Shown: positions 1-64,000, numbered from the stretch's first letter. The stretch: 64,000 nt of DNA from Candidatus Rifleibacterium sp. (GCA_035352635.1 DAOPYA010000006.1:3742-67741); one strand, 5' to 3'. Notes: generated by a model not told the origin, from the letters alone. Made by a program: numbers and translations.

Positions 1-186
1 TGCAGATAATTGGTATCAGCTGTAGATGCAGTTGCCAAAAATATGGGCGCAGAATTTCCCTAACAAAAGCTTCTTCTGTCTGGCCTTCGCAATTTGCCTG
101 GGTTTTAATTATTGCCGGTCTGACGAAGAAGGATTGTTTTGTGAGATAATCGAACTTATATTGATTGAACAAATAACCCCGGTGAG

Positions 187-585
187 GTGAACATGAAGCC
201 AGAAGGAATCAAGTTTCCGATTTTCGGTCTTTTTTGCATGGCTCTTGGCGGCTTTTTTCTGCATTATCGCGTGCATCCGCCTTCCAAAGATGCGATCAAT
301 CTGATCGGCGTAATTTTTCCGCTGTTCAATGCCACGATTCTGCCTTGCATGTTTTTTTATCGTAAAACCGTTCCGTGGGCTTATATAATCAACATCACGA
401 GCGTTATTGTCGGGGTTTTTGTCATGACCTGGTTTTCGATTGCCAACTGGAAAGACCCGCTAACCTTGTATCACCTCCTTTTCCATTCGACGCTGGCCGA
501 CAGCCTTATTCTGCTTGGCAAACTTCCGCTGGCTCACATGATTCTCATGGCCTGGGTCAACTTTGACGAAGAAGAAAAGCCATGA
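187..585 (+). CDS. Hypothetical integral membrane protein, about 4 predicted TM helices
   Basis: 132-aa ORF, strongly hydrophobic. Its stop overlaps the next gene's start (ATGA-type overlap at 582-585), which suggests an operon with the flavocytochrome. Confidence 0.5.
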   Translation: MNMKPEGIKFPIFGLFCMALGGFFLHYRVHPPSKDAINLIGVIFPLFNATILPCMFFYRKTVPWAYIINITSVIVGVFVMTWFSIANWKDPLTLYHLLFHSTLADSLILLGKLPLAHMILMAWVNFDEEEKP

Positions 586-1934
586 GCGCTACAATTACCC
601 CCGCTGCCCGGCGGTATTCGTTACAAAAGGTCTTCTGCTGGCTGCTTTTGCTTGGCCTTTTTCTGCTGTTAACCCGAATTGGCGTGCGGCATTACTTCAG
701 GGAAGAAGCCGTTAAAGCCGGCACTTTGCCGGTGACGGTCGGGCGGGTGATTGCTCTCTGGACCATCGCTCTGCTGCTTCTTCAGCCGATTCTGGCGGCC
801 AGGCTGCGTGTTCTTGACCGTATTTTTGGCCTTGATCGTCTATTGCGGTTTCACCGCCTTGCAGGCATTCTCAGTCTGAGCATGGCATGTTTTCACCCTC
901 TGCTGATGTATGTTTCAGGTCTGAAAAAACTTGGGCCGCTGAGTTCTGAGCAATGGCCAGAGGCAATCGGCAGCATTTGTATTGTCGGATTGTGGCTTGC
1001 GGTGGTTTCTTCGGTCTGGCGCCGGTTTGTCAGCCTGAACTATGAACAGTGGCTCAGGCTTCATAAATTCACGGCTCCCGTGGTGGTGCTGGCTCTCGCG
1101 CACATGTTTATCATTGAATCTGCAATGCTTAAAGGCTGGGTTCTTGGCTTCTGGGTAGTATTGCTGGTTTTGTGGGCAGCAGTTTTGCTGGCATCACGAA
1201 TCGTTTTTCCAGCTCAACGTGCCAGAAACGAGGCATTCGTTGTTGCTGAAAGCGCCAGGGTGGCAGAAGGCGTCTGGCAGCTCAACCTTAAACCTGACGC
1301 CGGTGTTGAACGCTTCGACTTTGTTCCGGGTCAGTTCGCGTTTTTAGCCATCAAAAGCCCCGAGATACCCTTTGAAGAACACCCGTTTACCATCGCATCA
1401 GCCCCTGCTGATGCGGGTAATCTGCAATTCATTATTAAGGGTGATGGCGACTGGACCAGAAAGCTTTCGGCCGTCAGAGCCGGCGATCAGGCAAGAGTTT
1501 CAGGGCCATTTGGGGTTTTCTCGGCATACCGTCACGAACCTCGCAGCCTGGTGATGATTGCCGGTGGTATCGGCATCACCCCGATGCTGAGCACTTTGCG
1601 TCAGCTCAGCCGTGAAAAAGCAGCGTTGCCGGTCAAGCTGATCTGGTCTTTTCAGACCAGGGCCGGGGCACCGTGTATCGATGAAATTGACGGCTTCCGG
1701 CAGGCCCTTCCAAACCTTGAAGTAATTAAAATCGCAACCCGCGAACCCGCAATCGGCAACTCTGCGCCAACACGCCTCGACAAATTAACTCTCGCAAAAT
1801 TACTGCCCGAATTCAAGCCTGGCGACCTCGTCATGCTCTGCGGGCCAGTGCCAATGATGCGCGAGGTGCGCCATATCTTGCAGTCTCTTAATTACCCTGA
1901 TTCAGCAGTGCTGTCAGAAGAATTCGCCTTATAG
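582..1934 (+). CDS. Ferric-reductase/NOX-like flavocytochrome: N-terminal multi-TM bis-heme domain plus FAD-binding and NAD(P)-binding domains
   Basis: TM region with paired His (FHRLAGIL..CFHPLL and LHKF..LALAHMFII). HPFTIASAP FAD-binding motif. GGIGITP NAD(P)-binding motif. C-terminal CGP motif. Confidence 0.75.
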   Translation: MSATITPAARRYSLQKVFCWLLLLGLFLLLTRIGVRHYFREEAVKAGTLPVTVGRVIALWTIALLLLQPILAARLRVLDRIFGLDRLLRFHRLAGILSLSMACFHPLLMYVSGLKKLGPLSSEQWPEAIGSICIVGLWLAVVSSVWRRFVSLNYEQWLRLHKFTAPVVVLALAHMFIIESAMLKGWVLGFWVVLLVLWAAVLLASRIVFPAQRARNEAFVVAESARVAEGVWQLNLKPDAGVERFDFVPGQFAFLAIKSPEIPFEEHPFTIASAPADAGNLQFIIKGDGDWTRKLSAVRAGDQARVSGPFGVFSAYRHEPRSLVMIAGGIGITPMLSTLRQLSREKAALPVKLIWSFQTRAGAPCIDEIDGFRQALPNLEVIKIATREPAIGNSAPTRLDKLTLAKLLPEFKPGDLVMLCGPVPMMREVRHILQSLNYPDSAVLSEEFAL

Positions 1935-1963
1935 TGCCGACAACAGGTTATTTAACGGTTACA

Positions 1964-4867
1964 TCAGTCGCTTTTATCTTGGGAAAGCTTGGCGCTGCGC
2001 AGTTCGTAGAGTTCGTAGATATTGTATTCGCGTGCTTTGCCCTTAAGTGAACAGCGACGCAGAAAGTTGACGCGCCCTTCGCCCTTGAGCATGCGCATCG
2101 TCGAGCCGGAAATGATGATGCCGCTGCTGCTGTTGAGCGCCTCGTTTTTCAGGCGGGCCGCGAGGTTCACCTGGTCGCCGATCACAGTGAAGTCGAGTTT
2201 GCCGGTATATGAGCCGATGCGGCCTGAAATGACGGTGCCTGATGCAATGCCGGCGTAGATGTCGAATTGCTGTTCGTGCATGGCGGCAGCCAGGTCGAGG
2301 GCTGTTCTGGCGGCCCGCAGAGCGTGAGAGTCTGCATGAGCCTCACTCTCGCGAAAAACGAGCATCAGGGTATTATCTATTATCTTGTCGATAGTACCAC
2401 CGTGCTTTTTAACGAGGTGGTCGCCGCTGGTGATGAAGCGATTGATCAGAGCAACCGTCTGTTCGGGTGATAAACCTGCAGTAAGCTGGGTATAGTTTTT
2501 TAGGGCAGCGAAGATGATGGTGGCTTCAATGTTCTCGCCACCGGGAGCCATTTCGTGACTTTCTGACAACTCAATTTGCGAAATTGCATCTTCAGAAACA
2601 TAGTCGCTCAGCAGGTTGCGTTGCTGCAGGCCGACCACCAGGCCGGCAAAGGCTTCGTTCAATTTTTCGAACTCATCGCCAGTTGTGAGCGAAAGATTCC
2701 AGACATCGTGGCCCCGGGCTATCTGTTCGGCGCTTCTGGCAAGCTGCAGAACCGGGTTAACGAAAAACCTTTCCAGTAACTGGCTGACCAGATAAAAAAC
2801 CAGGCATAAATAGACCAGCAGACTCAGTGCAGCAGCAAAATAACCCTCGATATCAAGGCTCACCCTGACGATCGCCACTGCAATATGCGGAATATTATGA
2901 TTATAACGGCTGATGACATAGGTTCTGTTGCCCTGGTCGTCGGTTTCGCTGACGGTTCGTGATGTCTCATGCCTGGCGGCCTTTCTGATCACGGGTTCGC
3001 CAAGATGCCCACTGCCAGCCCATGTCTTTTTTGAACCAGTTCTATCGGTCGGCAAAAATGCGTATTTAATTGTGAACCCGCCCCAGCTTTCAACAAAATT
3101 GCCGTCGGCCACCGGCATCTGGGCAGTGTAAGAAGCCAAAATTGGCCCGGGTTCAAACTTTGCGCCGAGAATGCCCATGAACGGCATGCCGGGGGCGTGC
3201 TGGTCATACAATTTGTACATCGAATACCAGATGACACTCGTCGTCTGGTCAAAGTAATAGAATTGACCATTAGTGCGCAGCGAGTCGCCAATCGATGTGT
3301 TTTTGATCGGGTTGCCGGCGATGAGCATTATATCCTGGCGCACGCGGTTAACGATTGGCTCTGGCTCAAGCAGAAGGCTTAACAACTGTCGTGGCATGAA
3401 ACGCTCGACCATGCCGACTGTACTGTTCTGATTCGCGGGCGAACTGCGGTTCGGCAACTCAACAATCTGCGACTTTTCGGGTCGGTGCAGCGCCAGTGCC
3501 GAAACTGGCAGAGCTTTTCCAATGCGCTCAAATAGAATTGCCGTAGCCTGTGGGTCATTAAACAGCTGCCGGTCAATATTTTCGCCAAAGGAAATAAATG
3601 AACTTTCCAGGCCTTCCATGTACTGCTCAAGTTCGTTATGAATCTGGGTCAGGCGCGTTTCAACGTGCAGCAGAAGATTCTGCCTGGCGAGAAAGCTGTC
3701 ATACTGCCGGTGCAGATAAAACCCGATGGCAAGAAACGAAAATGGAAACAGTGAGACCAGCATGACACTCGCAAGAATGCGGCGCTTGAAACTGGTGTTA
3801 AGATCGATGCCGAAGGTCAGCATACGCATAAGCTGCACCAGAGAGATTATAATGATCAGACGACTGATCAGCCCGATATAATGACGAAGTCTCTGAAAAT
3901 CATGCTGAAAGCTGGTGGCCGGCAGATGATATTCAATGAACGGAATATCAAATTCGGCTTTTTTCTGGTTCAGGTGCATGCCGCTCTTATGCAGCCAGGT
4001 GCGAATGAATCTCTGGTCGGCCGGAGCCGTAATGACTATGCGGTCTTTGTAACGACGAATGCCGCTGAAAAGGTTTCCGGGCTGTGCTATGGCTTTCTGC
4101 ACATTGGTTTGTCTTGCGATGAGCCTGAGTTGCGGGTGAGTTTTACGAAGGGTTTTAAATATGGCTGGCCATGCAAGGTCGCGGCCGCGGAACACCGCCA
4201 GACAGCCTTTCTGGCCGGCCTGCGGCCTGGTGAACTCAAAATAGGTAAAATAAAGCTCGCCGCCGTAATCAACCGAAAGGTTCATTGAGACCTTTGCCGG
4301 TCTGATGTTGACCGTAGTGACGGTTTTGAACATCTGTTGAATTTGCAGGGCATTACGTACCGTTTCCTGACCCTCGGTCTGTTCTGCGTCTGCATTTGCC
4401 CGGTAGTTTTCTTTGGCCAGCATCTGAATAAGTTTGCGGAAAAGCGCTGCCGGCGGCATCTGCTTTTTCAGATCGGCTGGGCGAAAGGAGCGCGGCGTCA
4501 GTTTTTCGGCATTTGCATCAAAAAAGATGTAGAGCAGCCCCTGGCCGGTGATGACCCGGTCTATTTCGCTTTGCAGGTCGGCAACATTCGTCGAGCCGGC
4601 TGGAAGTTCAAGGTTTTCAAGCAGTGCGAGACGCGATTCGAGATAGTTTTCGACTACCAGCAGATTGCGGTATTCATCTATTTTCTGGTGCGCGATGGCT
4701 AGTTGCTCTGGCTCAGCAAAAAGCGCGTACTCGTCGAGAAAGTAATCGAGAGCGAACAGTGACCCGGCGAGTGGCAGAACCAGAACCAACAACCAGGCCA
4801 GCAACAACGGCCCGGCGGCAATGCTGATCGTTCCTGTAATTTTGTTTTTGCTGTCAGTTGCCATCAA
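1964..4867 (-). CDS. Membrane-bound sensor nucleotidyl cyclase (2 TM + periplasmic sensor region + HAMP + class III cyclase homology domain)
   Basis: 967 aa. N-terminal TM helix, large extracytoplasmic region, second TM. C-terminal CHD with FTVIGDQVNLAARL-type motif. Confidence 0.8.
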   Translation of the reverse strand: MMATDSKNKITGTISIAAGPLLLAWLLVLVLPLAGSLFALDYFLDEYALFAEPEQLAIAHQKIDEYRNLLVVENYLESRLALLENLELPAGSTNVADLQSEIDRVITGQGLLYIFFDANAEKLTPRSFRPADLKKQMPPAALFRKLIQMLAKENYRANADAEQTEGQETVRNALQIQQMFKTVTTVNIRPAKVSMNLSVDYGGELYFTYFEFTRPQAGQKGCLAVFRGRDLAWPAIFKTLRKTHPQLRLIARQTNVQKAIAQPGNLFSGIRRYKDRIVITAPADQRFIRTWLHKSGMHLNQKKAEFDIPFIEYHLPATSFQHDFQRLRHYIGLISRLIIIISLVQLMRMLTFGIDLNTSFKRRILASVMLVSLFPFSFLAIGFYLHRQYDSFLARQNLLLHVETRLTQIHNELEQYMEGLESSFISFGENIDRQLFNDPQATAILFERIGKALPVSALALHRPEKSQIVELPNRSSPANQNSTVGMVERFMPRQLLSLLLEPEPIVNRVRQDIMLIAGNPIKNTSIGDSLRTNGQFYYFDQTTSVIWYSMYKLYDQHAPGMPFMGILGAKFEPGPILASYTAQMPVADGNFVESWGGFTIKYAFLPTDRTGSKKTWAGSGHLGEPVIRKAARHETSRTVSETDDQGNRTYVISRYNHNIPHIAVAIVRVSLDIEGYFAAALSLLVYLCLVFYLVSQLLERFFVNPVLQLARSAEQIARGHDVWNLSLTTGDEFEKLNEAFAGLVVGLQQRNLLSDYVSEDAISQIELSESHEMAPGGENIEATIIFAALKNYTQLTAGLSPEQTVALINRFITSGDHLVKKHGGTIDKIIDNTLMLVFRESEAHADSHALRAARTALDLAAAMHEQQFDIYAGIASGTVISGRIGSYTGKLDFTVIGDQVNLAARLKNEALNSSSGIIISGSTMRMLKGEGRVNFLRRCSLKGKAREYNIYELYELRSAKLSQDKSD

Positions 4868-7838
4868 GAAGTTCCCAGCTTTCGTCGTTGTGGCGGGTCA
4901 GCCTGAAGGCATCGTTTAGAGCAGCACGACTGGCATTGCAGACAAGAATTCGACTTGTGGTATGCACGGTCATAGCTTCGAGATGGGCCGCCTGCTCTGT
5001 TATCCGCCCAATGATCGTGAAATCCTTGCGGCCGTTCGTGCTGCCAATGCTACCCGAAATGGCCTGGCCGGTAGTGATGCCGATGCCGTTCTCAAGAGCA
5101 AATAGATTCTGCCGGGCGCGTTGCCCGTTGAGCGCGAACAGTTGGCGGCGCATGGCGAGAGCGGTTTGGCAGGCTCGCTGTCCCACGGGCGCCAGGCCGG
5201 CTTTTTCATAAAAAACAACCTGTATGGCATCGCCGATATATTTATCGATTACCCCGCTATTCTCGCTTATGGCTGCTTCCATCGCGGTAAAATAAGTATT
5301 GAGCAGTTCAACAACCTCTGACGGTGCATATTTTTCGCTGATTGAGGTAAAGCCCCTGATATCTGAGGCGAGAACACTGACCACCTGCATGTCGCTGCCC
5401 GTAACTTTTGCCCCCGGGGTGCCTTCGACTCTCTCGATCAGTTTGGCCGAGACAAGTCTTTTGATCATTTCCCGCTGTCGCAAAGCCCCTGACATCTTGT
5501 TGAAAGCTGAGGTTATGAGACTGAATTCATCGCCCGAAAACTTTTCGATGAGAACGCCATAGTCTTCTTTGCTGAGCCTGGCGACCCCATCAGAAAAGAT
5601 TTTAACCGGTTTGATGATAAACTCGGCAAAGAGTAACGACAGAACCATGATCAGAAGAATACCGTAGCCAACCAGCACCGGAAAAAGCATACTGACGAAA
5701 AGCTGACCAATACCGTGCCCCCGGCTGCGGCCAATGGCCGAAAAAATGGCCGGACTGCCGGGTCGGAAGCTCCAGGCCTGAACCCTGGCTCCAGCTTCAC
5801 TGTGAAAGATCAGGCTACCTGTATCTTTGGCAACCATGGCGCGCTGAAAAATATCAAGCATTTCGTCGTTCGGAGCCGCCTGGGGCGGCCAGGCATTCAT
5901 GTTAAATTGTGATTGCCGGCGTAGTCTGGCAGCCAGCTCGATATCACAATAACGGTCGCTTCTGCTGAATCTTTGCTGCCGGGCCTGGGAATACTCGCTG
6001 AGATAGGCGTGGGTGAAAAAATCGCCGTCGTTGAATCGTGGAAAGGCGAATACATAGCCGCAGCCGGATGATTTTGCAATAATGCTGGCGGCGCGACTGG
6101 TATCAAGGGTGTGGGTAATATCACGCTGAATGGTTGTCTCGAATGGAATTGCCCCTTCTTCGCGCTCGGGCGTTATGAAGTCTTCGAAAATCCCAAGGGT
6201 CAGGGTGTTCGAAAGCACGTTTCCCTTTTTCTTCAGCAATCCGAGGTTGTCGAGATACTTCGGTATGATAGCATTGAGAAGTTTGTTGGTTTCTATGCCA
6301 AGATACTGAAGCGCCTGGTTAAAGTGAATAATGGTGCCATTTTCGTCAACCCAGATATGGTTGGTCGTTATGGTTCTCAGCCAGAGAAGATCGTCGCCGG
6401 GGCGACTCAGAACCTTTTCCGGGTCAAGTTGGCGGTTTTGATATTCTTCGAGGCGTCGTTTGGTTTCGAGCATTGCCAGTTGCTGATGCTGTGAGTTTTC
6501 GAGCTCGTTGATGACGAATTCGCGAATGAATTCTTCGGTCTTCAGCAGCACGTGATTTTCAATAAGGCGCCCTGAACCTTTGATGCTGATGGCGGTGAGA
6601 AAACCAACCCCGGTGACCGGAATAAAAATTATGATGGCAAGCAGTAACAGAAGCTTGCGGCGGATAGCCAGGCGCAAATTCAGGCCAAAAAGCCAGAAAT
6701 GCAGGGCCGCCATCAGGTAACATAGCAGCAGAAAGCCTGATATCAAGCGAAAAAGACGCTGATAGTTTTTCATTTCAATGATTTCGCGGGGTGGGGGGGC
6801 CTTGAGACGAAGATGATAGCGGCCGGTCTGGTCAGTATAGCGCTGTTTTTGCAATCTTTTGGTGAAAAAGAAGTGGTTCCAGAATTCGGTTGGCGGCCGA
6901 TCAAAGTAGAACAATGTTCCCCGTTCTTCAAAAAAACCTGATCTTGGCAGAGCTAAATCAATCAGTTCAGCCTCAATCTGCTCTGAATTATTTTGCAGCG
7001 CATTCTTTAGAAGCATGGCCGGTTCAATGGCTGATTGAAGAACCCCGATAACATAGCCACCGTGTATGTTCTTGCGGCTGACGCAACCGTAGGCATAGTA
7101 ATAAATTGACTGTCTGCCAAAATAGTCAGTGAAAACTTCCTTAACCGTATCGTTAAGCAAATCGAATTCGGTGAAACGGTTTAAATACTTGAATTCGAGG
7201 GCCGCACTCTTCTGGAAATTAAACTCAATCAAGTCATTCATGCTGGCATGCAGACCAAGGTTTCGCCAGCTGCGCTGGTAATATTGCTCATAAAGCTGCC
7301 CGCTCAGACCGATTAGGCGGCAGGCAATGGCCGTCGCCAGATTCATCGGCTCAGGGCACTGCGCAAGCAGGGTTTCGGCAAACCAGTGATATATGCCGGC
7401 AAAGGCAGGGCTGACAACGGCAATGAAGAGCGGGTCAACCCGTTGCGCCTGCATCGCATCTCTGAGCCTGTCTGGCAAGTTCTCGTTAAAGAGCTCTTTT
7501 CCATAGTCTTTAGCTGGTTGCATTTTGATCAGGTCGGCAGTTACCCCGGGCAGGGCTTTGGCATGAGCTTTCCTGATGATTTCTTTTATGAAAAAGGCTG
7601 GTTTCAGAAGGGTTTTAACTTTTGCAGTTTCCTGCAGCATCTTTTCGCGCAGCAGTGCCATGGCAGAATCAGTGCTGCGCTGCACCGCAGTCGTCAGAAG
7701 ATCGTTAAAAAACAACAACGGCGCCGCCAGCACGATAAAGCCGGCCAGTAACAGCACCAGAAGACGAGTTTCTGCGTATTTTTTCATGCCAGTTTGCCAG
7801 AAAATAATTGTCTGTTTACGCTGTGCAGCAGAGATCAT
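4854..7838 (-). CDS. Second membrane-bound sensor nucleotidyl cyclase (HAMP + class III cyclase domain), tandem paralog of 1964-4867
   Basis: C-terminal CHD (FTIIGRITEQAAHLEAM). The frame is open to 7922. ATG at 7838 is preceded by an AAGGG RBS, so I prefer that start. Overlaps the downstream cyclase gene by 14 bp. Confidence 0.75.
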   Translation of the reverse strand: MISAAQRKQTIIFWQTGMKKYAETRLLVLLLAGFIVLAAPLLFFNDLLTTAVQRSTDSAMALLREKMLQETAKVKTLLKPAFFIKEIIRKAHAKALPGVTADLIKMQPAKDYGKELFNENLPDRLRDAMQAQRVDPLFIAVVSPAFAGIYHWFAETLLAQCPEPMNLATAIACRLIGLSGQLYEQYYQRSWRNLGLHASMNDLIEFNFQKSAALEFKYLNRFTEFDLLNDTVKEVFTDYFGRQSIYYYAYGCVSRKNIHGGYVIGVLQSAIEPAMLLKNALQNNSEQIEAELIDLALPRSGFFEERGTLFYFDRPPTEFWNHFFFTKRLQKQRYTDQTGRYHLRLKAPPPREIIEMKNYQRLFRLISGFLLLCYLMAALHFWLFGLNLRLAIRRKLLLLLAIIIFIPVTGVGFLTAISIKGSGRLIENHVLLKTEEFIREFVINELENSQHQQLAMLETKRRLEEYQNRQLDPEKVLSRPGDDLLWLRTITTNHIWVDENGTIIHFNQALQYLGIETNKLLNAIIPKYLDNLGLLKKKGNVLSNTLTLGIFEDFITPEREEGAIPFETTIQRDITHTLDTSRAASIIAKSSGCGYVFAFPRFNDGDFFTHAYLSEYSQARQQRFSRSDRYCDIELAARLRRQSQFNMNAWPPQAAPNDEMLDIFQRAMVAKDTGSLIFHSEAGARVQAWSFRPGSPAIFSAIGRSRGHGIGQLFVSMLFPVLVGYGILLIMVLSLLFAEFIIKPVKIFSDGVARLSKEDYGVLIEKFSGDEFSLITSAFNKMSGALRQREMIKRLVSAKLIERVEGTPGAKVTGSDMQVVSVLASDIRGFTSISEKYAPSEVVELLNTYFTAMEAAISENSGVIDKYIGDAIQVVFYEKAGLAPVGQRACQTALAMRRQLFALNGQRARQNLFALENGIGITTGQAISGSIGSTNGRKDFTIIGRITEQAAHLEAMTVHTTSRILVCNASRAALNDAFRLTRHNDESWELLDGN

Positions 7839-7984
7839 GCCCTTGGAGATCGCAAAAGTATCATTTCTGACAAAGCAATGCAGCTGCGACATTCTACCAT
7901 TACTGCCGGCTATTGATAACAATTACCATAATGAATATCTATTGAAAAACGTTCTACCTGTTTTTAAATGAGTCAGACGGGCTG

Positions 7985-8044
7985 TATATAAGAGTGCATC
8001 ACTTGTTTGTCACCGATTCGACGGCGCGGCCTATCAGCCGGGTT
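7985..8044 (+). repeat. Copy 1 of a roughly 60-bp dispersed intergenic element (TATATAAGAG...CGATTCGACGGCGCGGCC...CAGCCGG)
   Basis: Near-identical sequences at 8251-8306, 13053-13112 and 61450-61510, all in + orientation. Confidence 0.6.
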
Positions 8045-8250
8045 ACTTTTTTGCTGACAGGAGGTCAGCGATACTCGACAGCATCAGGATAGATGCTGTC
8101 GGGTGCTACAGCGATTCGCTTCGCTCAGCAGAACCGCTCTATCGTGCGCGGTTCTGCATAAGCACCTCCTGTGCGTAACAAGCTTCCGAAAAAGTAATCC
8201 CGTCTTCTCTCCGCGCCTTGTGTTGGAATTTTCAAGGAGCTGTTGCATTT

Positions 8251-8306
8251 TTAAGAGTGCATCGCTTGTTTGTACCGATTCGACGGCGCGGCCCTTTCGG
8301 CCGGTT
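8251..8306 (+). repeat. Copy 2 of the roughly 60-bp dispersed intergenic element
   Basis: TAAGAGTGCATCGCTTGTTTGTACCGATTCGACGGCGCGGCCCTTTCGGCCGG. The 3' hairpin is retained with a different loop. Confidence 0.6.
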
Positions 8307-8478
8307 TACAGGTTAACTTGTAGCTTGCCGGCAAAAAGTATTGTAAAATACCCTGCGTTGCCTGATCAGTCAGAACCTGCATTTTCAAACTTCGCAAGCG
8401 CGAACCCGGTTTTTCAGACAGAGAAAGACTGCGTGCCGGGCTGCCTGTTACCCTGTTATCATAATTCAGTCACCGACC

Positions 8479-9858
8479 ATGATCATTGAACAAAAAGACG
8501 CGCAATACATCAGAATGACCGAATCTCCGGTTGGCGGGCTGATTGCCTCGCTGGCCGTTCCGACGATTGTCAGTATGCTGGTATCGTCGATCTACAACAT
8601 GGCTGACACCTGGTTTGTTTCAAAGCTTGGCACCAGCGCTTCGGCCGCGGTTGGTATTGTGTTTTCGCTGATGGCAATTATTCAGGCGATCGGCTTTATG
8701 ATCGGCATGGGTTCGGGAAGCATGATCTCGCGACTTCTCGGTGCCTGCGAGAATGACCGGGCAAATGAGGTCGCGGCGAGCGGTTTTTATCTTTCTTTTT
8801 GTCTTGGCCTGTTGCTGGCCATCGCCGGCATGTATTACCTCGACCCGTTGATGCATCTGCTCGGGGCCACCAGAAGCATTTTGCCCTTCGCCCGGCAATA
8901 TGCATTCTATATTCTGTTCGCTGCGCCGGTTATGACCGCCTGTTTTCTGCTGAACAACGTTTTAAGATCTGAGGGCAAGGCGCAGCTGGCGATGTTTGGC
9001 ATTGTTTCGGGTGGGGTGCTTAATTGTTTTCTTGACCCTCTGTTTATTTTTACTTTCAAGATGGGCATTGGTGGGGCTGCAATCGCCACCGCCCTCAGTC
9101 AATGTGTCAGTTTTGTGATTTTGTTGTCGCCTTTTCTCAGGGGCAAAACGGTTACCAGGTTAAAAATGGCTTCGGTTGCCAGAAACCCGGTTGTTTATCT
9201 GCAGATTCTCAAAAATGGTTTGCCTTCATTCTGCCGTCAGGGCCTGTCGAGTGTCGCTACCGTTGCCCTGAACGTTAACGCGGCGGTCTATGGTGACGCG
9301 GCGGTTGCCGGGGTTTCGATCGTCGGCCGGATATTTATGACTGTTTTTTCGATCACCCTCGGCATCGGGCAAGGGTTTCAGCCGGTGCTCGGTTACAACT
9401 ATGGTGCTAAAAAATACGGGCGGGTGCGCGAAGCCATTTTTTTTACACTCAAGAGCAGTTCTGTTGCGATGATTGTTTGCGCTTTGGTTGGCTATTGCAA
9501 AGCCTCAGCCCTGATGCGATTATTCATTGCCGATGATGCAGCGGTTATCAGCATAGGGTCTGTGGCTCTGCAGGCTCAATCGCTGGCGGTGCCGCTCATT
9601 CCGATGATGGTGGTCTGCAATATGACTTTTCAGGGCCTTGGCCGCTCAATGACGGCAACTATTCTGTCGATGGCCCGCCAGGGTATCTTTTTTATGCCGA
9701 TTATCCTGGTTTTTCCGCGTCTGTTCGGCTTGTTTGGTGTGCAGATCGCTCAAGCGCTCGCCGATGTCTGCACGTTTCTTGTTTGCCTGCCGTTTATGTA
9801 TAAATTTCTCAAGGAACTTGACGCCGAAACAGCGAAACTCGACACCACTGAAGCCTGA
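8479..9858 (+). CDS. MATE family multidrug/Na+ efflux transporter
   Basis: 459 aa, 12 TM, typical MatE composition. Confidence 0.85.
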   Translation: MIIEQKDAQYIRMTESPVGGLIASLAVPTIVSMLVSSIYNMADTWFVSKLGTSASAAVGIVFSLMAIIQAIGFMIGMGSGSMISRLLGACENDRANEVAASGFYLSFCLGLLLAIAGMYYLDPLMHLLGATRSILPFARQYAFYILFAAPVMTACFLLNNVLRSEGKAQLAMFGIVSGGVLNCFLDPLFIFTFKMGIGGAAIATALSQCVSFVILLSPFLRGKTVTRLKMASVARNPVVYLQILKNGLPSFCRQGLSSVATVALNVNAAVYGDAAVAGVSIVGRIFMTVFSITLGIGQGFQPVLGYNYGAKKYGRVREAIFFTLKSSSVAMIVCALVGYCKASALMRLFIADDAAVISIGSVALQAQSLAVPLIPMMVVCNMTFQGLGRSMTATILSMARQGIFFMPIILVFPRLFGLFGVQIAQALADVCTFLVCLPFMYKFLKELDAETAKLDTTEA

Positions 9859-10055
9859 GAACGTAACGTTATTCAGGGCAAGACCCAACTGATCGCCAGT
9901 CGGGCTGTGACAAATTGCTGGTCAACGCTACACTCTGGCTCGGGCGAGCCTGGTCGCTGTTCTGATTCCTTTTAAATGAATCGAGTTCACGACTGGATGT
10001 TCGTTTGACTATCGGTTAGAATATACGGGCAAAGTGAAAATCATGGGGGAACTAT

Positions 10056-13043
10056 ATGAAAAAACCGTTCTGGTCGTGTTGTGCTATGCTCGTCTTTTTG
10101 CTTTTATTGCTCTGCTCGCCGGTCAAAGCAGCCGAGCCTGAGCTTGGGGCCAGACTGCTTTTTTACCCCATCGGCAGTGATGCCCATTTTCTCGTAAAAG
10201 CCGTTAAGAGGTCTGATACCGATAGTTCATGGTTTTATTACCGTAACCAGGCTGTTTCAATCATAGAACCCCGGCCTGGCGAATGGGTTTCTTCTTTTAT
10301 AAACACAATCTGGGAAGAAAACCAGGTAACCCATGAAATTTTCGCCTGGGGCAAGCTTTCTGGCAATTCTGAAGATTTCGCAGGGCGCTTGCAGGCCTTT
10401 ACCGGCAAAGAACCGGTTGGCATTGCTTTCAATAAAATCGAGAAAAGCCCTCTGGCTCGTCTGGTTTGCGCGGGCGCCGAAAGCGGCAAAGCGCTGAGTG
10501 GTATCCCCGCCTACAAAAAATGGGCAAAAGTCAGCGACGGCGAATTACAGCACTGGGAAGCACTTTTCCAACATCTTGCCTCGCTGAACCGGCAGCGCAA
10601 TGTTCGGGGCGAGAATCTCGATCTATACAGTGTTTTTACCGGCATCAGCGCTATCCGTGAAACCCTGCAGATCGATGTCGATCTCGCCAATGAGAATCCG
10701 GTTCTTGATCGGGCCTGTAACGCCAACCTGCGCATTATTCAGAGTGCGGTCGAAATGTACAACATGGACCACTCGACCATGATGCAAACTCTTGATCTGC
10801 AGGCTCTCGTCGAAGGTGGCTACCTGAAAAGCAAACCGACATGCCGGTCCGGTCGTGAATATTATGGCAAGAACCTGGGGTCTGATGGCATGATTCGCTG
10901 CCCGGCTCACGGCGATATCAATAACCCGCGCCCTGATGATGGTCTGGTTGTCGATAATACAGCGAGAGTCAAAGTAGCTGGGCTGGAAGGCCCTAAAGCG
11001 CCATCGCACCCCTGGCGCAAAATGATCAAAAACCCCAATCTGGTTTTGCCCGAAGTCTATCGTCTGATACCGTCTGACTGCGCGTTTATTCATTTTCCTT
11101 CTTACAGCTCGTTTCGCAAGGCTTTTGACTTTTTTGCCGACTGGGCATCGGCTCTGGGCACCATGGCTGGCGGCGATTCGGGCAGTTCAAATTTCGGTCT
11201 TGAGAAGCGCATCAAAGACCAGTTGTTGCTCAAAACCGACATGCTGACCAGACTATTTGCAGACCTGGCGCTCAGTGATATTGTTTTTGTCTGTGAAGAC
11301 CCGTTTATCTTTGAAGGCAGCGCAGTGGCGGTAGTGCTTAAAATAACCAACGAAACAATGTTGCGCGAGAAGCTTGCAATGACCGCCAACGAATTTCGCA
11401 GCGAAAACCCTGCGATCAGCGAGAATACGCTGATGATGGGTGGCAGAAAGGTGCAGGCCTTCACCTCGCCTGATTTCCGCTATCGTTCTTATCGCCTGCT
11501 TGCCGATGGGCACCAGATCATCTCCAATTCGCCCCTGTTAATGGAAAAATTCATTTCGGTGCTTGACGGCAAGACCCCGGCGCTTACAGAGTTTCTTGAT
11601 CTGCATTATTTTTATGAACATATCGAGAAGAATTTTAAGCAACCGGGTCGCATTTTCAGCTTTCTTTCTGATGCCTTTATCAGAAAAATCATCGGGCCTG
11701 CCTGCAAAATCGCCACCAGACGCCGACTCGAATGCATTCGCCAGTCACTGCTGCAGACCCATGAATTGATGGTGAATGATGGCAAACTCGACGAGACCCT
11801 TACCTGCCCCGAGGGTGGCGTCTACGAGGTTGTAGATGGCGAAATCAGTTGCACGGTGCATCGGGTTTTTGGGCGAATGACGCCGGTAAGCGAAAGACTT
11901 CCGGTTGAAGCGACCCCTGAAGAAGCCAGCAGCTATGCAACTTTCGTTGCCCAATACAATCAGTATTTTTCGCAATTTTTTGACCCGATCGGTTTTGTAT
12001 TTTCAACTGAACCCGAATTCACCGGGCGACTTCTAATTATGCCGCTGGTTGAAAACGGCATTTACAGCGAATTGCAAAAAAATGTCCGCCATGAGCCGAT
12101 GAATGCCGGCCCGCAACCGCAGAACGGCATTCTCAAGGTCGGTGTGAATCTTCAAGCCGCTAATCTGCCGGTGCCCGGTTACTGGCTCAGTAACATCGCT
12201 TATCAGAAACGTCTTGAACTCGTCGGCCGCTGGTTCACTGGTTGTGTCTGGGCACATCTTGCTGACCACCCCCTGTTGTTCCACTGGGATTCAAACCTGC
12301 TGGCGCGTGGTATTCTCGGTGCTTTCAGCGGCGGGCGAACTGGTATGATGGGGTTATCACCGGCAATACTCAGCTTTTTTTCGCCGGTGCTTTTCGCGAT
12401 CGAGCTGACCGATGAGTCGCATTTTGACTCTATAATTGACTGGGTTCGCAACGAAATCGCGGGCAGCATCAACAATTCTGGCTTCATGGGGCCGGCATTC
12501 AAGCTCGATCAGCTCGAAGAGAATGGCGTCAAAATGTATGTGTTCTCGTTTGAACTTTTTGCGATCAGAAAAACCTATTACCTGACGCTTCGTGATGGTT
12601 TTTTTCTGGTGGCCAGCAAAAAAGAACTGCTCTTCAATCTTGAAGAAGCGCCTGCTTATGAAAAAAATGCCTTTTCAGGCAATTTCAACCTCGTCTTTTA
12701 CCCGGCGAAAATAAGACTGATGCGCCCTGATCTTCTCGAAGTGCGTGCCCGTTCGCAACGCGAAACCTGCCTCGAAAACCTTAAAAACCTGCATTTCGTC
12801 TCGACCTTTCACCCAGACCAGACCGAAAAATTTTATCAGATTGTTTACGCTGCGCAACCGGTCTGCCCGGCCGGCGGCACTTATTCAAGCGTCATGCCGG
12901 TTTCCTGCTCTCAACATGGCACAATTTCGGGAGGCGTGCTCAAGCCGGTTTCTGACTTTTTCAAAGGGGTTGGCGCCATCTCGATTCAGAGTTTCATCGA
13001 CTCCGAAGGCTTTCAGAGTGAGGTTAGATTTTTCCCCGAGTAA
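10056..13043 (+). CDS. Large secreted protein (signal peptide) containing an internal pseudopilin (GspG-like) domain
   Basis: Cleavable signal peptide MKKPFWSCCAMLVFLLLLLCSPVKAAEP. Internal segment DRACNANLRIIQSAVEMYNMDH..LQALVEGGYLKSKP..C..HG matches the post-helix region of T2SS GspG/type IV pilins and the C-terminal domain of 37740-40205. Confidence 0.7.
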   Translation: MKKPFWSCCAMLVFLLLLLCSPVKAAEPELGARLLFYPIGSDAHFLVKAVKRSDTDSSWFYYRNQAVSIIEPRPGEWVSSFINTIWEENQVTHEIFAWGKLSGNSEDFAGRLQAFTGKEPVGIAFNKIEKSPLARLVCAGAESGKALSGIPAYKKWAKVSDGELQHWEALFQHLASLNRQRNVRGENLDLYSVFTGISAIRETLQIDVDLANENPVLDRACNANLRIIQSAVEMYNMDHSTMMQTLDLQALVEGGYLKSKPTCRSGREYYGKNLGSDGMIRCPAHGDINNPRPDDGLVVDNTARVKVAGLEGPKAPSHPWRKMIKNPNLVLPEVYRLIPSDCAFIHFPSYSSFRKAFDFFADWASALGTMAGGDSGSSNFGLEKRIKDQLLLKTDMLTRLFADLALSDIVFVCEDPFIFEGSAVAVVLKITNETMLREKLAMTANEFRSENPAISENTLMMGGRKVQAFTSPDFRYRSYRLLADGHQIISNSPLLMEKFISVLDGKTPALTEFLDLHYFYEHIEKNFKQPGRIFSFLSDAFIRKIIGPACKIATRRRLECIRQSLLQTHELMVNDGKLDETLTCPEGGVYEVVDGEISCTVHRVFGRMTPVSERLPVEATPEEASSYATFVAQYNQYFSQFFDPIGFVFSTEPEFTGRLLIMPLVENGIYSELQKNVRHEPMNAGPQPQNGILKVGVNLQAANLPVPGYWLSNIAYQKRLELVGRWFTGCVWAHLADHPLLFHWDSNLLARGILGAFSGGRTGMMGLSPAILSFFSPVLFAIELTDESHFDSIIDWVRNEIAGSINNSGFMGPAFKLDQLEENGVKMYVFSFELFAIRKTYYLTLRDGFFLVASKKELLFNLEEAPAYEKNAFSGNFNLVFYPAKIRLMRPDLLEVRARSQRETCLENLKNLHFVSTFHPDQTEKFYQIVYAAQPVCPAGGTYSSVMPVSCSQHGTISGGVLKPVSDFFKGVGAISIQSFIDSEGFQSEVRFFPE

Positions 13044-13052
13044 AGTGCTTCT

Positions 13053-13112
13053 ATATAAGAGCGCATTGAGTATTTTTCGCCGATTCGACGGCGTGGCCTG
13101 TCAGCCGGTTTT
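13053..13112 (+). repeat. Copy 3 of the roughly 60-bp dispersed element, in the 3' UTR of the 995-aa gene
   Basis: CTATATAAGAGCGCATTGAGTATTTTTCGCCGATTCGACGGCGTGGCCTGTCAGCCGG. Confidence 0.6.
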
Positions 13113-13126
13113 GTATAGACTTAAAA

Positions 13127-13166
13127 ATGGGGCTGTTTCATAGCAATGTGAAGCAGCCCCTTTTTT
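13127..13166 (+). terminator. Rho-independent terminator
   Basis: GGGGCTG..CAGCCCC hairpin followed by TTTTTTT. Confidence 0.7.
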
Positions 13167-13288
13167 TGAACTGAAACACGGCGCCATTTAAAAAATTTTG
13201 GCAAATGTAAACAATTGGCGGCAGGGGCTGACCGATTTTGCGTATGTAAGTTTACATAATATTCTGTAGCCCCGTTGTTTTTGATGAA

Positions 13289-14401
13289 CTATTCGGCGAG
13301 CATGAGCCAGAGGCGGCCGTAGTGGTGCAGATCGCCGGCACTGTCGCCAGCTTCACGGCCCTGGCCGTGATAGAGGTCGATATGGCCGGGCCCCTTGATG
13401 GCGCCGCCGGTATCGTGGGCGAAGAGAATATCGTAGCGATGACCGGTCAGAACGCCGTGTTCATCAAGCACGGGGATCTCGGCCAGCAGACAGGCGCCAT
13501 AGGGAATACATGACCGATCTACAGCGATTGAATGCATGGCAGTCACTGGCACGCCGGCGGCCCCGGTTGGCGCGGTTGAGCGCCATGCAAAAAATGCGTA
13601 AGACGGGTTGTGGTTGAGCATTGGCACCAGTTGCTCGGGGTGCGTGGCAAACCATTCGCGGATTGCTCGCAGCGAGATTTTTTCTGCGGGTATCGAGCCA
13701 TTGGTGACCAGCATTTTTCCGATACTGCGGTAGGGGTGCCCGTTGCCTCCGGCAAAGCCGATGTGCCTGATATTGCCGTTGCCGAAATCGAGCACTCCAG
13801 AACCCTGCACCGACAAAAAGAAATTGTCGAGCAGGCTGTCGGTATAAGCCAGTTCGAGGCCGTGTCCGGCCAGCGCTTTATCCTGGTCGATTTCTTTTCG
13901 CGACGGCATTCTGTCAAACTTTGGCATGGCGTAAACCGGGTATTTAAAAACGTTGTCTGGCTTTTCACGCGCCGCCAGTCTCGGTGTAAAATAGCCGGTA
14001 AAATGCACGTTGCCGCGATTATCTTCGCCATTGATCTGGTAAAACGACAGCTGTTGCAGCGCTTCAGCCTGGTCATAGATCGCAAAGCGGCCAATAATTT
14101 CGGTGGCTTTAATCAGCTGGTTGACGGTGATCTCCAGGTTTCCAGCTGTAAAAACTGCGTCGACAGTCATACGCGAAAGATAGTGGGCGTTTCTCTGCGC
14201 GGCTTCCCGCAGGCCGGGTGTGATCTTCAGCCTGTTCGGTTGCTGTGAGGTCTTGACGTACATCTGCAAAAACTCAACTCCAGGAACTTTTCCGTTATTC
14301 TCAAATTCATAGCCGTGCCCAAGCGGCGCCGCCTCTATTTGCGCAACGGGAAAATGCGCGAGCAGCAAAATCTGAAAAACAACCAGCAGAATTTTCGTCA
14401 T
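13289..14401 (-). CDS. mltA: Membrane-bound lytic murein transglycosylase A (MltA domain + 3D domain)
   Basis: Signal peptide. MltA-specific domain. C-terminal 3D domain with conserved Asp residues (AVDRSCIPYG..DTGGAIKG..IDLY). Confidence 0.75.
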   Translation of the reverse strand: MTKILLVVFQILLLAHFPVAQIEAAPLGHGYEFENNGKVPGVEFLQMYVKTSQQPNRLKITPGLREAAQRNAHYLSRMTVDAVFTAGNLEITVNQLIKATEIIGRFAIYDQAEALQQLSFYQINGEDNRGNVHFTGYFTPRLAAREKPDNVFKYPVYAMPKFDRMPSRKEIDQDKALAGHGLELAYTDSLLDNFFLSVQGSGVLDFGNGNIRHIGFAGGNGHPYRSIGKMLVTNGSIPAEKISLRAIREWFATHPEQLVPMLNHNPSYAFFAWRSTAPTGAAGVPVTAMHSIAVDRSCIPYGACLLAEIPVLDEHGVLTGHRYDILFAHDTGGAIKGPGHIDLYHGQGREAGDSAGDLHHYGRLWLMLAE

Positions 14402-14777
14402 AGTTCCCCCTGATCTGGCGATCTAAAATTCATTTTAACACGTCAAAGGTTTTTTAAAAATTGTCGGCCTGTTTCGGTCAGGTGGTATTTTTGCAGGCGT
14501 CGGGGCGATTTCCGTTCAGGCCTGCATTGACCCTGAAGGAATGAGCGAGATCATGTTTCTGCCACTAGAATAACGAATTTTGTCATGCACCAGAGGGTTC
14601 ATGTACACGGGCACATGAAAAATTATGCACCGTTGCCTGTCTGGTAAGCCAATAAAATACCTGCCGATGGCAACGGCTGAATGTCTGCAAAACGACAAAT
14701 GATGCGGGGAACGGGCATGTAAAAAATTTTTTCTGCAAGTCTTCCGATTTTAGATTTAACGAGTATAATCAAAGAAT

Positions 14778-15713
14778 ATGATAACCAATGTAATAAAAAC
14801 TGGTGTTTTAGTATTCGGTTTCGTTGCTGCTTCCGGGGTTATGGGTGTATCGGCACAGGAAGGAACACTTGACGTAAGTGCCCGCGAAAAACTGCTCCAG
14901 GAAACGCTGCAACTGCTCGACAGAGTTGAAAATGAATCGCCAAAGGCCCACGCTGATCTGGTTAAGATCCGTGAACGCCTGTTGGCTATTCATAAGAACC
15001 CTGTTGTAGAAGGCATTCAGAGTGCTGATGTCAACCCCGAACTTGTCTACTACCGTCAGCGCAACACCCCGGCTCGTCAGGCCAAAAAAGCCCGGCGCAC
15101 CAACTTCCAGGAATCTGTAAAGGGTCTGCGTGATGATGCTCTGCGTCAGCGCCTGCACGATGCGATTGCCAACCAGAAGGTTTATGATTATGGCGATGCC
15201 AGGCGTCTGGTCATGCTTAAAATCGATAATCACGAAGGTTACATCGAATGTATTTACACCGGCAGAGTCATTTCGGCTGATACAATGCCGAAAACTTCCG
15301 AAATGAACATCGAGCACACCTGGCCCCAGTCAAAGGGCGCGACTGGTCCCGCCAAGTCAGATATGCATCATCTGTTCCCGACTGACCCGGTTGCTAACTC
15401 GACCCGCAGCAGTCTGCCCTTCGGCGAAGTATCGAACCCGAAATGGCAGAATGGTGGCAGCGAATGTGACCAGAAGCGCTTCGAAATCCGCAAAAAATAC
15501 CGTGGCAACTCAGCACGTGCTATGTTTTACTTTGCCGTCAGATATAACAAGAACATCTCAGCCCCCGAAGAAGACATTTTGCGGCAATGGCATAAAGAAG
15601 ACCCGGTCGATGCCACCGAAAAATCGCGCAACGAAATAGTTGAATCAGTTCAGGGTAATCGCAATCCTTTTATTGATAACCCTGAATATGTCGATCAGAT
15701 TACTGATTTCTAG
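14778..15713 (+). CDS. Secreted endonuclease I family nuclease (EndA/NucM-like)
   Basis: Signal peptide. EHTWPQSKG catalytic region typical of the Endonuclease_1 family. NPFIDNP near the C-terminus. Confidence 0.75.
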   Translation: MITNVIKTGVLVFGFVAASGVMGVSAQEGTLDVSAREKLLQETLQLLDRVENESPKAHADLVKIRERLLAIHKNPVVEGIQSADVNPELVYYRQRNTPARQAKKARRTNFQESVKGLRDDALRQRLHDAIANQKVYDYGDARRLVMLKIDNHEGYIECIYTGRVISADTMPKTSEMNIEHTWPQSKGATGPAKSDMHHLFPTDPVANSTRSSLPFGEVSNPKWQNGGSECDQKRFEIRKKYRGNSARAMFYFAVRYNKNISAPEEDILRQWHKEDPVDATEKSRNEIVESVQGNRNPFIDNPEYVDQITDF

Positions 15714-15736
15714 ATCCTAACCAACCTTTTGGGGCG

Positions 15737-15768
15737 GCTTCCTAAGCCGCCTTTTTTTTTGGTCGCTT
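15737..15768 (+). terminator. Rho-independent terminator
   Basis: GGCGGCTTCCTAAGCCGCC followed by TTTTTTTTT. Confidence 0.7.
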
Positions 15769-15824
15769 TTTTTCGCGTTCGTGATATATTTTGTGGTTCA
15801 GCATGAGTAACATGGAGGTTAATT

Positions 15825-16481
15825 ATGGGCAGTAGCATTCGCAATCTTGTCATTATCGCTTTTCTGGTGTGCCTGCTGCAGCCTGCAAGCTTGCAGGCGG
15901 GCGGGTATGTTTACAACAAGGTGCAGCAAGGGGCACCGTTCATTCACTTCGACATCGAAGACATTTACCACCAGCGCTGGGTAAGCACCTATCTGCGTGG
16001 CAAACCGATCATCATTCTCACCGGTCATCGTAACCAGCGCTACGAGATTCTTAAATGGGCCGAAACCTTCAGACAGGAATACGGTCTGCCGGGTCACGTT
16101 CATCTGCTCTGGGCAGTGAATCTGCGCAAGTTTCCCTGGTCGACGAGTCGGGCAACCGTAATCAGGCAATGGCGCGATTTTAATCCGCCGATTCCGGTCC
16201 TCATGGACTGGAGCGGCATTATCGGGCGTGGCCTGCGCATTAACTATAATGTTCCGAACATTATTGTCATTGATGCCTTCGGTCGTCTCGCTCTGCATGA
16301 AATGCATACCTACAACCCCGAAGTCTACGCGGCGCTTTCAGCACGTATCATGAGCCTGCTCTCGGTTAACCCTGGTTATGCCGTCGGCCCAGGCGTGCAG
16401 GGTGGCATGTTGCCAACCCAGCCTGTGCCACTCGGGCAGATTGTACCGAACCCGACCGGTCGCAAGGGCGACTCTAACTGA
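15825..16481 (+). CDS. Secreted hypothetical protein
   Basis: 218 aa with N-terminal signal peptide. No recognisable catalytic motif. Confidence 0.5.
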   Translation: MGSSIRNLVIIAFLVCLLQPASLQAGGYVYNKVQQGAPFIHFDIEDIYHQRWVSTYLRGKPIIILTGHRNQRYEILKWAETFRQEYGLPGHVHLLWAVNLRKFPWSTSRATVIRQWRDFNPPIPVLMDWSGIIGRGLRINYNVPNIIVIDAFGRLALHEMHTYNPEVYAALSARIMSLLSVNPGYAVGPGVQGGMLPTQPVPLGQIVPNPTGRKGDSN

Positions 16482-16496
16482 GTAAAAGTCATTAAA

Positions 16497-16545
16497 ACAA
16501 ACCCGGGTCTGGCAGAATTGCCAGGCCCGGGTTTGTTTTTGAGGT
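16497..16545. terminator. Bidirectional terminator hairpin between convergent genes
   Basis: CAAACCCGGGTCTGGCA/TGCCAGGCCCGGGTTTG stem with T-rich flanks on both strands. Confidence 0.65.
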
Positions 16546-16554
16546 TGCTTTTCG

Positions 16555-17847
16555 TTAAGCCTGGGCGATTATTTTGATTTCAGAGGGGTGCAGAGTGTAG
16601 TTAAGGCAACGTGGCACGGTGCCGAGTTCAAAATCAAGACTGACGTCTACGCATGAACCGGGGCCTGTAATCGCCGTAACATCAGGAATAAATACATTCT
16701 GATTGTTGCAGCGGTCTTTGTTGAGAATTACAAACAATGTTTTCATGCCAGGCTGCGAGCGTTTGAAGCAGAAGACATTCGGCCAGTTGGCCTGATCAAC
16801 AATTTCAAGGCCGGTTTCAATGTTGAGAACATCGAATTTCTGCTTGAGAGCCGCAATTTTGCGCAGATAATCGCTAAGATCGATTTCGGTTTCTTCCCAC
16901 CAGGTGGGGTCAGTTTTAACGACATTCAGACTTTTGCGAAAACCGTACTCAAAGCCAGTCGTGATCATATACCCCTTGCTGAACAGCGCCGAAAAAAGAA
17001 TCTGACGCTTCACGGCGGCGAGGTCACCATTGAGTTCGCTGATCAGGCGTGCAGTGTCGTGAGATTCCGGGAATGCGATCGAAGGTGTAAGGGGTGAAGT
17101 CTTATAGTATTGTTCCATGCCCCAGGGAGCGTTAAAATCCCAGTATTTTACTGAGTTGAACAGGTAGTCAAAGCCATGCTTCGCGAGTTCTTGCACCTGT
17201 TTGAAATCACAGCCGAGCGACTCAGCCAGAAACAGGCACCCAGGCCGGTTTTGCCGCGATTTATCGATGAGAAAGTTCCAGAGGGGGGCGGGCACCTGAT
17301 AGGCCATATCACACCTGAAGCCATCGACGCCCATTTCAAGATAATAGGCCATCATTTTCCACCAGAAATTCCAGAGATTCTGGCGATCTTTTGAATTCTC
17401 GTTATCGACTTCGGCGAGATCGCCCCAGGTAACCCATTTGCCGTCGTGCATGGCGCCGGGGTTGAGAACTTTGCCGCTGGCATCATGTCTGTACCAGTCT
17501 GGGTGTTCCTGTATCAGCTGGCAGTCGATGGCGGTATGATTGATGACCAGATCCATTATAAAAAGAATGCCGTGGTTGTGGCAGGCGCTGATAAAATCAC
17601 GCAACTGCTCAGTCGGAGCCTTTGAGGCACCATTATCGATAAACATCGGGTTGAATTTGTAATAATCTTTCGGCGAATAGAGGCTGCCGCTGAAACCCGG
17701 GTAATGAAACGGGTTGACCCAGATGGCATTGAACCCCATATCTTTGATGTGGTCGAGTTGCTCGGCCCACTTGCTCATACTGCCCACCAGTCGCGGGTAA
17801 AGATTGTAGAGACGGATGCCCTGATTGCCCAGAAGCGGGTGTGTCAT
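16555..17847 (-). CDS. GH13 (alpha-amylase family) glycoside hydrolase / alpha-glucan transferase
   Basis: GVDGFRCDMA region II-like motif, HDTAR region, TIM-barrel composition. Confidence 0.7.
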   Translation of the reverse strand: MTHPLLGNQGIRLYNLYPRLVGSMSKWAEQLDHIKDMGFNAIWVNPFHYPGFSGSLYSPKDYYKFNPMFIDNGASKAPTEQLRDFISACHNHGILFIMDLVINHTAIDCQLIQEHPDWYRHDASGKVLNPGAMHDGKWVTWGDLAEVDNENSKDRQNLWNFWWKMMAYYLEMGVDGFRCDMAYQVPAPLWNFLIDKSRQNRPGCLFLAESLGCDFKQVQELAKHGFDYLFNSVKYWDFNAPWGMEQYYKTSPLTPSIAFPESHDTARLISELNGDLAAVKRQILFSALFSKGYMITTGFEYGFRKSLNVVKTDPTWWEETEIDLSDYLRKIAALKQKFDVLNIETGLEIVDQANWPNVFCFKRSQPGMKTLFVILNKDRCNNQNVFIPDVTAITGPGSCVDVSLDFELGTVPRCLNYTLHPSEIKIIAQA

Positions 17848-18329
17848 TTCGTAGCCTCCTCAGCTTTTTTATGTAGTTCATTCAACGCACCAACCAGCGC
17901 AGCAATCTCTTTTTTGTTTACACTGCGATAAAAATCGATTTCTCCGTCGGGAGTCTTGAGTTTAAGCAAAGTCATGGTTTCATTGCCATCCTGCTCTTCG
18001 GAAGTTTTGATGCCGAGCCACTGCCGGCGCGTCAGTCGGTGCGCGGTCGGTGGTTCTCGCATGTTCTGAGAAAAGCTGAAGCCATCAGCGGTCATGCCGG
18101 CATTCAGAGATTGAAAGGTCAAGGATTTGCCCATGAACATGAACAAGAGAAAAAAACCGGCGCAAAAAAGCAATTCGGCCCATTGCTCGGTTTTAACGCC
18201 ATTGTAGACAAAAAAGAGAACCGGCAATACCAGAGCCGCAACCATGAGAAAAACCCCGGTGCCTATTTCAAGGAGCGGGTAATAAGCGAATCCGGGCAAT
18301 TTGTCTTCGGTAACGATCCAACGTACCAT
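17844..18329 (-). CDS. Membrane protein with 2 TM and a bacterial PH-like (YdbS/bPH_2-like) domain
   Basis: 161 aa. Overlaps neighbours on both sides (operon). Confidence 0.45.
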   Translation of the reverse strand: MVRWIVTEDKLPGFAYYPLLEIGTGVFLMVAALVLPVLFFVYNGVKTEQWAELLFCAGFFLLFMFMGKSLTFQSLNAGMTADGFSFSQNMREPPTAHRLTRRQWLGIKTSEEQDGNETMTLLKLKTPDGEIDFYRSVNKKEIAALVGALNELHKKAEEATK

Positions 18330-20038
18330 TAGTTTCCTGGCTTTCTGGCGGGGGCTGCGATTTTCCAGTCGCCCTCACCGGTAATGATCTCGAGATCCAT
18401 GCCAAGAAGCGTGCCATAGCTGGCAACTGCTTTTGCAGGCAACACAAGGTAAGTGTCTGAGTCGATGGCCTTTTTTAGAGCTTCAACATCGTTTAATACT
18501 AATGCGGCAGCGGCCTGATTGTCAAACCTGGTGATGCGTTGAATATTAAAAGTCGGCACCGGTCGCCCGACATAGAAATACCATCCCTCAATCATCTCAT
18601 CGACGAGAATCAGTTTATGTGTCTGGGGAAGGGTCGCAGCGATTCGTTTGAGCAGATACCACTGGCTGGGCAAGTAGCGGGTGCGCTCGCTGTGCCTCTG
18701 GTCGGGGTAAGGTTCGTTGCCACGAATACCATGCAGAATGAAAAACATAAACCCCGGAACCAGCATTGCCAGTATTACAAGCATTCCGACACGGCTCTTT
18801 TTTAAAATAAAAGCCAGCAGCATCAGTGAAGCGAAGAGCCAGAACATGCCTGCAAAAATGGCTGTCTGCGCGATAATGCGGTAACCGGCAAAATATTGAT
18901 AACCCCAGACCGAAAGGGCCATGCCCGCAAGCGATGCAAAGGCCGCGATGCCAATGCAATGTTGCCGGGCGGTTTCGCTGCCTTCAGGTTCAGTCGAAAA
19001 AAAGGCTTTTTTAACCGCGTTACCGGTAAGCAAAGCCACCGGAACCAGAAGCGGCAGTGCGTAGCCGGCGAGCTTTGAGCGACTCAACGAAAAAACGACA
19101 AGTGGCACAATCAGCCAGAGAAGCAGATAAACTGCCGCTGGATCGGTTTTGTATTCCTGTATCTTTTCTTTCAGGGCAATGGCAAAAAAACTGGTCCAGG
19201 GAAAAACCCCGAGCGGAAGCAGGACAAGAAAGTAGTAGAAGGGGGCGGTGCGCTGATGAGCGCTGCTTGCGACACGGTTGATCGTTTCGTCAATGAGAAA
19301 ATAGGCCAGCAGCCCATCATTTTGCATCGCCATAAGCAGATACCAGCCGAGACCGGTAATAACAAAAATCGCCCAGCCTGCCCGGGCTGCAAAAAGTTCT
19401 CTGGTGGCCTTCTTTTGCCCGGTCAGCATGGCAGCGGGCAGCAGGCCTGCCAACGGCAGCAGGGCAGGGGGGCCCTTGACCATGAAAGCAAGACCGGCGC
19501 ACAGCCAGAAGGCGTATTTCCAGCGTTGCCGTTGCTCGGCGAGCCAGCAGAAAAAAAAGAAGACCATGAGGGTTTCGGCGGCCGCCAGATAGGGGTCTGT
19601 GGTCAGGCCTCTGAACTGAAACTGAAAAAACAGTGAAGTAATCAGAATTACGGCGGCGGTCAGGCCGCTCAGGGTGCCGAAAAACAAGCGACCGAGCAGA
19701 AAGGTGCCTAACGCCGTCGTTCCGGCGGCAAAGCAGAGAAAAAAACGTGCCCCAAACTCGTTGATGCCAAAGATTTGCAGGCCGAGAGCGCTCAGCCAGT
19801 AGGTCACCGGGGGTTTGGTCAGATGTTTAAGGCCGTTCTGTCTGGGTGAAAACCAGTCGCCGCTGTCAACCATCTGGCGTGCTACTGATGCATAACGGGC
19901 TTCTGAGGTTTCAAACAGCCCGGCGGTGCCAATGTGCAATAAAACAGGCAGCAGACCGGCAAGAAAAACCAGGAGCGGCAACACCCGTCGCAGCCTGATC
20001 AGCAGGTCAGTCTTCGCCATTATACTCGCCCGGTTCAT
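18329..20038 (-). CDS. GT39/GT83-type (ArnT/PMT-like) polyprenyl-phosphate-sugar dependent glycosyltransferase
   Basis: 569 aa, multi-TM. N-terminal FETSEARYASVARQM..DW motif typical of the ArnT/PMT family. Confidence 0.75.
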   Translation of the reverse strand: MNRASIMAKTDLLIRLRRVLPLLVFLAGLLPVLLHIGTAGLFETSEARYASVARQMVDSGDWFSPRQNGLKHLTKPPVTYWLSALGLQIFGINEFGARFFLCFAAGTTALGTFLLGRLFFGTLSGLTAAVILITSLFFQFQFRGLTTDPYLAAAETLMVFFFFCWLAEQRQRWKYAFWLCAGLAFMVKGPPALLPLAGLLPAAMLTGQKKATRELFAARAGWAIFVITGLGWYLLMAMQNDGLLAYFLIDETINRVASSAHQRTAPFYYFLVLLPLGVFPWTSFFAIALKEKIQEYKTDPAAVYLLLWLIVPLVVFSLSRSKLAGYALPLLVPVALLTGNAVKKAFFSTEPEGSETARQHCIGIAAFASLAGMALSVWGYQYFAGYRIIAQTAIFAGMFWLFASLMLLAFILKKSRVGMLVILAMLVPGFMFFILHGIRGNEPYPDQRHSERTRYLPSQWYLLKRIAATLPQTHKLILVDEMIEGWYFYVGRPVPTFNIQRITRFDNQAAAALVLNDVEALKKAIDSDTYLVLPAKAVASYGTLLGMDLEIITGEGDWKIAAPARKPGN

Positions 20039-20315
20039 TTGAAATCACTTCTGCACGTTTCTCGCGGCCGATCAAAACCAGATTGCGTATGTAAATGACG
20101 AAACCCATTGACTGGCCAAGAATGAAGACCGGGTCCTGGCGCTTGATTGCGTAGGCAAGCAGCAGAAAAGACCCGCCAATGCTGAAATACCAGAAAGAAA
20201 TCGGAATAATACTCTTTTTTTGACGCTCAGAAGCAAGCCATTGCACGAAGAAACGCATCGAAAAGAGCAACTGCCCAAGTAAGCCAACTATAAGCCAGAG
20301 ATCAAACCTGCTCAT
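20007..20315 (-). CDS. Small membrane protein of the lipid-A-biosynthesis N-terminal domain (LAB_N) family
   Basis: 102 aa, 3 TM. Overlaps neighbours. Confidence 0.55.
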   Translation of the reverse strand: MSRFDLWLIVGLLGQLLFSMRFFVQWLASERQKKSIIPISFWYFSIGGSFLLLAYAIKRQDPVFILGQSMGFVIYIRNLVLIGREKRAEVISNEPGEYNGED

Positions 20316-21021
20316 CTATCTGATACCTCAATTTGCGCCATTTCATCCAGCGAATGGCGAGTAGATCAAGAAAAGACCTGAGTATCCGGTTCCAGACATT
20401 GTATTTTGAAACCCCGAGGGCGCGAGGGTGATGACTGACTTCGACTTCAACCACCCGACCACCGTTCATTTTGACCAGAGTTGGCAAAAATCGGTGCATG
20501 CCTTCGAACAGTTCAATCGGTTGAATGTACTCAGCCCGAAAAGCCTTAAGGGAGCAACCAGTGTCTTTAATGGTCTCACTGCTGATCACATTTCGTATCC
20601 AGTTGGCGATTTTAGATGAAACACGCCTGACAAAATTGTCATTGCGCTTCTTTCGCCAGCCAACCGCCGCGGCGCAATCAGCACCCAGATGGTCTAGTAG
20701 CAACGGAATATCGGCCGGGTCATTCTGAAGGTCAGCGTCGAGGGTAATAATTACCGCGCCACGTGCTGCTTTGATGCCCGCAGCCATCGCGGCAGTCTGC
20801 CCGTTGTTCTTTGAAAAACGCAGCCCTCTTATTGCCGGAAATCTTTGTTTGAGTTCAACAAGACGCGCAAAACTACCGTCAGTCGAGCCATCATCGACGA
20901 GCAGGAGTTCCCATGGCTTGCCGAGGCCGGACATGGTTGCGTCAACGCGTCTGACCAGCTCTTCAAGGCTTTCAGCTTCATTGTAAACCGGTATGGCCAC
21001 TGAATAAAAAATATTGCTCAT
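20302..21021 (-). CDS. GT2 polyprenyl-phosphate glycosyltransferase (ArnC/DPM1-like)
   Basis: VAIPVYNEAE..LLLVDDGSTDGS..DADLQ motifs. Confidence 0.8.
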   Translation of the reverse strand: MSNIFYSVAIPVYNEAESLEELVRRVDATMSGLGKPWELLLVDDGSTDGSFARLVELKQRFPAIRGLRFSKNNGQTAAMAAGIKAARGAVIITLDADLQNDPADIPLLLDHLGADCAAAVGWRKKRNDNFVRRVSSKIANWIRNVISSETIKDTGCSLKAFRAEYIQPIELFEGMHRFLPTLVKMNGGRVVEVEVSHHPRALGVSKYNVWNRILRSFLDLLAIRWMKWRKLRYQIDEQV

Positions 21022-21155
21022 TTAAAGTCTCTGGCACCACCACTGTGTTTGAATTCTTCGAGAGTCTATCACAAAAAGCTGGCGCAAAAAACTCTCAGTT
21101 TAAAATTCCACCAAAAATAAAACACCCCGCCGAAGCGGGGTGTCTGGGTTTGTGA

Positions 21156-21545
21156 TCAGAGTTCCTGGTGAGCTTTCAGAAATTTTTCCTGGCGATCAAG
21201 CAGCTTATTGAGTGATACGCCAACTTCTTCTTCGAAATCGTCCATGCTGATGAATTCGGCAGCAACGGCACGAGCCTGTGCTAATTCTTCGGCGGTTTTG
21301 ATGTCGGCAACCATTTTGCTGATTTTTTCGCGGGCTTCAGCAATGCATTTGTCGGCTTCCTGGGGGCTGACTACCGGTGAACTGCCATAGCCACCACTGT
21401 GGGTTGCATCATGCAGCACGCTTTCGAGTGAAGACCAGGTCCACATCTGCTGGCGAAGCTCGGCAACGTTAAGTGCAAAAGCCGAAGAAGCAATAGCAAG
21501 AAGAAAAACCACTGCAAAAACCACTACTTTTTTAGTTCTGAACAT
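21156..21545 (-). CDS. Small secreted hypothetical protein
   Basis: 129 aa, signal peptide. Confidence 0.45.
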   Translation of the reverse strand: MFRTKKVVVFAVVFLLAIASSAFALNVAELRQQMWTWSSLESVLHDATHSGGYGSSPVVSPQEADKCIAEAREKISKMVADIKTAEELAQARAVAAEFISMDDFEEEVGVSLNKLLDRQEKFLKAHQEL

Positions 21546-21942
21546 TTTTTTCTCCGTTGAAAATTTTTATGCTGTTTTGTTAGCAATTAGTGTACCAAGT
21601 CTTAAAAACTGCTCTGGTGCAAAAATTCACAAAGCAAGTATAGCATAATGACAAAAAACCGGCAATCCTCTGCCGAAAAATTCAGCAATTCTCAGTCAAA
21701 AGCAACCCGGCTGACAGGTCGAAGCTCCTACTTTTAAAAGACAACTGTTTAAACAAAAGTGGCTTTTGACGCGAGTTACAAAACTCACCGAGGATTGCTG
21801 CGAAAAAATCGCCAATTCATAGACACTGAAGCTATATCTGCAAAAACTATTTTGATTTCAAGAGGGTTTGCCTGGCAGGTTGAATTTTTTCATTCCCGCT
21901 GTTTTGCTTACGAGTTAAGCATTCCCGGCAAATCGAAAAAGA

Positions 21943-21975
21943 AAAAGGCCACGAGATTTCGTGGCCTTTAATAGC
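21943..21975 (-). terminator. Rho-independent terminator for the NlpC/P60 gene
   Basis: AAGGCCACGAGATTTCGTGGCCTT hairpin. The minus-strand reading is followed by a T-rich run. Confidence 0.55.
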
Positions 21976-22113
21976 AATAATGCGATCAAAAATCAGAGTT
22001 GGCTTTTTCTGCAAAAAGCTTGTGATATATTTAAGTATTTGTGAGCATACCTTTTGTCGAGTTGGTGCGTTCAGGCATCAGGTGCGAAAAATTGCAAATA
22101 ACACAAACTGGTT

Positions 22114-23361
22114 TCAGGCGGTCATGGCTTTGCGAACTTTATCCATGCCGTTCATGCGGTAGGTGCCTTTATAAAACTCATACTTGTGCGGCGCCAGAAT
22201 GCTGACTTCAGCGGTGTTGCCCATCTGCATGACCAGGATGTTCCCCTGACTGTCGGTACCTTTGTAGATCATCGAATGACCGTAGCGGTTGTGACCGTAA
22301 TCGAGCAGAATCATGTCGCCGGGTCTGATGTCGGGCGGCGGCGGAGGTTTGACGCCCGGGTTGATCGAGGAGGTGTATTTTTGCGACCATAGCCCGCTGG
22401 TAGAGGTTCGCCCACCACTAATCGGGTAGGCAACACCGGCTTTGCCATAAGCTTCTTTTTGCAACATCTGCACAAAACCGCTGCAGTCAATGCCGCCAAT
22501 TTTTTGAAACTTGTTATACGCTTCTTTTGAACGCCATTTCCAGGTGTTGATGTCAACGTAATTTTCATAATAATCGCGAGATTCAAGGCCGAGTTGGTTG
22601 CCTGAACCCTTCTTTTTCTGGTAGGTTTTGAGGTCGTCGAAACCGCCGAATTTAAAGACGATCGGTTCATCGATGTAGGGTTGGGCGATTTCCTGTATCT
22701 TGCGGGCAAAAACAATATCTTCAAAATGTTTTTCGAGCTGCTTTAAAATGCTGGCTGCCTGGTCGTGTTTGCCAAGTTTTTCAAGGCACATTGCCTGCAT
22801 GTAGAGCGACTCAGCCGGGTTGCCACTCGAGGCTGCTGCCAGTTTGTATGCCTCAGCGTAATCGCCGTTCTTATAAGCTTTATTGGCACGGTTCAGCTTC
22901 CAGTACCAGGGGAAACGCTCAAAATTAAGCAGATTCTTGCCAAGGTGTCGGTTCCAGCGTTCGAACTGTTTTGCGTTGGCAAGAGACTGCTGAGCCTGGG
23001 GCTGTGTGGCAGTCGTGGCGCCTGATACAGTCGCTTTGCTGACCAGGTCGTTGCGAACCCAGCCGGTCAGGCCATTGCCAAAATCAAGCTGATACCAACC
23101 GTTCTTTTCGCCTTTAATTACACCCGACGAGCCCATCGGCAAGGTTTTGAGCACGGAATTGCCAATGCCAGGGCCACTGCGAACATTAACCCAGGCCTTG
23201 TTTATTTCGTAACTGTCTGCTGCGATGGTAGCCGTTACGGTCGAAGATTCGTTGCCGACGGCAAACGGGTCGTTTTGAGCCATGATCGGGTTGCTGCCAT
23301 GCAGCCCAAACATCAACAGAAAACCAAACATCAGGTAACTTCTGCGCATGCGATGCTCCAT
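22114..23361 (-). CDS. Secreted cell-wall hydrolase: SH3b domain + TPR-like region + NlpC/P60 cysteine peptidase domain
   Basis: Signal peptide. WVNVRSGPG..GWYQL (SH3b). C-terminal DCSGFV..H catalytic dyad region. Confidence 0.7.
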   Translation of the reverse strand: MEHRMRRSYLMFGFLLMFGLHGSNPIMAQNDPFAVGNESSTVTATIAADSYEINKAWVNVRSGPGIGNSVLKTLPMGSSGVIKGEKNGWYQLDFGNGLTGWVRNDLVSKATVSGATTATQPQAQQSLANAKQFERWNRHLGKNLLNFERFPWYWKLNRANKAYKNGDYAEAYKLAAASSGNPAESLYMQAMCLEKLGKHDQAASILKQLEKHFEDIVFARKIQEIAQPYIDEPIVFKFGGFDDLKTYQKKKGSGNQLGLESRDYYENYVDINTWKWRSKEAYNKFQKIGGIDCSGFVQMLQKEAYGKAGVAYPISGGRTSTSGLWSQKYTSSINPGVKPPPPPDIRPGDMILLDYGHNRYGHSMIYKGTDSQGNILVMQMGNTAEVSILAPHKYEFYKGTYRMNGMDKVRKAMTA

Positions 23362-23410
23362 CTTTTTAATTTATTAACATTCTAATGAAAAAGCCGCTAA
23401 CCGTCTACGG

Positions 23411-24328
23411 TTAAAAGTTATTGCCCGAACGCAACAACTTGAATCCATCTGCCGCTGAACCAGAAAACCCGTAAAGCTTGCCGTCGCTGCATAGTTTCCA
23501 GCTGGCGGTCAGGAAAGGTGCATCGAAAATTGGCAATGCAACCGATTGCAGCACTTCGGCATGGTCGCCGAGCTTGGCAAAGTTGAGAATGCCGGGCTTG
23601 CTCCTGGTGACCACCTGCACTACCAGGCGATTAGCGTGTATCCCGGCTGTTTTTATGAATACTATCGGTTCACCTGGTTCGTAAAGCCCGATCATTTCGG
23701 GTTCTTGAACTTCATCGGCGAGTTCGGCGGCGATAATGCCACGTGAATCGGCCTCAAGATTATATTGCACCCCGAAAATGCGCTGGCCGGTACAGGCTGG
23801 TTCGAGCGCCACGGCCGGATGCTGAACTGTCTGGTCATTTTTGCAGATCAGCAGGCCGTTTCCCTGGTCTTCGATGAGAAAAAGCTTGTCGTTGAGAATA
23901 CTCAGGCGGCCCGGGTTCTTGAAGGCTATTCTTACGTGCCGGTCAACCTTGCCATTAGCCGGGTTAATCACTGCTACCCCGTCAGGTTCGCGGGTCAAAA
24001 CATACAGGCGCTGGTTGAAGCAGGCAAGATCGCCAAGTCGCCCGTAGTTGAGCATGATGTAAGACCATTCGTTCTTTTTGAAGCACTTTAACATGCTGTT
24101 GACCGAATCCGAAAACCAGGCGGCGCCATCATTGTCAATGTCAAAGCCGCCAATGCACTGATAAGGCGCAACAGGCAGCACCCCCGGTGATGGCAGCCTT
24201 ATGCCGAGCTGATTCACTTCTTTGCCCCAGTTGCCTTTGCAGATCAATACGTTATCACCGGCATGCGCCGCGAAAACCTGGCATAACAGAATGAACCCCA
24301 GCAAAATATAAACGATACGTTTCTGCAT
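23411..24328 (-). CDS. Secreted hypothetical protein
   Basis: 305 aa, signal peptide. Confidence 0.5.
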   Translation of the reverse strand: MQKRIVYILLGFILLCQVFAAHAGDNVLICKGNWGKEVNQLGIRLPSPGVLPVAPYQCIGGFDIDNDGAAWFSDSVNSMLKCFKKNEWSYIMLNYGRLGDLACFNQRLYVLTREPDGVAVINPANGKVDRHVRIAFKNPGRLSILNDKLFLIEDQGNGLLICKNDQTVQHPAVALEPACTGQRIFGVQYNLEADSRGIIAAELADEVQEPEMIGLYEPGEPIVFIKTAGIHANRLVVQVVTRSKPGILNFAKLGDHAEVLQSVALPIFDAPFLTASWKLCSDGKLYGFSGSAADGFKLLRSGNNF

Positions 24329-24571
24329 CTGATTTACTCCGGTCAGCTGAATAATGTATCAAGTTTAACAGAATTCCCTACACCATGCACAGCTCTAAAA
24401 ATTTTTAGGGTGAGCGCATAGTTGGACTTTGTAAAATGCAAAATAATTTTGAATGATCGCCTCTGGCAAAGCCGCCTGCATTAGCTTTAATTGCTCGCAT
24501 AGCCCGGAAAGAATTCACTTAACAGCACTCTGACCAGATAACGGGGAGTTTCTCTGCAGTGCTTTCTCTGG

Positions 24572-24600
24572 TTGACTTGGCTGGTGACGCGGGGTAGTAT
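24572..24600 (+). promoter_or_regulatory. Sigma70-like promoter for moaA (TTGACT-17-TAGTAT)
   Basis: Hexamers at 24572-24577 and 24595-24600. ATG at 24617 about 10 nt past the predicted TSS. Confidence 0.45.
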
Positions 24601-24616
24601 AAAGTCATCTTTCATC

Positions 24617-25558
24617 ATGTTTAAATATCTCAGAGTATCGGTTACTGATCGCTGCAACTACCGCTGCATTTATTGCATGCCCGAAGACGGCATCTGCAAA
24701 CAGTCACATGACCAGGTCATGCGTTACGAAGAAATGCTGCCGGTGATTCGTGCTGCTGTCGAAACCGGTGTTGAGCAGGTTCGGGTAACCGGCGGCGAAC
24801 CGCTCGTCAGGTCGGGCATCGTTGAATTTATTGGTGATCTGGCGAAAATACCCGGTCTGAATGATTTGACCCTGACCACCAATGGTGCTTTGCTCGACAA
24901 ATTTGCTTTGCCTCTTAAACAAGCTGGTCTGCGCCGGGTTAACGTCAGTATTGATTCTTTGAACCCTGAGAATTTTCATAAAATTACCCGAAATGGCAAT
25001 TTGAGTGATGTGTTGCGTGGCATTGATGCAGCAATAGCTGCCGGCCTGGGGCCGGTTAAGATTAATACTGTGCTGATGCCGGGCTTGAACGATCACGAAA
25101 TTTTGTCTTTTGCAGATTTTGCCGCCGAAAAAGGCCTGTCGGTGCGTTTTATCGAGCGAATGCCTTTCAATACAGATCCCGGCGGCGAACCGGTCGAATT
25201 TGTTCCAGAAGAAAGGGTTCTCAGAACAATCTCAGAAAAATACCGCCTGGTGCCCCATGATGAGCATTCGTATGGCCCGGCCCGCAGCTTCAGTATCGAA
25301 GGCAGCAATGGCCGTATCGGGCTGATCAGTTCGCGCAGCACGCCGTTCTGCCACCTGTGCCAGCGGTTGCGTCTAACTTCTGGTGGCTATATTCTACCCT
25401 GTCTTGATTCAAATTATGGTATAAATATCAGAGGCCTCGGCCCTGATGAAATCAAGGCGGTAATCGAACGCCTTGATAGCGAAAAGTCAGGCTGGCACAA
25501 GAACCGGGCCTGTTTTGCGGCAACTTTTGATAATTCCCTGTCAAAAATCGGCGGTTAA
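24617..25558 (+). CDS. moaA: GTP 3',8-cyclase MoaA (radical SAM)
   Basis: CNYRCIYCMP radical-SAM cluster motif and C-terminal auxiliary-cluster cysteines. The track start at 24572 is TTG and lies upstream of the promoter, so ATG 24617 is preferred. Confidence 0.85.
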   Translation: MFKYLRVSVTDRCNYRCIYCMPEDGICKQSHDQVMRYEEMLPVIRAAVETGVEQVRVTGGEPLVRSGIVEFIGDLAKIPGLNDLTLTTNGALLDKFALPLKQAGLRRVNVSIDSLNPENFHKITRNGNLSDVLRGIDAAIAAGLGPVKINTVLMPGLNDHEILSFADFAAEKGLSVRFIERMPFNTDPGGEPVEFVPEERVLRTISEKYRLVPHDEHSYGPARSFSIEGSNGRIGLISSRSTPFCHLCQRLRLTSGGYILPCLDSNYGINIRGLGPDEIKAVIERLDSEKSGWHKNRACFAATFDNSLSKIGG

Positions 25559-25574
25559 TTCTAAGGAGCAGTTT

Positions 25575-26531
25575 ATGGCAAATGCAAAGAACCTCTGCCT
25601 CGGAATCGATCTCGGAGGCACCAAAGTAGCGGTTGGCCTTTGCAAAGGCGAAGAGATTCTCAAAAAGGCGATTTTTCCGACTCAGGCTTCTGCGGGTTTT
25701 GATGGGGTTATTTCAGTGATACTCGGTGCCGTCGAGAAGGTAATGGAAGGGCATACCCTCAAAGAGGTGTCGGGCGCCGGTATCGGTTCAGCTGGCCAGA
25801 TCGACGGTGCCAGCGGCGAAGTTATCTATTCGCCGAATCTCGGCTGGCGAAACGCACCCCTCGGCAACGCGGTGAGCAAGGCTCTTGGTTTGCCGGTCAA
25901 GGTGCTGAACGATGTGCGTGCCGCCACAGTCGCCGAACAGAAATTTGGCAACGGCAAAGGCCTTGAAAATTTTGGTAATATTTTTGTCGGCACCGGCGTC
26001 GGTTCGGGCTGGGTTATTAATGGCCAGCTGATGAACGGTGTCACTAATTCAGCGGGTGAAATCGGCCACATCTGCATGGACCCGGAAGGCCCACTCTGTG
26101 GCTGCGGTAATCGGGGCTGTCTTGAAGCCTATTGTTCAGGCACAGGCATGGAAAATTACGTGAAAGCCGAATTGAAAAAGGGGCGCAAGAGCCTGCTCAG
26201 CGAGCTTGCTGAGCACAAACTCGAAAATGTGCGCGGCCCGCTGATCGGCAAGGCAGCAGAGCAGGGTGATGAACTGGCTCTTGAAGCAATTCATCGGGTT
26301 GGTAAATATCTAGGGTTGGCTCTGGCGAACGTTCATACTCTGCTGAACCCAGAAGTAGTGCTTCTTGGCGGCGGCATGATGGCTCTTAAAAAGTTTTTCC
26401 TGCCGCAGCTTGATAACACTCTGCGTCAGCACATTCTGCCGGTAGCCGCTAATCATAATCGGCCCCTCATCAAAGAGGCCCGTTTTGAGAATGACGCTGT
26501 TCTGCTCGGTGGGGCGGCAGTTTTTGCATGA
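25575..26531 (+). CDS. ROK family sugar kinase (glucokinase-like)
   Basis: LGIDLGGTKV ATPase motif. CGCGNRGC zinc motif. AAGGAG RBS 7 nt upstream of ATG 25575. Confidence 0.8.
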   Translation: MANAKNLCLGIDLGGTKVAVGLCKGEEILKKAIFPTQASAGFDGVISVILGAVEKVMEGHTLKEVSGAGIGSAGQIDGASGEVIYSPNLGWRNAPLGNAVSKALGLPVKVLNDVRAATVAEQKFGNGKGLENFGNIFVGTGVGSGWVINGQLMNGVTNSAGEIGHICMDPEGPLCGCGNRGCLEAYCSGTGMENYVKAELKKGRKSLLSELAEHKLENVRGPLIGKAAEQGDELALEAIHRVGKYLGLALANVHTLLNPEVVLLGGGMMALKKFFLPQLDNTLRQHILPVAANHNRPLIKEARFENDAVLLGGAAVFA

Positions 26532-27484
26532 AGCCTCTTTACCCGGCAACTTTCAAGGCTGCTGATGTAGAACGCCAGCATTGGGCAGAAATACCGGCGA
26601 ACATTCAGTTTTATCGGCATGTTCGCAACGTCTGTAATGGTTTTCCAAGTGTTGTGCTCGCCTGGTCGGCCAGGCCAGGCCTCGAAAGCCTTGCGGCGGG
26701 CATTGCTGAAGGCCTCATGAATAGCGGAATAAATGTTTTCATGCCGCCGCAGGCCGCACCGATTTGTGCTTTATCACAGGCGATCGGCGCACGTAATCTT
26801 CCGATTGCCCTTTATCTCGACGCTGACGAACATGTTGCCAATCTGACGCTTGCCGCGCTTTCGAGCCACGGCGGGCCATTTGACCAGCAGGATATTCTTA
26901 CGGCGCCGTTTGGGCGCAGCGGAAAGTCTGGAGTCGCCGGTGAAACCGACATTGAAAGAGCTTATGTCAATAATCTTGCCGGGCTGGCTGACCAGTTTAT
27001 CGAAAACGGCACCGGTTTTTCCGAGCTGGAAATCCCTTTTAGCGCCCTTTTAGATCGTCTGCATGAAAACCCGGCACTGAAAATACTTTTTCAGCAAGAC
27101 CCCGAGGGGCCGAAAGCCATCGTAGGTCATGATGGCCAGACGTTAACCATAATCGAAAAAGATGGCCGTCAGATGCAGACAACCGAAATAGCCAGCTTTA
27201 TCACCAGTTACCTTGTCGAAGACAGAATGGCTGCCGGCACACTTCTCGGGCCGACCGGTCAGGTGCACGATTTTGCCAGATCTTTCGCCGGTCTCGAAAC
27301 CATTGAAATCGATGATTCGCTGACTGATTTTCACCATCGCGCCAGTTTCATCGACCTGCTGATTGGGTGGTGGCACAATGGTTTGATTGCTCACCAGGGC
27401 GGCAGTTGCTTTGGCGATGCCATTTTAACCGCCGTCTACTATCTCGAATCCCGCCGCCGCCACCACCAAAAAAAAAATATGTAG
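26528..27484 (+). CDS. Hypothetical protein, weak phosphohexomutase-like signature (SSHGGP)
   Basis: 318 aa. Translationally coupled to the ROK kinase (overlap at 26528-26531). Confidence 0.45.
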   Translation: MKPLYPATFKAADVERQHWAEIPANIQFYRHVRNVCNGFPSVVLAWSARPGLESLAAGIAEGLMNSGINVFMPPQAAPICALSQAIGARNLPIALYLDADEHVANLTLAALSSHGGPFDQQDILTAPFGRSGKSGVAGETDIERAYVNNLAGLADQFIENGTGFSELEIPFSALLDRLHENPALKILFQQDPEGPKAIVGHDGQTLTIIEKDGRQMQTTEIASFITSYLVEDRMAAGTLLGPTGQVHDFARSFAGLETIEIDDSLTDFHHRASFIDLLIGWWHNGLIAHQGGSCFGDAILTAVYYLESRRRHHQKKNM

Positions 27485-27663
27485 GGACCGGTTTGTAGGG
27501 ACCGGTTTGTAGGGACCGGTTTAAAACCGGTCCCTACGGGTATGTAATTGCATCCGGGTATGTAATCGTGCGCGGGTATGTAATTGCATCCGGGTATGTA
27601 ATCGTGCGCGGGTATGTAATTGCATTCGGGTATGTAATTGTGTGCGGGTACGCAATCACACCC
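27481..27663. repeat. Minisatellite: 3 x 14-bp (GTAGGGACCGGTTT), a 13-bp-stem perfect palindrome, then 7 x 18-bp direct repeats (GGGTATGTAATYGYRYSC)
   Basis: Read directly. Sits between the stop of 26528-27484 and the stop of the convergent rlmD-like gene. Confidence 0.85.
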
Positions 27664-29005
27664 GTTCGAAGACACACACCAGTTCAACATGATGCGTACG
27701 TGGGTATAGATCGAACCCGGCGACCTCAGTCAGGCGGTAACCGCTGTTGACGATGGCGCTCGCATCTTTTTCGCAGGCATCGAGGTCGCAGAAAACGCAG
27801 ACAACCTTTTTGGGCAGCAATTTGCCGAGCAGACGTGCGATGCCGGGGGTGCCGGTGCGCGGTGGGTCGATCAGTAGAACATCAGGTTCAGGGGTGCATT
27901 TTGCCAGTTCTTTGAGCGCATCACCTTCAATGAGACTTATGCGTTCAGAGAAACCGCTGCGTATAACGTTGCGTTGCCCGGTTCTAACTGCACCAGGGTG
28001 TGATTCTATTGCCTCAACCCGGGCGCCCTTGGCAGCCAGAGCCAGAGTGAAATTGCCGGCACCGGCAAACCCTTCAACAATGCGAGTTTCGGCGGAAGGT
28101 TTGCAGAATTCAACAACCTTGCGCACCAGCACTGGGTTCTGAAAGATGTTTCCCTGCACGAAGAACGAAGGTTCGGCATCATAAGGCCCACCATCTATTT
28201 CGGGGGCGACCAGCCCGGTAACATTGACCGGCCCGACGACTTCTTTAATTTTGCCATCGAATGTAGAGATCGACATGCCCTTGAGATTAAGACTGCGCAT
28301 GACTTTCATCAGATCTTCATAGCAATGCCGTGAAGTTTGCCCCTTCATGAGCACGGCGTGCCCGGTGACCCGGTCTGAATTGTGTGCTGAAGAAGACATC
28401 AATGTCAGGCTGTCGAGCATGATCGGAACCTGATTGAGAATTTTGCGGGCGGCGACCAGGCGGCGGTTGAGTGGGGCGGTAACCAGGGCGCAGGCAGTAA
28501 CCGGCACCACGTTTCCGGGCACTGGTGTCTGCCAGTTATCGGAAGCGAGAAAACCTGATTCGCGTTCTTCAAAGCTTCGGCTCTGATGCAGCCTGACGCG
28601 TGGCAGATACCTGATCAGCTCACGGGAAGGGTGAAAGCTGTGAACGAAGGCTTCTCTGCCGCCTGGTATGCGGGCGAGACTGCGTTCAATCATAGCCTGT
28701 TTTTCTTTTTTGCGGCCTTTTTCTGAGAGTTCGAGAAGATCGCAGCCGCCGCAAGGGCCGTGAAAAAAGCAGTCGGGCTTGACGCGTTCGGGTGAAGGCT
28801 CAAAAAGGGCTGCAGATACGACTTTTAAAGCGCTGTCAAGCTGGACTTCGACCTTGTCGCCAGGCAGAAAACCGGCAAGCCTGACCCGGTTATGTTCAAG
28901 GGTAATAAAGGCCTGACCGTTGCCGGTCAGACCTTCAACAACTGCAATCACGCGTCTGAGTTTGTTTTCGTTCACTCTTGTTACTTCTTGATGACTTTTG
29001 GGCAC
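27656..29005 (-). CDS. 23S rRNA (uracil-5)-methyltransferase RlmD-like (TRAM + Fe-S + class I SAM MTase)
   Basis: N-terminal TRAM-like region. CGGCDLLEL Fe-S cysteines. C-terminal MTase with FCDLDACE region. Confidence 0.75.
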   Translation of the reverse strand: MPKSHQEVTRVNENKLRRVIAVVEGLTGNGQAFITLEHNRVRLAGFLPGDKVEVQLDSALKVVSAALFEPSPERVKPDCFFHGPCGGCDLLELSEKGRKKEKQAMIERSLARIPGGREAFVHSFHPSRELIRYLPRVRLHQSRSFEERESGFLASDNWQTPVPGNVVPVTACALVTAPLNRRLVAARKILNQVPIMLDSLTLMSSSAHNSDRVTGHAVLMKGQTSRHCYEDLMKVMRSLNLKGMSISTFDGKIKEVVGPVNVTGLVAPEIDGGPYDAEPSFFVQGNIFQNPVLVRKVVEFCKPSAETRIVEGFAGAGNFTLALAAKGARVEAIESHPGAVRTGQRNVIRSGFSERISLIEGDALKELAKCTPEPDVLLIDPPRTGTPGIARLLGKLLPKKVVCVFCDLDACEKDASAIVNSGYRLTEVAGFDLYPRTHHVELVCVFERV

Positions 29006-30189
29006 TGCAAGCGTTCATAACTGGGCATGCTGCCGAGTAGCGGGCGTGCATAGTTGAGAAAGTCAGTGGTAACGCCGTTGCCGGCTTCGTTGATGAAAGT
29101 GCGTGGCATTGGCTTCGTTTCGCGGGCGACACTGGCGAGCGGGGTCAGGAAATAATCGACCGAATAATCGCCAGTTCTGCGAATGGCAACTGAGCCATCG
29201 ACGTTGTTCCAGACGGCAAACTGGGCGGCTTTTTCGCCGACTTCACGGGCTTCGGCCTGGTCAACTTCTGAAACGATGCCGAGAAAGCTTCTCTGCAGGT
29301 AACCAAAAGTATCAGAGCGAACCCGCTTGATTTTGAGGCGGTCCTTGATGACTTTGCCGAGGGCATCGCCGAGGGCGCCGGTACCCGAAAGCTGCACGTT
29401 GCCGTGCGCATCTTTTTCAGAATCGCCGATCAGCGAAGAGATAATCGGCTGGCCATCGGGGCCGACAATGCCTTCAGACACGGCAATGACACAGCGGCCG
29501 AAGCGCCGGTAAGCATCATCGACATCTTTCAGAAAAGTTTCAGTTTCGAAGGGTCTTTCTGGCATATAAATGAGGTGTGGGCCGTCGTCTTCATATTTCT
29601 GGGCGAAAGCCGAGGCTGCAGTCAAAAAACCAGCGTTGCGGCCCATAACGACGCCAATGTAGACGCCGGGCAGTGCGCGGTTATCAAGGTTAACGCCGGC
29701 GAAGGCTGAAGCAACGAACTTGGCCGCCGAACCATAGCCAGGGCAGTGGTCGGTGACCCGAAGATCGTTATCAATGGTTTTTGGGATATGAATGCAGCGC
29801 AGTTCATAGCCAGCGGCCGCGGCATTATCATTCACGATGCGCACCGCATCAGCCGAATCGTTACCGCCGTTGTAGAAGAAATATCTGACATTGTGCTTCA
29901 TACAGACTTTAAAAATCTTTTCACAATAATCAGCATCTGGTTTATCACGGGTCGAAAGCAGTGCCGAACTGGGTGTACAGGCAACTCTTTCGAGATTGTG
30001 GGTAGTTGCCTGGGTCAGATCGATGAAATCTTCTTCGATAATGCCTCTGACGCCATGTAGAGCGCCATAAACACGGTCAACTTCAGGAAACTTTCTTGAT
30101 TCAAGAACCGCACCTACCAGACTCTGGTTGATAACAGCAGTCGGGCCGCCGCCCTGAGCGATAAGAACGTTACCTACGAGTTTTGCCAT
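28981..30189 (-). CDS. 6-phosphofructokinase (PFK-A family, possibly PPi-dependent)
   Basis: LIAQGGGPTAVIN..GG.DS..PKTIDNDL motifs. Confidence 0.8.
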   Translation of the reverse strand: MAKLVGNVLIAQGGGPTAVINQSLVGAVLESRKFPEVDRVYGALHGVRGIIEEDFIDLTQATTHNLERVACTPSSALLSTRDKPDADYCEKIFKVCMKHNVRYFFYNGGNDSADAVRIVNDNAAAAGYELRCIHIPKTIDNDLRVTDHCPGYGSAAKFVASAFAGVNLDNRALPGVYIGVVMGRNAGFLTAASAFAQKYEDDGPHLIYMPERPFETETFLKDVDDAYRRFGRCVIAVSEGIVGPDGQPIISSLIGDSEKDAHGNVQLSGTGALGDALGKVIKDRLKIKRVRSDTFGYLQRSFLGIVSEVDQAEAREVGEKAAQFAVWNNVDGSVAIRRTGDYSVDYFLTPLASVARETKPMPRTFINEAGNGVTTDFLNYARPLLGSMPSYERLQCPKVIKK

Positions 30190-30285
30190 GTTATAGTGTC
30201 TCCTCTGTTTGTAATGAATTGCACCGCGCCATTATGCCCCGAAAGGCCGCAGCAGGTCAAGAAGAAGTTTTTTTCCGAAGGGGCA

Positions 30286-30314
30286 TTGACAAAGAATCTG
30301 AGGCACCATAGAAT
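30286..30314 (+). promoter_or_regulatory. Near-consensus sigma70 promoter TTGACA-17-TAGAAT
   Basis: TTGACA at 30286-30291, TAGAAT at 30309-30314. ATG codons at 30313 and 30322. The predicted TSS coincides with ATG 30322. Confidence 0.55.
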
Positions 30315-32910
30315 GCACGGCATGCCCACCCCCCGCAAAAAGAAAATCGCGCCGGCTACGGCGGTAAATATTGCCGCCGGCGACCGCCAGGTGCTCGTCG
30401 ATGCCATCGCTGAAGCGCAAGGCGCCGAAGTGTTGAGTGCGGCAACCTGCCGGACCGATAAAACCTGGGATAACATCCGGATTCTTGCCCGGGGCAACGA
30501 AGACTCAGCGCCGGCAATCGTGCGCAGTCTCCGGCCCGGTGATGTTATGCTCCATAACCATCCATCAGGCGAACTGATGCCTTCTGATGCCGATCTTTCG
30601 GTGGCTTCATTGTGTGGCAAGTCAGGCATCGGTTTCGTTATTCACAATAATGCATGCAATGAATTCTATGTTGTCGTCGAGCCTTTTATTGAAAAACAGG
30701 TACAACAACTTGATCCCCGCGAAATGACTGCCTTCATCACAAAAGGCGGTGCCATTGCCCGCCGCCTCGACAACTTCGAAGAGCGTGCCGGACAGAAAAA
30801 CCTCATGGAAAAAATCATTGAGGCAATGAACAAACCCTGCCACGCCATGCTCGAGGGTGAGACCGGCATCGGCAAAAGCATGGCGTATCTGATTCCGGCG
30901 GTGCACTACGCGATCCGAAACCGTTGCCGGGTCGGCATCTCAACCAATACCATCAACTTGCAGCATCAGCTGGTCAATAAAGACCTGCCTTTTCTTGCAT
31001 CGATTCTTGATTTTCCCTTTAAATACTGCCTGGTCAAAGGCCGGCGCAATTACATCTGCCTGCGCCGTATTCGCGAAGCCCTCGCCGCCACCGATGGTGA
31101 GTTCCTGCTCGAACACGATGAATTCGATCAGTTTAATCGCCTGGTTTCGTGGGCCGAAAATACCGCCGATGGTTCGTTGAGCGATCTGAACTGGGTGCCG
31201 GTTGAATCGCTCTGGGAAAAAATCTGCTGCGACAAAGACAGTTGCCCGGGCATAAAATGCAGCGAATACAACGAATGTTTTTTTTATACTTCGCGGCGTT
31301 TTGCTTCTGAAGCCGATATTCTTGTGGTCAACCACCACCTGCTTTTTGCTGACCTTGCCCTGCGTGCCGACACCTCTGAATACAGTCAGACAGCGGTTAT
31401 ACCGGCCTGCAAGGTTGTGATTCTCGATGAAGCTCATAATCTCGAAGAAACGGCGACCAAGCATTTCGGGTTTCGCACTACTGCAGTTGGCATTCAGCGA
31501 GTTCTTAACAAGATTTATCAGAAACGTGGCCGGCGTGAGCAGGGTAGTCTCGCGACTCTTTATTCGCTGATTTCGTTCGGTCGCGGCGATTTTTCGGTCG
31601 AGAACCGGGCGGCCCTCCTCCAGGATCTTTCCGAAGATATGATTCCGTCGCGCCTCGAAATCGGTGATCTCAGCCGAAGTCTTTTTGATGCGGTGACTGC
31701 CTTTATTACTGACCCGGCCAGCGCCCAACCCGGTGAATACCGTCTGCGTATCGGGCCGCGCGAAGAGCAACGCGGTGAGTTTTCTTCTCTGGTGCATTTT
31801 GCCTTTAAGCTGCGTGACGAATGCAAGCGACTTGCTGGTCGAATGCGCAAGATGGCCCGCAAGATAAGCAATCTGCTTGGCGATGAAGAATCAGACGAAA
31901 GTGAATGTTTTGAACTGCCCGTAACCGAGTTAAATTCTTACGCGGCCCGCCTCGACGAAACTGCAGGTGGCGTCAACATTCTTTTCGATGCGAGTGCCAC
32001 TGATCGTGAAATTTTTGTGCACTTCTTCACGGCTGCCTTCAGAAAAAACGCTGTCTACCCGGCCTTTAATTCACTGCCTATCGAAGTCGCGAAGCCGATG
32101 CTGGAGTATTGTTTTAAAAAAATACCCTGCACGGTTCTGGTTTCCGGAACTATGACCACCGCCCATGATTTTTCGTTTATTCGCGGTCGTCTTGGCCTTG
32201 ACAACGCTGAACTGACGCCGAAACCACTTGAAGAACGCTTCTCTTCGCCCTTTAATTACCAGGTGCAGGCGCGGCTTTTCATTCCGACCGATTTGCCTGA
32301 CCCGGCCAGCCCGGTTTTTGCCGAGAAAGTCAGTGACCCGTTATTCGAAATTATTCTCGCTTCGCGTGGCGGCGCCTTGATTTTGTGCACCTCATACGGC
32401 CATTTGAACCATTTTTACAACAGTCTGGCGCGGCGGCTTGCCGCCGAGGGCCTTGAATGTTACAAGCAGGGCGAACTTGAACGGCATCATCTTCTTGAAT
32501 TGTTCAAAGAAGACGGCAACGCCGTGCTGATTGCAACCGACAGTTTCTGGGAAGGGGTCGATATACCCGGTTCAGCGTTGCGCAACCTTATCATAACCCG
32601 CTTGCCGTTTGCGACGCCCAATGACCCGGTGCTTGAGGCACGCAACGAAAAGATCAAGGGCGCAGGGGGCAATGCCTTTAAAGAATATCAACTGCCGATG
32701 GCCGCTATCAAGCTCAAACAGGGTTTTGGCCGGCTGATCCGAAAAAAAGACGACCGCGGCACCGTCTGGATACTTGATAACCGTATTGTCAGCAAAAGTT
32801 ACGGCAGTTATTTTCTTGATTCACTGCCAGAACTGCCGGTCATGCGTGGCAAATTTCAGGCACTGGCGGGCATGGCCCGCAAATTTTTCGGCAATGATTC
32901 TTGCGAATAG
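30313..32910 (+). CDS. Fusion protein: N-terminal JAMM/MPN (RadC-like) domain + DinG/XPD-family Fe-S superfamily-2 helicase
   Basis: HNHPSGELMPSDAD matches the JAMM motif H-x-H-x7-S-x2-D. Walker A GETGIGKS. DEAH box VILDEAHN. Fe-S cysteine cluster (CLRRI..CCDKDSCPGIKCSEYNEC). C-terminal helicase_C_2 region. The track start at 30196 is GTG and sits 7 bp from the divergent pfk start, so it was rejected. Confidence 0.75.
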   Translation: MHGMPTPRKKKIAPATAVNIAAGDRQVLVDAIAEAQGAEVLSAATCRTDKTWDNIRILARGNEDSAPAIVRSLRPGDVMLHNHPSGELMPSDADLSVASLCGKSGIGFVIHNNACNEFYVVVEPFIEKQVQQLDPREMTAFITKGGAIARRLDNFEERAGQKNLMEKIIEAMNKPCHAMLEGETGIGKSMAYLIPAVHYAIRNRCRVGISTNTINLQHQLVNKDLPFLASILDFPFKYCLVKGRRNYICLRRIREALAATDGEFLLEHDEFDQFNRLVSWAENTADGSLSDLNWVPVESLWEKICCDKDSCPGIKCSEYNECFFYTSRRFASEADILVVNHHLLFADLALRADTSEYSQTAVIPACKVVILDEAHNLEETATKHFGFRTTAVGIQRVLNKIYQKRGRREQGSLATLYSLISFGRGDFSVENRAALLQDLSEDMIPSRLEIGDLSRSLFDAVTAFITDPASAQPGEYRLRIGPREEQRGEFSSLVHFAFKLRDECKRLAGRMRKMARKISNLLGDEESDESECFELPVTELNSYAARLDETAGGVNILFDASATDREIFVHFFTAAFRKNAVYPAFNSLPIEVAKPMLEYCFKKIPCTVLVSGTMTTAHDFSFIRGRLGLDNAELTPKPLEERFSSPFNYQVQARLFIPTDLPDPASPVFAEKVSDPLFEIILASRGGALILCTSYGHLNHFYNSLARRLAAEGLECYKQGELERHHLLELFKEDGNAVLIATDSFWEGVDIPGSALRNLIITRLPFATPNDPVLEARNEKIKGAGGNAFKEYQLPMAAIKLKQGFGRLIRKKDDRGTVWILDNRIVSKSYGSYFLDSLPELPVMRGKFQALAGMARKFFGNDSCE

Positions 32911-32923
32911 CGCTCGGCGCGAA

Positions 32924-34201
32924 TCAGACAGAACGGCTCAGCTGCTTGAAGAATTCAACCAGTTCAGGCTCGTCTGAGTCTTCGGCAATCTGCAAAAGGG
33001 TCAGCCCGGCCTTATTTTTCATGTTAAGGTCGGCCCCGGCCGAAATCAGACTTCTCACCGCTTCGAATGAACCGTCTTCAACGGCATGCATCAGAGCGGT
33101 ATTGCCCGAGTCATCACGGCGATCAAGCAGAATGCCATATTCGAGCAGCAGGGCGAGAACGTCGAAGTGTTCTTCAAGCACCGCTCTGATCAACGGCGTT
33201 GCGCCGAAGACACCTTTTATTTCGGGGTCAGCACCGGCATCAAGCAGTGCCTTTACGATTTTGATATTGCCAAGGCTGACGGCAAGCAGCAGTGGTGATG
33301 AGCCTTGTACGGCTTCGCAGCGGTGCATGTCTGAATCTTTTTCGATCAGCATTTCGACTGCGGCGAGATTGTCGTTCTGAATTGCCTTGAAGAGAAGGGT
33401 CATGCCTGAATCATCGTTTTCGTTAATCAGCTGCGGATACTGCTTGATCAGCGTTGACAGCTCAGGTAGCCGGTTGTTCTGCAGCAGGCTGACGGCCTTG
33501 CTGAAATGGCCCGAAACCGTGATGGTGCCCGGAATCTTATTTATCGCATCGACAAGTTCTACCAGGCGCAGCCGGTCGAGATTGTCGGGCAGCCCTTCGA
33601 GATAGCCAGCAAGATCTGGCAGGCTGTTCAGGAGAATTGCTGCAACCGTAAGGCTGGCTGACTCGCGAAAATTGGCGAGCAGGCATTCAAGCCCCTGCAC
33701 ATAAAGCACCGGAATATCATTGCTTTTGCCGAAACCGGTCAGAAAACGACCAAAGCCAAAATTGAGGCGGTTGCGCTTCAGGCGCTCAAAATAGATACAG
33801 GCATTCTGAGCCTTCTGTACCCTGGCAACCACGTCCTGTTCGTGAAAAGACAATGTCCAGGCCAGGCGTGACAGTTTGAGGGTCAGGCAGGCGTTTTCCT
33901 GGTTGCATGCCAGTTCGGCGGCCACTGAGGTCATGTAAGCTGTTTGAATGCGATCGAGAGCGAACGGCTGCTCTTCGCTGCTGACAAAAAAATTAAGGGC
34001 TTCAGCGCCGCGTTCGAGCCTGACCAGACAGAGAAAGTGGTAATAACGCTGCCAGCCAAAGAGTGCCGGGTCTACGGGCGGGTTGGCGAGCAGACGGGTG
34101 CGCATTTCCTGGCAGAGATCAAGGGCGCTGGCGTAACTTTCCTGGTTGAGCTGCGTGGCAATCTGTTTAAGATAGGTTTCAAAGATAGTTGGATTTGTCA
34201 T
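32924..34201 (-). CDS. Ankyrin-repeat protein with N-terminal TPR-like helical region
   Basis: At least 4 ankyrin repeats in the C-terminal third (TPLIRAV.., NTALMHAV..G..E..LI.AGADLN). Confidence 0.7.
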   Translation of the reverse strand: MTNPTIFETYLKQIATQLNQESYASALDLCQEMRTRLLANPPVDPALFGWQRYYHFLCLVRLERGAEALNFFVSSEEQPFALDRIQTAYMTSVAAELACNQENACLTLKLSRLAWTLSFHEQDVVARVQKAQNACIYFERLKRNRLNFGFGRFLTGFGKSNDIPVLYVQGLECLLANFRESASLTVAAILLNSLPDLAGYLEGLPDNLDRLRLVELVDAINKIPGTITVSGHFSKAVSLLQNNRLPELSTLIKQYPQLINENDDSGMTLLFKAIQNDNLAAVEMLIEKDSDMHRCEAVQGSSPLLLAVSLGNIKIVKALLDAGADPEIKGVFGATPLIRAVLEEHFDVLALLLEYGILLDRRDDSGNTALMHAVEDGSFEAVRSLISAGADLNMKNKAGLTLLQIAEDSDEPELVEFFKQLSRSV

Positions 34202-34204
34202 GCT

Positions 34205-34588
34205 TCATTCGAGGTAACCGTGGTCGTCACCATTATTGGTTTCAACGCAGCTGACCCGTAAATTTTCCTTTTCATTTTGTATCCAGTAGCGACCCGCACA
34301 GGGGCAGACCGGCTTGCGGCGAAGATAACCGAGTTCTTTGAGCTTATCGACGGTCAGATTGGTGTTATCGATACTGCTCATTTCAGTCTGACTTTGCAGG
34401 GCAGCTGCAAGTATCACCCGCATATTTTCGCGGCAACTGGTTCGGCGTATGCGGGTTCGGATATTGGAAAAACTCCATGATGCGAGTGCGACAAGTATGC
34501 CGATAATCGCAATCACGATCATCAGCTCAATCAGCGTAAAACCTGCGGTTCTACGTTTCAGGTGGGTTTGGTAATTGTCAGCATGCAT
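34205..34588 (-). CDS. Prepilin-type N-terminal cleavage/methylation domain protein (pseudopilin/type IV pilin-like)
   Basis: KRRTAG/FTLIELMIVIAIIGILVALA with Glu at +5. ATG at 34588 gives a 16-aa leader. The track start at 34639 is less likely. 4-bp gap to the ankyrin gene. Confidence 0.75.
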   Translation of the reverse strand: MHADNYQTHLKRRTAGFTLIELMIVIAIIGILVALASWSFSNIRTRIRRTSCRENMRVILAAALQSQTEMSSIDNTNLTVDKLKELGYLRRKPVCPCAGRYWIQNEKENLRVSCVETNNGDDHGYLE

Positions 34589-34737
34589 AGGCAGACCATG
34601 ATATACTGTTTTGCAGCGAAAAAAAAGCATAAATATCATGATTACGCTTAATGGGAAAAAGATAAGGCTATGGCTGCAACCTGAGAAAAATCAGGCGTTG
34701 CAGAAAATCGGCCGGGGTTATATGATTTTATTTAAAA

Positions 34738-35802
34738 TTGACTGCATGCAATCGGGAGAAAAAAATGGGTCTGACCGCTAAACTCGTTCTCAAAGCACTT
34801 GAAACAGGTATCGTGCCTGAGCGCATCTCGAGAGCATGGGTGCGCTACCTTTGCTCTCAAGCGATTGATCGCGCATCGCTCGGTGATGTTGAAGCGCGGC
34901 ATGCGGTATTTCGCCAGGTTCTCAAAGAACTCAAACTTGGAGCCATGATTCGCAATGAGCCAAATGCCGAGGATTCGGGCGGTGAAATGGGCCCTGAATT
35001 CTACGAGCTTTTTCTTGGCAAACGCCTTAATTCAGGCTGTTGCTACTTTCCAACCGGGGCTGAAGACCTTGACGAAGCCGAAGATACCATGTTGTGGATG
35101 TCGGCTGACCGTGCCCATATCCGTGATGGCATGAAGATTCTTGAAATTGGCTGTGGCTGGGGAGCCATGACTTTCTGGCTGGCGGAACAGTTTCCCATGG
35201 CGCATATAACCGCTATTGCCGAGAGCACCAGCCGGGCAATTCATCTTCAGAAACGTTTAAAAGAGCTTGAGCTGAATAATGTCAGAGTGGTGGCCGCTGA
35301 ATTTCAGGATCTCAATTTCAGTGCTGAGTTTGACCGGGTAATCTGCATTGAAAGATTTGATCTGATTGCGCCAGCCCCCGCCTGGGATTCAAAAATAAAA
35401 GCCTGGTTAAAACCAGATGGCAAGTTGTTTTTGCAACATCAGGTACATTCTGCTTGCGCCTATTACCAGGAATCAGCCGGTCTTGGCGATATTCCGGGCA
35501 ACAGTGTTGTCAACCTTCGCATGGTGCCGTCTGCAGAAATGCTCTGCCTTTGCCAGAAGGCCTTCATGGTCGAAGATTACTGGAAAATCAGCGGTGAACA
35601 GTATAAAAAAACGGCGGAGCGCTGGCTGAACCGCTACTATTTTAACCGACTGGCAATTCTACCGTTATTCGAAAAGGTATATGGCAAGAAAATGGCCTGG
35701 ACCTGGCTGCAACGCTGGCGCCTGTATCTGATTGCCCTGGCTGAACAGTCGGGCTTTAATCGTGGTCAAGAATGGATAATCAGCCAATATCTCATGGGCT
35801 GA
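34738..35802 (+). CDS. Class I SAM-dependent methyltransferase of the cyclopropane-fatty-acyl-phospholipid synthase (CMAS) family
   Basis: ILEIGCGWGAMTFWLAEQFP SAM-binding motif and CMAS-like length. Confidence 0.7.
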   Translation: MTACNREKKMGLTAKLVLKALETGIVPERISRAWVRYLCSQAIDRASLGDVEARHAVFRQVLKELKLGAMIRNEPNAEDSGGEMGPEFYELFLGKRLNSGCCYFPTGAEDLDEAEDTMLWMSADRAHIRDGMKILEIGCGWGAMTFWLAEQFPMAHITAIAESTSRAIHLQKRLKELELNNVRVVAAEFQDLNFSAEFDRVICIERFDLIAPAPAWDSKIKAWLKPDGKLFLQHQVHSACAYYQESAGLGDIPGNSVVNLRMVPSAEMLCLCQKAFMVEDYWKISGEQYKKTAERWLNRYYFNRLAILPLFEKVYGKKMAWTWLQRWRLYLIALAEQSGFNRGQEWIISQYLMG

Positions 35803-35878
35803 CAGGTTTTAAAGGTTATTTAGGTTTAAAAAAAGCCGGGCAATCAGTTTGCCCGGCTTTTCAGGTTTACCCTGCAGG

Positions 35879-36616
35879 TTAATCGCGACTCTGAAAGGCT
35901 GCCAGCAGTCTGAGCAATTCAAGATACAGCCAGACAAGCGTCACCAGCAGACCAAAGGCGCCATACCATTCCATGTGTTGCGGCGCTCCTGACTGGGCGC
36001 CCTTATAGATCATGTCGAAATCGAGAATCAGATTCAGCGCTGCAATAGCTACAACAACCAGGCTGATAATTATGCCAACCACGCCGGTAGAATGAATCGG
36101 AGTCGATAGACCGAACATGCTGAGAATGAAAGAGAACAAGTAGGCAAAACAAACACCCATGGTGGCCGAGAGAACACCGGCCCGGAAACGCTCGGTCGGC
36201 TGTATGATGCCGGTCCGGTAGAGGAACAGCATGCCAAAAAGGGTTGCGAGGGTGAGCATGATGGCGTTCAGCACTATGCCCTGATAGGCCATCTGAAAAA
36301 GAGCAGAGATGCCACCGAGGGTCAGGCCTTCGAATACGGCGTAAATCGGGGCGGTAAACCGGGCATTCTTTGGCGAAAAAATGGTAATAAGCGCGGTGAT
36401 CAGACCACCAAAAATACCGAGATACATCAGGCTCTGCACGCTGGCAACCTGTTCATATACCATTTTCCAGGTGAAACTGCCGGCGGTAATCACCAGCAGC
36501 ATCAGAAAAGCAATTTTATTGATGGTGCCCTGCACGGTCATCACGTTGCCGGCTGCCGCCGTTGCGCGAAAATACTCATCTTTGAACGCGGGGTTTGAAG
36601 TTCTGTCAAAACTCAT
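35879..36616 (-). CDS. Bax inhibitor-1/YccA family membrane protein
   Basis: 7 TM. GGAGG RBS before ATG at 36616. The frame is open to 36652. Confidence 0.7.
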   Translation of the reverse strand: MSFDRTSNPAFKDEYFRATAAAGNVMTVQGTINKIAFLMLLVITAGSFTWKMVYEQVASVQSLMYLGIFGGLITALITIFSPKNARFTAPIYAVFEGLTLGGISALFQMAYQGIVLNAIMLTLATLFGMLFLYRTGIIQPTERFRAGVLSATMGVCFAYLFSFILSMFGLSTPIHSTGVVGIIISLVVVAIAALNLILDFDMIYKGAQSGAPQHMEWYGAFGLLVTLVWLYLELLRLLAAFQSRD

Positions 36617-36701
36617 GTTTTTTTTCCTCCGGGCTGGTGAGATGATGACCATTCGGTCATCGGGTAGTGAAACAATTACCAGTGCGACATCTTTGTCGCG
36701 G

Positions 36702-37730
36702 TCAGGTGCGACTCAGCTTTTCAGCTTCGAGCAGGCCTCTTTCGAGGTCTTCGAGACCATTCTTGATGCTTTCGACCTCTTTGACCATGGCGTCAGAAGA
36801 GGCTTGCAGGGTCATGACATCGACGAATTTAAGGGCGTTCATGTTGTCCATGAGGCTGTCGAACAGGTCACGCATCTGAATTTTCTGCATCTTTATACGG
36901 TTTAGACTCGTGGCGAGGCCATCAAGTTTCAAGAATCTTTGCTTTTTCTGGTCAATATTCGCCTGCATCTGGGCGCGACTGACCTCGTCGGTCATAACCG
37001 TCAGCTGTTGCTCATAGTCTTTAACATCGGCAGAAAGCTTGTCGCGGTCAATAGTACCAAGATAGCTGCCAAGCCCGGCGGTTCTCGCGAGAACCACCGC
37101 GTGCTTGACCTGCAGGTTCTCGACCTGATCGATGATCTTCTGCAGGGCAGATTTCATGGCAGGCTTAGCATTGCGGTGACTTTTTCTGACTTTGATCAGC
37201 TCGCGCTCAATATCGGTAAATTCTTTTAGATCGTTCTCAACCAGCAGTTCAGGCTCGACATCAACCTGGGAAAGCTTGAGAATCCGGCGACGCAGGTTGC
37301 TCTGGCTGAGTGATTCAGCGAGGTCGGCTGCGCCGGCCGTGAGATTCTGCAACGTAACGCCGCGCTGAAAGCCCAGCACAATTATTCCACAAAGGATGGC
37401 TGCGAATGAATAAGCACTCAAACCGGCTGCCATAACGATATACGGCACAAAGAACAGCGCAAAGGCGGTAAACAGATAACTTGCATCGCGTTCTCGCACC
37501 GTGACGACGAGCATAACCAGGGCCATCAGGTGAAAGAACAACTGCGACTCGCTCGATACACCTTCGGTAGCCTTGAAGATCCACATCATGTAGGTATTTA
37601 CGCTCAGGCAGCAGAAGGAAGCGAGGGTTCGTTTGACTTTGCTGTCATCGATATCGGCATCGAAGTGTTGAAGATTCTGCACCTGGCGAACGGCCAGGGG
37701 TGCCGGGTTGGCTGGTTTGCTCGCGGGCAT
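36702..37730 (-). CDS. Membrane-anchored coiled-coil protein (TelA/XpaC-like architecture), hypothetical
   Basis: 3 N-terminal TM helices followed by about 200 aa of predicted coiled coil. Confidence 0.45.
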   Translation of the reverse strand: MPASKPANPAPLAVRQVQNLQHFDADIDDSKVKRTLASFCCLSVNTYMMWIFKATEGVSSESQLFFHLMALVMLVVTVRERDASYLFTAFALFFVPYIVMAAGLSAYSFAAILCGIIVLGFQRGVTLQNLTAGAADLAESLSQSNLRRRILKLSQVDVEPELLVENDLKEFTDIERELIKVRKSHRNAKPAMKSALQKIIDQVENLQVKHAVVLARTAGLGSYLGTIDRDKLSADVKDYEQQLTVMTDEVSRAQMQANIDQKKQRFLKLDGLATSLNRIKMQKIQMRDLFDSLMDNMNALKFVDVMTLQASSDAMVKEVESIKNGLEDLERGLLEAEKLSRT

Positions 37731-37739
37731 AAGGTCTCC

Positions 37740-40205
37740 TCAGGATTTGTCGGTCGGAAACAGAAAGATGAACAGACTGCTTAGTATGCGAAAGGGTAGC
37801 ATAACAATAAAATACAACAACCACACAGAAAATGCGATACCGAGCAAAAACAACGGAATATTAATCAGGGCGCTGACAATATTGGAGAGGTAGTTGTTCC
37901 AGATGCGGACGGTCCAGGGGGTAACGCCTTGTTCGTCAACTTCAACTGATTCGACATACTGGGTCGTTGAGGGGTCGTAGAAGAGTGCCTCGCCACGGTC
38001 TTTTTGTGGTTGGCCGTTCTGGCTCTCAGACCCGTCTTCGACTGTGCCGTGTATGGCACAGGTCAGTATGCCATCGGTAACGAGGTTGCCGATAGTGCCG
38101 TAGGAGCAGCCAATTTCTGGTCTGTTAAGGTCGCTTTTAAGGTATTTTCCTTCTACCAGATATGGGATTTCGTTGTCGGTGACCAGATCAAGCATTTCGG
38201 CGCTTTGGTGATCCATGTTATACATTTCTACGGCACCGAGCAGCACGCGCATGTTGGCGTAGCAGGCTTTTTCGCGGGATTGTTCGCGGGCTTTTCTGAA
38301 GTTTGGTATGGCAATGGCTGCAATGGGCAGAAACCCGGTTGCGCCCCATAATGACACGCCTTTCGCCTCGGTTTTGCGTATAACGGTGCGTTTAACCGGA
38401 GCGCCATGTTTGGCACGGGCCATAGCGGCGGCATGTCTAATGGAAGTCGCGCCGCCGGCTTCGGCGACCTGAGTGACCGGGGTAGTCGAAACAGCTATGA
38501 ACGAGGTGAACGGGGTCGAGAACTGAAATTCTTTGCTGAGGGCGATAACTTCGTCTTTAAGTTGCTGCTTCTGGCCATAGGTCTGCATCTGCAGCATCAG
38601 TTCGTCGGCCTTGGCTCTTGCCCAGTACCGGGCCGCAAAAAGGTTTTCTGAAGAGGTTGCCGGGAAGGAGGCCTGAATGGGGTATTCGTATTTTTCGGCA
38701 TTGATCTTGCCGCTCAGGGTTATCTGCGAATCGCCGGCGTTCTGATAGCGGCCGGTGACCACAAGCTGAGTGCCCTGATACATGTTTGGCAGGGTTTTGG
38801 GGTAGATATCGCTGGCTTCGATGCCTTTCATGTCGAGGGCCAGATCGACGAGCAGCGGAGTGCTGATCGACTGGTAGAAACTGATCAGTTCTTCGTCAAT
38901 GTTGGCCTTTTGTTCATCGAGATAAAGGGCTTCACCACGGTTTTCCATGGCGAGTTTGTTGAGAAGGGTCTGATTGACGCTGTTGCCGACCCCCAGGGTA
39001 AAAGTGCGCACCTGCAGGGTGTTGAGATTGTTGTAGTTGCGGGCGATGGTGTTGGTGTCGGTGATGCCGTTGCTGGCTTCGCCGTCAGTCAAGAAAACCA
39101 GGGTGCGGGTGCGGTCAGGGGTTTCGTCAAACAGGCTGAGAGCGTGGCGAAGCGATTCATCAATATTGGTACCGCCACTGGCACGCAATTGGTCGATAAA
39201 ACCGTGAGCAATATCGCGATTTTCCTTGTTTACTGGCATTAATTCGAGCTTCCAGAGCACGACAGTTGATGAAAAAGAGATGATACCGAAGCGATCTTTT
39301 TCGTTGAGTTTGTTAACAAAGAATTCAAAGGCCTTTTTGGTCTGTTCGATTTTATTGCCAGACATTGAACCGGAGGTATCCATGACGAAAACGATGTCGC
39401 GGTTGACGATGTCTTTCTGGGTGACGATTTCCTGGGGCGAGAGCATCAGCACAAAATAACCGGCTTTTGATGCATCGGGGCGGGTAGCCAGAAAATTGGC
39501 CGCCATTTTGTCGGCTTTAACTTCATAGTCAAGCCTGAAATCACTGTTTGATAAAAAATTATTCTTTTCAAACACCATTTTCCAGTTGGTGGGGGTGATT
39601 TTTTCGGCGTAGATGTCGTGGGTCAGCGAGGTAAGGCCGATAATTTCTTTCTGGTCGGAAACTTCAACGATGAGTGTAACAGCCTCGAGGGGCTGGGTCT
39701 GAAAACCAGCGATGTTAAAAGGCAGGCTGTAGCTAACAATACCCTTGTTGTAGGGCAGAATTTCGCTGTATTCTATGGTGACTGTGGCCCTGGATTTCGG
39801 GCCAATAGCGCCGATACTGGTTTCAAAAACGCCAGGCTGTTTCTGAACGGCCATGGCTGGCATCAAGCCTTCGGATTTGGCTTCGTTAAAAGTTTCTTGG
39901 GCCTGGCCAGATTCTTCAATACGACCTTCGTAAGTCTGGCCCTGGCTGTCGGTCAGTGAAAAATTCTGAACTGAGGCCTTTTCGTGCACCGGAAACTTGA
40001 TATTCGGCTGAATAGTAAAGTCGTGCGGGTTGTAAAAAACCATTTCGAGCCTGGTAATGGCGACCTGGCTGTTGATTTTGACGTTTACTTTCTGGTGAAC
40101 AAGCGGCAGATTGCCCTGAGAGAACACCAGATAAGACGCGTCGGCGGCTGAAAGGCCTGCGAACAGCATAACGATAATGATGATTGATAAAATAAAGTTT
40201 TTCAT
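37740..40205 (-). CDS. VIT + von Willebrand factor A (MIDAS DxSxS) protein fused to a pseudopilin-like domain, with a C-terminal membrane anchor
   Basis: Signal peptide MKNFILSIIIIVMLFAGLSAADA with GGGGAG RBS. VIT region. VWA DIVFVMDTSGSMSG. Remnant pilin helix FLPIAAIAIPNF. GspG-like ACYANMRVLLGAVEMYNMDH..LVEGKYLKS..C..HG. C-terminal hydrophobic segment of about 35 aa. Confidence 0.75.
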   Translation of the reverse strand: MKNFILSIIIIVMLFAGLSAADASYLVFSQGNLPLVHQKVNVKINSQVAITRLEMVFYNPHDFTIQPNIKFPVHEKASVQNFSLTDSQGQTYEGRIEESGQAQETFNEAKSEGLMPAMAVQKQPGVFETSIGAIGPKSRATVTIEYSEILPYNKGIVSYSLPFNIAGFQTQPLEAVTLIVEVSDQKEIIGLTSLTHDIYAEKITPTNWKMVFEKNNFLSNSDFRLDYEVKADKMAANFLATRPDASKAGYFVLMLSPQEIVTQKDIVNRDIVFVMDTSGSMSGNKIEQTKKAFEFFVNKLNEKDRFGIISFSSTVVLWKLELMPVNKENRDIAHGFIDQLRASGGTNIDESLRHALSLFDETPDRTRTLVFLTDGEASNGITDTNTIARNYNNLNTLQVRTFTLGVGNSVNQTLLNKLAMENRGEALYLDEQKANIDEELISFYQSISTPLLVDLALDMKGIEASDIYPKTLPNMYQGTQLVVTGRYQNAGDSQITLSGKINAEKYEYPIQASFPATSSENLFAARYWARAKADELMLQMQTYGQKQQLKDEVIALSKEFQFSTPFTSFIAVSTTPVTQVAEAGGATSIRHAAAMARAKHGAPVKRTVIRKTEAKGVSLWGATGFLPIAAIAIPNFRKAREQSREKACYANMRVLLGAVEMYNMDHQSAEMLDLVTDNEIPYLVEGKYLKSDLNRPEIGCSYGTIGNLVTDGILTCAIHGTVEDGSESQNGQPQKDRGEALFYDPSTTQYVESVEVDEQGVTPWTVRIWNNYLSNIVSALINIPLFLLGIAFSVWLLYFIVMLPFRILSSLFIFLFPTDKS

Positions 40206-40441
40206 CGTTGCTCCCCCTGATTTAATTCTGCCCCAGTATACCGCCACCGATTCAGAAATAATAATGATAAATAATTTCATCTGGCACCAGTGTACCGTGG
40301 CATATAATTGTTAGCAACCGGCATGCCATGTCTTAAAACCATGATCCATTCTGATTTAGCCAGAATATCGGCGAAATTGGTGCGACAAATATGACGCTAT
40401 TATTGTTCGTCGGGTTCGGGTGCTGTTTCGGCGGCAATAAT

Positions 40442-41056
40442 TCAGCGGGCTGGCGGAAAATCGGGGAAAATAAGATTGTGAGTGTAAAGGTCGGCGCCTG
40501 TTTTGATGCCACGCTTTTCGAGCTGATCGATCATACCGAAAAGAATTTCTTTGACGGCGCGGGTATCGGCCATGGCGCGGTGGGCGTTCACCAGGTCAAT
40601 GTTGAAGTGGCTGGCAACATTGCTAAGTTTGTTTGAACTCAACCCGAGAAACTTGCGGGCCAGGCGAAGGGTGCAGAGCGACGGCATGCGCAGAGGCTGG
40701 CGCAGGTGTTTCCTGAAAGCGTAGTCTAAAAATGACCAGTCGAAAGGCACGTTGTGGGCGACGAAGATTTTATCACGGAACAGCTCCGCGAGAATCGGTG
40801 CCAGTTCTGGCATTTTTGGCTTGCCACGCAACATGGCGTCGGTAATGCCGGTTAAGCGCGTGATTTCGCCAGGAACGGGCATTTCGGGATCGACGAGCGT
40901 CTCAAACAACTCTTCTTTGCCGTTTTGCAGTGAGATGATGGCGACCTCGGTAATTGCCGCCTCTTCGGGCTTGAAACCAGTTGTTTCAAGGTCGAGAATG
41001 ACAAACGGCAGTTCTTTGATTGGAAGATTAACAAAATCCGGCATTAAATTTTTCAT
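40442..41056 (-). CDS. DEDDh 3'-5' exonuclease (DnaQ/epsilon-like)
   Basis: FVILDLETTG Exo I motif. H-x4-D Exo III motif (AHRAMAD). Confidence 0.8.
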   Translation of the reverse strand: MKNLMPDFVNLPIKELPFVILDLETTGFKPEEAAITEVAIISLQNGKEELFETLVDPEMPVPGEITRLTGITDAMLRGKPKMPELAPILAELFRDKIFVAHNVPFDWSFLDYAFRKHLRQPLRMPSLCTLRLARKFLGLSSNKLSNVASHFNIDLVNAHRAMADTRAVKEILFGMIDQLEKRGIKTGADLYTHNLIFPDFPPAR

Positions 41057-41150
41057 GCAGATATGGTATAACTAACGGGTAAAATGGTCAAATTAACCGT
41101 TTGTGCCTGCTCAAGCGCCTGGCAGACAGCGGTTTCATCGGAGGGCAGTG

Positions 41151-41522
41151 ATGCAGATGCAACGTCTCAAGGGCCTGGTTGAAAGTGTTTTTGCTGACCG
41201 GGTCGTGGTAGTAGCCGACAAGACCGGCGCAGAATATTCTTTCGACCCTGACGAACTGCCTGGGGCGGCCAGGGGTACCCGGGTCGATCTGTTGATTACC
41301 CCATCAGATGAAGATGGCGGTTTTGCGTCAATCATTTCGATCAAAACGCAGAAGCAGATTAAGCCGCTCAAAATGGCAAGCTTTGCCACCCTGGTCGGGC
41401 ACATGCTCAAAACCCGCGACCGTCTCAAGGCAACTCTTGCCGAATCAGTCGATGCAGATACTCAGAATGAACTCAACGAAAAAATAGCCTGGCTCGACCG
41501 CGGCATCAGACTTTTTTCATAA
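41151..41522 (+). CDS. Hypothetical protein
   Basis: ORF with no recognisable domain. Start chosen at MQMQ. The frame is open from 41103. Confidence 0.4.
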   Translation: MQMQRLKGLVESVFADRVVVVADKTGAEYSFDPDELPGAARGTRVDLLITPSDEDGGFASIISIKTQKQIKPLKMASFATLVGHMLKTRDRLKATLAESVDADTQNELNEKIAWLDRGIRLFS

Positions 41523-41609
41523 TAAAAACCGTCGCCCGGCACCAGCAATCGAAAAGCAGTATCATGGGTTTACATAATCACGCGAGGGCAAATCAATTAC
41601 ATGCCGCCG

Positions 41610-42224
41610 TCACTTGACCGGCGGGCAGATCAGCGGGTCAGGCAACTCAGCCAGCACCGGAAACATACGGTTGGGTGACATCACCACCAGATCGCTGACT
41701 TTGAGATGACGTTTCGCCATTTTTCGGGAGCGCAGCAGAATTTTCTGCAGTTCTTCAGCATGCCCGGGCTTGAGATCTTTGCTCAGGGTTATGTGTGGCT
41801 GATAGTTGTGACGGTCGGCATGTGGAAAAATCTCGAACTCGCCGAATTTTTCGCAAACCTCGTTATGCAGATTCTGCAGGGCCTGACAGGGCAGAACTTT
41901 TAAAAAGATGACAGTAGCGCGACCTTGAGCGTATCTGAAAACGTCGAAGCCACGCACATAAATTTTAAGGGGCAGATATCTGGCGCAAATGCTGTGAATC
42001 GAAGGCAGCAAGCCGATAATGCGCTGGTCATCAAGAAATTCTGAAGAAAACCCGAGAAACTTCACGGTCAGATGTGCTGTTTCAGGGGGTTCAAAAGAAT
42101 CGCAGACCCTTAGCAATTTCTGCTGGCAGGCGGCCAGATAGCTGCGAAAAATAGCCGGCACCCTGAATGCCAGCGTATAGGGCAGATTGCGATTGTTTTC
42201 GTCAGCCTGTTTCTGGTTGGTCAT
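41610..42224 (-). CDS. 2H phosphoesterase (LigT/ThpR-like RNA 2',3'-cyclic phosphodiesterase)
   Basis: Two H-x-T/S-x motifs (HLTVKFLG, HITLS). The track start at 42275 is GTG, so ATG 42224 is preferred. Confidence 0.65.
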   Translation of the reverse strand: MTNQKQADENNRNLPYTLAFRVPAIFRSYLAACQQKLLRVCDSFEPPETAHLTVKFLGFSSEFLDDQRIIGLLPSIHSICARYLPLKIYVRGFDVFRYAQGRATVIFLKVLPCQALQNLHNEVCEKFGEFEIFPHADRHNYQPHITLSKDLKPGHAEELQKILLRSRKMAKRHLKVSDLVVMSPNRMFPVLAELPDPLICPPVK

Positions 42225-42317
42225 TTTGAAGAAAGTGCAGGAAACGGTTTGCGCCGTTCCCTGCACTTGTTGCACATTTTAGCCGGCTTTCGATCTGAAA
42301 CGATGACCGGCAGAGTA

Positions 42318-43808
42318 TTACAGATTCTTCAGGACCCCGGTCTTTTCATTGAACGCGGTGATCATTTCATCCCAATGTTTGATAACTTCTTCGCTGAATG
42401 CGTCTTCCCAGAATTCGGGATCCCAGAGTTCGTTGAGTTCTTCAACGGTTTTGCCCTGCTGTTCAACCCAGGTATAATACTTGAAGTTGTGCAGGCGCTT
42501 GCGGTCATGATAGTTGAGTTCCATCATGTTCTGGCTGCCTTCACCAAGCATGAAGCGTTCAAAGTCTGCAAGAGCGCGTTCGCCGGTCATTTTGCCATGC
42601 TGATGTTCGAGTTCGCCGAGGCGCGACTGATACATTTCGGCCGAGTCAGTCAGACAGGTGAACAGAATGTCGTTTTCGTCCATTTCATAGAACTTGGCGG
42701 TCTTTACGGCTGAAAGCACATTGCTGACGCTGCTGACGCCGAGGAGCGACAGCTTTTCGATGACTTCGGGCTTAACACCAGCATTTTTAAGCATTGCGTG
42801 ACCTTCGGGGGTGTTGAATACCCTGAACAGCCTCATGCAGTTTTCATCATCCACGGCAACCACCGTGTCGGTATTGCGGGTGTTGTGAATCCAGGGAACA
42901 TGCTTGTCGCCGATACCTTCAATGCGGTGACCACCAAACCCGCAGTTCAGCAGGGTGGGGCACTGAAGTGCTTCAGAAGCGACGATGCGGGCGTGCGGGT
43001 GAATGTGTTTGATGCGGTCGCCAGCGGCGATGGTGCCGGCTGAACCAGTCGCGCTGACCCATGCGGCCATGCGGCTGCGTGGCCCTTTGACCTTTTCAAA
43101 TACTTCAAGGGCGGCGTTGCCGGTCAGGTTGTAGTGCCAGATCGGGTTGCCGATTTCGGCAAACTGATTAAAAATTACGATATTGTTGCCGCGTTCTTTG
43201 ATGAGTTCCCAGCATTTGTCGTAGATTTCTTTGACGTTTGATTCGCAGCCGGGGGTGGCGAAGATTTCGCTCGTGCCGATTTCTTTGAGCCAGGCGAAGC
43301 GCTCGGGGCTCATATCCTGGGGAAGAATGGCAATCGCGGGTGAGCCGAGCAGAGCGCAGTCATAAGCGCCGCCGCGGCAGTAGTTGCCGGTGCTTGGCCA
43401 GACGGCCTTCTGTTTTGTCGGGTCAAATTCACCGCTGACGAGCCGCGGAACCAGACAACTGAAAGCAGCCCCGACCTTGTGAGCGCCGGTGGGAAAATAC
43501 TTGCCGACCAGACCGATGATGCGGGCTTTGACGCCGGTGATGGCGCTGGGCAGTTCAACAAAATTCACATCACCATAAAGACCGGTTTTGGTATCGTTTT
43601 TCCAGGTGATGCGGAACAGGTTGCGGGGATTGACATCCCAAAGACCGAGCGGCTTAACCTGCGTTTTGATTTTTTCGGGGATCAGGTTGGGGTTTTTCTG
43701 CTGGGCAAAAGTCGGAATTACCACATTGCGTTCTTTGGCGCGGTTAACGGTATTTTTGATTACTTCATCATTTACATGAAGTTTGAACTTTTTTAAATAC
43801 TTAGGCAC
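42318..43808 (-). CDS. PLP-dependent fold-type II enzyme (tryptophan synthase beta / cysteine synthase superfamily)
   Basis: 496 aa. Lys-containing GAHKVGAAFS region. Gly-rich PLP phosphate loop. Adjacent to carbamate kinase. Confidence 0.65.
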   Translation of the reverse strand: MPKYLKKFKLHVNDEVIKNTVNRAKERNVVIPTFAQQKNPNLIPEKIKTQVKPLGLWDVNPRNLFRITWKNDTKTGLYGDVNFVELPSAITGVKARIIGLVGKYFPTGAHKVGAAFSCLVPRLVSGEFDPTKQKAVWPSTGNYCRGGAYDCALLGSPAIAILPQDMSPERFAWLKEIGTSEIFATPGCESNVKEIYDKCWELIKERGNNIVIFNQFAEIGNPIWHYNLTGNAALEVFEKVKGPRSRMAAWVSATGSAGTIAAGDRIKHIHPHARIVASEALQCPTLLNCGFGGHRIEGIGDKHVPWIHNTRNTDTVVAVDDENCMRLFRVFNTPEGHAMLKNAGVKPEVIEKLSLLGVSSVSNVLSAVKTAKFYEMDENDILFTCLTDSAEMYQSRLGELEHQHGKMTGERALADFERFMLGEGSQNMMELNYHDRKRLHNFKYYTWVEQQGKTVEELNELWDPEFWEDAFSEEVIKHWDEMITAFNEKTGVLKNL

Positions 43809-43823
43809 GATTTGGCTCCTTGG

Positions 43824-44774
43824 TTATGGGTATACGTGAGTGCCGGCTTCGCCTTTAACGGCGCGGGCAAGATTCTCGGGGTTAGTGATGATGGCATGCT
43901 TGCCACCGTTTTTAATGAACTTGATAATTGCTTCGCATTTCGGAAGCATAGAACCTGGCTTGAAATGGCCTTCTTTGCAATATTTTTCGAGTTCGGCGAC
44001 CGTAACTTTTTCGAGAGATTTCTGATCGGGTTTGCCGAAGTTCAGGCAGGCTTTTTCGACGGCGGTCGATACGATGAACATGTCGGCCTTGATATTCGAG
44101 GCAAGAAGTGCTGACGCAAAGTCTTTGTCGATTACAGCGGCGGTACCTTCAAGGTTGCCTTTGTCGTTGCGAATAACCGGAATCCCACCGCCACCAACTG
44201 CCACGACGCAGAAACCCTTGTCGGCGAGAGTGGTAATCGCATTTTCTTCGATAATTTCGAGGGGCAGCGGTGAGGCTACCACCCGGCGCCAGCCACGGCC
44301 GGCGTCTTCAACCATCGACCAGCCGTCATTCTTGATGCGGTCTTTGGCTTCGGCTTCAGTGTAGAACTGACCGATCGGTTTGCTCGGCTTTTTGAAAGAC
44401 GGGTCGTTTTTATCGACGAGAACCTGCGTTACTACAGTTACTACTGGTTTGCTGATTCCACGTTTTTTGAATTCATTGCCAAGGGCCATCTGAAAATTGT
44501 AGCCGATGGCGCCCTGAGTATCAGCACCGCATGAATCAAGCGGAACCGGGTGCAACTGACTGCGTGCGATTTCGCTGCGCAGCAGAATAAAACCGACCTG
44601 TGGCCCGTTGCCATGCGTCAATACAACGTTATAACCCTGTTCGATCATGTCGGCGACATGAACCATGGTTCTGCAGGCTGCATCATACTGATCTGGTACC
44701 GACTGATGCTTGCTGTCGAGAATCAGTGAATTGCCGCCTACCGCGACTACTGCGAGTTTACCTTTTGCTGCCAT
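43824..44774 (-). CDS. arcC: Carbamate kinase
   Basis: MAAKGKLAVVAVGGNSL..GNGPQVG motifs of the amino-acid kinase family. Confidence 0.85.
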   Translation of the reverse strand: MAAKGKLAVVAVGGNSLILDSKHQSVPDQYDAACRTMVHVADMIEQGYNVVLTHGNGPQVGFILLRSEIARSQLHPVPLDSCGADTQGAIGYNFQMALGNEFKKRGISKPVVTVVTQVLVDKNDPSFKKPSKPIGQFYTEAEAKDRIKNDGWSMVEDAGRGWRRVVASPLPLEIIEENAITTLADKGFCVVAVGGGGIPVIRNDKGNLEGTAAVIDKDFASALLASNIKADMFIVSTAVEKACLNFGKPDQKSLEKVTVAELEKYCKEGHFKPGSMLPKCEAIIKFIKNGGKHAIITNPENLARAVKGEAGTHVYP

Positions 44775-45066
44775 AAAAGTGTCATTCCTTTGTCAGTCAG
44801 CGACTGACTTTGCATATTATGGGTGTAACGAAGCGCCTTCAGCCTTCATTATATTGCCTTAATCGACTTTCCTTGCGTTTTTGTTAGTCTGAATCGAAAT
44901 TTTCTGCACCGATTATACCTGCAAATATTTAAAATGTAAACTTTCCAACGAACCAGGGTATTTAAATACACCTTGAAAAAGGCAATAATGAGGAAATTTT
45001 ATTTTAATCAGTGGTTATAGTTTAATATGCAACAAAGGTGTTCTTTCAATCGTATGATAAAAAAAA

Positions 45067-45696
45067 TTGGGGGTTGATATGCTGGCGAAAAATCTCGTTT
45101 TGAGCGCTTTCCTGGGTGCTGTGTTCTTTTCAGCCGGCTGTGGCAGCCAAGCGACTCCGGCCGCAAAAATCGTCAGCGTCAGTGGCCAGGTTGAAGCTAA
45201 AATCACAGCTGAACAGGGTTTTGCGACTGCGGCAGGCGATATGCAGCTGATGGCAGGCGGTGCCGTGAGAACTGCCAAAGATTCTTCTGCCAGCCTGATG
45301 ACCCTCGCTGATTCTGCAAAAGTCGATGTTGCGGCTGATTCATATTTTGAAGTGCGTGCGGGCAGCGACAAAATTGGGTTTCAGGGCGAGGGCAAGGCGG
45401 TTTATGACGTTAACAAACAGCAGAAATCTATTGTCGTTGAAACCAGGCATGGCAATACGGCGGTTCTCGGTACAAGATTCGGGCAGATAGTTTCGAGCAG
45501 CTCTTTTGAACTTTATGTTGCCAATGGCAAGGTTGAGTTTACAAATAAAACTGGTGAAAAACGCCAGGTTGGTGCCGGCCAGCAGCTAATCTGGAATACT
45601 TCAGAGGCGTTGCCGACGGTCGTTGAAACCAATGTGGTCGAATCAGAGGCAATTTTTGGCTCGGGTGACCGAAGCTTTGAATTTAACCGCCACTGA
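45067..45696 (+). CDS. Lipoprotein with FecR-like beta domain
   Basis: Lipobox LSAGC. Beta-rich FecR-like composition. First gene of the pilin-like operon. Confidence 0.5.
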   Translation: MGVDMLAKNLVLSAFLGAVFFSAGCGSQATPAAKIVSVSGQVEAKITAEQGFATAAGDMQLMAGGAVRTAKDSSASLMTLADSAKVDVAADSYFEVRAGSDKIGFQGEGKAVYDVNKQQKSIVVETRHGNTAVLGTRFGQIVSSSSFELYVANGKVEFTNKTGEKRQVGAGQQLIWNTSEALPTVVETNVVESEAIFGSGDRSFEFNRH

Positions 45697-45778
45697 CAAT
45701 TCAACAGTTTTTCTCAATGCTGCAACAAAAATGATATGCTGACCGTATGCACTTTGTCTGTTAAAGCGAGTTCGTTCG

Positions 45779-47203
45779 ATGGGGGCAAACATGAGATCGT
45801 TTAAAACAAGGCTTGGCATGGCCTTGCCTTTCACGATAATAGCGATGGTTGTGGTAGTTGGCTTTATCATGACCATGAGTCGCATGAATCAGGGTGTGAA
45901 AAACCAGATTTTTCACACCAATAATCACCAGTTGTCGTTTTTAATGGCCTATTCAGCCCTTTCACGGGTTTGTGCCAAAATACACTCTTTTTCGTGGGCG
46001 AATCGGCCGTTTGTTACTGACCCTCTGGTTGAAAACAAAGTGGCTCTGCAGGGTGGCGAGTATGATCTGCTCGTCGAAAACAGCAAAAACCGCGACTTTC
46101 AGGCTGATGTGTATGTGCGCACTCATCTGGCAGGCATTTCCAGAATGTATTTCTGGCGTGTAAGATTTAACGATGACCTGCTCGATGTGTCTAATCAGAT
46201 TTTTGTCGAAGCCTTTTTGAATGCTGATCCAAAAGATTTTCCGGTAGCTGGCAAGGCTAACCCCTTTGCCAGCAGAGTCGAAAGCATGCTTGCCCAGCGA
46301 GTCGCCAACCAGAAAAAATCCGACCAGCTGGCTCGTGAAATCATCAAGCTTAAAAAGCCCAATGATATTATCAAAGAGATTAATGGCCGGCCGATCGCGC
46401 CTGGCGACCCGGGCTTTCCACCCCCGCCTGAAGACATTGAAATTGCAAAAAAAGAACCGGTCGATGTGCCGCAGATGCCGCCACTCCCCGGCTCCGAAAA
46501 GCCATCCGCGCCTGGCCCCAGGGTCAACGTTCCGCCTTCTGCCACCGACAGCATGGTCGGCATCAATATGAATGCAAAGATGGCAAGTGTCGTCAGCTCT
46601 TCAAAATCGGCCTACGACTACACCGACCAGGGCTGGAAAAAAATTGAAGAGAAGGGAGTTGGGGGGATGTCAGAAGCGACTGATCTTCACACCCAGGCTG
46701 CCGAAGCCCGAGAAAAGGCCTTTGATGATATGAGCGATTTGATAACCGATGCCAGAACAGGCATCAATGACGCACCCAGCTCCGGTGCCGCAAAGGCCAT
46801 CGAAGAAATGGTTTCCCAGACGATCGTCGCCGGCGTGCAAAACCTCGGAAACGCCCTCAACCGAGGCATGGATCACCTTGACAACAACGCCGGCAGTGAT
46901 TATCTCAACTCATTGCCAACTGCAGAGTCGGTTGCCAAGCTTACCACCGACTGGGAAACCGCCCTGGTTAACGTAACCGCAGATGTTACCCGAATGACTG
47001 AATTGGCCAACGAAATCGGCCCATTTGCCAAGGCACCCGAAGTCGAGGCGGCTCTTGCAGCTGCCCTCGAGCAGGCCAGAGCTAATGTTGAACAGTTGAC
47101 CAAACTGGTTGAAGATGCAAAAAAGAGGCTCGAAGAACTCATCAAAAAAGAAGAAGAAGAAGCCGAGCGCCTTCGACAGCAGGAAAACGAGAGCCAGCAA
47201 TGA
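45779..47203 (+). CDS. Pilus/pseudopilus-associated protein with degenerate N-terminal pilin-like helix (PilX/GspK-like), Pro-rich linker and C-terminal coiled coil
   Basis: N-terminal LGMALPFTIIAMVVVVGFIMTMS. PPPPEDIE/PPLPGSEKPSAPGP linker. Stop overlaps the next gene's start (ATGA). Confidence 0.5.
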   Translation: MGANMRSFKTRLGMALPFTIIAMVVVVGFIMTMSRMNQGVKNQIFHTNNHQLSFLMAYSALSRVCAKIHSFSWANRPFVTDPLVENKVALQGGEYDLLVENSKNRDFQADVYVRTHLAGISRMYFWRVRFNDDLLDVSNQIFVEAFLNADPKDFPVAGKANPFASRVESMLAQRVANQKKSDQLAREIIKLKKPNDIIKEINGRPIAPGDPGFPPPPEDIEIAKKEPVDVPQMPPLPGSEKPSAPGPRVNVPPSATDSMVGINMNAKMASVVSSSKSAYDYTDQGWKKIEEKGVGGMSEATDLHTQAAEAREKAFDDMSDLITDARTGINDAPSSGAAKAIEEMVSQTIVAGVQNLGNALNRGMDHLDNNAGSDYLNSLPTAESVAKLTTDWETALVNVTADVTRMTELANEIGPFAKAPEVEAALAAALEQARANVEQLTKLVEDAKKRLEELIKKEEEEAERLRQQENESQQ

Positions 47204-47730
47204 AAATGCAGCACAAATCCGGAACCACCCTTGTCGAGCTTCTTGTGGTAATTGGCCTGGTGGGTTTGATCGGGGCCGCCGGCATGCACTTTTTTACCTC
47301 CGTAAACACCAGCCAGAAGGCTTTTTCGCAACAGGCGATTCTTCAGATGGAATCGCGCAAGGCATTCGACCAGATTATCGATCAGATTCGCGAGGGCACT
47401 GATGTAATCAGGCCTGTCACCGGCGAAACCATGCATTATATGGTTTTTCGCGACCTGCTGAATCAGGTGAACATGTTGTATCTCGAACCAAATAATGATG
47501 AATCAGTGCGCCTTAAACAGAGGGTTTACCGGCTGGTTTCATACTGCAATGATTTTTCAGGGGCATATAACAAGGCCAATGAAAAGATTTTGCACAATTC
47601 AATCAAGCAGTTACGGTTTTCGAGCCTTTCGCCTTCAAGCGTGCAGGTTAATGCAACCGTCGTCAGTGATAAGGGCGAATATCAGTTTCTCGCCCACGTC
47701 GGTTTGTTGAATGTCGGGGGGATCGAATGA
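47200..47730 (+). CDS. Prepilin-type N-terminal cleavage/methylation domain protein (minor pseudopilin-like)
   Basis: SG/TTLVELLVVIGLVGLIGAA with Glu +5. Confidence 0.7.
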   Translation: MKMQHKSGTTLVELLVVIGLVGLIGAAGMHFFTSVNTSQKAFSQQAILQMESRKAFDQIIDQIREGTDVIRPVTGETMHYMVFRDLLNQVNMLYLEPNNDESVRLKQRVYRLVSYCNDFSGAYNKANEKILHNSIKQLRFSSLSPSSVQVNATVVSDKGEYQFLAHVGLLNVGGIE

Positions 47731-49097
47731 AAACTTCGCGCAGACAGGGCATGACCCTTATCGAAATAACGATTGGCTTTGCCATTTTAACGGCGATCAG
47801 CGCCTTTTTTCTCAGTTTTCTGACTTCTTCTTCAAAAGAGATTTCGTTTTCGGCAGATCACTTTAATGCGGTTATTCTATCGCAGAAGGTCTGCGAAGAT
47901 TTGCTTGAAGAGATCGCCGTAAACCCTTATGGCCTTGAGACCCTTGGCATCGACGAATCAATCAACAGCAAACATGACGTTGTTGATGGCAGTTCGGTGT
48001 TCTTCTCTTTTATCGAAGACCGCACTGAGCCGTGGGGTTTGATTGAGCCGGCTAAAGATGGCATGATCAACAGTTCTATGCAGCCGCTTTATAGTTCAGT
48101 TAAAAAATTTAAATTCGGGGTTTCGGGCAGGCGCTTGGCAAAGACCGGCGACCACGAAGACCGCAATCTGGTTTCGTGCAATGTTGACTTCTCGTGGAGC
48201 GCTCAAACCGGCAAGGGAGCCTATAACAATTCATTTGAGCTTTTTTCGCCAGTTTCGGTCAAAAAGGTCTCGCTGGGCGTGTCGCTTAACGAGGCTGCAA
48301 TCGATGCCCGGATTCCCCCGGAAGTCTTTTATCAGCCCTCACAAACCATCGGAGAACTCGCAACCCGGATCGGTGAAAACGTTGATGCGGTGCTTTCGGT
48401 CGGGCGTATTTCTCTGGTAAGCCGCGACTTTATCAATTCACAGTTCTACCGTGATTCAAAAGATGCCATCAGGATTCTTTTGCGTAAACTCTCGACTCTT
48501 TCGGCCGATGACAGCGAAGAAATCTTCGAAACCCGCTTGCAGCTGGCAAAGACCTGGTATGAGCAGGCAAAGGTCTGCTTTCAGATCATCAGCTACCTCG
48601 AGCCGCATTTCACCACTCTGCAACAGCAGGGAAAATTTGACGGCACTTCTGGCAGCGGTTTTAACCCTATCAGTTTTCAACAAGATCTCATGAGCTTCAG
48701 AATCATTTATGAATTCTTTGCTGGTGCGATTGTTCAGGCCAGGTTTCATTATTATCAGCTGTTGCAGCCGGCCATGGTCGCTTTAAAAGGCAACAAGGCC
48801 CAGCTTCAGGTCATTCAGAAACTTATCGATATTTACCGCATCACTTCAATATTGCCCACCAGACCAGAAGGCATGGCAGAGTATCGAAGTTTTCTTAATC
48901 GCATCAAGGGCCTGTCAGAGAACCGTAACCCATTTGTTAACCGTATGATCGGCCATGAATTGAAGATGCTTGATAATCGCAATGACTGGCTGCAGCATTA
49001 CCCGAACCTTGGCCGCATCGATGATATGCTAACCGGCAAAATGCCGGGTATTCTTGCCTTCATAAAGACAAAGACCATAGGGGCGCTCACAAATTAA
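47727..49097 (+). CDS. Large prepilin-type N-terminal domain protein (GspK/minor pilin-like, 456 aa)
   Basis: RQG/MTLIEITIGFAILTAISAFF with Glu +5. Translationally coupled to the upstream pilin-like gene. Confidence 0.65.
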   Translation: MKTSRRQGMTLIEITIGFAILTAISAFFLSFLTSSSKEISFSADHFNAVILSQKVCEDLLEEIAVNPYGLETLGIDESINSKHDVVDGSSVFFSFIEDRTEPWGLIEPAKDGMINSSMQPLYSSVKKFKFGVSGRRLAKTGDHEDRNLVSCNVDFSWSAQTGKGAYNNSFELFSPVSVKKVSLGVSLNEAAIDARIPPEVFYQPSQTIGELATRIGENVDAVLSVGRISLVSRDFINSQFYRDSKDAIRILLRKLSTLSADDSEEIFETRLQLAKTWYEQAKVCFQIISYLEPHFTTLQQQGKFDGTSGSGFNPISFQQDLMSFRIIYEFFAGAIVQARFHYYQLLQPAMVALKGNKAQLQVIQKLIDIYRITSILPTRPEGMAEYRSFLNRIKGLSENRNPFVNRMIGHELKMLDNRNDWLQHYPNLGRIDDMLTGKMPGILAFIKTKTIGALTN

Positions 49098-49440
49098 GCC
49101 GGCCGACACACTCCGGGTTGCAATTTTTGTGCGTGCATAAGCTTTAAAGGCCTGTCTGGCCAGTTGATTTGCGGGCAAGAAACCGCACCGCTGGTGCAGA
49201 GGCCGATCAGTCTCTCAGTAATCAATCGTTATCAGGTATATCAACCGAAACGTATTAGCCTTCTTTTGTCAACCCAGCCTTTGACGCGCTTCTTTTTGCC
49301 GCTGTTGTGAAGACTGCCTTCATGTCGGTGCCCGCCTCTTGTAATAAAATGGAATATTCCCCACAATTCCCACAACCCGGCGCGAGGCCCTTTAATTGAC
49401 GCAAAAGGTTCTTTCGGCTCCCCGTAGATTTTTGCAGGCC
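49036..49440. pseudogene. Degenerate first copy of the duplicated module: flank Y1, deleted remnant of the 73-aa gene, promoter element P1
   Basis: 49036-49270 is about 90% identical to 51359-51590. 49271-49345 matches 51693-51790 (an internal deletion has removed most of the small gene). 49346-49410 is identical to 54250-54314. Confidence 0.7.
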
Positions 49441-49625
49441 TCAATAACACCCGGATTGAAAAATGGCCGCATGTCAAAAATTCGCGCATCGCCACTCAGC
49501 CATCAAGCCTGAAAAAACTGCGCGAACTCAAAAACCTCGCGGCCGAAGAAACCGCCGCAAAATAACCTTGTGGCCGATTTCCCTGGGCCGGTGACCTCGA
49601 AAAAATGACCTAAGACTCATGATTT

Positions 49626-50840
49626 TTAAGTCTGCTGGCTGAGGTCATGCAGGCGTTTTTTTGTGACTTTTTCGAGTTGGGTTCTTTGTTTTTCGGTCAT
49701 GGGGATCTGCTGCAGAATGGCTGAATACTGGCAGAACCTTGCTGTCAGCCGGTCGAGCATTTTGCTGACCGCCGCTTCAGAAACTCCGAACCGCCCGGCA
49801 AAGCTGACAAGATTACTCCTTTTGATGTTGTCGTCACGTCCATCAAGTTTCAAGGCCATTTTGTGGTCACCATAAATATGTGTGCAGAGCAGATCGTAGG
49901 CCGGCGAGACCTCGACTATCCTGCTTCCAGACTTGACGAGCAGGCTGATATTCTTTGCATGCAGATCGCCGTTGCCAATGAGATACGAGAACGCATAAAC
50001 CTCAATCAGCCTTAGTATGGCAACCTTCGCCGCCGATACATGCGTTGTGACGCCCCTGGCAATATCATTAAAAGCGACTCGATACTTGTCGGCCGGGTAG
50101 CGGTCGAGCATCTGGCAGGCGTCTTCCTGATGATGCCTAAGAAATCTGCCGGTTTTTTCGTTCCAGACGCGGTCGAATCGTGTGACGAGAAGGCCATTAT
50201 TGCCGTCGCGGTCTCTAACCAGACTGGTTCTGGCCGCTTCAATGCTGCATTTTTGTGCTAGTTGCATGCAGAAGTGTTCATTCTCAACCAGATTCGGTTT
50301 GTCGGGCGGATTCAACTTGAGAATATACCGGCAATTCTCTTTCGCAATGTTGACAGGGAAACTGATCATCGATGCCGAGAGTTTTTCCTGGGCTCCTGCA
50401 ATCGCCTCGTCGCGCATAATTGCATTGCCGGATAACACTTTCTGAAAATATTCGTAGAAATTTATTTCTCTGAGCTTTGGAATCTGTGCTTCATCCTCAG
50501 AGCGCTCGACGCCGGCATAGACATCACCGATTACCTGATCGCCGATGCTTGCGAAAAGACTGAAAAGATCGTCTTCAGAAGTCTTTAGATTTCGCACCAG
50601 CGACTTTAATCGTAACCCTTCGGGCAGCAGTCCCGCAAAAAACGGAAAAAGATTGACGCCAGGGTTGATCAGGCGTGCCGGGCTTTTCTTCATGCAGAAA
50701 GAAATCCCTGCAAAATTCTGCTGCCGCAGAAAATCGTCGTCGAACACAAACTCGCAGCCGGCAGGCGTTCTGCGCAAGATTCCGGCTCGCTGACCATCTC
50801 GAAAGATGTTTAATTCGCTGATCGAACGGGCGTCTTTCAT
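49626..50840 (-). CDS. hipA: HipA-family serine/threonine kinase toxin
   Basis: HipA N and C domains. GNGDLHAKNISL catalytic motif. 4-bp overlap with hipB. Confidence 0.85.
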   Translation of the reverse strand: MKDARSISELNIFRDGQRAGILRRTPAGCEFVFDDDFLRQQNFAGISFCMKKSPARLINPGVNLFPFFAGLLPEGLRLKSLVRNLKTSEDDLFSLFASIGDQVIGDVYAGVERSEDEAQIPKLREINFYEYFQKVLSGNAIMRDEAIAGAQEKLSASMISFPVNIAKENCRYILKLNPPDKPNLVENEHFCMQLAQKCSIEAARTSLVRDRDGNNGLLVTRFDRVWNEKTGRFLRHHQEDACQMLDRYPADKYRVAFNDIARGVTTHVSAAKVAILRLIEVYAFSYLIGNGDLHAKNISLLVKSGSRIVEVSPAYDLLCTHIYGDHKMALKLDGRDDNIKRSNLVSFAGRFGVSEAAVSKMLDRLTARFCQYSAILQQIPMTEKQRTQLEKVTKKRLHDLSQQT

Positions 50841-51094
50841 TTTTCAACAATATTCTCTGAAGTTCGGAAGCCTGAACCTCCGGGGGTAAGGGCCAACTCG
50901 AGGCCGAGAACATCAATTACGGCAAGCAGCTTGTCGAGCTGTGTTTTGGGCTTGCCGTTTTCGAGCTGCGAAACGTAGTTAAGACTGACACCCGCCAGGT
51001 CGGCCAGCTGTGTCTGAGTCAGACCGAGATTTTTGCGGTAGTCCTTGATTGCCGCACCTAATTTTTTAGTTACCTGCGAACTCGAATTGTTCAT
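50837..51094 (-). CDS. hipB: HipB-like XRE-family HTH antitoxin/transcriptional regulator
   Basis: LGLTQTQLADLAGVSLNYVSQLENGK helix-turn-helix. Confidence 0.8.
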   Translation of the reverse strand: MNNSSSQVTKKLGAAIKDYRKNLGLTQTQLADLAGVSLNYVSQLENGKPKTQLDKLLAVIDVLGLELALTPGGSGFRTSENIVEK

Positions 51095-51157
51095 TTTTCC
51101 TATGTGTGAAGTAAAAATTTAACTTATCCTACTAAAGTATATTGATTTTTATAAAAA

Positions 51158-51366
51158 TTACAATGATCGTGCGAAAAAAGTTAAAAATCCTCTGAAAAAA
51201 TATAATTCTGCAGGAAATTCATGCGATCATGTGAAAAATGATTGTTTTATGGCTGCCCCTGATTCTGACGCTGACCCTTTTTCTGGTCTGGCCCCAGGTC
51301 TCTCTGCCACGGCTTTTTCAAAGACTGCAATGCGTTCCGCATGCATCTGCTGGCGAAATGCCTGGC
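51158..51366 (-). pseudogene. Deleted copy (X2) of the 3' part of the periplasmic-protein gene 55835-56458 and its downstream DNA
   Basis: 51158-51291 matches 55756-55876 and 51291-51366 matches 56070-56150. The 195-bp internal deletion is bounded by TTCTGG short repeats. Encodes only the C-terminal ..KKGQRQNQGQP fragment. Confidence 0.7.
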
Positions 51367-51538
51367 ATTCTTGCCTTCATCAAGGCAAAAACCATTGGGG
51401 CGCTCACAAATTAAACTGGTCGCTGCACTCCGGGTTGCCATTTTTGTGCGTGCATAAGCTTTAAAGGCCTGCATGGCCAGTTGATTGGCGGGAAGGAAGC
51501 CGCAACGCTGGTGCAGAGGCCGATCAGCCGCTCAGTAA

Positions 51539-51760
51539 TCAATCGTTATCAGGTATATCAACCGAAACGTATTCGCCTTCTTTTGGTGTGCGTTTTTTGA
51601 AATTTTCAATTGGCACATAAATCTCAATGGTGGCATCAGGGTCATCGGGGTGCTTGATAACCACCACCACAATGCCGCCGGTTACGCGGTCTACCCAGCC
51701 TTTGACGCGCTTCTTTTTGCCGCTGTTATGAAGACTGCCTTCATGTCGGTGCCCGCTCAT
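51539..51760 (-). CDS. Small hypothetical protein (73 aa, basic N-terminus, acidic C-terminus)
   Basis: Intact copy. A deleted remnant lies at 49271-49345. Immediately downstream of the 755-aa gene. Confidence 0.5.
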   Translation of the reverse strand: MSGHRHEGSLHNSGKKKRVKGWVDRVTGGIVVVVIKHPDDPDATIEIYVPIENFKKRTPKEGEYVSVDIPDND

Positions 51761-51822
51761 AAGTTTACTCCTGAAATAAAATAGAATGTTCCCCTGAGAT
51801 TCAACAAAAGCGTTCAGCAGGT

Positions 51823-54090
51823 TTACATGTTGTGGTAATCGATGCCGGTCAGTTGAATATGACCGGGTAGAAACTTCTTGAAAATGCTGCCGATATAATC
51901 GACGGCATCGTTTAAAATCTGGTTATCGGGGTCAATCAAGTAGCCTGGGCCAATATGCCGGCAGATATCGCTGACAATTTCATCAGTCGGAAGCTTTTCG
52001 TCGGTCAGGCGGCTCATACGGGTTGTAACCCAGGTAACGATCAACGGAATGCAGGAAGGCGAAGTTTTAAACGCGAGTTCGAACCAGCGCTCGGCTTCGG
52101 CGAATTCACCACATCTTTTGCATATAATACCAAGACCGAGCAAGGCATCGAGGGAATTTGCTACTTTATTCAATTCTTCGTGATAATGCGTTTTGGCAAG
52201 GGCCAGATTTTTTTCTGGCTCAATGTCGTTGACGGCAAGGGTTTTATAGGTGCGTGCCAGCATATAAGAAACTTGGCCAAGGGCTGGTTGGTCTTTGGCC
52301 AGGGCTTCACAGGCCTGAATTGTTTCGGCGTATTTTTGTTGGCTGAACAGGGCGTTGATATTTGCAAAACGCCCGCTGACATCAATATAGCCGGTCTTAT
52401 TAAAGATTTTGATCGGCGTCAACGAAGGGTAGCCAACTACAGCAACGCGATAGTTGCCCTGCGATTGCCTCAGGCCTTCAGCAAAGTTTTCGCTGCCCTC
52501 TTTGCAATAAAACTGGCTGCTGATGGCGCGATCAAGATCGCAATTGTAGAGCGAAAGAATATTGCCTTCAACAAATGGTATTTTGACGCTTTGTAGTTTT
52601 TCAATTGGCACTTCGAGATAGACTTGCAGGTTTTCGCCCTTGAACTGCAGGCGTGCGTGATGAATCATCGGCGAAAACACGAAATAGATAATGGTCGGCA
52701 CCTTTACTACGCCCGGATCAGATAGAAACGCGGTAAATGAATTACGGGCCATCATGGTATCGATGTGATCGGGTGCAGTTTCGCGTGTGGCAGATTTCAT
52801 GATTTCCCATAGTTCGGCGGCTCTGGCTTCGATTTTTGCAAAAGCAGGCGAAGCACGCAGTTCAGCTTCAAGCGCTTCGCATTCATCGAGTCTGGCTATT
52901 GCCTTTTGGCAGCCGGGGAAAATGCCTGGCCAGGTTAGTGCTACGCCGCATGACTGCGGAGCTTTCGGCGATTGCCTGGCGACTTCGAGCCATTGTTTGA
53001 CCTGTTTTCGGCTCAACATCAGAGCGTCACCGGTGCAAAGCAGCATTTCGACAGTAAGATCATTGAGGTTGCCTGCATAATCGGCAATCAACCGCTGCAT
53101 AAACGTTTCAGGGTTAAATTCGCCGCCGTCAGAGGCTGGCGCCAGGCTTTTTTCTTTGCGGGTTTGATCGAAGATGCGCTGATAGAGGTCGGGTGGGATG
53201 GGCACGAACTCGCGTAGATTTCTTATTATTTCTTTTTCTTCGTTCGACAGGTTTTCGTCGGCCATGATGTCTTTCAAGGCCGCGGAATAGATAGTTTCGA
53301 CGCTGAGTGACCGGTGGGCGGGTGCTGGTGGCGTAGCGGTAGTGGTTTCAATGGCGGCGGTCAGTTCATTCAACATGGCGGTTACCTCAGCATTTTTGCT
53401 GAGTTTGCTGAGGCGTGACAATTCGGTTTTCAGGGCATCACGGCTTGCCGGAATAAAGCCGAAAGCACGTTTCTGGCAGTGACGGGCCACCTTGACTACC
53501 AGGCCGAAATCATTTATCAGCTCAGGCACTGCTATAAGCAGGGCTGCGTTCCAGCGGAGCTGAGCCGCAAAAAGCACGTCGCAGCAGTTCAGAGCAGCGT
53601 AGAGCAGGAACTCCAGGGAGTGCTTCATGTATTGGGCGAGAAAGTTTCCGTTGCCCGGCATTTTCGACCAGCGGGTGAAGAGGCCTGAGAACATGAAGGT
53701 TTCCATTTGTCGAACATGTTCGGCAAAAATATAATCGCAGGTCAGTGTTGAAGAAATTTTCGCGGCAAAATAAGAAGGTGTGAAGAGATCGGGGTAAATA
53801 AACAGATTGTGTATTTCGGCGTTCCATGGCTCTTGATCGGCGTAGAACCGCGCATACCGCAGAAACATTTCAAGCACCGCAGGGTAGTATGAAAAATTAC
53901 GTTGATGTGGCAGCAGCGCCAGACGAAATGCTTCGGTGAAGCCCTGGCAGATAGCTTGCTTTTCTTCAGTGGGACGTGAATGGGTAGGGTTGTATTCGCC
54001 CCGCATGTAATCGAGATTATCTTTGATATCCTCGTGATTGCTGTTCCAGAGGGCCTCAAACAGATCCCGAAAAAATGGTAGACCCGCCAT
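51823..54090 (-). CDS. Large cytoplasmic hypothetical protein (755 aa) with C-terminal TPR-like repeats
   Basis: No signal peptide and no recognisable catalytic motif. TPR-like helical pairs in the last 250 aa. Confidence 0.6.
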   Translation of the reverse strand: MAGLPFFRDLFEALWNSNHEDIKDNLDYMRGEYNPTHSRPTEEKQAICQGFTEAFRLALLPHQRNFSYYPAVLEMFLRYARFYADQEPWNAEIHNLFIYPDLFTPSYFAAKISSTLTCDYIFAEHVRQMETFMFSGLFTRWSKMPGNGNFLAQYMKHSLEFLLYAALNCCDVLFAAQLRWNAALLIAVPELINDFGLVVKVARHCQKRAFGFIPASRDALKTELSRLSKLSKNAEVTAMLNELTAAIETTTATPPAPAHRSLSVETIYSAALKDIMADENLSNEEKEIIRNLREFVPIPPDLYQRIFDQTRKEKSLAPASDGGEFNPETFMQRLIADYAGNLNDLTVEMLLCTGDALMLSRKQVKQWLEVARQSPKAPQSCGVALTWPGIFPGCQKAIARLDECEALEAELRASPAFAKIEARAAELWEIMKSATRETAPDHIDTMMARNSFTAFLSDPGVVKVPTIIYFVFSPMIHHARLQFKGENLQVYLEVPIEKLQSVKIPFVEGNILSLYNCDLDRAISSQFYCKEGSENFAEGLRQSQGNYRVAVVGYPSLTPIKIFNKTGYIDVSGRFANINALFSQQKYAETIQACEALAKDQPALGQVSYMLARTYKTLAVNDIEPEKNLALAKTHYHEELNKVANSLDALLGLGIICKRCGEFAEAERWFELAFKTSPSCIPLIVTWVTTRMSRLTDEKLPTDEIVSDICRHIGPGYLIDPDNQILNDAVDYIGSIFKKFLPGHIQLTGIDYHNM

Positions 54091-54249
54091 TGTGAATGTT
54101 CCTCCGTGTTTTAAAGACCATTATTTTTTTCTAGTTGCTAAAGTTCAGCTGTCCGGTTGGTTGGCACAGATTATGTCAATTTCTGTCGCTCTCAATGGCT
54201 TTTCCAGCTTTATTTCGCCACTGCTAAAGATTTATAACACAGCCAGCCA

Positions 54250-54314
54250 ATTCCCACAACCCGGCGCGAGGCCCTTTAATTGACGCAAAAGGTTCTTTCG
54301 GCTCCCCGTAGAAC
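54250..54314. promoter_or_regulatory. Conserved 65-bp element P2 upstream of the 755-aa gene (identical copy P1 at 49346-49410)
   Basis: AATTCCCACAACCCGGCGCGAGGCCCTTTAATTGACGCAAAAGGTTCTTTCGGCTCCCCGTAGA is present at both loci. Confidence 0.55.
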
Positions 54315-54414
54315 ATTCTTTGCCTTCGTGGGAATCGTCTTGATGAGTTTAAAAGGCCCGCCTGCAAGAGGTGCGCGGGCGGGCCTTTGTGTTAAACTTG
54401 TTCAGAAGCTGGTT

Positions 54415-55590
54415 TCAGGAAAAAAGTGAGCGCAGGCGTTTGGCGCCCTGACCGATCAGTGAGGCGCCGCTTGACCAGAGGTCAGCGACTGCCTTGCCGG
54501 CTGAGCCTGCACTGCTGGCGATGTTGCCACCGACAATGGCCGCGCCGCCGCTGACACGATTCCAGAGGCCGCCCTGTTTCCAGCGTTCCTGGCCCCAGTT
54601 GCTCATGTTTCTGCCCGAATTTTTCGCGAAGTTTGAAGCGACGCCAACAATGGCGCCGGGCAGGCCAAGAACCAGTTTGGTGGCACCGCCGATAGTCTGA
54701 GTGACCGAGCGGTTGGTCCAGCCGTTTACGACGTCATTGATGCCCGATGCCATGTTGTCTTCGGTCGCGGTTTCAAAGGTGCCGGGGTATGGGGTAGAGG
54801 TCGGGCTGCAGGTGCCATTATTGTCGATAAGAACGTTTGAATAGCTCACCAGGCTGCCGAGAACGCTATTGCCGAATGGCTTGTTCCAGGAGGTCATGAA
54901 TTTGTCGATCGGCATGGTGTGCGGGCCTTCGTCGCCCCAGTAAGAATCGCGCATGCGCAGCGAAACGACATTACCGCTGGCATCGGTATCATAACCGGTA
55001 ATACATACCCAATGGGGCACGCCGCCGCTCGATTCGACCAGAACGATCACCGGCTTGCCTTCGTCTATTCTTTTTGTAATATCTTTAATGCCGGCGCGGT
55101 TTTTCATGCGTGCATCGATGCCGTTCGCACGCAGATATTCAGCAATCGTCGGGGGCGCAGTGAAAATACCTTTCGGGTTTGATTCCTGGTAAACCTTCTG
55201 CGGGTCGGCCTCGATGCCCATACCTTTCAGAAGAGTGCTCATTGCAAACTGGCCGCAGTAGTTGTCACCGTCAATATTGATATCCAGATTGTCGTAATTT
55301 TTAAGATGGTGTTCTTTGGCATTCTCTGGTCTGGCTTCATTGCGCTTGCCTTTCCAGGGGCCGAGGGTGCGGTAGATGCGGCTCAGATCTTTTATCAGCG
55401 ACGGTTCGTCTGCTCCTGGCGTTGCAGTATCGCCTTCATCAGGGGCAGAGTCTGCGGCTGTTGCAACCGGCGTGCTCTCACTTTTAGCCGGAATGGTCAC
55501 ACTATCTACGTTAAATGGGTTCGCATCGGCGATTGACAAGGCGCAAAGAAACCAAGCGGTCATCAGCAGAAACGAAAATCTTCTGAACAT
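54415..55590 (-). CDS. Secreted papain-fold cysteine peptidase, C39-like (Peptidase_C39_2-type), with Gly/Ala/Ser-rich C-terminal tail
   Basis: Signal peptide. Cys in NYCGQFAMSTLL and His in GVPHWVCITGY arranged as in C39 peptidases. C-terminal 90 aa is G/A/S-rich. Confidence 0.6.
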   Translation of the reverse strand: MFRRFSFLLMTAWFLCALSIADANPFNVDSVTIPAKSESTPVATAADSAPDEGDTATPGADEPSLIKDLSRIYRTLGPWKGKRNEARPENAKEHHLKNYDNLDINIDGDNYCGQFAMSTLLKGMGIEADPQKVYQESNPKGIFTAPPTIAEYLRANGIDARMKNRAGIKDITKRIDEGKPVIVLVESSGGVPHWVCITGYDTDASGNVVSLRMRDSYWGDEGPHTMPIDKFMTSWNKPFGNSVLGSLVSYSNVLIDNNGTCSPTSTPYPGTFETATEDNMASGINDVVNGWTNRSVTQTIGGATKLVLGLPGAIVGVASNFAKNSGRNMSNWGQERWKQGGLWNRVSGGAAIVGGNIASSAGSAGKAVADLWSSGASLIGQGAKRLRSLFS

Positions 55591-55834
55591 ACTGCTACCT
55601 CCGGCGTTTTCTACTATTATACTCAGAACTCACCAGAAAAGTTTTACTTTAGCCTGAGATTTAAAACAATAAACTAAGGGTCAGGCGTTTTCCGGGTGCG
55701 GGCTGAGATTCTGCAGGCATTTTTTTTGACTTTTTTCGAGCTGATTACAATGATCGTGCGAAAAAATGTTAAAAAGCATCTGAAAAAACATAATTCTGCA
55801 GGAAATTCATGCGATCATGTGAAAAATGATTGTT

Positions 55835-56458
55835 TTATGGCTGCCCCTGATTCTGACGCTGACCCTTTTTCTGGCTCATGAAAGCTTTTGCCGATTCTTT
55901 CTGGCTCTGAAAAAAGGCCTGCAGCTTTTCGTTCAGTGCCTGCCCCTCAAGATTTGAATCGGCGCCAACTTTGTCGAGAAAGTCCATGTTTTCCTGATGC
56001 TTCCCGGCAAAAAAGGCTTTGAATTCTTCGTAAGACCTTGTAAATCTGGCAAGGGCCTGTTCCCGCATTTCTGGTCTGGCACCAGGTCCCTCTGCAACTG
56101 CCTTTTCAAAGGCTGCAATGCGTTCCGCATGCATCTGCTGGCGAAATGCCGAATTCTTCTCATACTGGCGGGTCTTGAACTCCTTCAGAGCCTGTATCAG
56201 TTCAGACTTCGGCTTTCCCTGCATTGACGCCATGAATTGCTTACCCTCTGCAGCCTCTTCGGCAAGAAATTCCTGCAGTCTGGCCTGCTGCTCCGAAAAA
56301 AGCTTGCCCATCTGCATGCTGCCGCTCTTAGTTCCCATTTTTCCATTCTGAGCCTGCATATTCTGCGCCAATACGGGCTGGTTTAAAATGCTGCCGGCGA
56401 GAAGGCCGGCGACGGCGAGCGCTTTCATTGTCGAAAAAAACAGTCTGCTTCTGCTCAT
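55835..56458 (-). CDS. Periplasmic all-helical Gln/Lys-rich hypothetical protein
   Basis: Signal peptide MKALAVAGLLAGSILNQPVLAQ. A truncated duplicate of its 3' end lies at 51158-51366. Confidence 0.55.
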   Translation of the reverse strand: MSRSRLFFSTMKALAVAGLLAGSILNQPVLAQNMQAQNGKMGTKSGSMQMGKLFSEQQARLQEFLAEEAAEGKQFMASMQGKPKSELIQALKEFKTRQYEKNSAFRQQMHAERIAAFEKAVAEGPGARPEMREQALARFTRSYEEFKAFFAGKHQENMDFLDKVGADSNLEGQALNEKLQAFFQSQKESAKAFMSQKKGQRQNQGQP

Positions 56459-56610
56459 TTATTTTTTTCCTCCCGGAGTAACAGATTCGAGAAACCTGGC
56501 CAGCCAGGCATGGTTATGTCTGTCGCTGCCTGCTTATGATACTCCCGGTTCGGTTCGGGGCCAAAACAATATTATTAACGAACATGTCTGGTCGTTAATT
56601 TTCGCTTTTT

Positions 56611-56684
56611 CGATTAACATCGATTATCATCGATTATCATTAAGCGACTTGGATATTGTTAAAAAGTTAACACTCGGGTATAAT
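56611..56684 (+). promoter_or_regulatory. Three 10-bp direct repeats (CGATTAWCAT) followed by sigma70 promoter TTGTTA-17-TATAAT upstream of ygeY
   Basis: Repeats at 56611-56640. -35 at 56656-56661, -10 at 56679-56684. GGAGATTGG RBS before ATG 56749. Confidence 0.55.
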
Positions 56685-56748
56685 TTGGCAACGCGGACGG
56701 TCGATATATTACTTCGGTCTGCACCACTATAGAAAACTGGAGATTGGA

Positions 56749-57951
56749 ATGAGCAACTCAAAGAAAATCATGGAACTGGCTGAGAAGTATCGCGATTATA
56801 CTGCCAAAAACCTTGGCAAGATGGTCAAAATTCCCTCTGAAAGCATGAAGGAAAAAGACGTTCAGGCAGAAGCCGCCCGTCAGATGAAAGAAGCCGGTTT
56901 CGATGAAGTTCGCATCGATGGACTCGGAAACGTTATCGGCCGCATCGGCAAGGGCAAAACTGTCATCGCCATTGATGGCCATGTTGATACAGTCGGGGTC
57001 GGCAACCGCGCCAACTGGGAATTTGATCCGTTCAGCGGCGATGTCAAAGACGGTTATGTCTGGGGCCGTGGAACCATCGACCAGGAAGGCGGCATCGCTT
57101 CAGCAATTACCGCCGGCCGCATTCTTAAAGACATGGGCTTTGACCGCGACGTTACTTTTTATGTAGTCAGCTCAGTCATGGAAGAAGATTGCGATGGTCT
57201 CTGCTGGAAATACCTCGTCGAAGAAGAAAAACTCAAACCAGACTTCGTCATCAGCACTGAACCGACTAACCTCAACATCTATCGCGGTCATCGCGGTCGT
57301 ATGGAAATCGGCGTCGATTTCCGTGGTATTTCGTGCCATGGTTCAGCCCCTGAACGCGGCAAAAACGCTGTTTACATGGCAGCTAAATTTGCTCTCGAAG
57401 TCGAAAAACTTAACGAACGCCTGAAACACGATGATTTTCTTGGCAAAGGCACGGTGACCATTTCTGAATTCAAATCAGGCAGCCCGTCACTCTGTGCCGT
57501 AGCCGATTCGGTCCACATTCACCTTGATCGCCGCCTTACCTGGGGCGAAACCAAAGATTCAGCTGTCAAAGAAGTTGAAGATGTCATCAAGGCTATCGGC
57601 CTCAAACTGAACGATGAAGCCAAAGTCGAAGTTCTTCATTACGAAGAAGTCGCTTACACCGGCCTTAAATACGGCATGGAAAAGTATTTCCCCACCTGGA
57701 AAATCCCCGAAACCGAACACGTCGTTCAGACTGGCGTAAAATCATTCAAGGAACTGTTCAATAAAGACCCGAAGGTCGATAAATGGACATTCTCGACCAA
57801 CGGCGTTACCATCAACGGCTATTACAAGATTCCGATGATCGGCTTTGGCCCGGGCAACGAAGTTTACGCGCACGCTCCGAACGAAAAGATTCCGGTTGAT
57901 GATCTTGTGAAGGCTTCGGCTTTCTACGCCCAGTTCGCTTATAATATCTGA
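56749..57951 (+). CDS. ygeY: YgeY-family M20 peptidase/deacylase (selenium/purine-catabolism-associated)
   Basis: High similarity along the whole length to E. coli YgeY (VKIPSES.., EEDCDGLCW, RGRMEI, SCHGSAPERG, NEKIP). Confidence 0.8.
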   Translation: MSNSKKIMELAEKYRDYTAKNLGKMVKIPSESMKEKDVQAEAARQMKEAGFDEVRIDGLGNVIGRIGKGKTVIAIDGHVDTVGVGNRANWEFDPFSGDVKDGYVWGRGTIDQEGGIASAITAGRILKDMGFDRDVTFYVVSSVMEEDCDGLCWKYLVEEEKLKPDFVISTEPTNLNIYRGHRGRMEIGVDFRGISCHGSAPERGKNAVYMAAKFALEVEKLNERLKHDDFLGKGTVTISEFKSGSPSLCAVADSVHIHLDRRLTWGETKDSAVKEVEDVIKAIGLKLNDEAKVEVLHYEEVAYTGLKYGMEKYFPTWKIPETEHVVQTGVKSFKELFNKDPKVDKWTFSTNGVTINGYYKIPMIGFGPGNEVYAHAPNEKIPVDDLVKASAFYAQFAYNI

Positions 57952-58042
57952 GGTTAAAGCCCGTTGGGCAGGTTTTAAAATGCCTGTTCAACGGTTCTCT
58001 TTTGTCTGTAGGGTTTTAAACAAATACAAAAAGGAAATATAA

Positions 58043-59233
58043 ATGAAAGAATTAAATGCTCTGCTGAAAGAAATCAAGGGTTACAAAAGCAAAATGCACG
58101 GTAAAGATTTCCTCCTCACCTGGGAAAAATCCACCGACGAGCTGAAACAGATTCTTGCCATCGCCGACCTGCTCAAATTGATGCGCGAAAAGAACATTTC
58201 TGCAAAGGTGTTTGACAGCGGTATCGCCGTATCTTTGTTCCGCGACAATTCGACCCGCACCAGATTTTCTTTTGCTTCAGCATGTAATTTGCTTGGCCTC
58301 GCCGTCCAGGATCTCGACGAAGGCAAATCGCAGATCGCTCATGGCGAAACCGTTCGCGAAACTGCGAACATGATTTCTTTCCTGTCAGAAGTTATCGGCA
58401 TTCGCGATGACATGTATCTCGGCGCCGGCAATACCTATATGCGTGAAGTCGGTGATGCTCTTGATGACGGTGTTAAGCAGGGTGTTCTGCCGCAGAGACC
58501 TGCGGTTGTTAACCTTCAGTGCGATATCGATCACCCGACCCAGGCAATGGCCGACCTCGGCTGGCTCAAAGAACATTTTGGCGGGCTCGATAAACTCAAA
58601 GGCAAGAAGATCGCGATGACCTGGGCGTATTCACCGAGTTACGGCAAGCCCCTTTCCGTACCCCAGGGTATTATCGGCCTGATGACCCGCTTTGGCATGG
58701 ATGTCGCTCTTGCTCACCCCGAAGGCTACAACCTGATACCCGATGTAATGGAAGTCGCGAAGAAAAACGCCAAGGAAAGCGGCGGCAAATTCAGCGTCAG
58801 CAACAGCATGGAAGAAGCCTTCAAGGGTGCTGACATCGTTTACCCGAAGAGCTGGGCGCCTTATGCCGTTATGGGCAGGCGCACTGAACTGCTGCGCAAG
58901 AACGATCACGATGGTCTCAAGGCTCTCGAAAAAGAATGTCTGGCCAACAATGCCAAGTTCAAAAACTGGGAATGCACCGAAGAAATGATGAAGCACACTA
59001 AAAAAGGCAAGGCGCTCTACATGCACTGCCTGCCCGCCGACATCACTGACGTTTCGTGCAAGGCCGGTGAAGTTGCCGCCAGCGTTTTTGACCGCTATCG
59101 CATTGAAACTTACAAAGAAGCCGGTTACAAGCCCTATATGATCGCTGCCATGATTCTGACCACCCGCTTTAAAGAAGTGCCGGGCATGCTCGAAGCCCTG
59201 GTTGAAAAAGGCCGCAAAAGAATCAAGTTCTGA
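58043..59233 (+). CDS. ygeW: YgeW-family knotted carbamoyltransferase (oxamate carbamoyltransferase-like)
   Basis: Near-colinear match to E. coli YgeW (FRDNSTRTRFS, DEGKSQIAHGETVRETANMISF, NLQCDIDHPTQ, KIAMTWAYSPSYGKPLSVPQGIIGLMTRFGMDV, YMHCLPADI). Confidence 0.85.
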   Translation: MKELNALLKEIKGYKSKMHGKDFLLTWEKSTDELKQILAIADLLKLMREKNISAKVFDSGIAVSLFRDNSTRTRFSFASACNLLGLAVQDLDEGKSQIAHGETVRETANMISFLSEVIGIRDDMYLGAGNTYMREVGDALDDGVKQGVLPQRPAVVNLQCDIDHPTQAMADLGWLKEHFGGLDKLKGKKIAMTWAYSPSYGKPLSVPQGIIGLMTRFGMDVALAHPEGYNLIPDVMEVAKKNAKESGGKFSVSNSMEEAFKGADIVYPKSWAPYAVMGRRTELLRKNDHDGLKALEKECLANNAKFKNWECTEEMMKHTKKGKALYMHCLPADITDVSCKAGEVAASVFDRYRIETYKEAGYKPYMIAAMILTTRFKEVPGMLEALVEKGRKRIKF

Positions 59234-59251
59234 TATTACCTCCGGTTATTT

Positions 59252-59285
59252 TAAAAGGCTTCAGGTGAACTGAAGCCTTTTTTTA
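59252..59285 (+). terminator. Rho-independent terminator after ygeW
   Basis: GGCTTCAGGTGAACTGAAGCC followed by TTTTTTT. Confidence 0.7.
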
Positions 59286-59363
59286 TGGCGATTTTTCGGT
59301 TCGCCGCGGGTCTGGTTAAAGCAACTTTGACCCGGGCGCATCAGAGGGGGATTTATAGAACCC

Positions 59364-61418
59364 TCAGAAGCTGGTCAGGGCCAGGCGGATTGCTTCTTGA
59401 AGGTTAACTGAATTGAAGGGTTTGCGCAGGAAGGCCTGCGGCAGATCGGTGTGAGAGCCTTTTAAGGCCATGGCATCATCGTAGCCGCTGGCCAGTATGA
59501 AGGGAAGTCGGGCTGATTTTTTGCGCAGCGCCGCCAGGGTTTGCCAGCCATCCATGCCGGGCATGATCAGATCGCAGATCACCAGTTTGATTCTGGGGTT
59601 AGTATCGAAAAGCTGCATGGCTTCAACCCCATCTTGTGCTTCGATGACTTCGAAATTAAAGTGTTGTAACATGCTGGTGGTAATAAAGCGCACCATCTGA
59701 TCGTCTTCTACGACCAGAATATAGCCACCCTCAAGCTGTATTGGCAGGGTTTGTGAGTGGCTGGCGTTTTCTCTGGTCTTGTCTTCGGGGCTTTTGCCAT
59801 GGGTTTCGCCAAGATAGGCCATGAGCATGGCACTAAGCTCAGCGGCTTTCATGGCCGCTTTCATGGCGTCGTCCTGCTTCTTTTTCTGGCGGTCTTCTTC
59901 ATTGGCCTTCAGCAACTCAAGATTGCCGATGACGATCTGCAACTGGTTGTTGAATTGATGAGCAACTGCTTCGGCAAGTTTGGCAAGGCTGTCGGCTCTT
60001 TCGGTCTGCTGGCGGTGCGCTTCGATTAAAATGCTCTGGCGTTCACTTTCTTTGCGGGCCAGCGCATTAGCATAAATTTCACCAATGACCCGCAATAATG
60101 AAATCTCTTCGTCGGTCCAGGAATGGATCTTGTTTATGCAATCGTAACCGAAAAGACCAATCAACTTGTTGTTGTGCAGCAATGGCAAAACCAGGACTGC
60201 CGTTGTTTTATCTTCGCGAAGAACAATTTTGAATTCTTCGTGAGCATCGGGCATTTTTTCAACGGATTTAAAATAGTGGTAATCGACTTTCCGAGTCTGA
60301 AATTCAGTAACGAAGGTGAAATTACTGACGGGAAAATCCTGATACCGAGCTTTTATCGATTTGATATGAGCAGGGCGCCACTCGTGGGTGAACGAAAACC
60401 GGCTGGCATCTTCATTGAAGAGAACTATATAGCCGCGTTCAACAGCAAAAAAATCGCAAGTCAGTTGCAGGGCTTTTTCAAGAATCCGGTCAATTTCGCT
60501 GGTCGGGGAATTGGCAAAGCCTGTGGAGATATTGGTCACCAACCGTTCAAAACTATAATGATATTGAAGTTTGTCGGTGGCATTTTTGAACTCGCTGATA
60601 TCCTCGATTATGCCAATTCCTGAGGTTACCTGGCCATTTGCGTCAAAAACCGGCGCAAATACCGCCTTGACAGGAGATGCGCTATTTGTTGAAACCAGGG
60701 GAAAGAAACCGTTGTAATACGCTGACTTGCCATTCAGGGCGTCTTTGATGCCTTGCATGGCTTTTTGATTTGGTTGTTCAAAAAGATTCAGGCCGATCAG
60801 GGTCTCTAGGTTATTTTGAGCGAGCTGTAAGAACTTTTTGTTGCATTGTTTGATAATTCCGTTCTCATCAAAAACAAAAATTGCGGCCGGCGCGTTATCA
60901 AAAATCTTTCTGAACTTTTCTTCAGACTCTTGCAGCGCATTGGTCAGGCGTCTGATCGGAAAACTCTCGGGTTCTCCGGGGTTTTCCTGGGGTACTGATA
61001 AGTGCAGATGGCAAATCTGCGGTTGTTCATCAGCCAGGCTTATGACGGCAGTAATTCTGACATGGGGCATGCAGAATTCACATTGCTCTTCGGCTTTGAT
61101 GACCCCGGTTAACGCTACAGACGCCATCACCAGGCCAAGTTCATCGCTAAGTTTTTGCACCTCACAGGTGAGATGGTCTAATTTTATTGAATCGGGAATT
61201 TGCCTGATGTCGTCTTTGAAGCGTTTCAGGCATTCATTGCGGGTATTGGAAATCTCGTGAATTGCGGTGCCGATGCCGGTTAAACTGGCGGCAAGCATCG
61301 GTTTAAGAGATTCAAGGTCGCGTCTGGTGAACAAAACCTCAAGAAAATCAGAAAAAAAACTTCTGATTTTCTGCTCGTGAACCCATTTTGCAGATTTTTT
61401 AGAGGCCGTCTTTTTCAA
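59364..61418 (-). CDS. Response-regulator receiver protein with PAS and GAF sensor domains and a HisKA-like dimerisation segment (no HATPase_c domain evident)
   Basis: C-terminal REC (VEDDQ..D..MPGMDG..K). PAS and GAF in the middle. ..AHQFNNQLQ.. segment. Confidence 0.65.
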   Translation of the reverse strand: MKKTASKKSAKWVHEQKIRSFFSDFLEVLFTRRDLESLKPMLAASLTGIGTAIHEISNTRNECLKRFKDDIRQIPDSIKLDHLTCEVQKLSDELGLVMASVALTGVIKAEEQCEFCMPHVRITAVISLADEQPQICHLHLSVPQENPGEPESFPIRRLTNALQESEEKFRKIFDNAPAAIFVFDENGIIKQCNKKFLQLAQNNLETLIGLNLFEQPNQKAMQGIKDALNGKSAYYNGFFPLVSTNSASPVKAVFAPVFDANGQVTSGIGIIEDISEFKNATDKLQYHYSFERLVTNISTGFANSPTSEIDRILEKALQLTCDFFAVERGYIVLFNEDASRFSFTHEWRPAHIKSIKARYQDFPVSNFTFVTEFQTRKVDYHYFKSVEKMPDAHEEFKIVLREDKTTAVLVLPLLHNNKLIGLFGYDCINKIHSWTDEEISLLRVIGEIYANALARKESERQSILIEAHRQQTERADSLAKLAEAVAHQFNNQLQIVIGNLELLKANEEDRQKKKQDDAMKAAMKAAELSAMLMAYLGETHGKSPEDKTRENASHSQTLPIQLEGGYILVVEDDQMVRFITTSMLQHFNFEVIEAQDGVEAMQLFDTNPRIKLVICDLIMPGMDGWQTLAALRKKSARLPFILASGYDDAMALKGSHTDLPQAFLRKPFNSVNLQEAIRLALTSF

Positions 61419-61449
61419 AAATACCTATCCAACCTGATTACAACGTGTC

Positions 61450-61510
61450 TATATAAGAGAGCATCGAGTATTTTTCGCCGATGCGACGGCGCGGCCTATC
61501 AGCCGGGTTT
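61450..61510 (+). repeat. Copy 4 of the roughly 60-bp dispersed element, followed by an 11-bp-stem hairpin (61521-61558)
   Basis: CTATATAAGAGAGCATCGAGTATTTTTCGCCGATGCGACGGCGCGGCCTATCAGCCGGG. Confidence 0.6.
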
Positions 61511-61571
61511 GTTTTGTTTAGAGGCTGCCCCGCTCATGCGGTATCGCGGGGCAGCCTGCTTGATAACCGAT

Positions 61572-62912
61572 TTAGAAGCGTTCCCAGAGAGAGTTGGCCA
61601 GTTCTCTTGATTTGGCCATCATTTCTTCTTCTTCGCCTTCTGCGAGGAAGGTAAGTTGACCGTCTTCCATGATGGTTTTGCCCTGGCAAATCGTAGTCTG
61701 AACCTTGCTGAACGGCAGGCCAAAGGTCAGGTGCCCGAAGGTGTTGCCAGCGGTGACCGGGGTGGGGGGCAGGTAATCCCAGACGATGATGTCGGGGGCG
61801 GCGCCTTCTTCAAGGCAGCCGATCTTGCGTTTAAACAGCTTGCTGGCCAGTTTGGGGCCGTTGACTGCGAACATTTTCCAGGCTTCGCCGTAGATTTTGC
61901 GGGGGTCGCCGGCCTGATGTTTGTGCAGAATATTGGCGACTGCCAGGTCTTCGAGTGGTGAAGCCGACATCCCATCGGTGCCGAAGCTGACGTTGATTTT
62001 TTCTTCCATCATTTTTTCGAGCGGTGAGCACCCGACCGCATTGTTCATGTTCGAACGCGGGTTATGGATAACGTTGGTTTTGGTCAGCGCCAGGGTCGAA
62101 ATGTCGTGTGAGTCGCAGTTGACGCCGTGTACGAAAATATGCTCAGGGCCGGTCAGTTTATAGCGGTGCAGGCGATCGACAACCGAGCGAAAACCGCGTT
62201 TTACGGCGTCTTCGTTATCGGCCTTATCTTCGGCAACATGAATGTGAACCCCGGTTTGCAGTGCCTGTGAGAGTTCGGCGGCACGCTGCAGACTGGTATC
62301 GCTCAAGGTGAAGCTGGCATGCAGACCGATCATGGCAGTGATATCAGATTCGCTGTCGAGTTTTAGCCCCCTGATAAAGCTGGCGTTTTCTTCGAAGCCG
62401 GCGTCACAGCGCTCGATACCGTCGCGGTCAGTGATTTCGTAGCAGAGATTGCCGCGCAGGCCGCATTTTCTGAAGGCGTCACGCAGAATCGACAGCGAAC
62501 CGGTAATGCAGTTCGGGCTGGCATGATGATCGATCATGGTGGTGACGCCATTGCGCACTGCATCGAGCATCGGAATCATCGCGGTCAGATAAAGATCTTC
62601 TTTGGTAAGCGCCTTGTCGAGGCGCCACCACAGGCGCTCAAGTATCTGGACAAAATTGGTCGGCGGAGCGTCTTTGAGGGAAATCCCGCGCGCAAAAGTC
62701 GAATAAAGGTGCATGTGGGTGTTGACAATGCCGGGCATAACCAGTCTGCCTTTGACATTTTTAACTTTTGCTTTGGGAAAACGTTGTTTAAGTTCTTCGG
62801 TGCTGCCAACGGCGTGAATCTTGTTTTCGTCATAAGCGACGGCGCCGTCGTTGATAACCTGATGATTTTCTCCAAGGGTGACTAGAGTAGCGTGACCGAT
62901 TATTTTCATCAA
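61572..62912 (-). CDS. ssnA: SsnA-family amidohydrolase (putative selenium/purine-metabolism aminohydrolase)
   Basis: GRLVMPGIVNTHMHLYS..LWWRLD..DHHASP..GSLS.LRDAF.. is colinear with E. coli SsnA. Confidence 0.8.
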   Translation of the reverse strand: MMKIIGHATLVTLGENHQVINDGAVAYDENKIHAVGSTEELKQRFPKAKVKNVKGRLVMPGIVNTHMHLYSTFARGISLKDAPPTNFVQILERLWWRLDKALTKEDLYLTAMIPMLDAVRNGVTTMIDHHASPNCITGSLSILRDAFRKCGLRGNLCYEITDRDGIERCDAGFEENASFIRGLKLDSESDITAMIGLHASFTLSDTSLQRAAELSQALQTGVHIHVAEDKADNEDAVKRGFRSVVDRLHRYKLTGPEHIFVHGVNCDSHDISTLALTKTNVIHNPRSNMNNAVGCSPLEKMMEEKINVSFGTDGMSASPLEDLAVANILHKHQAGDPRKIYGEAWKMFAVNGPKLASKLFKRKIGCLEEGAAPDIIVWDYLPPTPVTAGNTFGHLTFGLPFSKVQTTICQGKTIMEDGQLTFLAEGEEEEMMAKSRELANSLWERF

Positions 62913-62996
62913 TCAACCTCATTTCGTGTATGTAATAAAACCTCTCCGGGTCTCAAAAAAATAGCATATTGTCGCCAGACTTGGCAACCACATTCA

Positions 62997-64000
62997 TCAA
63001 TTGTTCTGAATCACTGAACTGCTGATCATTGCAACCAGTTCGGCGGTTGAAACCCGACCGGCCATGTCGCTGCCCGAAAGCAGGCCATCGGCAAGGTCGC
63101 GTTTCCGGCCATGCAGTTGCAGAATCTTTTCTTCGATGGTGTTAGTGGTAATCAGACGGTAAATAGTTACGGGTCTTGTCTGGCCTATGCGATGCGCCCG
63201 GTCAGAAGCCTGATCTTCAACCGCCGGGTTCCACCAGGGGTCGAGGTGAATTACATAATCGGCCGCCGTCAGGTTAAGCCCCAGGCCACCGGCCTTCAAG
63301 CTGATTAGAAAAAAGTCGCCGTTTCCTTCCTGGAAGTTGTTGATCGCTTTGTTGCGGCCGCGAACCGGCGTTGAGCCATCGAGATACTGGTAGGCATAAC
63401 CCTTGCGGTCGAAAAGCTCACGTACGAGCGCCAGATGATCGACAAACTGGCTGAAAATAAGAGCCTTGTGGCGGTTTTCGAGCAGTTCTTCAACAATACG
63501 TTCGAGCAACTGCAATTTTGAACTGGCAATGCCAGCTTCGGGTGCTACCAGCGAAGGGTTGCAACACAACCGGCGCAGGCGCATGATTTCGGCAAGCACC
63601 AGCATTGGTTTGCCGCTTTCCCCATTTTCGCCGGCCGAAATCTTTTCGATTGCATTGCGGCGCATGCTTTCATAGAGAGCGGTCTCGTCGCGACTTAGAT
63701 CAACCTGCAGGGTGATTTCGGTGCGTGGGGGCAGATCTTGAAGAACCTGACTCTTGGTGCGTCTTAGTATGAAGGGTTGCACCAGCTTTTTCAGGCGCAG
63801 CTGGGCAAGTTTGTCGCCCTGGTTCTGAATCGGATTGGCGAAATTTTCGTTGAAGACCTCGACCGAACCAAGCAGCCCCGGGTTGAGAAAGCGGAACAGG
63901 TTCCAGAGTTCGCCGAGGTGGTTTTCGATTGGAGTGCCGGTCATCAGCATTTTAAAGCGGCCCTGCAGCATCATAACAGCCTGAGAGCGGTTGGTAGCCA
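62997..64000 (-). CDS. SNF2-family helicase, C-terminal half (gene continues beyond the window edge)
   Basis: LTGTPIENHL (motif III region). Helicase C domain with HLDPWWNPAVEDQA.DRAHRIGQ. No stop before position 64000. Confidence 0.75.
   Translation of the reverse strand, partial: ATNRSQAVMMLQGRFKMLMTGTPIENHLGELWNLFRFLNPGLLGSVEVFNENFANPIQNQGDKLAQLRLKKLVQPFILRRTKSQVLQDLPPRTEITLQVDLSRDETALYESMRRNAIEKISAGENGESGKPMLVLAEIMRLRRLCCNPSLVAPEAGIASSKLQLLERIVEELLENRHKALIFSQFVDHLALVRELFDRKGYAYQYLDGSTPVRGRNKAINNFQEGNGDFFLISLKAGGLGLNLTAADYVIHLDPWWNPAVEDQASDRAHRIGQTRPVTIYRLITTNTIEEKILQLHGRKRDLADGLLSGSDMAGRVSTAELVAMISSSVIQNN

What the first reader, a model, noticed from the sequence alone, without database searches (positions are those of the whole stretch)
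49036..56458. Ancient tandem duplication of a gene module whose variable slot carries hipBA in one copy and a secreted C39-like peptidase in the other
The duplicated unit reads flank Y, 73-aa gene, 755-aa gene, 65-bp element P, variable slot, flank X.
- Copy 1 (49036-51366): Y1, a remnant of the 73-aa gene with an internal deletion, the 755-aa gene missing entirely, P1, hipBA (read on the minus strand), then X2, which carries a 195-bp deletion between TTCTGG repeats.
- Copy 2 (51359-56150): Y2, the intact 73-aa gene, the 755-aa gene, P2, the C39-like peptidase, then intact X1 running into the periplasmic-protein gene.
- The copy1/copy2 junction at about 51359-51366 joins X-end to Y-start across the microhomology AAATGCC..ATTCTT. 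This is the classic signature of a tandem duplication.
- Y1 is the original because it contains the true 3' end of the pilin-like gene 47727-49097. Y2 carries a fossil of those last 17 codons.
- The two copies are only about 90% identical, so the event is old. The slot content was exchanged afterwards, which makes the slot look like a hotspot for toxin or effector cassettes.
Basis: seen in the sequence. Interest (0 to 1): 0.8.

Follow-up and report, generated by a model that had tools for sequence, protein, structure and literature searches.

The report
Decayed tandem duplication, reciprocal gene loss
A stretch of about 9 kb in a Candidatus Rifleibacterium chromosome was duplicated head-to-tail and then lost a different subset of genes from each copy, so the hipBA-versus-peptidase "variable slot" is most likely a product of deletions rather than a cassette hotspot; it is a well-preserved example of an ordinary process.

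Summary
The repeat architecture is real. Y, the S remnant, P and X recur collinearly, and the X-end/Y-start junction is at 51352-51372. The same DNA, 100% identical, appears in seven public assemblies that all span the junction, so it is not an assembly artefact. Both parental breakpoints carry GGCRAAATGCC, which occurs only three times in the 64-kb window.

The "slot exchange" reading is not supported for hipBA. Copy 2 keeps both ends of a hipBA operon: hipB's native upstream region (X-left) and a 73-bp fossil of the hipA 3' end (55671-55743), 89% identical to a relative's hipA. Copy 1 keeps fossils of a 184-aa-family gene and of vapB between P1 and hipA. Relatives L031, L018 and L033 link C39, a 420-aa gene, the 184-aa gene, vapBC and hipBA as neighbours.

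The best model is a unit of about 9 kb (S, 755, C39, 420, 184, vapBC, hipBA), duplicated and then eroded by at least nine deletions to 7.1 kb, leaving one intact copy of each surviving gene. P is a sliver between two deletion scars. Whether C39 was ever present in copy 1 remains inferred. On a wider scale, the AA-kinase to M20 interval is hypervariable among relatives. This is an ordinary process, unusually well preserved.

The parts
47727..49097 (+). Pilin-like (prepilin N-terminal) 456-aa gene. Its last 63 bp hold the left parental breakpoint motif GGCAAAATGCC (49035-49045).
   Evidence: N_methyl, weak; orthologues at 78-80%.
49035..49267 (.). Y1: original left end of the duplicated unit (pilin-like gene 3' end, intergenic DNA, 3' end of S).
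49268..49362 (-). S1 fossil: 73-aa gene remnant with a 104-bp internal deletion and loss of the start codon. The adjacent 2453-bp deletion removed the 755-aa gene.
49364..49428 (.). P1: 65-bp sliver left between the 755 deletion and the slot deletion; 100% identical to P2.
49455..49568 (+). Fossil of the last ~37 codons of a 184/185/205-aa-family gene (...RIATQPSSLKKLRELKNLAAEETAAK*).
49572..49623 (+). Fossil of the vapB 3' end plus the vapC start (GRFPWAGDLEKMT*DS*). The rest of vapBC was removed by two deletions relative to L031.
49626..50840 (-). hipA, intact (HipA_C + Couple_hipA), with a derived tail and a premature TAA three codons before the ancestral TGA.
   Evidence: dN/dS 0.17 vs L031.
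50837..51094 (-). hipB (HTH_3 antitoxin); its stop overlaps the hipA start.
51136..51163 (-). Promoter-like site of hipBA (TTGTAA-16-TATACT). The -35 lies inside X, the -10 outside.
51157..51246 (.). X2-left: hipB upstream region; also conserved upstream of hipB in L032.
51247..51362 (-). Fossil of the 207-aa gene (codons ~104-130 and 195-207) with a 200-bp deletion between TTTCTGG repeats (at 51280-51286).
51352..51372 (.). Duplication junction GGCGAAATGCC-TGGCATTCTT (X-end joined to Y-start).
   Evidence: spanned by seven assemblies.
51352..51585 (.). Y2, including a fossil of the last ~21 codons of the pilin-like gene (51352-51414).
51539..51760 (-). S: intact 73-aa gene, homologous to the N-terminus of the 178/179-aa proteins of relatives.
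51823..54090 (-). 755-aa orphan gene (C-terminal TPR-like region), the conserved anchor of the island next to M20 in all relatives.
54248..54312 (.). P2: intergenic DNA between the C39 terminator and the 755-aa gene.
54351..54385 (-). Intrinsic terminator of the C39 gene (GGCCCGCC...GGCGGGCC TTTT), conserved in L018. Homology to L018 and L033 ends just beyond it.
54415..55590 (-). C39-like cysteine peptidase (Peptidase_C39_2; invariant C112, H193, D215). Member of a family found throughout Riflebacteria.
55591..55670 (-). Native upstream region of C39, conserved with L018 and L033.
55671..55743 (-). Fossil of the hipA 3' end (QLEKSQKKCLQNLSPHPENA*), left after deletion of about 1.48 kb of hipBA from copy 2.
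   Evidence: (89% to L031, E 7e-20).
55744..55834 (.). X1-left: orphaned hipB upstream region in copy 2.
55835..56458 (-). Intact 207-aa gene with a signal-peptide-like N-terminus. It contains the right parental breakpoint motif GGCGAAATGCC (56140-56150).

Best explanation
Window 49035-56158 is the eroded remnant of one direct tandem duplication in a Candidatus Rifleibacterium chromosome.

Formation. Illegitimate, microhomology-mediated recombination or template switching joined two copies of an 11-nt hairpin-forming motif, GGCRAAATGCC (followed by ATTCTT). One copy lies in the 3' end of a pilin-like gene and the other in the middle of a 207-aa gene.

Content of the unit. Shown parts of the duplicated unit are Y, S, the 755-aa gene, P, the 184-family gene, vapBC, hipA, hipB and X. 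Two further parts are inferred from synteny in relatives: the C39 peptidase and a 420-aa NlpC/P60-like gene between P and the 184-family gene. That gives a unit of about 9.1 kb.

Decay. At least nine deletions, some between short direct repeats (TTTCTGG, GGT), then removed redundant DNA.
- Copy 1 lost part of S, all of the 755-aa gene, C39, the 420-aa gene and most of the 184-family gene, most of vapBC, and 200 bp of the 207 fragment.
- Copy 2 lost the 420-aa gene, the 184-family gene, vapBC, and all of hipBA except 73 bp.

Outcome. Every surviving gene is single-copy. The two-copy region (7.1 kb) is shorter than one original unit. hipBA has moved from beside the 207-aa gene to beside the pilin-like gene without any recombinase. 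This is duplication followed by random loss. The apparent slot and the element P are by-products of deletion breakpoints.
For: Duplication and junction. Seven assemblies span the junction at 100% identity.

hipBA was once in copy 2:
- The fossil at 55671-55743 matches L031 hipA at 89% (E 7e-20).
- It translates to the HipA tail of P0092 through to the stop codon.
- It abuts X-left, which is hipB's native upstream region in L032 and carries the -35 of the hipBA promoter.

Copy 1 decay: fossils of the 184-family gene and of vapB lie in frame order between P1 and hipA, as in L031.

Synteny in relatives:
- L031: 420, 205, vapBC, hipA, hipB.
- L018: C39, 420, 184.
- L033: C39 next to 420.

Timing: neutral divergence between the copies is about 0.13-0.14. 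That is below dS to the nearest relatives (hipA vs L031 0.33; C39 vs L018 0.50; core genes vs L003/L005/L006 0.55-1.0). This is consistent with none of the relatives showing the duplication in the contigs recovered.

No mobile-element signs: there is no integrase or transposase among the called genes, no tRNA, no plasmid or phage similarity, and no inverted repeats at the edges.

Unit size estimate: 9127 bp.
Against: - No single relative contig shows the whole inferred unit. It is pieced together from L018, L031, L032 and L033, which themselves differ: the C39/420 order is swapped between L018 and L033, and L031 has vapBC where L018 has a 178-aa gene.
- No C39 or 755 fossil survives in copy 1, and no 420, 184 or vapBC fossil survives in copy 2.
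- Homology of the C39 unit to relatives stops exactly at its promoter and terminator edges. A moved module would look the same.
- Divergence between the copies is heterogeneous. P has 0/65 differences and the S coding parts are 97-98% identical, against 87% in intergenic Y. This needs gene conversion, late inactivation or constraint as an extra assumption.
- 26 bp (49429-49454) have no identified origin.
- The seven assemblies may share raw data in part, and no long-read evidence was available.
Confidence: 0.75

Rival explanations
1. One reading: a tandem duplication of a unit with a single slot, followed by replacement of the slot content (hipBA in one copy, C39 in the other), so that the site between P and X is a hotspot for toxin or effector cassettes.
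For: - The C39 transcription unit is a discrete block. Homology to L018 and L033 ends at its promoter and terminator, and it has three different neighbours in three genomes.
- No C39 fossil is left in copy 1.
- The wider AA-kinase to M20 interval varies in gene content among relatives, including TA modules (hipBA, vapBC).
Against: - Copy 2 retains both ends of hipBA, so hipBA was not swapped in; it was deleted.
- Beside P1 lies only the truncated 3' end of the 184-family gene.
- X-left is the hipB promoter region, not an attachment site.
- There is no recombinase, no att-like inverted repeats, and P does not recur elsewhere.
- C39 belongs to a vertically inherited family found throughout Riflebacteria and linked to the 420 and 184 genes in relatives.
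Confidence: 0.15
2. The two copies were never identical in this genome. A homologous segment from a related strain (~90% identical) was inserted next to the resident one by illegitimate recombination, producing a pseudo-duplication that was diverged from the start.
For: - Related Rifleibacterium strains with ~90% identical hipBA co-occur in sister samples (L031 from JGI 3300010353).
- Divergence between the copies is uneven.
Against: - The junction joins sequences whose parental versions both lie in this chromosome at the expected outer positions and share an 11-nt motif. That is the footprint of an in-situ sister-strand event.
- The copy-2 hipA fossil is no closer to copy 1 than to L031, but this is explained by the derived tail of copy 1.
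- No foreign flanks are present.
Confidence: 0.06
3. An assembly artefact (a chimeric join or a misassembled repeat), or a mobile element bounded by the Y, P and X repeats.
For: - Some contigs break inside the repeats: ERZ27257449 ends at 51188 in X2, and L012 and L013 start in X1.
Against: - Seven assemblies from at least five samples and different assemblers give identical sequence across the junction.
- The copies differ by 3-15%, so short reads can tell them apart.
- Y and X are fragments of the flanking chromosomal genes.
- There is no transposase, no plasmid or phage similarity, and no terminal inverted repeats.
Confidence: 0.02

Closest known systems
Tandem duplication-random loss (duplication-random loss, DRL/TDRL) model of gene-order change, classically invoked for animal mitochondrial genomes (for example PMC5745709, PMC4223735)
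   Same: A block of genes is duplicated in tandem. One copy of each gene is then lost. Pseudogene and non-coding remnants mark the lost copies. Gene order changes while orientation is kept and no recombinase is involved.
   Different: This case is in a bacterial chromosome. Three genes (the 420-aa gene, the 184-family gene and vapBC) were lost from both copies. One of the reshuffled units is a toxin-antitoxin operon. The duplication breakpoints cut two protein-coding genes, whose truncated copies remain.
Bacterial tandem duplications with short-junction or microhomology joins (Andersson and Hughes 2009, as cited in bioRxiv 10.64898/2026.05.22.727201, which places RecA-independent MMEJ at 5-25 bp of microhomology)
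   Same: A head-to-tail join at about 11 nt of near-perfect microhomology, with no long flanking repeats such as IS elements or rRNA operons.
   Different: Such duplications are normally unstable and are seen as recent, identical copies. This one persisted long enough to diverge by ~6-13% and has been locked in by deletions that reduced the shared homology to patches of 65-330 bp.
hipBA type II toxin-antitoxin module
   Same: A HipA kinase-fold toxin (PF07804 + PF13657) preceded by an overlapping HTH antitoxin gene, with a promoter-like site upstream.
   Different: Activity was not tested. The C-terminal tail is shortened by a lineage-specific premature stop. A second, deleted copy survives only as a promoter region and a 73-bp 3' end.
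Integration hotspots and defence or TA islands between conserved core genes
   Same: The AA-kinase to M20 interval carries different accessory genes in each relative, including hipBA, vapBC, secreted peptidases and a serpin.
   Different: No integrase, tRNA or att sites were found. The variation documented here is explained by duplication and deletion, not by site-specific insertion.

Membership tests
Direct tandem segmental duplication | Two collinear head-to-tail copies of the same sequence order | tested here: met
   Y, S, P, (hipA tail) and X recur in the same order and orientation.
Direct tandem segmental duplication | A novel junction joining the unit's right end to its left end, with both parental contexts present at the outer edges | tested here: met
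   The junction is at 51352-51372. The parental sites are 49035-49045 (in the intact pilin-like gene) and 56140-56150 (in the intact 207-aa gene).
Direct tandem segmental duplication | Reproducible in independent data, so not an assembly artefact | tested here: met
   Seven assemblies, 100% identical, span the junction. No long reads were available.
Direct tandem segmental duplication | Single-copy state in outgroups | tested here: inconclusive
   The 755-aa gene (L003, L005, L006), C39 (L018, L033) and hipBA (L031, L032) each occur once per recovered contig. No relative contig covers the whole unit.
Duplication-random loss rearrangement | Complementary loss that leaves one functional copy per retained gene | tested here: met
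   S, the 755-aa gene and C39 are intact only in copy 2. hipA and hipB are intact only in copy 1. The pilin-like gene and the 207-aa gene are intact only at the outer edges.
Duplication-random loss rearrangement | Remnants of the lost copies at the expected collinear positions | tested here: met
   Fossils of S, the 184-family gene, vapB and the 207-aa gene are in copy 1. Fossils of the pilin-like gene and hipA are in copy 2. None was found for the 755-aa gene or C39 in copy 1.
Duplication-random loss rearrangement | The ancestral single-copy order is known from an outgroup | tested here: inconclusive
   The order is pieced together from partial contigs L018, L031, L032 and L033, which are themselves rearranged relative to one another.
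Cassette-exchange hotspot (integron-like or site-specific integration site) | A site-specific recombinase or integrase associated with the site | tested here: not met
   None among the called genes with Pfam hits across window positions 37.7-59 kb, nor among the ten ORFs scanned.
Cassette-exchange hotspot (integron-like or site-specific integration site) | Conserved recombination sites that bound the cassettes | tested here: not met
   P's edges are deletion breakpoints: the 755 deletion on one side and the truncated 184-family gene on the other. X-left is the hipB promoter region. P is absent from relatives and unstructured.
Cassette-exchange hotspot (integron-like or site-specific integration site) | Different cassettes at the same site in different genomes | tested here: inconclusive
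   True for the whole AA-kinase to M20 interval. No genome other than this species has the P...X site.
HipBA type II toxin-antitoxin | HipA N-terminal and C-terminal domains above the Pfam thresholds | tested here: met
   HipA_C 162 bits, Couple_hipA 58 bits.
HipBA type II toxin-antitoxin | An upstream, overlapping HTH antitoxin gene | tested here: met
   The 85-aa HTH_3 protein gene (50837-51094) overlaps the hipA start.
HipBA type II toxin-antitoxin | Kinase-dependent growth arrest neutralised by HipB | not testable with these tools
   This needs expression assays. Only purifying selection was seen (dN/dS 0.17 vs L031).
Peptidase_C39_2 (C39-like cysteine peptidase) | A Pfam PF13529 match above the gathering score | tested here: met
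   29.3 bits against a cut-off of 24.
Peptidase_C39_2 (C39-like cysteine peptidase) | Conserved catalytic Cys and His | tested here: met
   C112 (GDNYCGQFAM) and H193 (PHW) are invariant in 13 Riflebacteria homologues. The catalytic role is inferred from the family, not shown.
   The N-terminus MFRRFSFLLMTAWFLCALSIADA looks like a Sec signal peptide by eye. No predictor was run.

The most novel reading that the evidence does not exclude
Gene order in the AA-kinase to M20 island of Rifleibacterium is reshuffled mainly by repeated cycles of tandem duplication and random loss, seeded at short hairpin-forming motifs. The window shows one nearly completed cycle. The C39/420 order swap with preserved orientation between L018 and L033 would be another. 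Toxin-antitoxin operons (hipBA, vapBC) would be both passengers and partial stabilisers: once the other hipBA copy is gone, recombination between Y1 and Y2 would delete the only one left. If this holds, duplication-loss rather than site-specific integration would drive variability in this accessory island.
Probability: 0.2. Interest if true: 0.45.

Novelty: new member of a known kind. Interest (0 to 1): 0.27.

Why it matters
The finding shows that two different genes sitting between the same repeats need not indicate a cassette hotspot. Fossils a few dozen bases long, read against close relatives, show that differential deletion after a tandem duplication produced the pattern.

It is a rare bacterial example in which most steps of a duplication-loss rearrangement are still legible: the junction motif, six gene fossils and microhomology at two of the deletions. 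It also documents a toxin-antitoxin operon changing its chromosomal neighbours without any mobile-element machinery.

It does not reveal a new molecular system.

Tried and rejected
- Rfam scan of 47-58 kb at E ≤ 1: only two sub-threshold chance hits and nothing at P.
- tRNA scan of the window: none.
- Folding of P on both strands and with flanks: not more stable than shuffles (z +1.3 to -1.5).
- P, intergenic Y and the 755 upstream region against all relatives: no homologues apart from the C39 terminator.
- PADLOC and NCBIfam on S, the 755-aa protein, C39 and the 207-aa protein: nothing meaningful.
- Genome-collection scan with the 207-aa protein: only 58-60% homologues at unrelated loci of the same outgroup MAGs, so no single-unit locus.
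- Metagenome scan with the pilin-like protein: orthologous operons at 78-80% continue with other genes and lack the unit. Homology stops at the stop codon.
- Plasmid and phage BLASTN of 49000-56500: no match.
- AlphaFold2 of the 755-aa protein with its five-sequence alignment: mean pLDDT 49.7, unusable, so no fold search was run.
- PDB profile searches: none for C39; only TPR-repeat matches for residues 615-680 of the 755-aa protein.
- Extending the 184-family fossil over 49429-49454: not significant (347 of 2000 shuffles score as well).
- I considered that hipBA stabilises the initial duplication by addiction and dropped the idea. With two hipBA copies, a collapse keeps one, so any stabilising effect can only begin after copy 2 lost its hipBA.

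Full report

Yes.

| Segment | Copy 1 | Copy 2 | Identity |
|---|---|---|---|
| Y | 49035-49268 | 51352-51585 | 89.7% |
| S gene remnant | 49268-49362 | 51689-51794 | 84% |
| P | 49364-49428 | 54248-54312 | 65/65 |
| X-left | 51157-51286 | 55744-55874 | 97% |
| X-right | 51280-51372 | 56068-56158 | 90% |

Base-level alignments show the following.
- In copy 1 the 73-aa gene has a 104-bp internal deletion and an 11-bp deletion that removes its start codon.
- A 2453-bp deletion in copy 1 removes the 755-aa gene.
- A 200-bp deletion in X2 lies between 7-bp TTTCTGG repeats.
- The junction reads GGCGAAATGCC-TGGCATTCTT.

Both parental breakpoints carry the small hairpin-forming motif GGCRAAATGCC. The motif occurs only three times in the 64-kb window, at the two parental sites and at the junction, against 0.28 expected.

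**2. Is it an assembly artefact?**

No. Exact-protein look-ups recovered the same region from seven assemblies:
- JGI 3300010352, 3300025867 and 3300009692;
- ENA ERZ27257449 and ERZ27257423;
- NCBI GCA_964580875.1 and GCA_035402685.1.

All are 100% identical to the window (one has a single mismatch), and all span 51352-51372. The copies differ by 3-15%, so short reads can tell them apart. The organism is named Candidatus Rifleibacterium sp. in the NCBI record of the 755-aa protein.

**3. What are the genes?**

- hipA has HipA_C and Couple_hipA domains. hipB is an 85-aa HTH_3 protein whose gene overlaps the hipA start.
- The 391-aa protein passes the Peptidase_C39_2 threshold (29.3 bits against 24). 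It belongs to a family of 86 proteins, named in the database only from Riflebacteria and related MAGs (one entry is labelled Erysipelotrichia). C112, H193 and D215 are invariant in an alignment of 13 of them.
- The 755-aa protein is an orphan with four other clusters at 68-76% identity, all from Riflebacteria. It shows only weak TPR signals and is under purifying selection (dN/dS about 0.10).
- The 73-aa protein S resembles the N-terminus of the 178/179-aa proteins of relatives (E 9e-7).
- PADLOC and NCBIfam add nothing.

**4. The key new evidence: fossils read against relatives**

*(a) A hipA fossil in copy 2.*
- On the minus strand the copy-2 sequence reads QLEKSQKKCLQNLSPHPENA*. The closest foreign HipA (P0092, 90% identical) ends QLEKVTKKRLQDLSPQPENA.
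- At DNA level, 55671-55743 is 89% identical to the hipA 3' end on contig L031 (E 7e-20).
- The lower identity to the window's own hipA arises because that gene has a derived tail. It has a premature TAA, with the ancestral TGA still in frame three codons later.
- The fossil abuts X-left directly. X-left is hipB's native upstream region: it is conserved upstream of hipB in relative L032 and carries the -35 hexamer of the predicted hipBA promoter, whose -10 lies just outside X in copy 1.
- Copy 2 therefore retains both ends of a hipBA operon and has lost about 1.48 kb in between.

*(b) Fossils in copy 1 between P1 and hipA.*
- The + strand reads ...RIATQPSSLKKLRELKNLAAEETAAK* PCGRFPWAGDLEKMT*DS*.
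- These are the C-termini of a 184/185/205-aa-family protein and of VapB. In L031 the corresponding proteins end ...RIATQPSSLKKLRELEALAAEEAAGK* and ...FRGRLPWAGDLDKMRSDS*, and the genes lie in that order next to hipA.
- So 26 bp beyond P1's right edge there is only the last ~37 codons of a gene that has lost about 80% of its length. That is a deletion scar.

*(c) Linkage in relatives.*
- L031 has 420, 205, vapB, vapC, hipA and hipB in that order.
- L018 has C39, 420 and 184 as neighbours.
- L033 has C39 next to the 420-aa gene.
- The genes that occupy the two "slots" are thus neighbours in the nearest sampled relatives.

**5. Reconstruction**

The simplest history starts from a pre-duplication order: pilin-like gene, Y, S, 755, P, C39, 420, 184, vapBC, hipA, hipB, X/207. 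That unit is about 9.1 kb. It was duplicated in tandem at the GGCRAAATGCC motifs and then eroded.
- Copy 1 lost part of S, the 755-aa gene, C39 with the 420-aa gene and most of the 184-family gene, most of vapBC, and 200 bp of the 207 fragment.
- Copy 2 lost the 420-aa gene, the 184-family gene, vapBC and most of hipBA.

Today's two-copy span is 7124 bp, shorter than one original unit, and every surviving gene is single-copy. P is the 65-bp sliver between the 755 deletion and the slot deletion in copy 1. It has no homologue in relatives and no significant fold.

**6. Timing**

Differences between the copies total 39/599 (6.5%), excluding the hipA tail. They are heterogeneous: intergenic Y is 87% identical, the S coding parts 97-98%, and P 100% (chi-square p = 0.0017).

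| Comparison | Divergence | Source |
|---|---|---|
| Copies, neutral-looking intergenic part | about 0.13-0.14 | |
| hipA vs L031 | dS 0.33 | |
| C39 vs L018 | dS 0.50 | |
| Core flanking genes vs L003/L005/L006 | dS 0.55-1.0 | |

The duplication therefore post-dates the split from every sampled relative. That fits the fact that none of them shows it in the contigs recovered. The low divergence of the S coding parts suggests that S1 was inactivated late or was gene-converted.

**7. What remains uncertain**

- No relative contig covers the whole inferred unit.
- No C39 or 755 fossil survives in copy 1.
- The C39 transcription unit is conserved with L018 and L033 from its promoter region to its terminator. 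In the three genomes it has three different neighbours, and homology ends exactly at its edges.
- The C39/420 order is swapped between L018 and L033 with orientations preserved. Duplication-loss would produce this pattern, but it also shows that this neighbourhood is very fluid.
- Reciprocal loss is therefore robust for hipBA (about 0.9) and only the more parsimonious option for C39 (about 0.65).

**8. The hotspot idea on a larger scale**

Between the conserved AA-kinase and M20 genes (93-98% amino-acid identity to the relatives), gene content differs in every relative.

| Genome | Content between AA-kinase and M20 |
|---|---|
| L005 | the 755-aa gene only |
| L006 | 582-aa gene, 185-aa gene, 755-aa gene |
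| L003 | serpin, 429-aa gene, S (inverted), 755-aa gene (M20 side; the AA-kinase end of the island is not on the contig) |
| L032 | 179-aa gene and hipBA next to AA-kinase |
| Window | pilin-like operon plus the duplicated unit |

Conserved flanks resume at about 44917 and 56656. This is a plasticity zone, but I found no integrase, tRNA, att-like repeats, or plasmid or phage similarity.

**9. Comparison with what is known**

- The junction matches the class of bacterial tandem duplications formed at microhomology without RecA-length repeats. bioRxiv 10.64898/2026.05.22.727201 cites Andersson and Hughes 2009 for the instability of such duplications, and gives 5-25 bp of microhomology as the range for RecA-independent MMEJ.
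- What is unusual is only the state of preservation, and the fact that a TA operon was relocated in this way.

**10. Verdict**

This is an instance of a known process, of modest interest.

Noticed in passing
window 51823-54090; L003 10001-12268; L005 1968-4232; L006 737-3001: The 755-aa orphan protein (mostly helical, with a TPR-like stretch at residues 615-680) is found only in Riflebacteria. In all three outgroup contigs that reach M20 (L003, L005, L006) it sits directly next to the M20 peptidase gene; in the window C39 and the 207-aa gene lie between them. It evolves much faster than its core neighbours (68-76% against 93-98% amino-acid identity) yet is under purifying selection (dN/dS about 0.1). 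Its function is unknown.
   Followed up: partly
window 51539-51760 vs L003 12379-12579: The 73-aa gene S is inverted relative to the 755-aa gene in L003: convergent there, co-directional in the window. Duplication-loss cannot explain an inversion. S is also homologous to the N-terminus of the 178/179-aa proteins that follow hipBA in L032 and lie next to the 184-aa gene in L018.
   Followed up: partly
window 51238-51414 (+): A 58-aa chimeric ORF spans the duplication junction: the antisense strand of the 207 fossil fused to the fossil C-terminus of the pilin-like gene (...MPGILAFIKAKTIGALTN). Public annotations call it as a gene. Five of the six substitutions in the pilin-derived part are synonymous.
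   Followed up: no
window 49626-49640: The window's hipA ends three codons early (TAA), inside a cluster of about 7 substitutions in 12 nt. This lies right beside the breakpoint of the vapC deletion. The ancestral TGA is still in frame downstream.
   Followed up: partly
window 49956 (ends of L012 and L013): Two independent contigs (ENA ERZ27257423 and JGI 3300009692) both stop at window position 49956, inside hipA. This could reflect a co-occurring strain with a ~90% identical hipA, such as L031, splitting the assembly graph.
   Followed up: no
L018 11375 and L019 2714: Two contigs of the L018 lineage, from different runs, both end 199 bp downstream of C39. This hints at a repeat or a structural polymorphism at that point in that organism too.
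   Followed up: no
L018 8427-11176 vs L033 78-2746: The order of C39 and the 420-aa (weakly NlpC/P60-like) gene is swapped between two relatives while both orientations are preserved. This is the pattern expected from an independent duplication-loss event.
   Followed up: partly
window 45067-49097 vs L024 5477-13660: In relatives the FecR, 474, 176, 456 pilin-like operon has about 2 kb of extra sequence between FecR and the 474-aa gene. It also continues with 423-aa and 333-aa genes that are absent here. Homology to the window stops at the stop codon of the 456-aa gene (49095), and in those relatives the operon is not next to AA-kinase.
   Followed up: partly
window 55835-56458; L015-L017: Homologues of the 207-aa signal-peptide protein (58-60% identical) lie at unrelated loci in the same outgroup MAGs that lack it next to M20. 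The gene has therefore moved, or it is a paralogue.
   Followed up: partly
window 54415-54700 (C-terminal ~100 aa of the C39-like protein): The family has a conserved glycine-rich C-terminal region with many invariant Gly residues (G302-G380) outside the peptidase domain. One homologue is annotated as ElaB/YqjD/DUF883-like.
   Followed up: no
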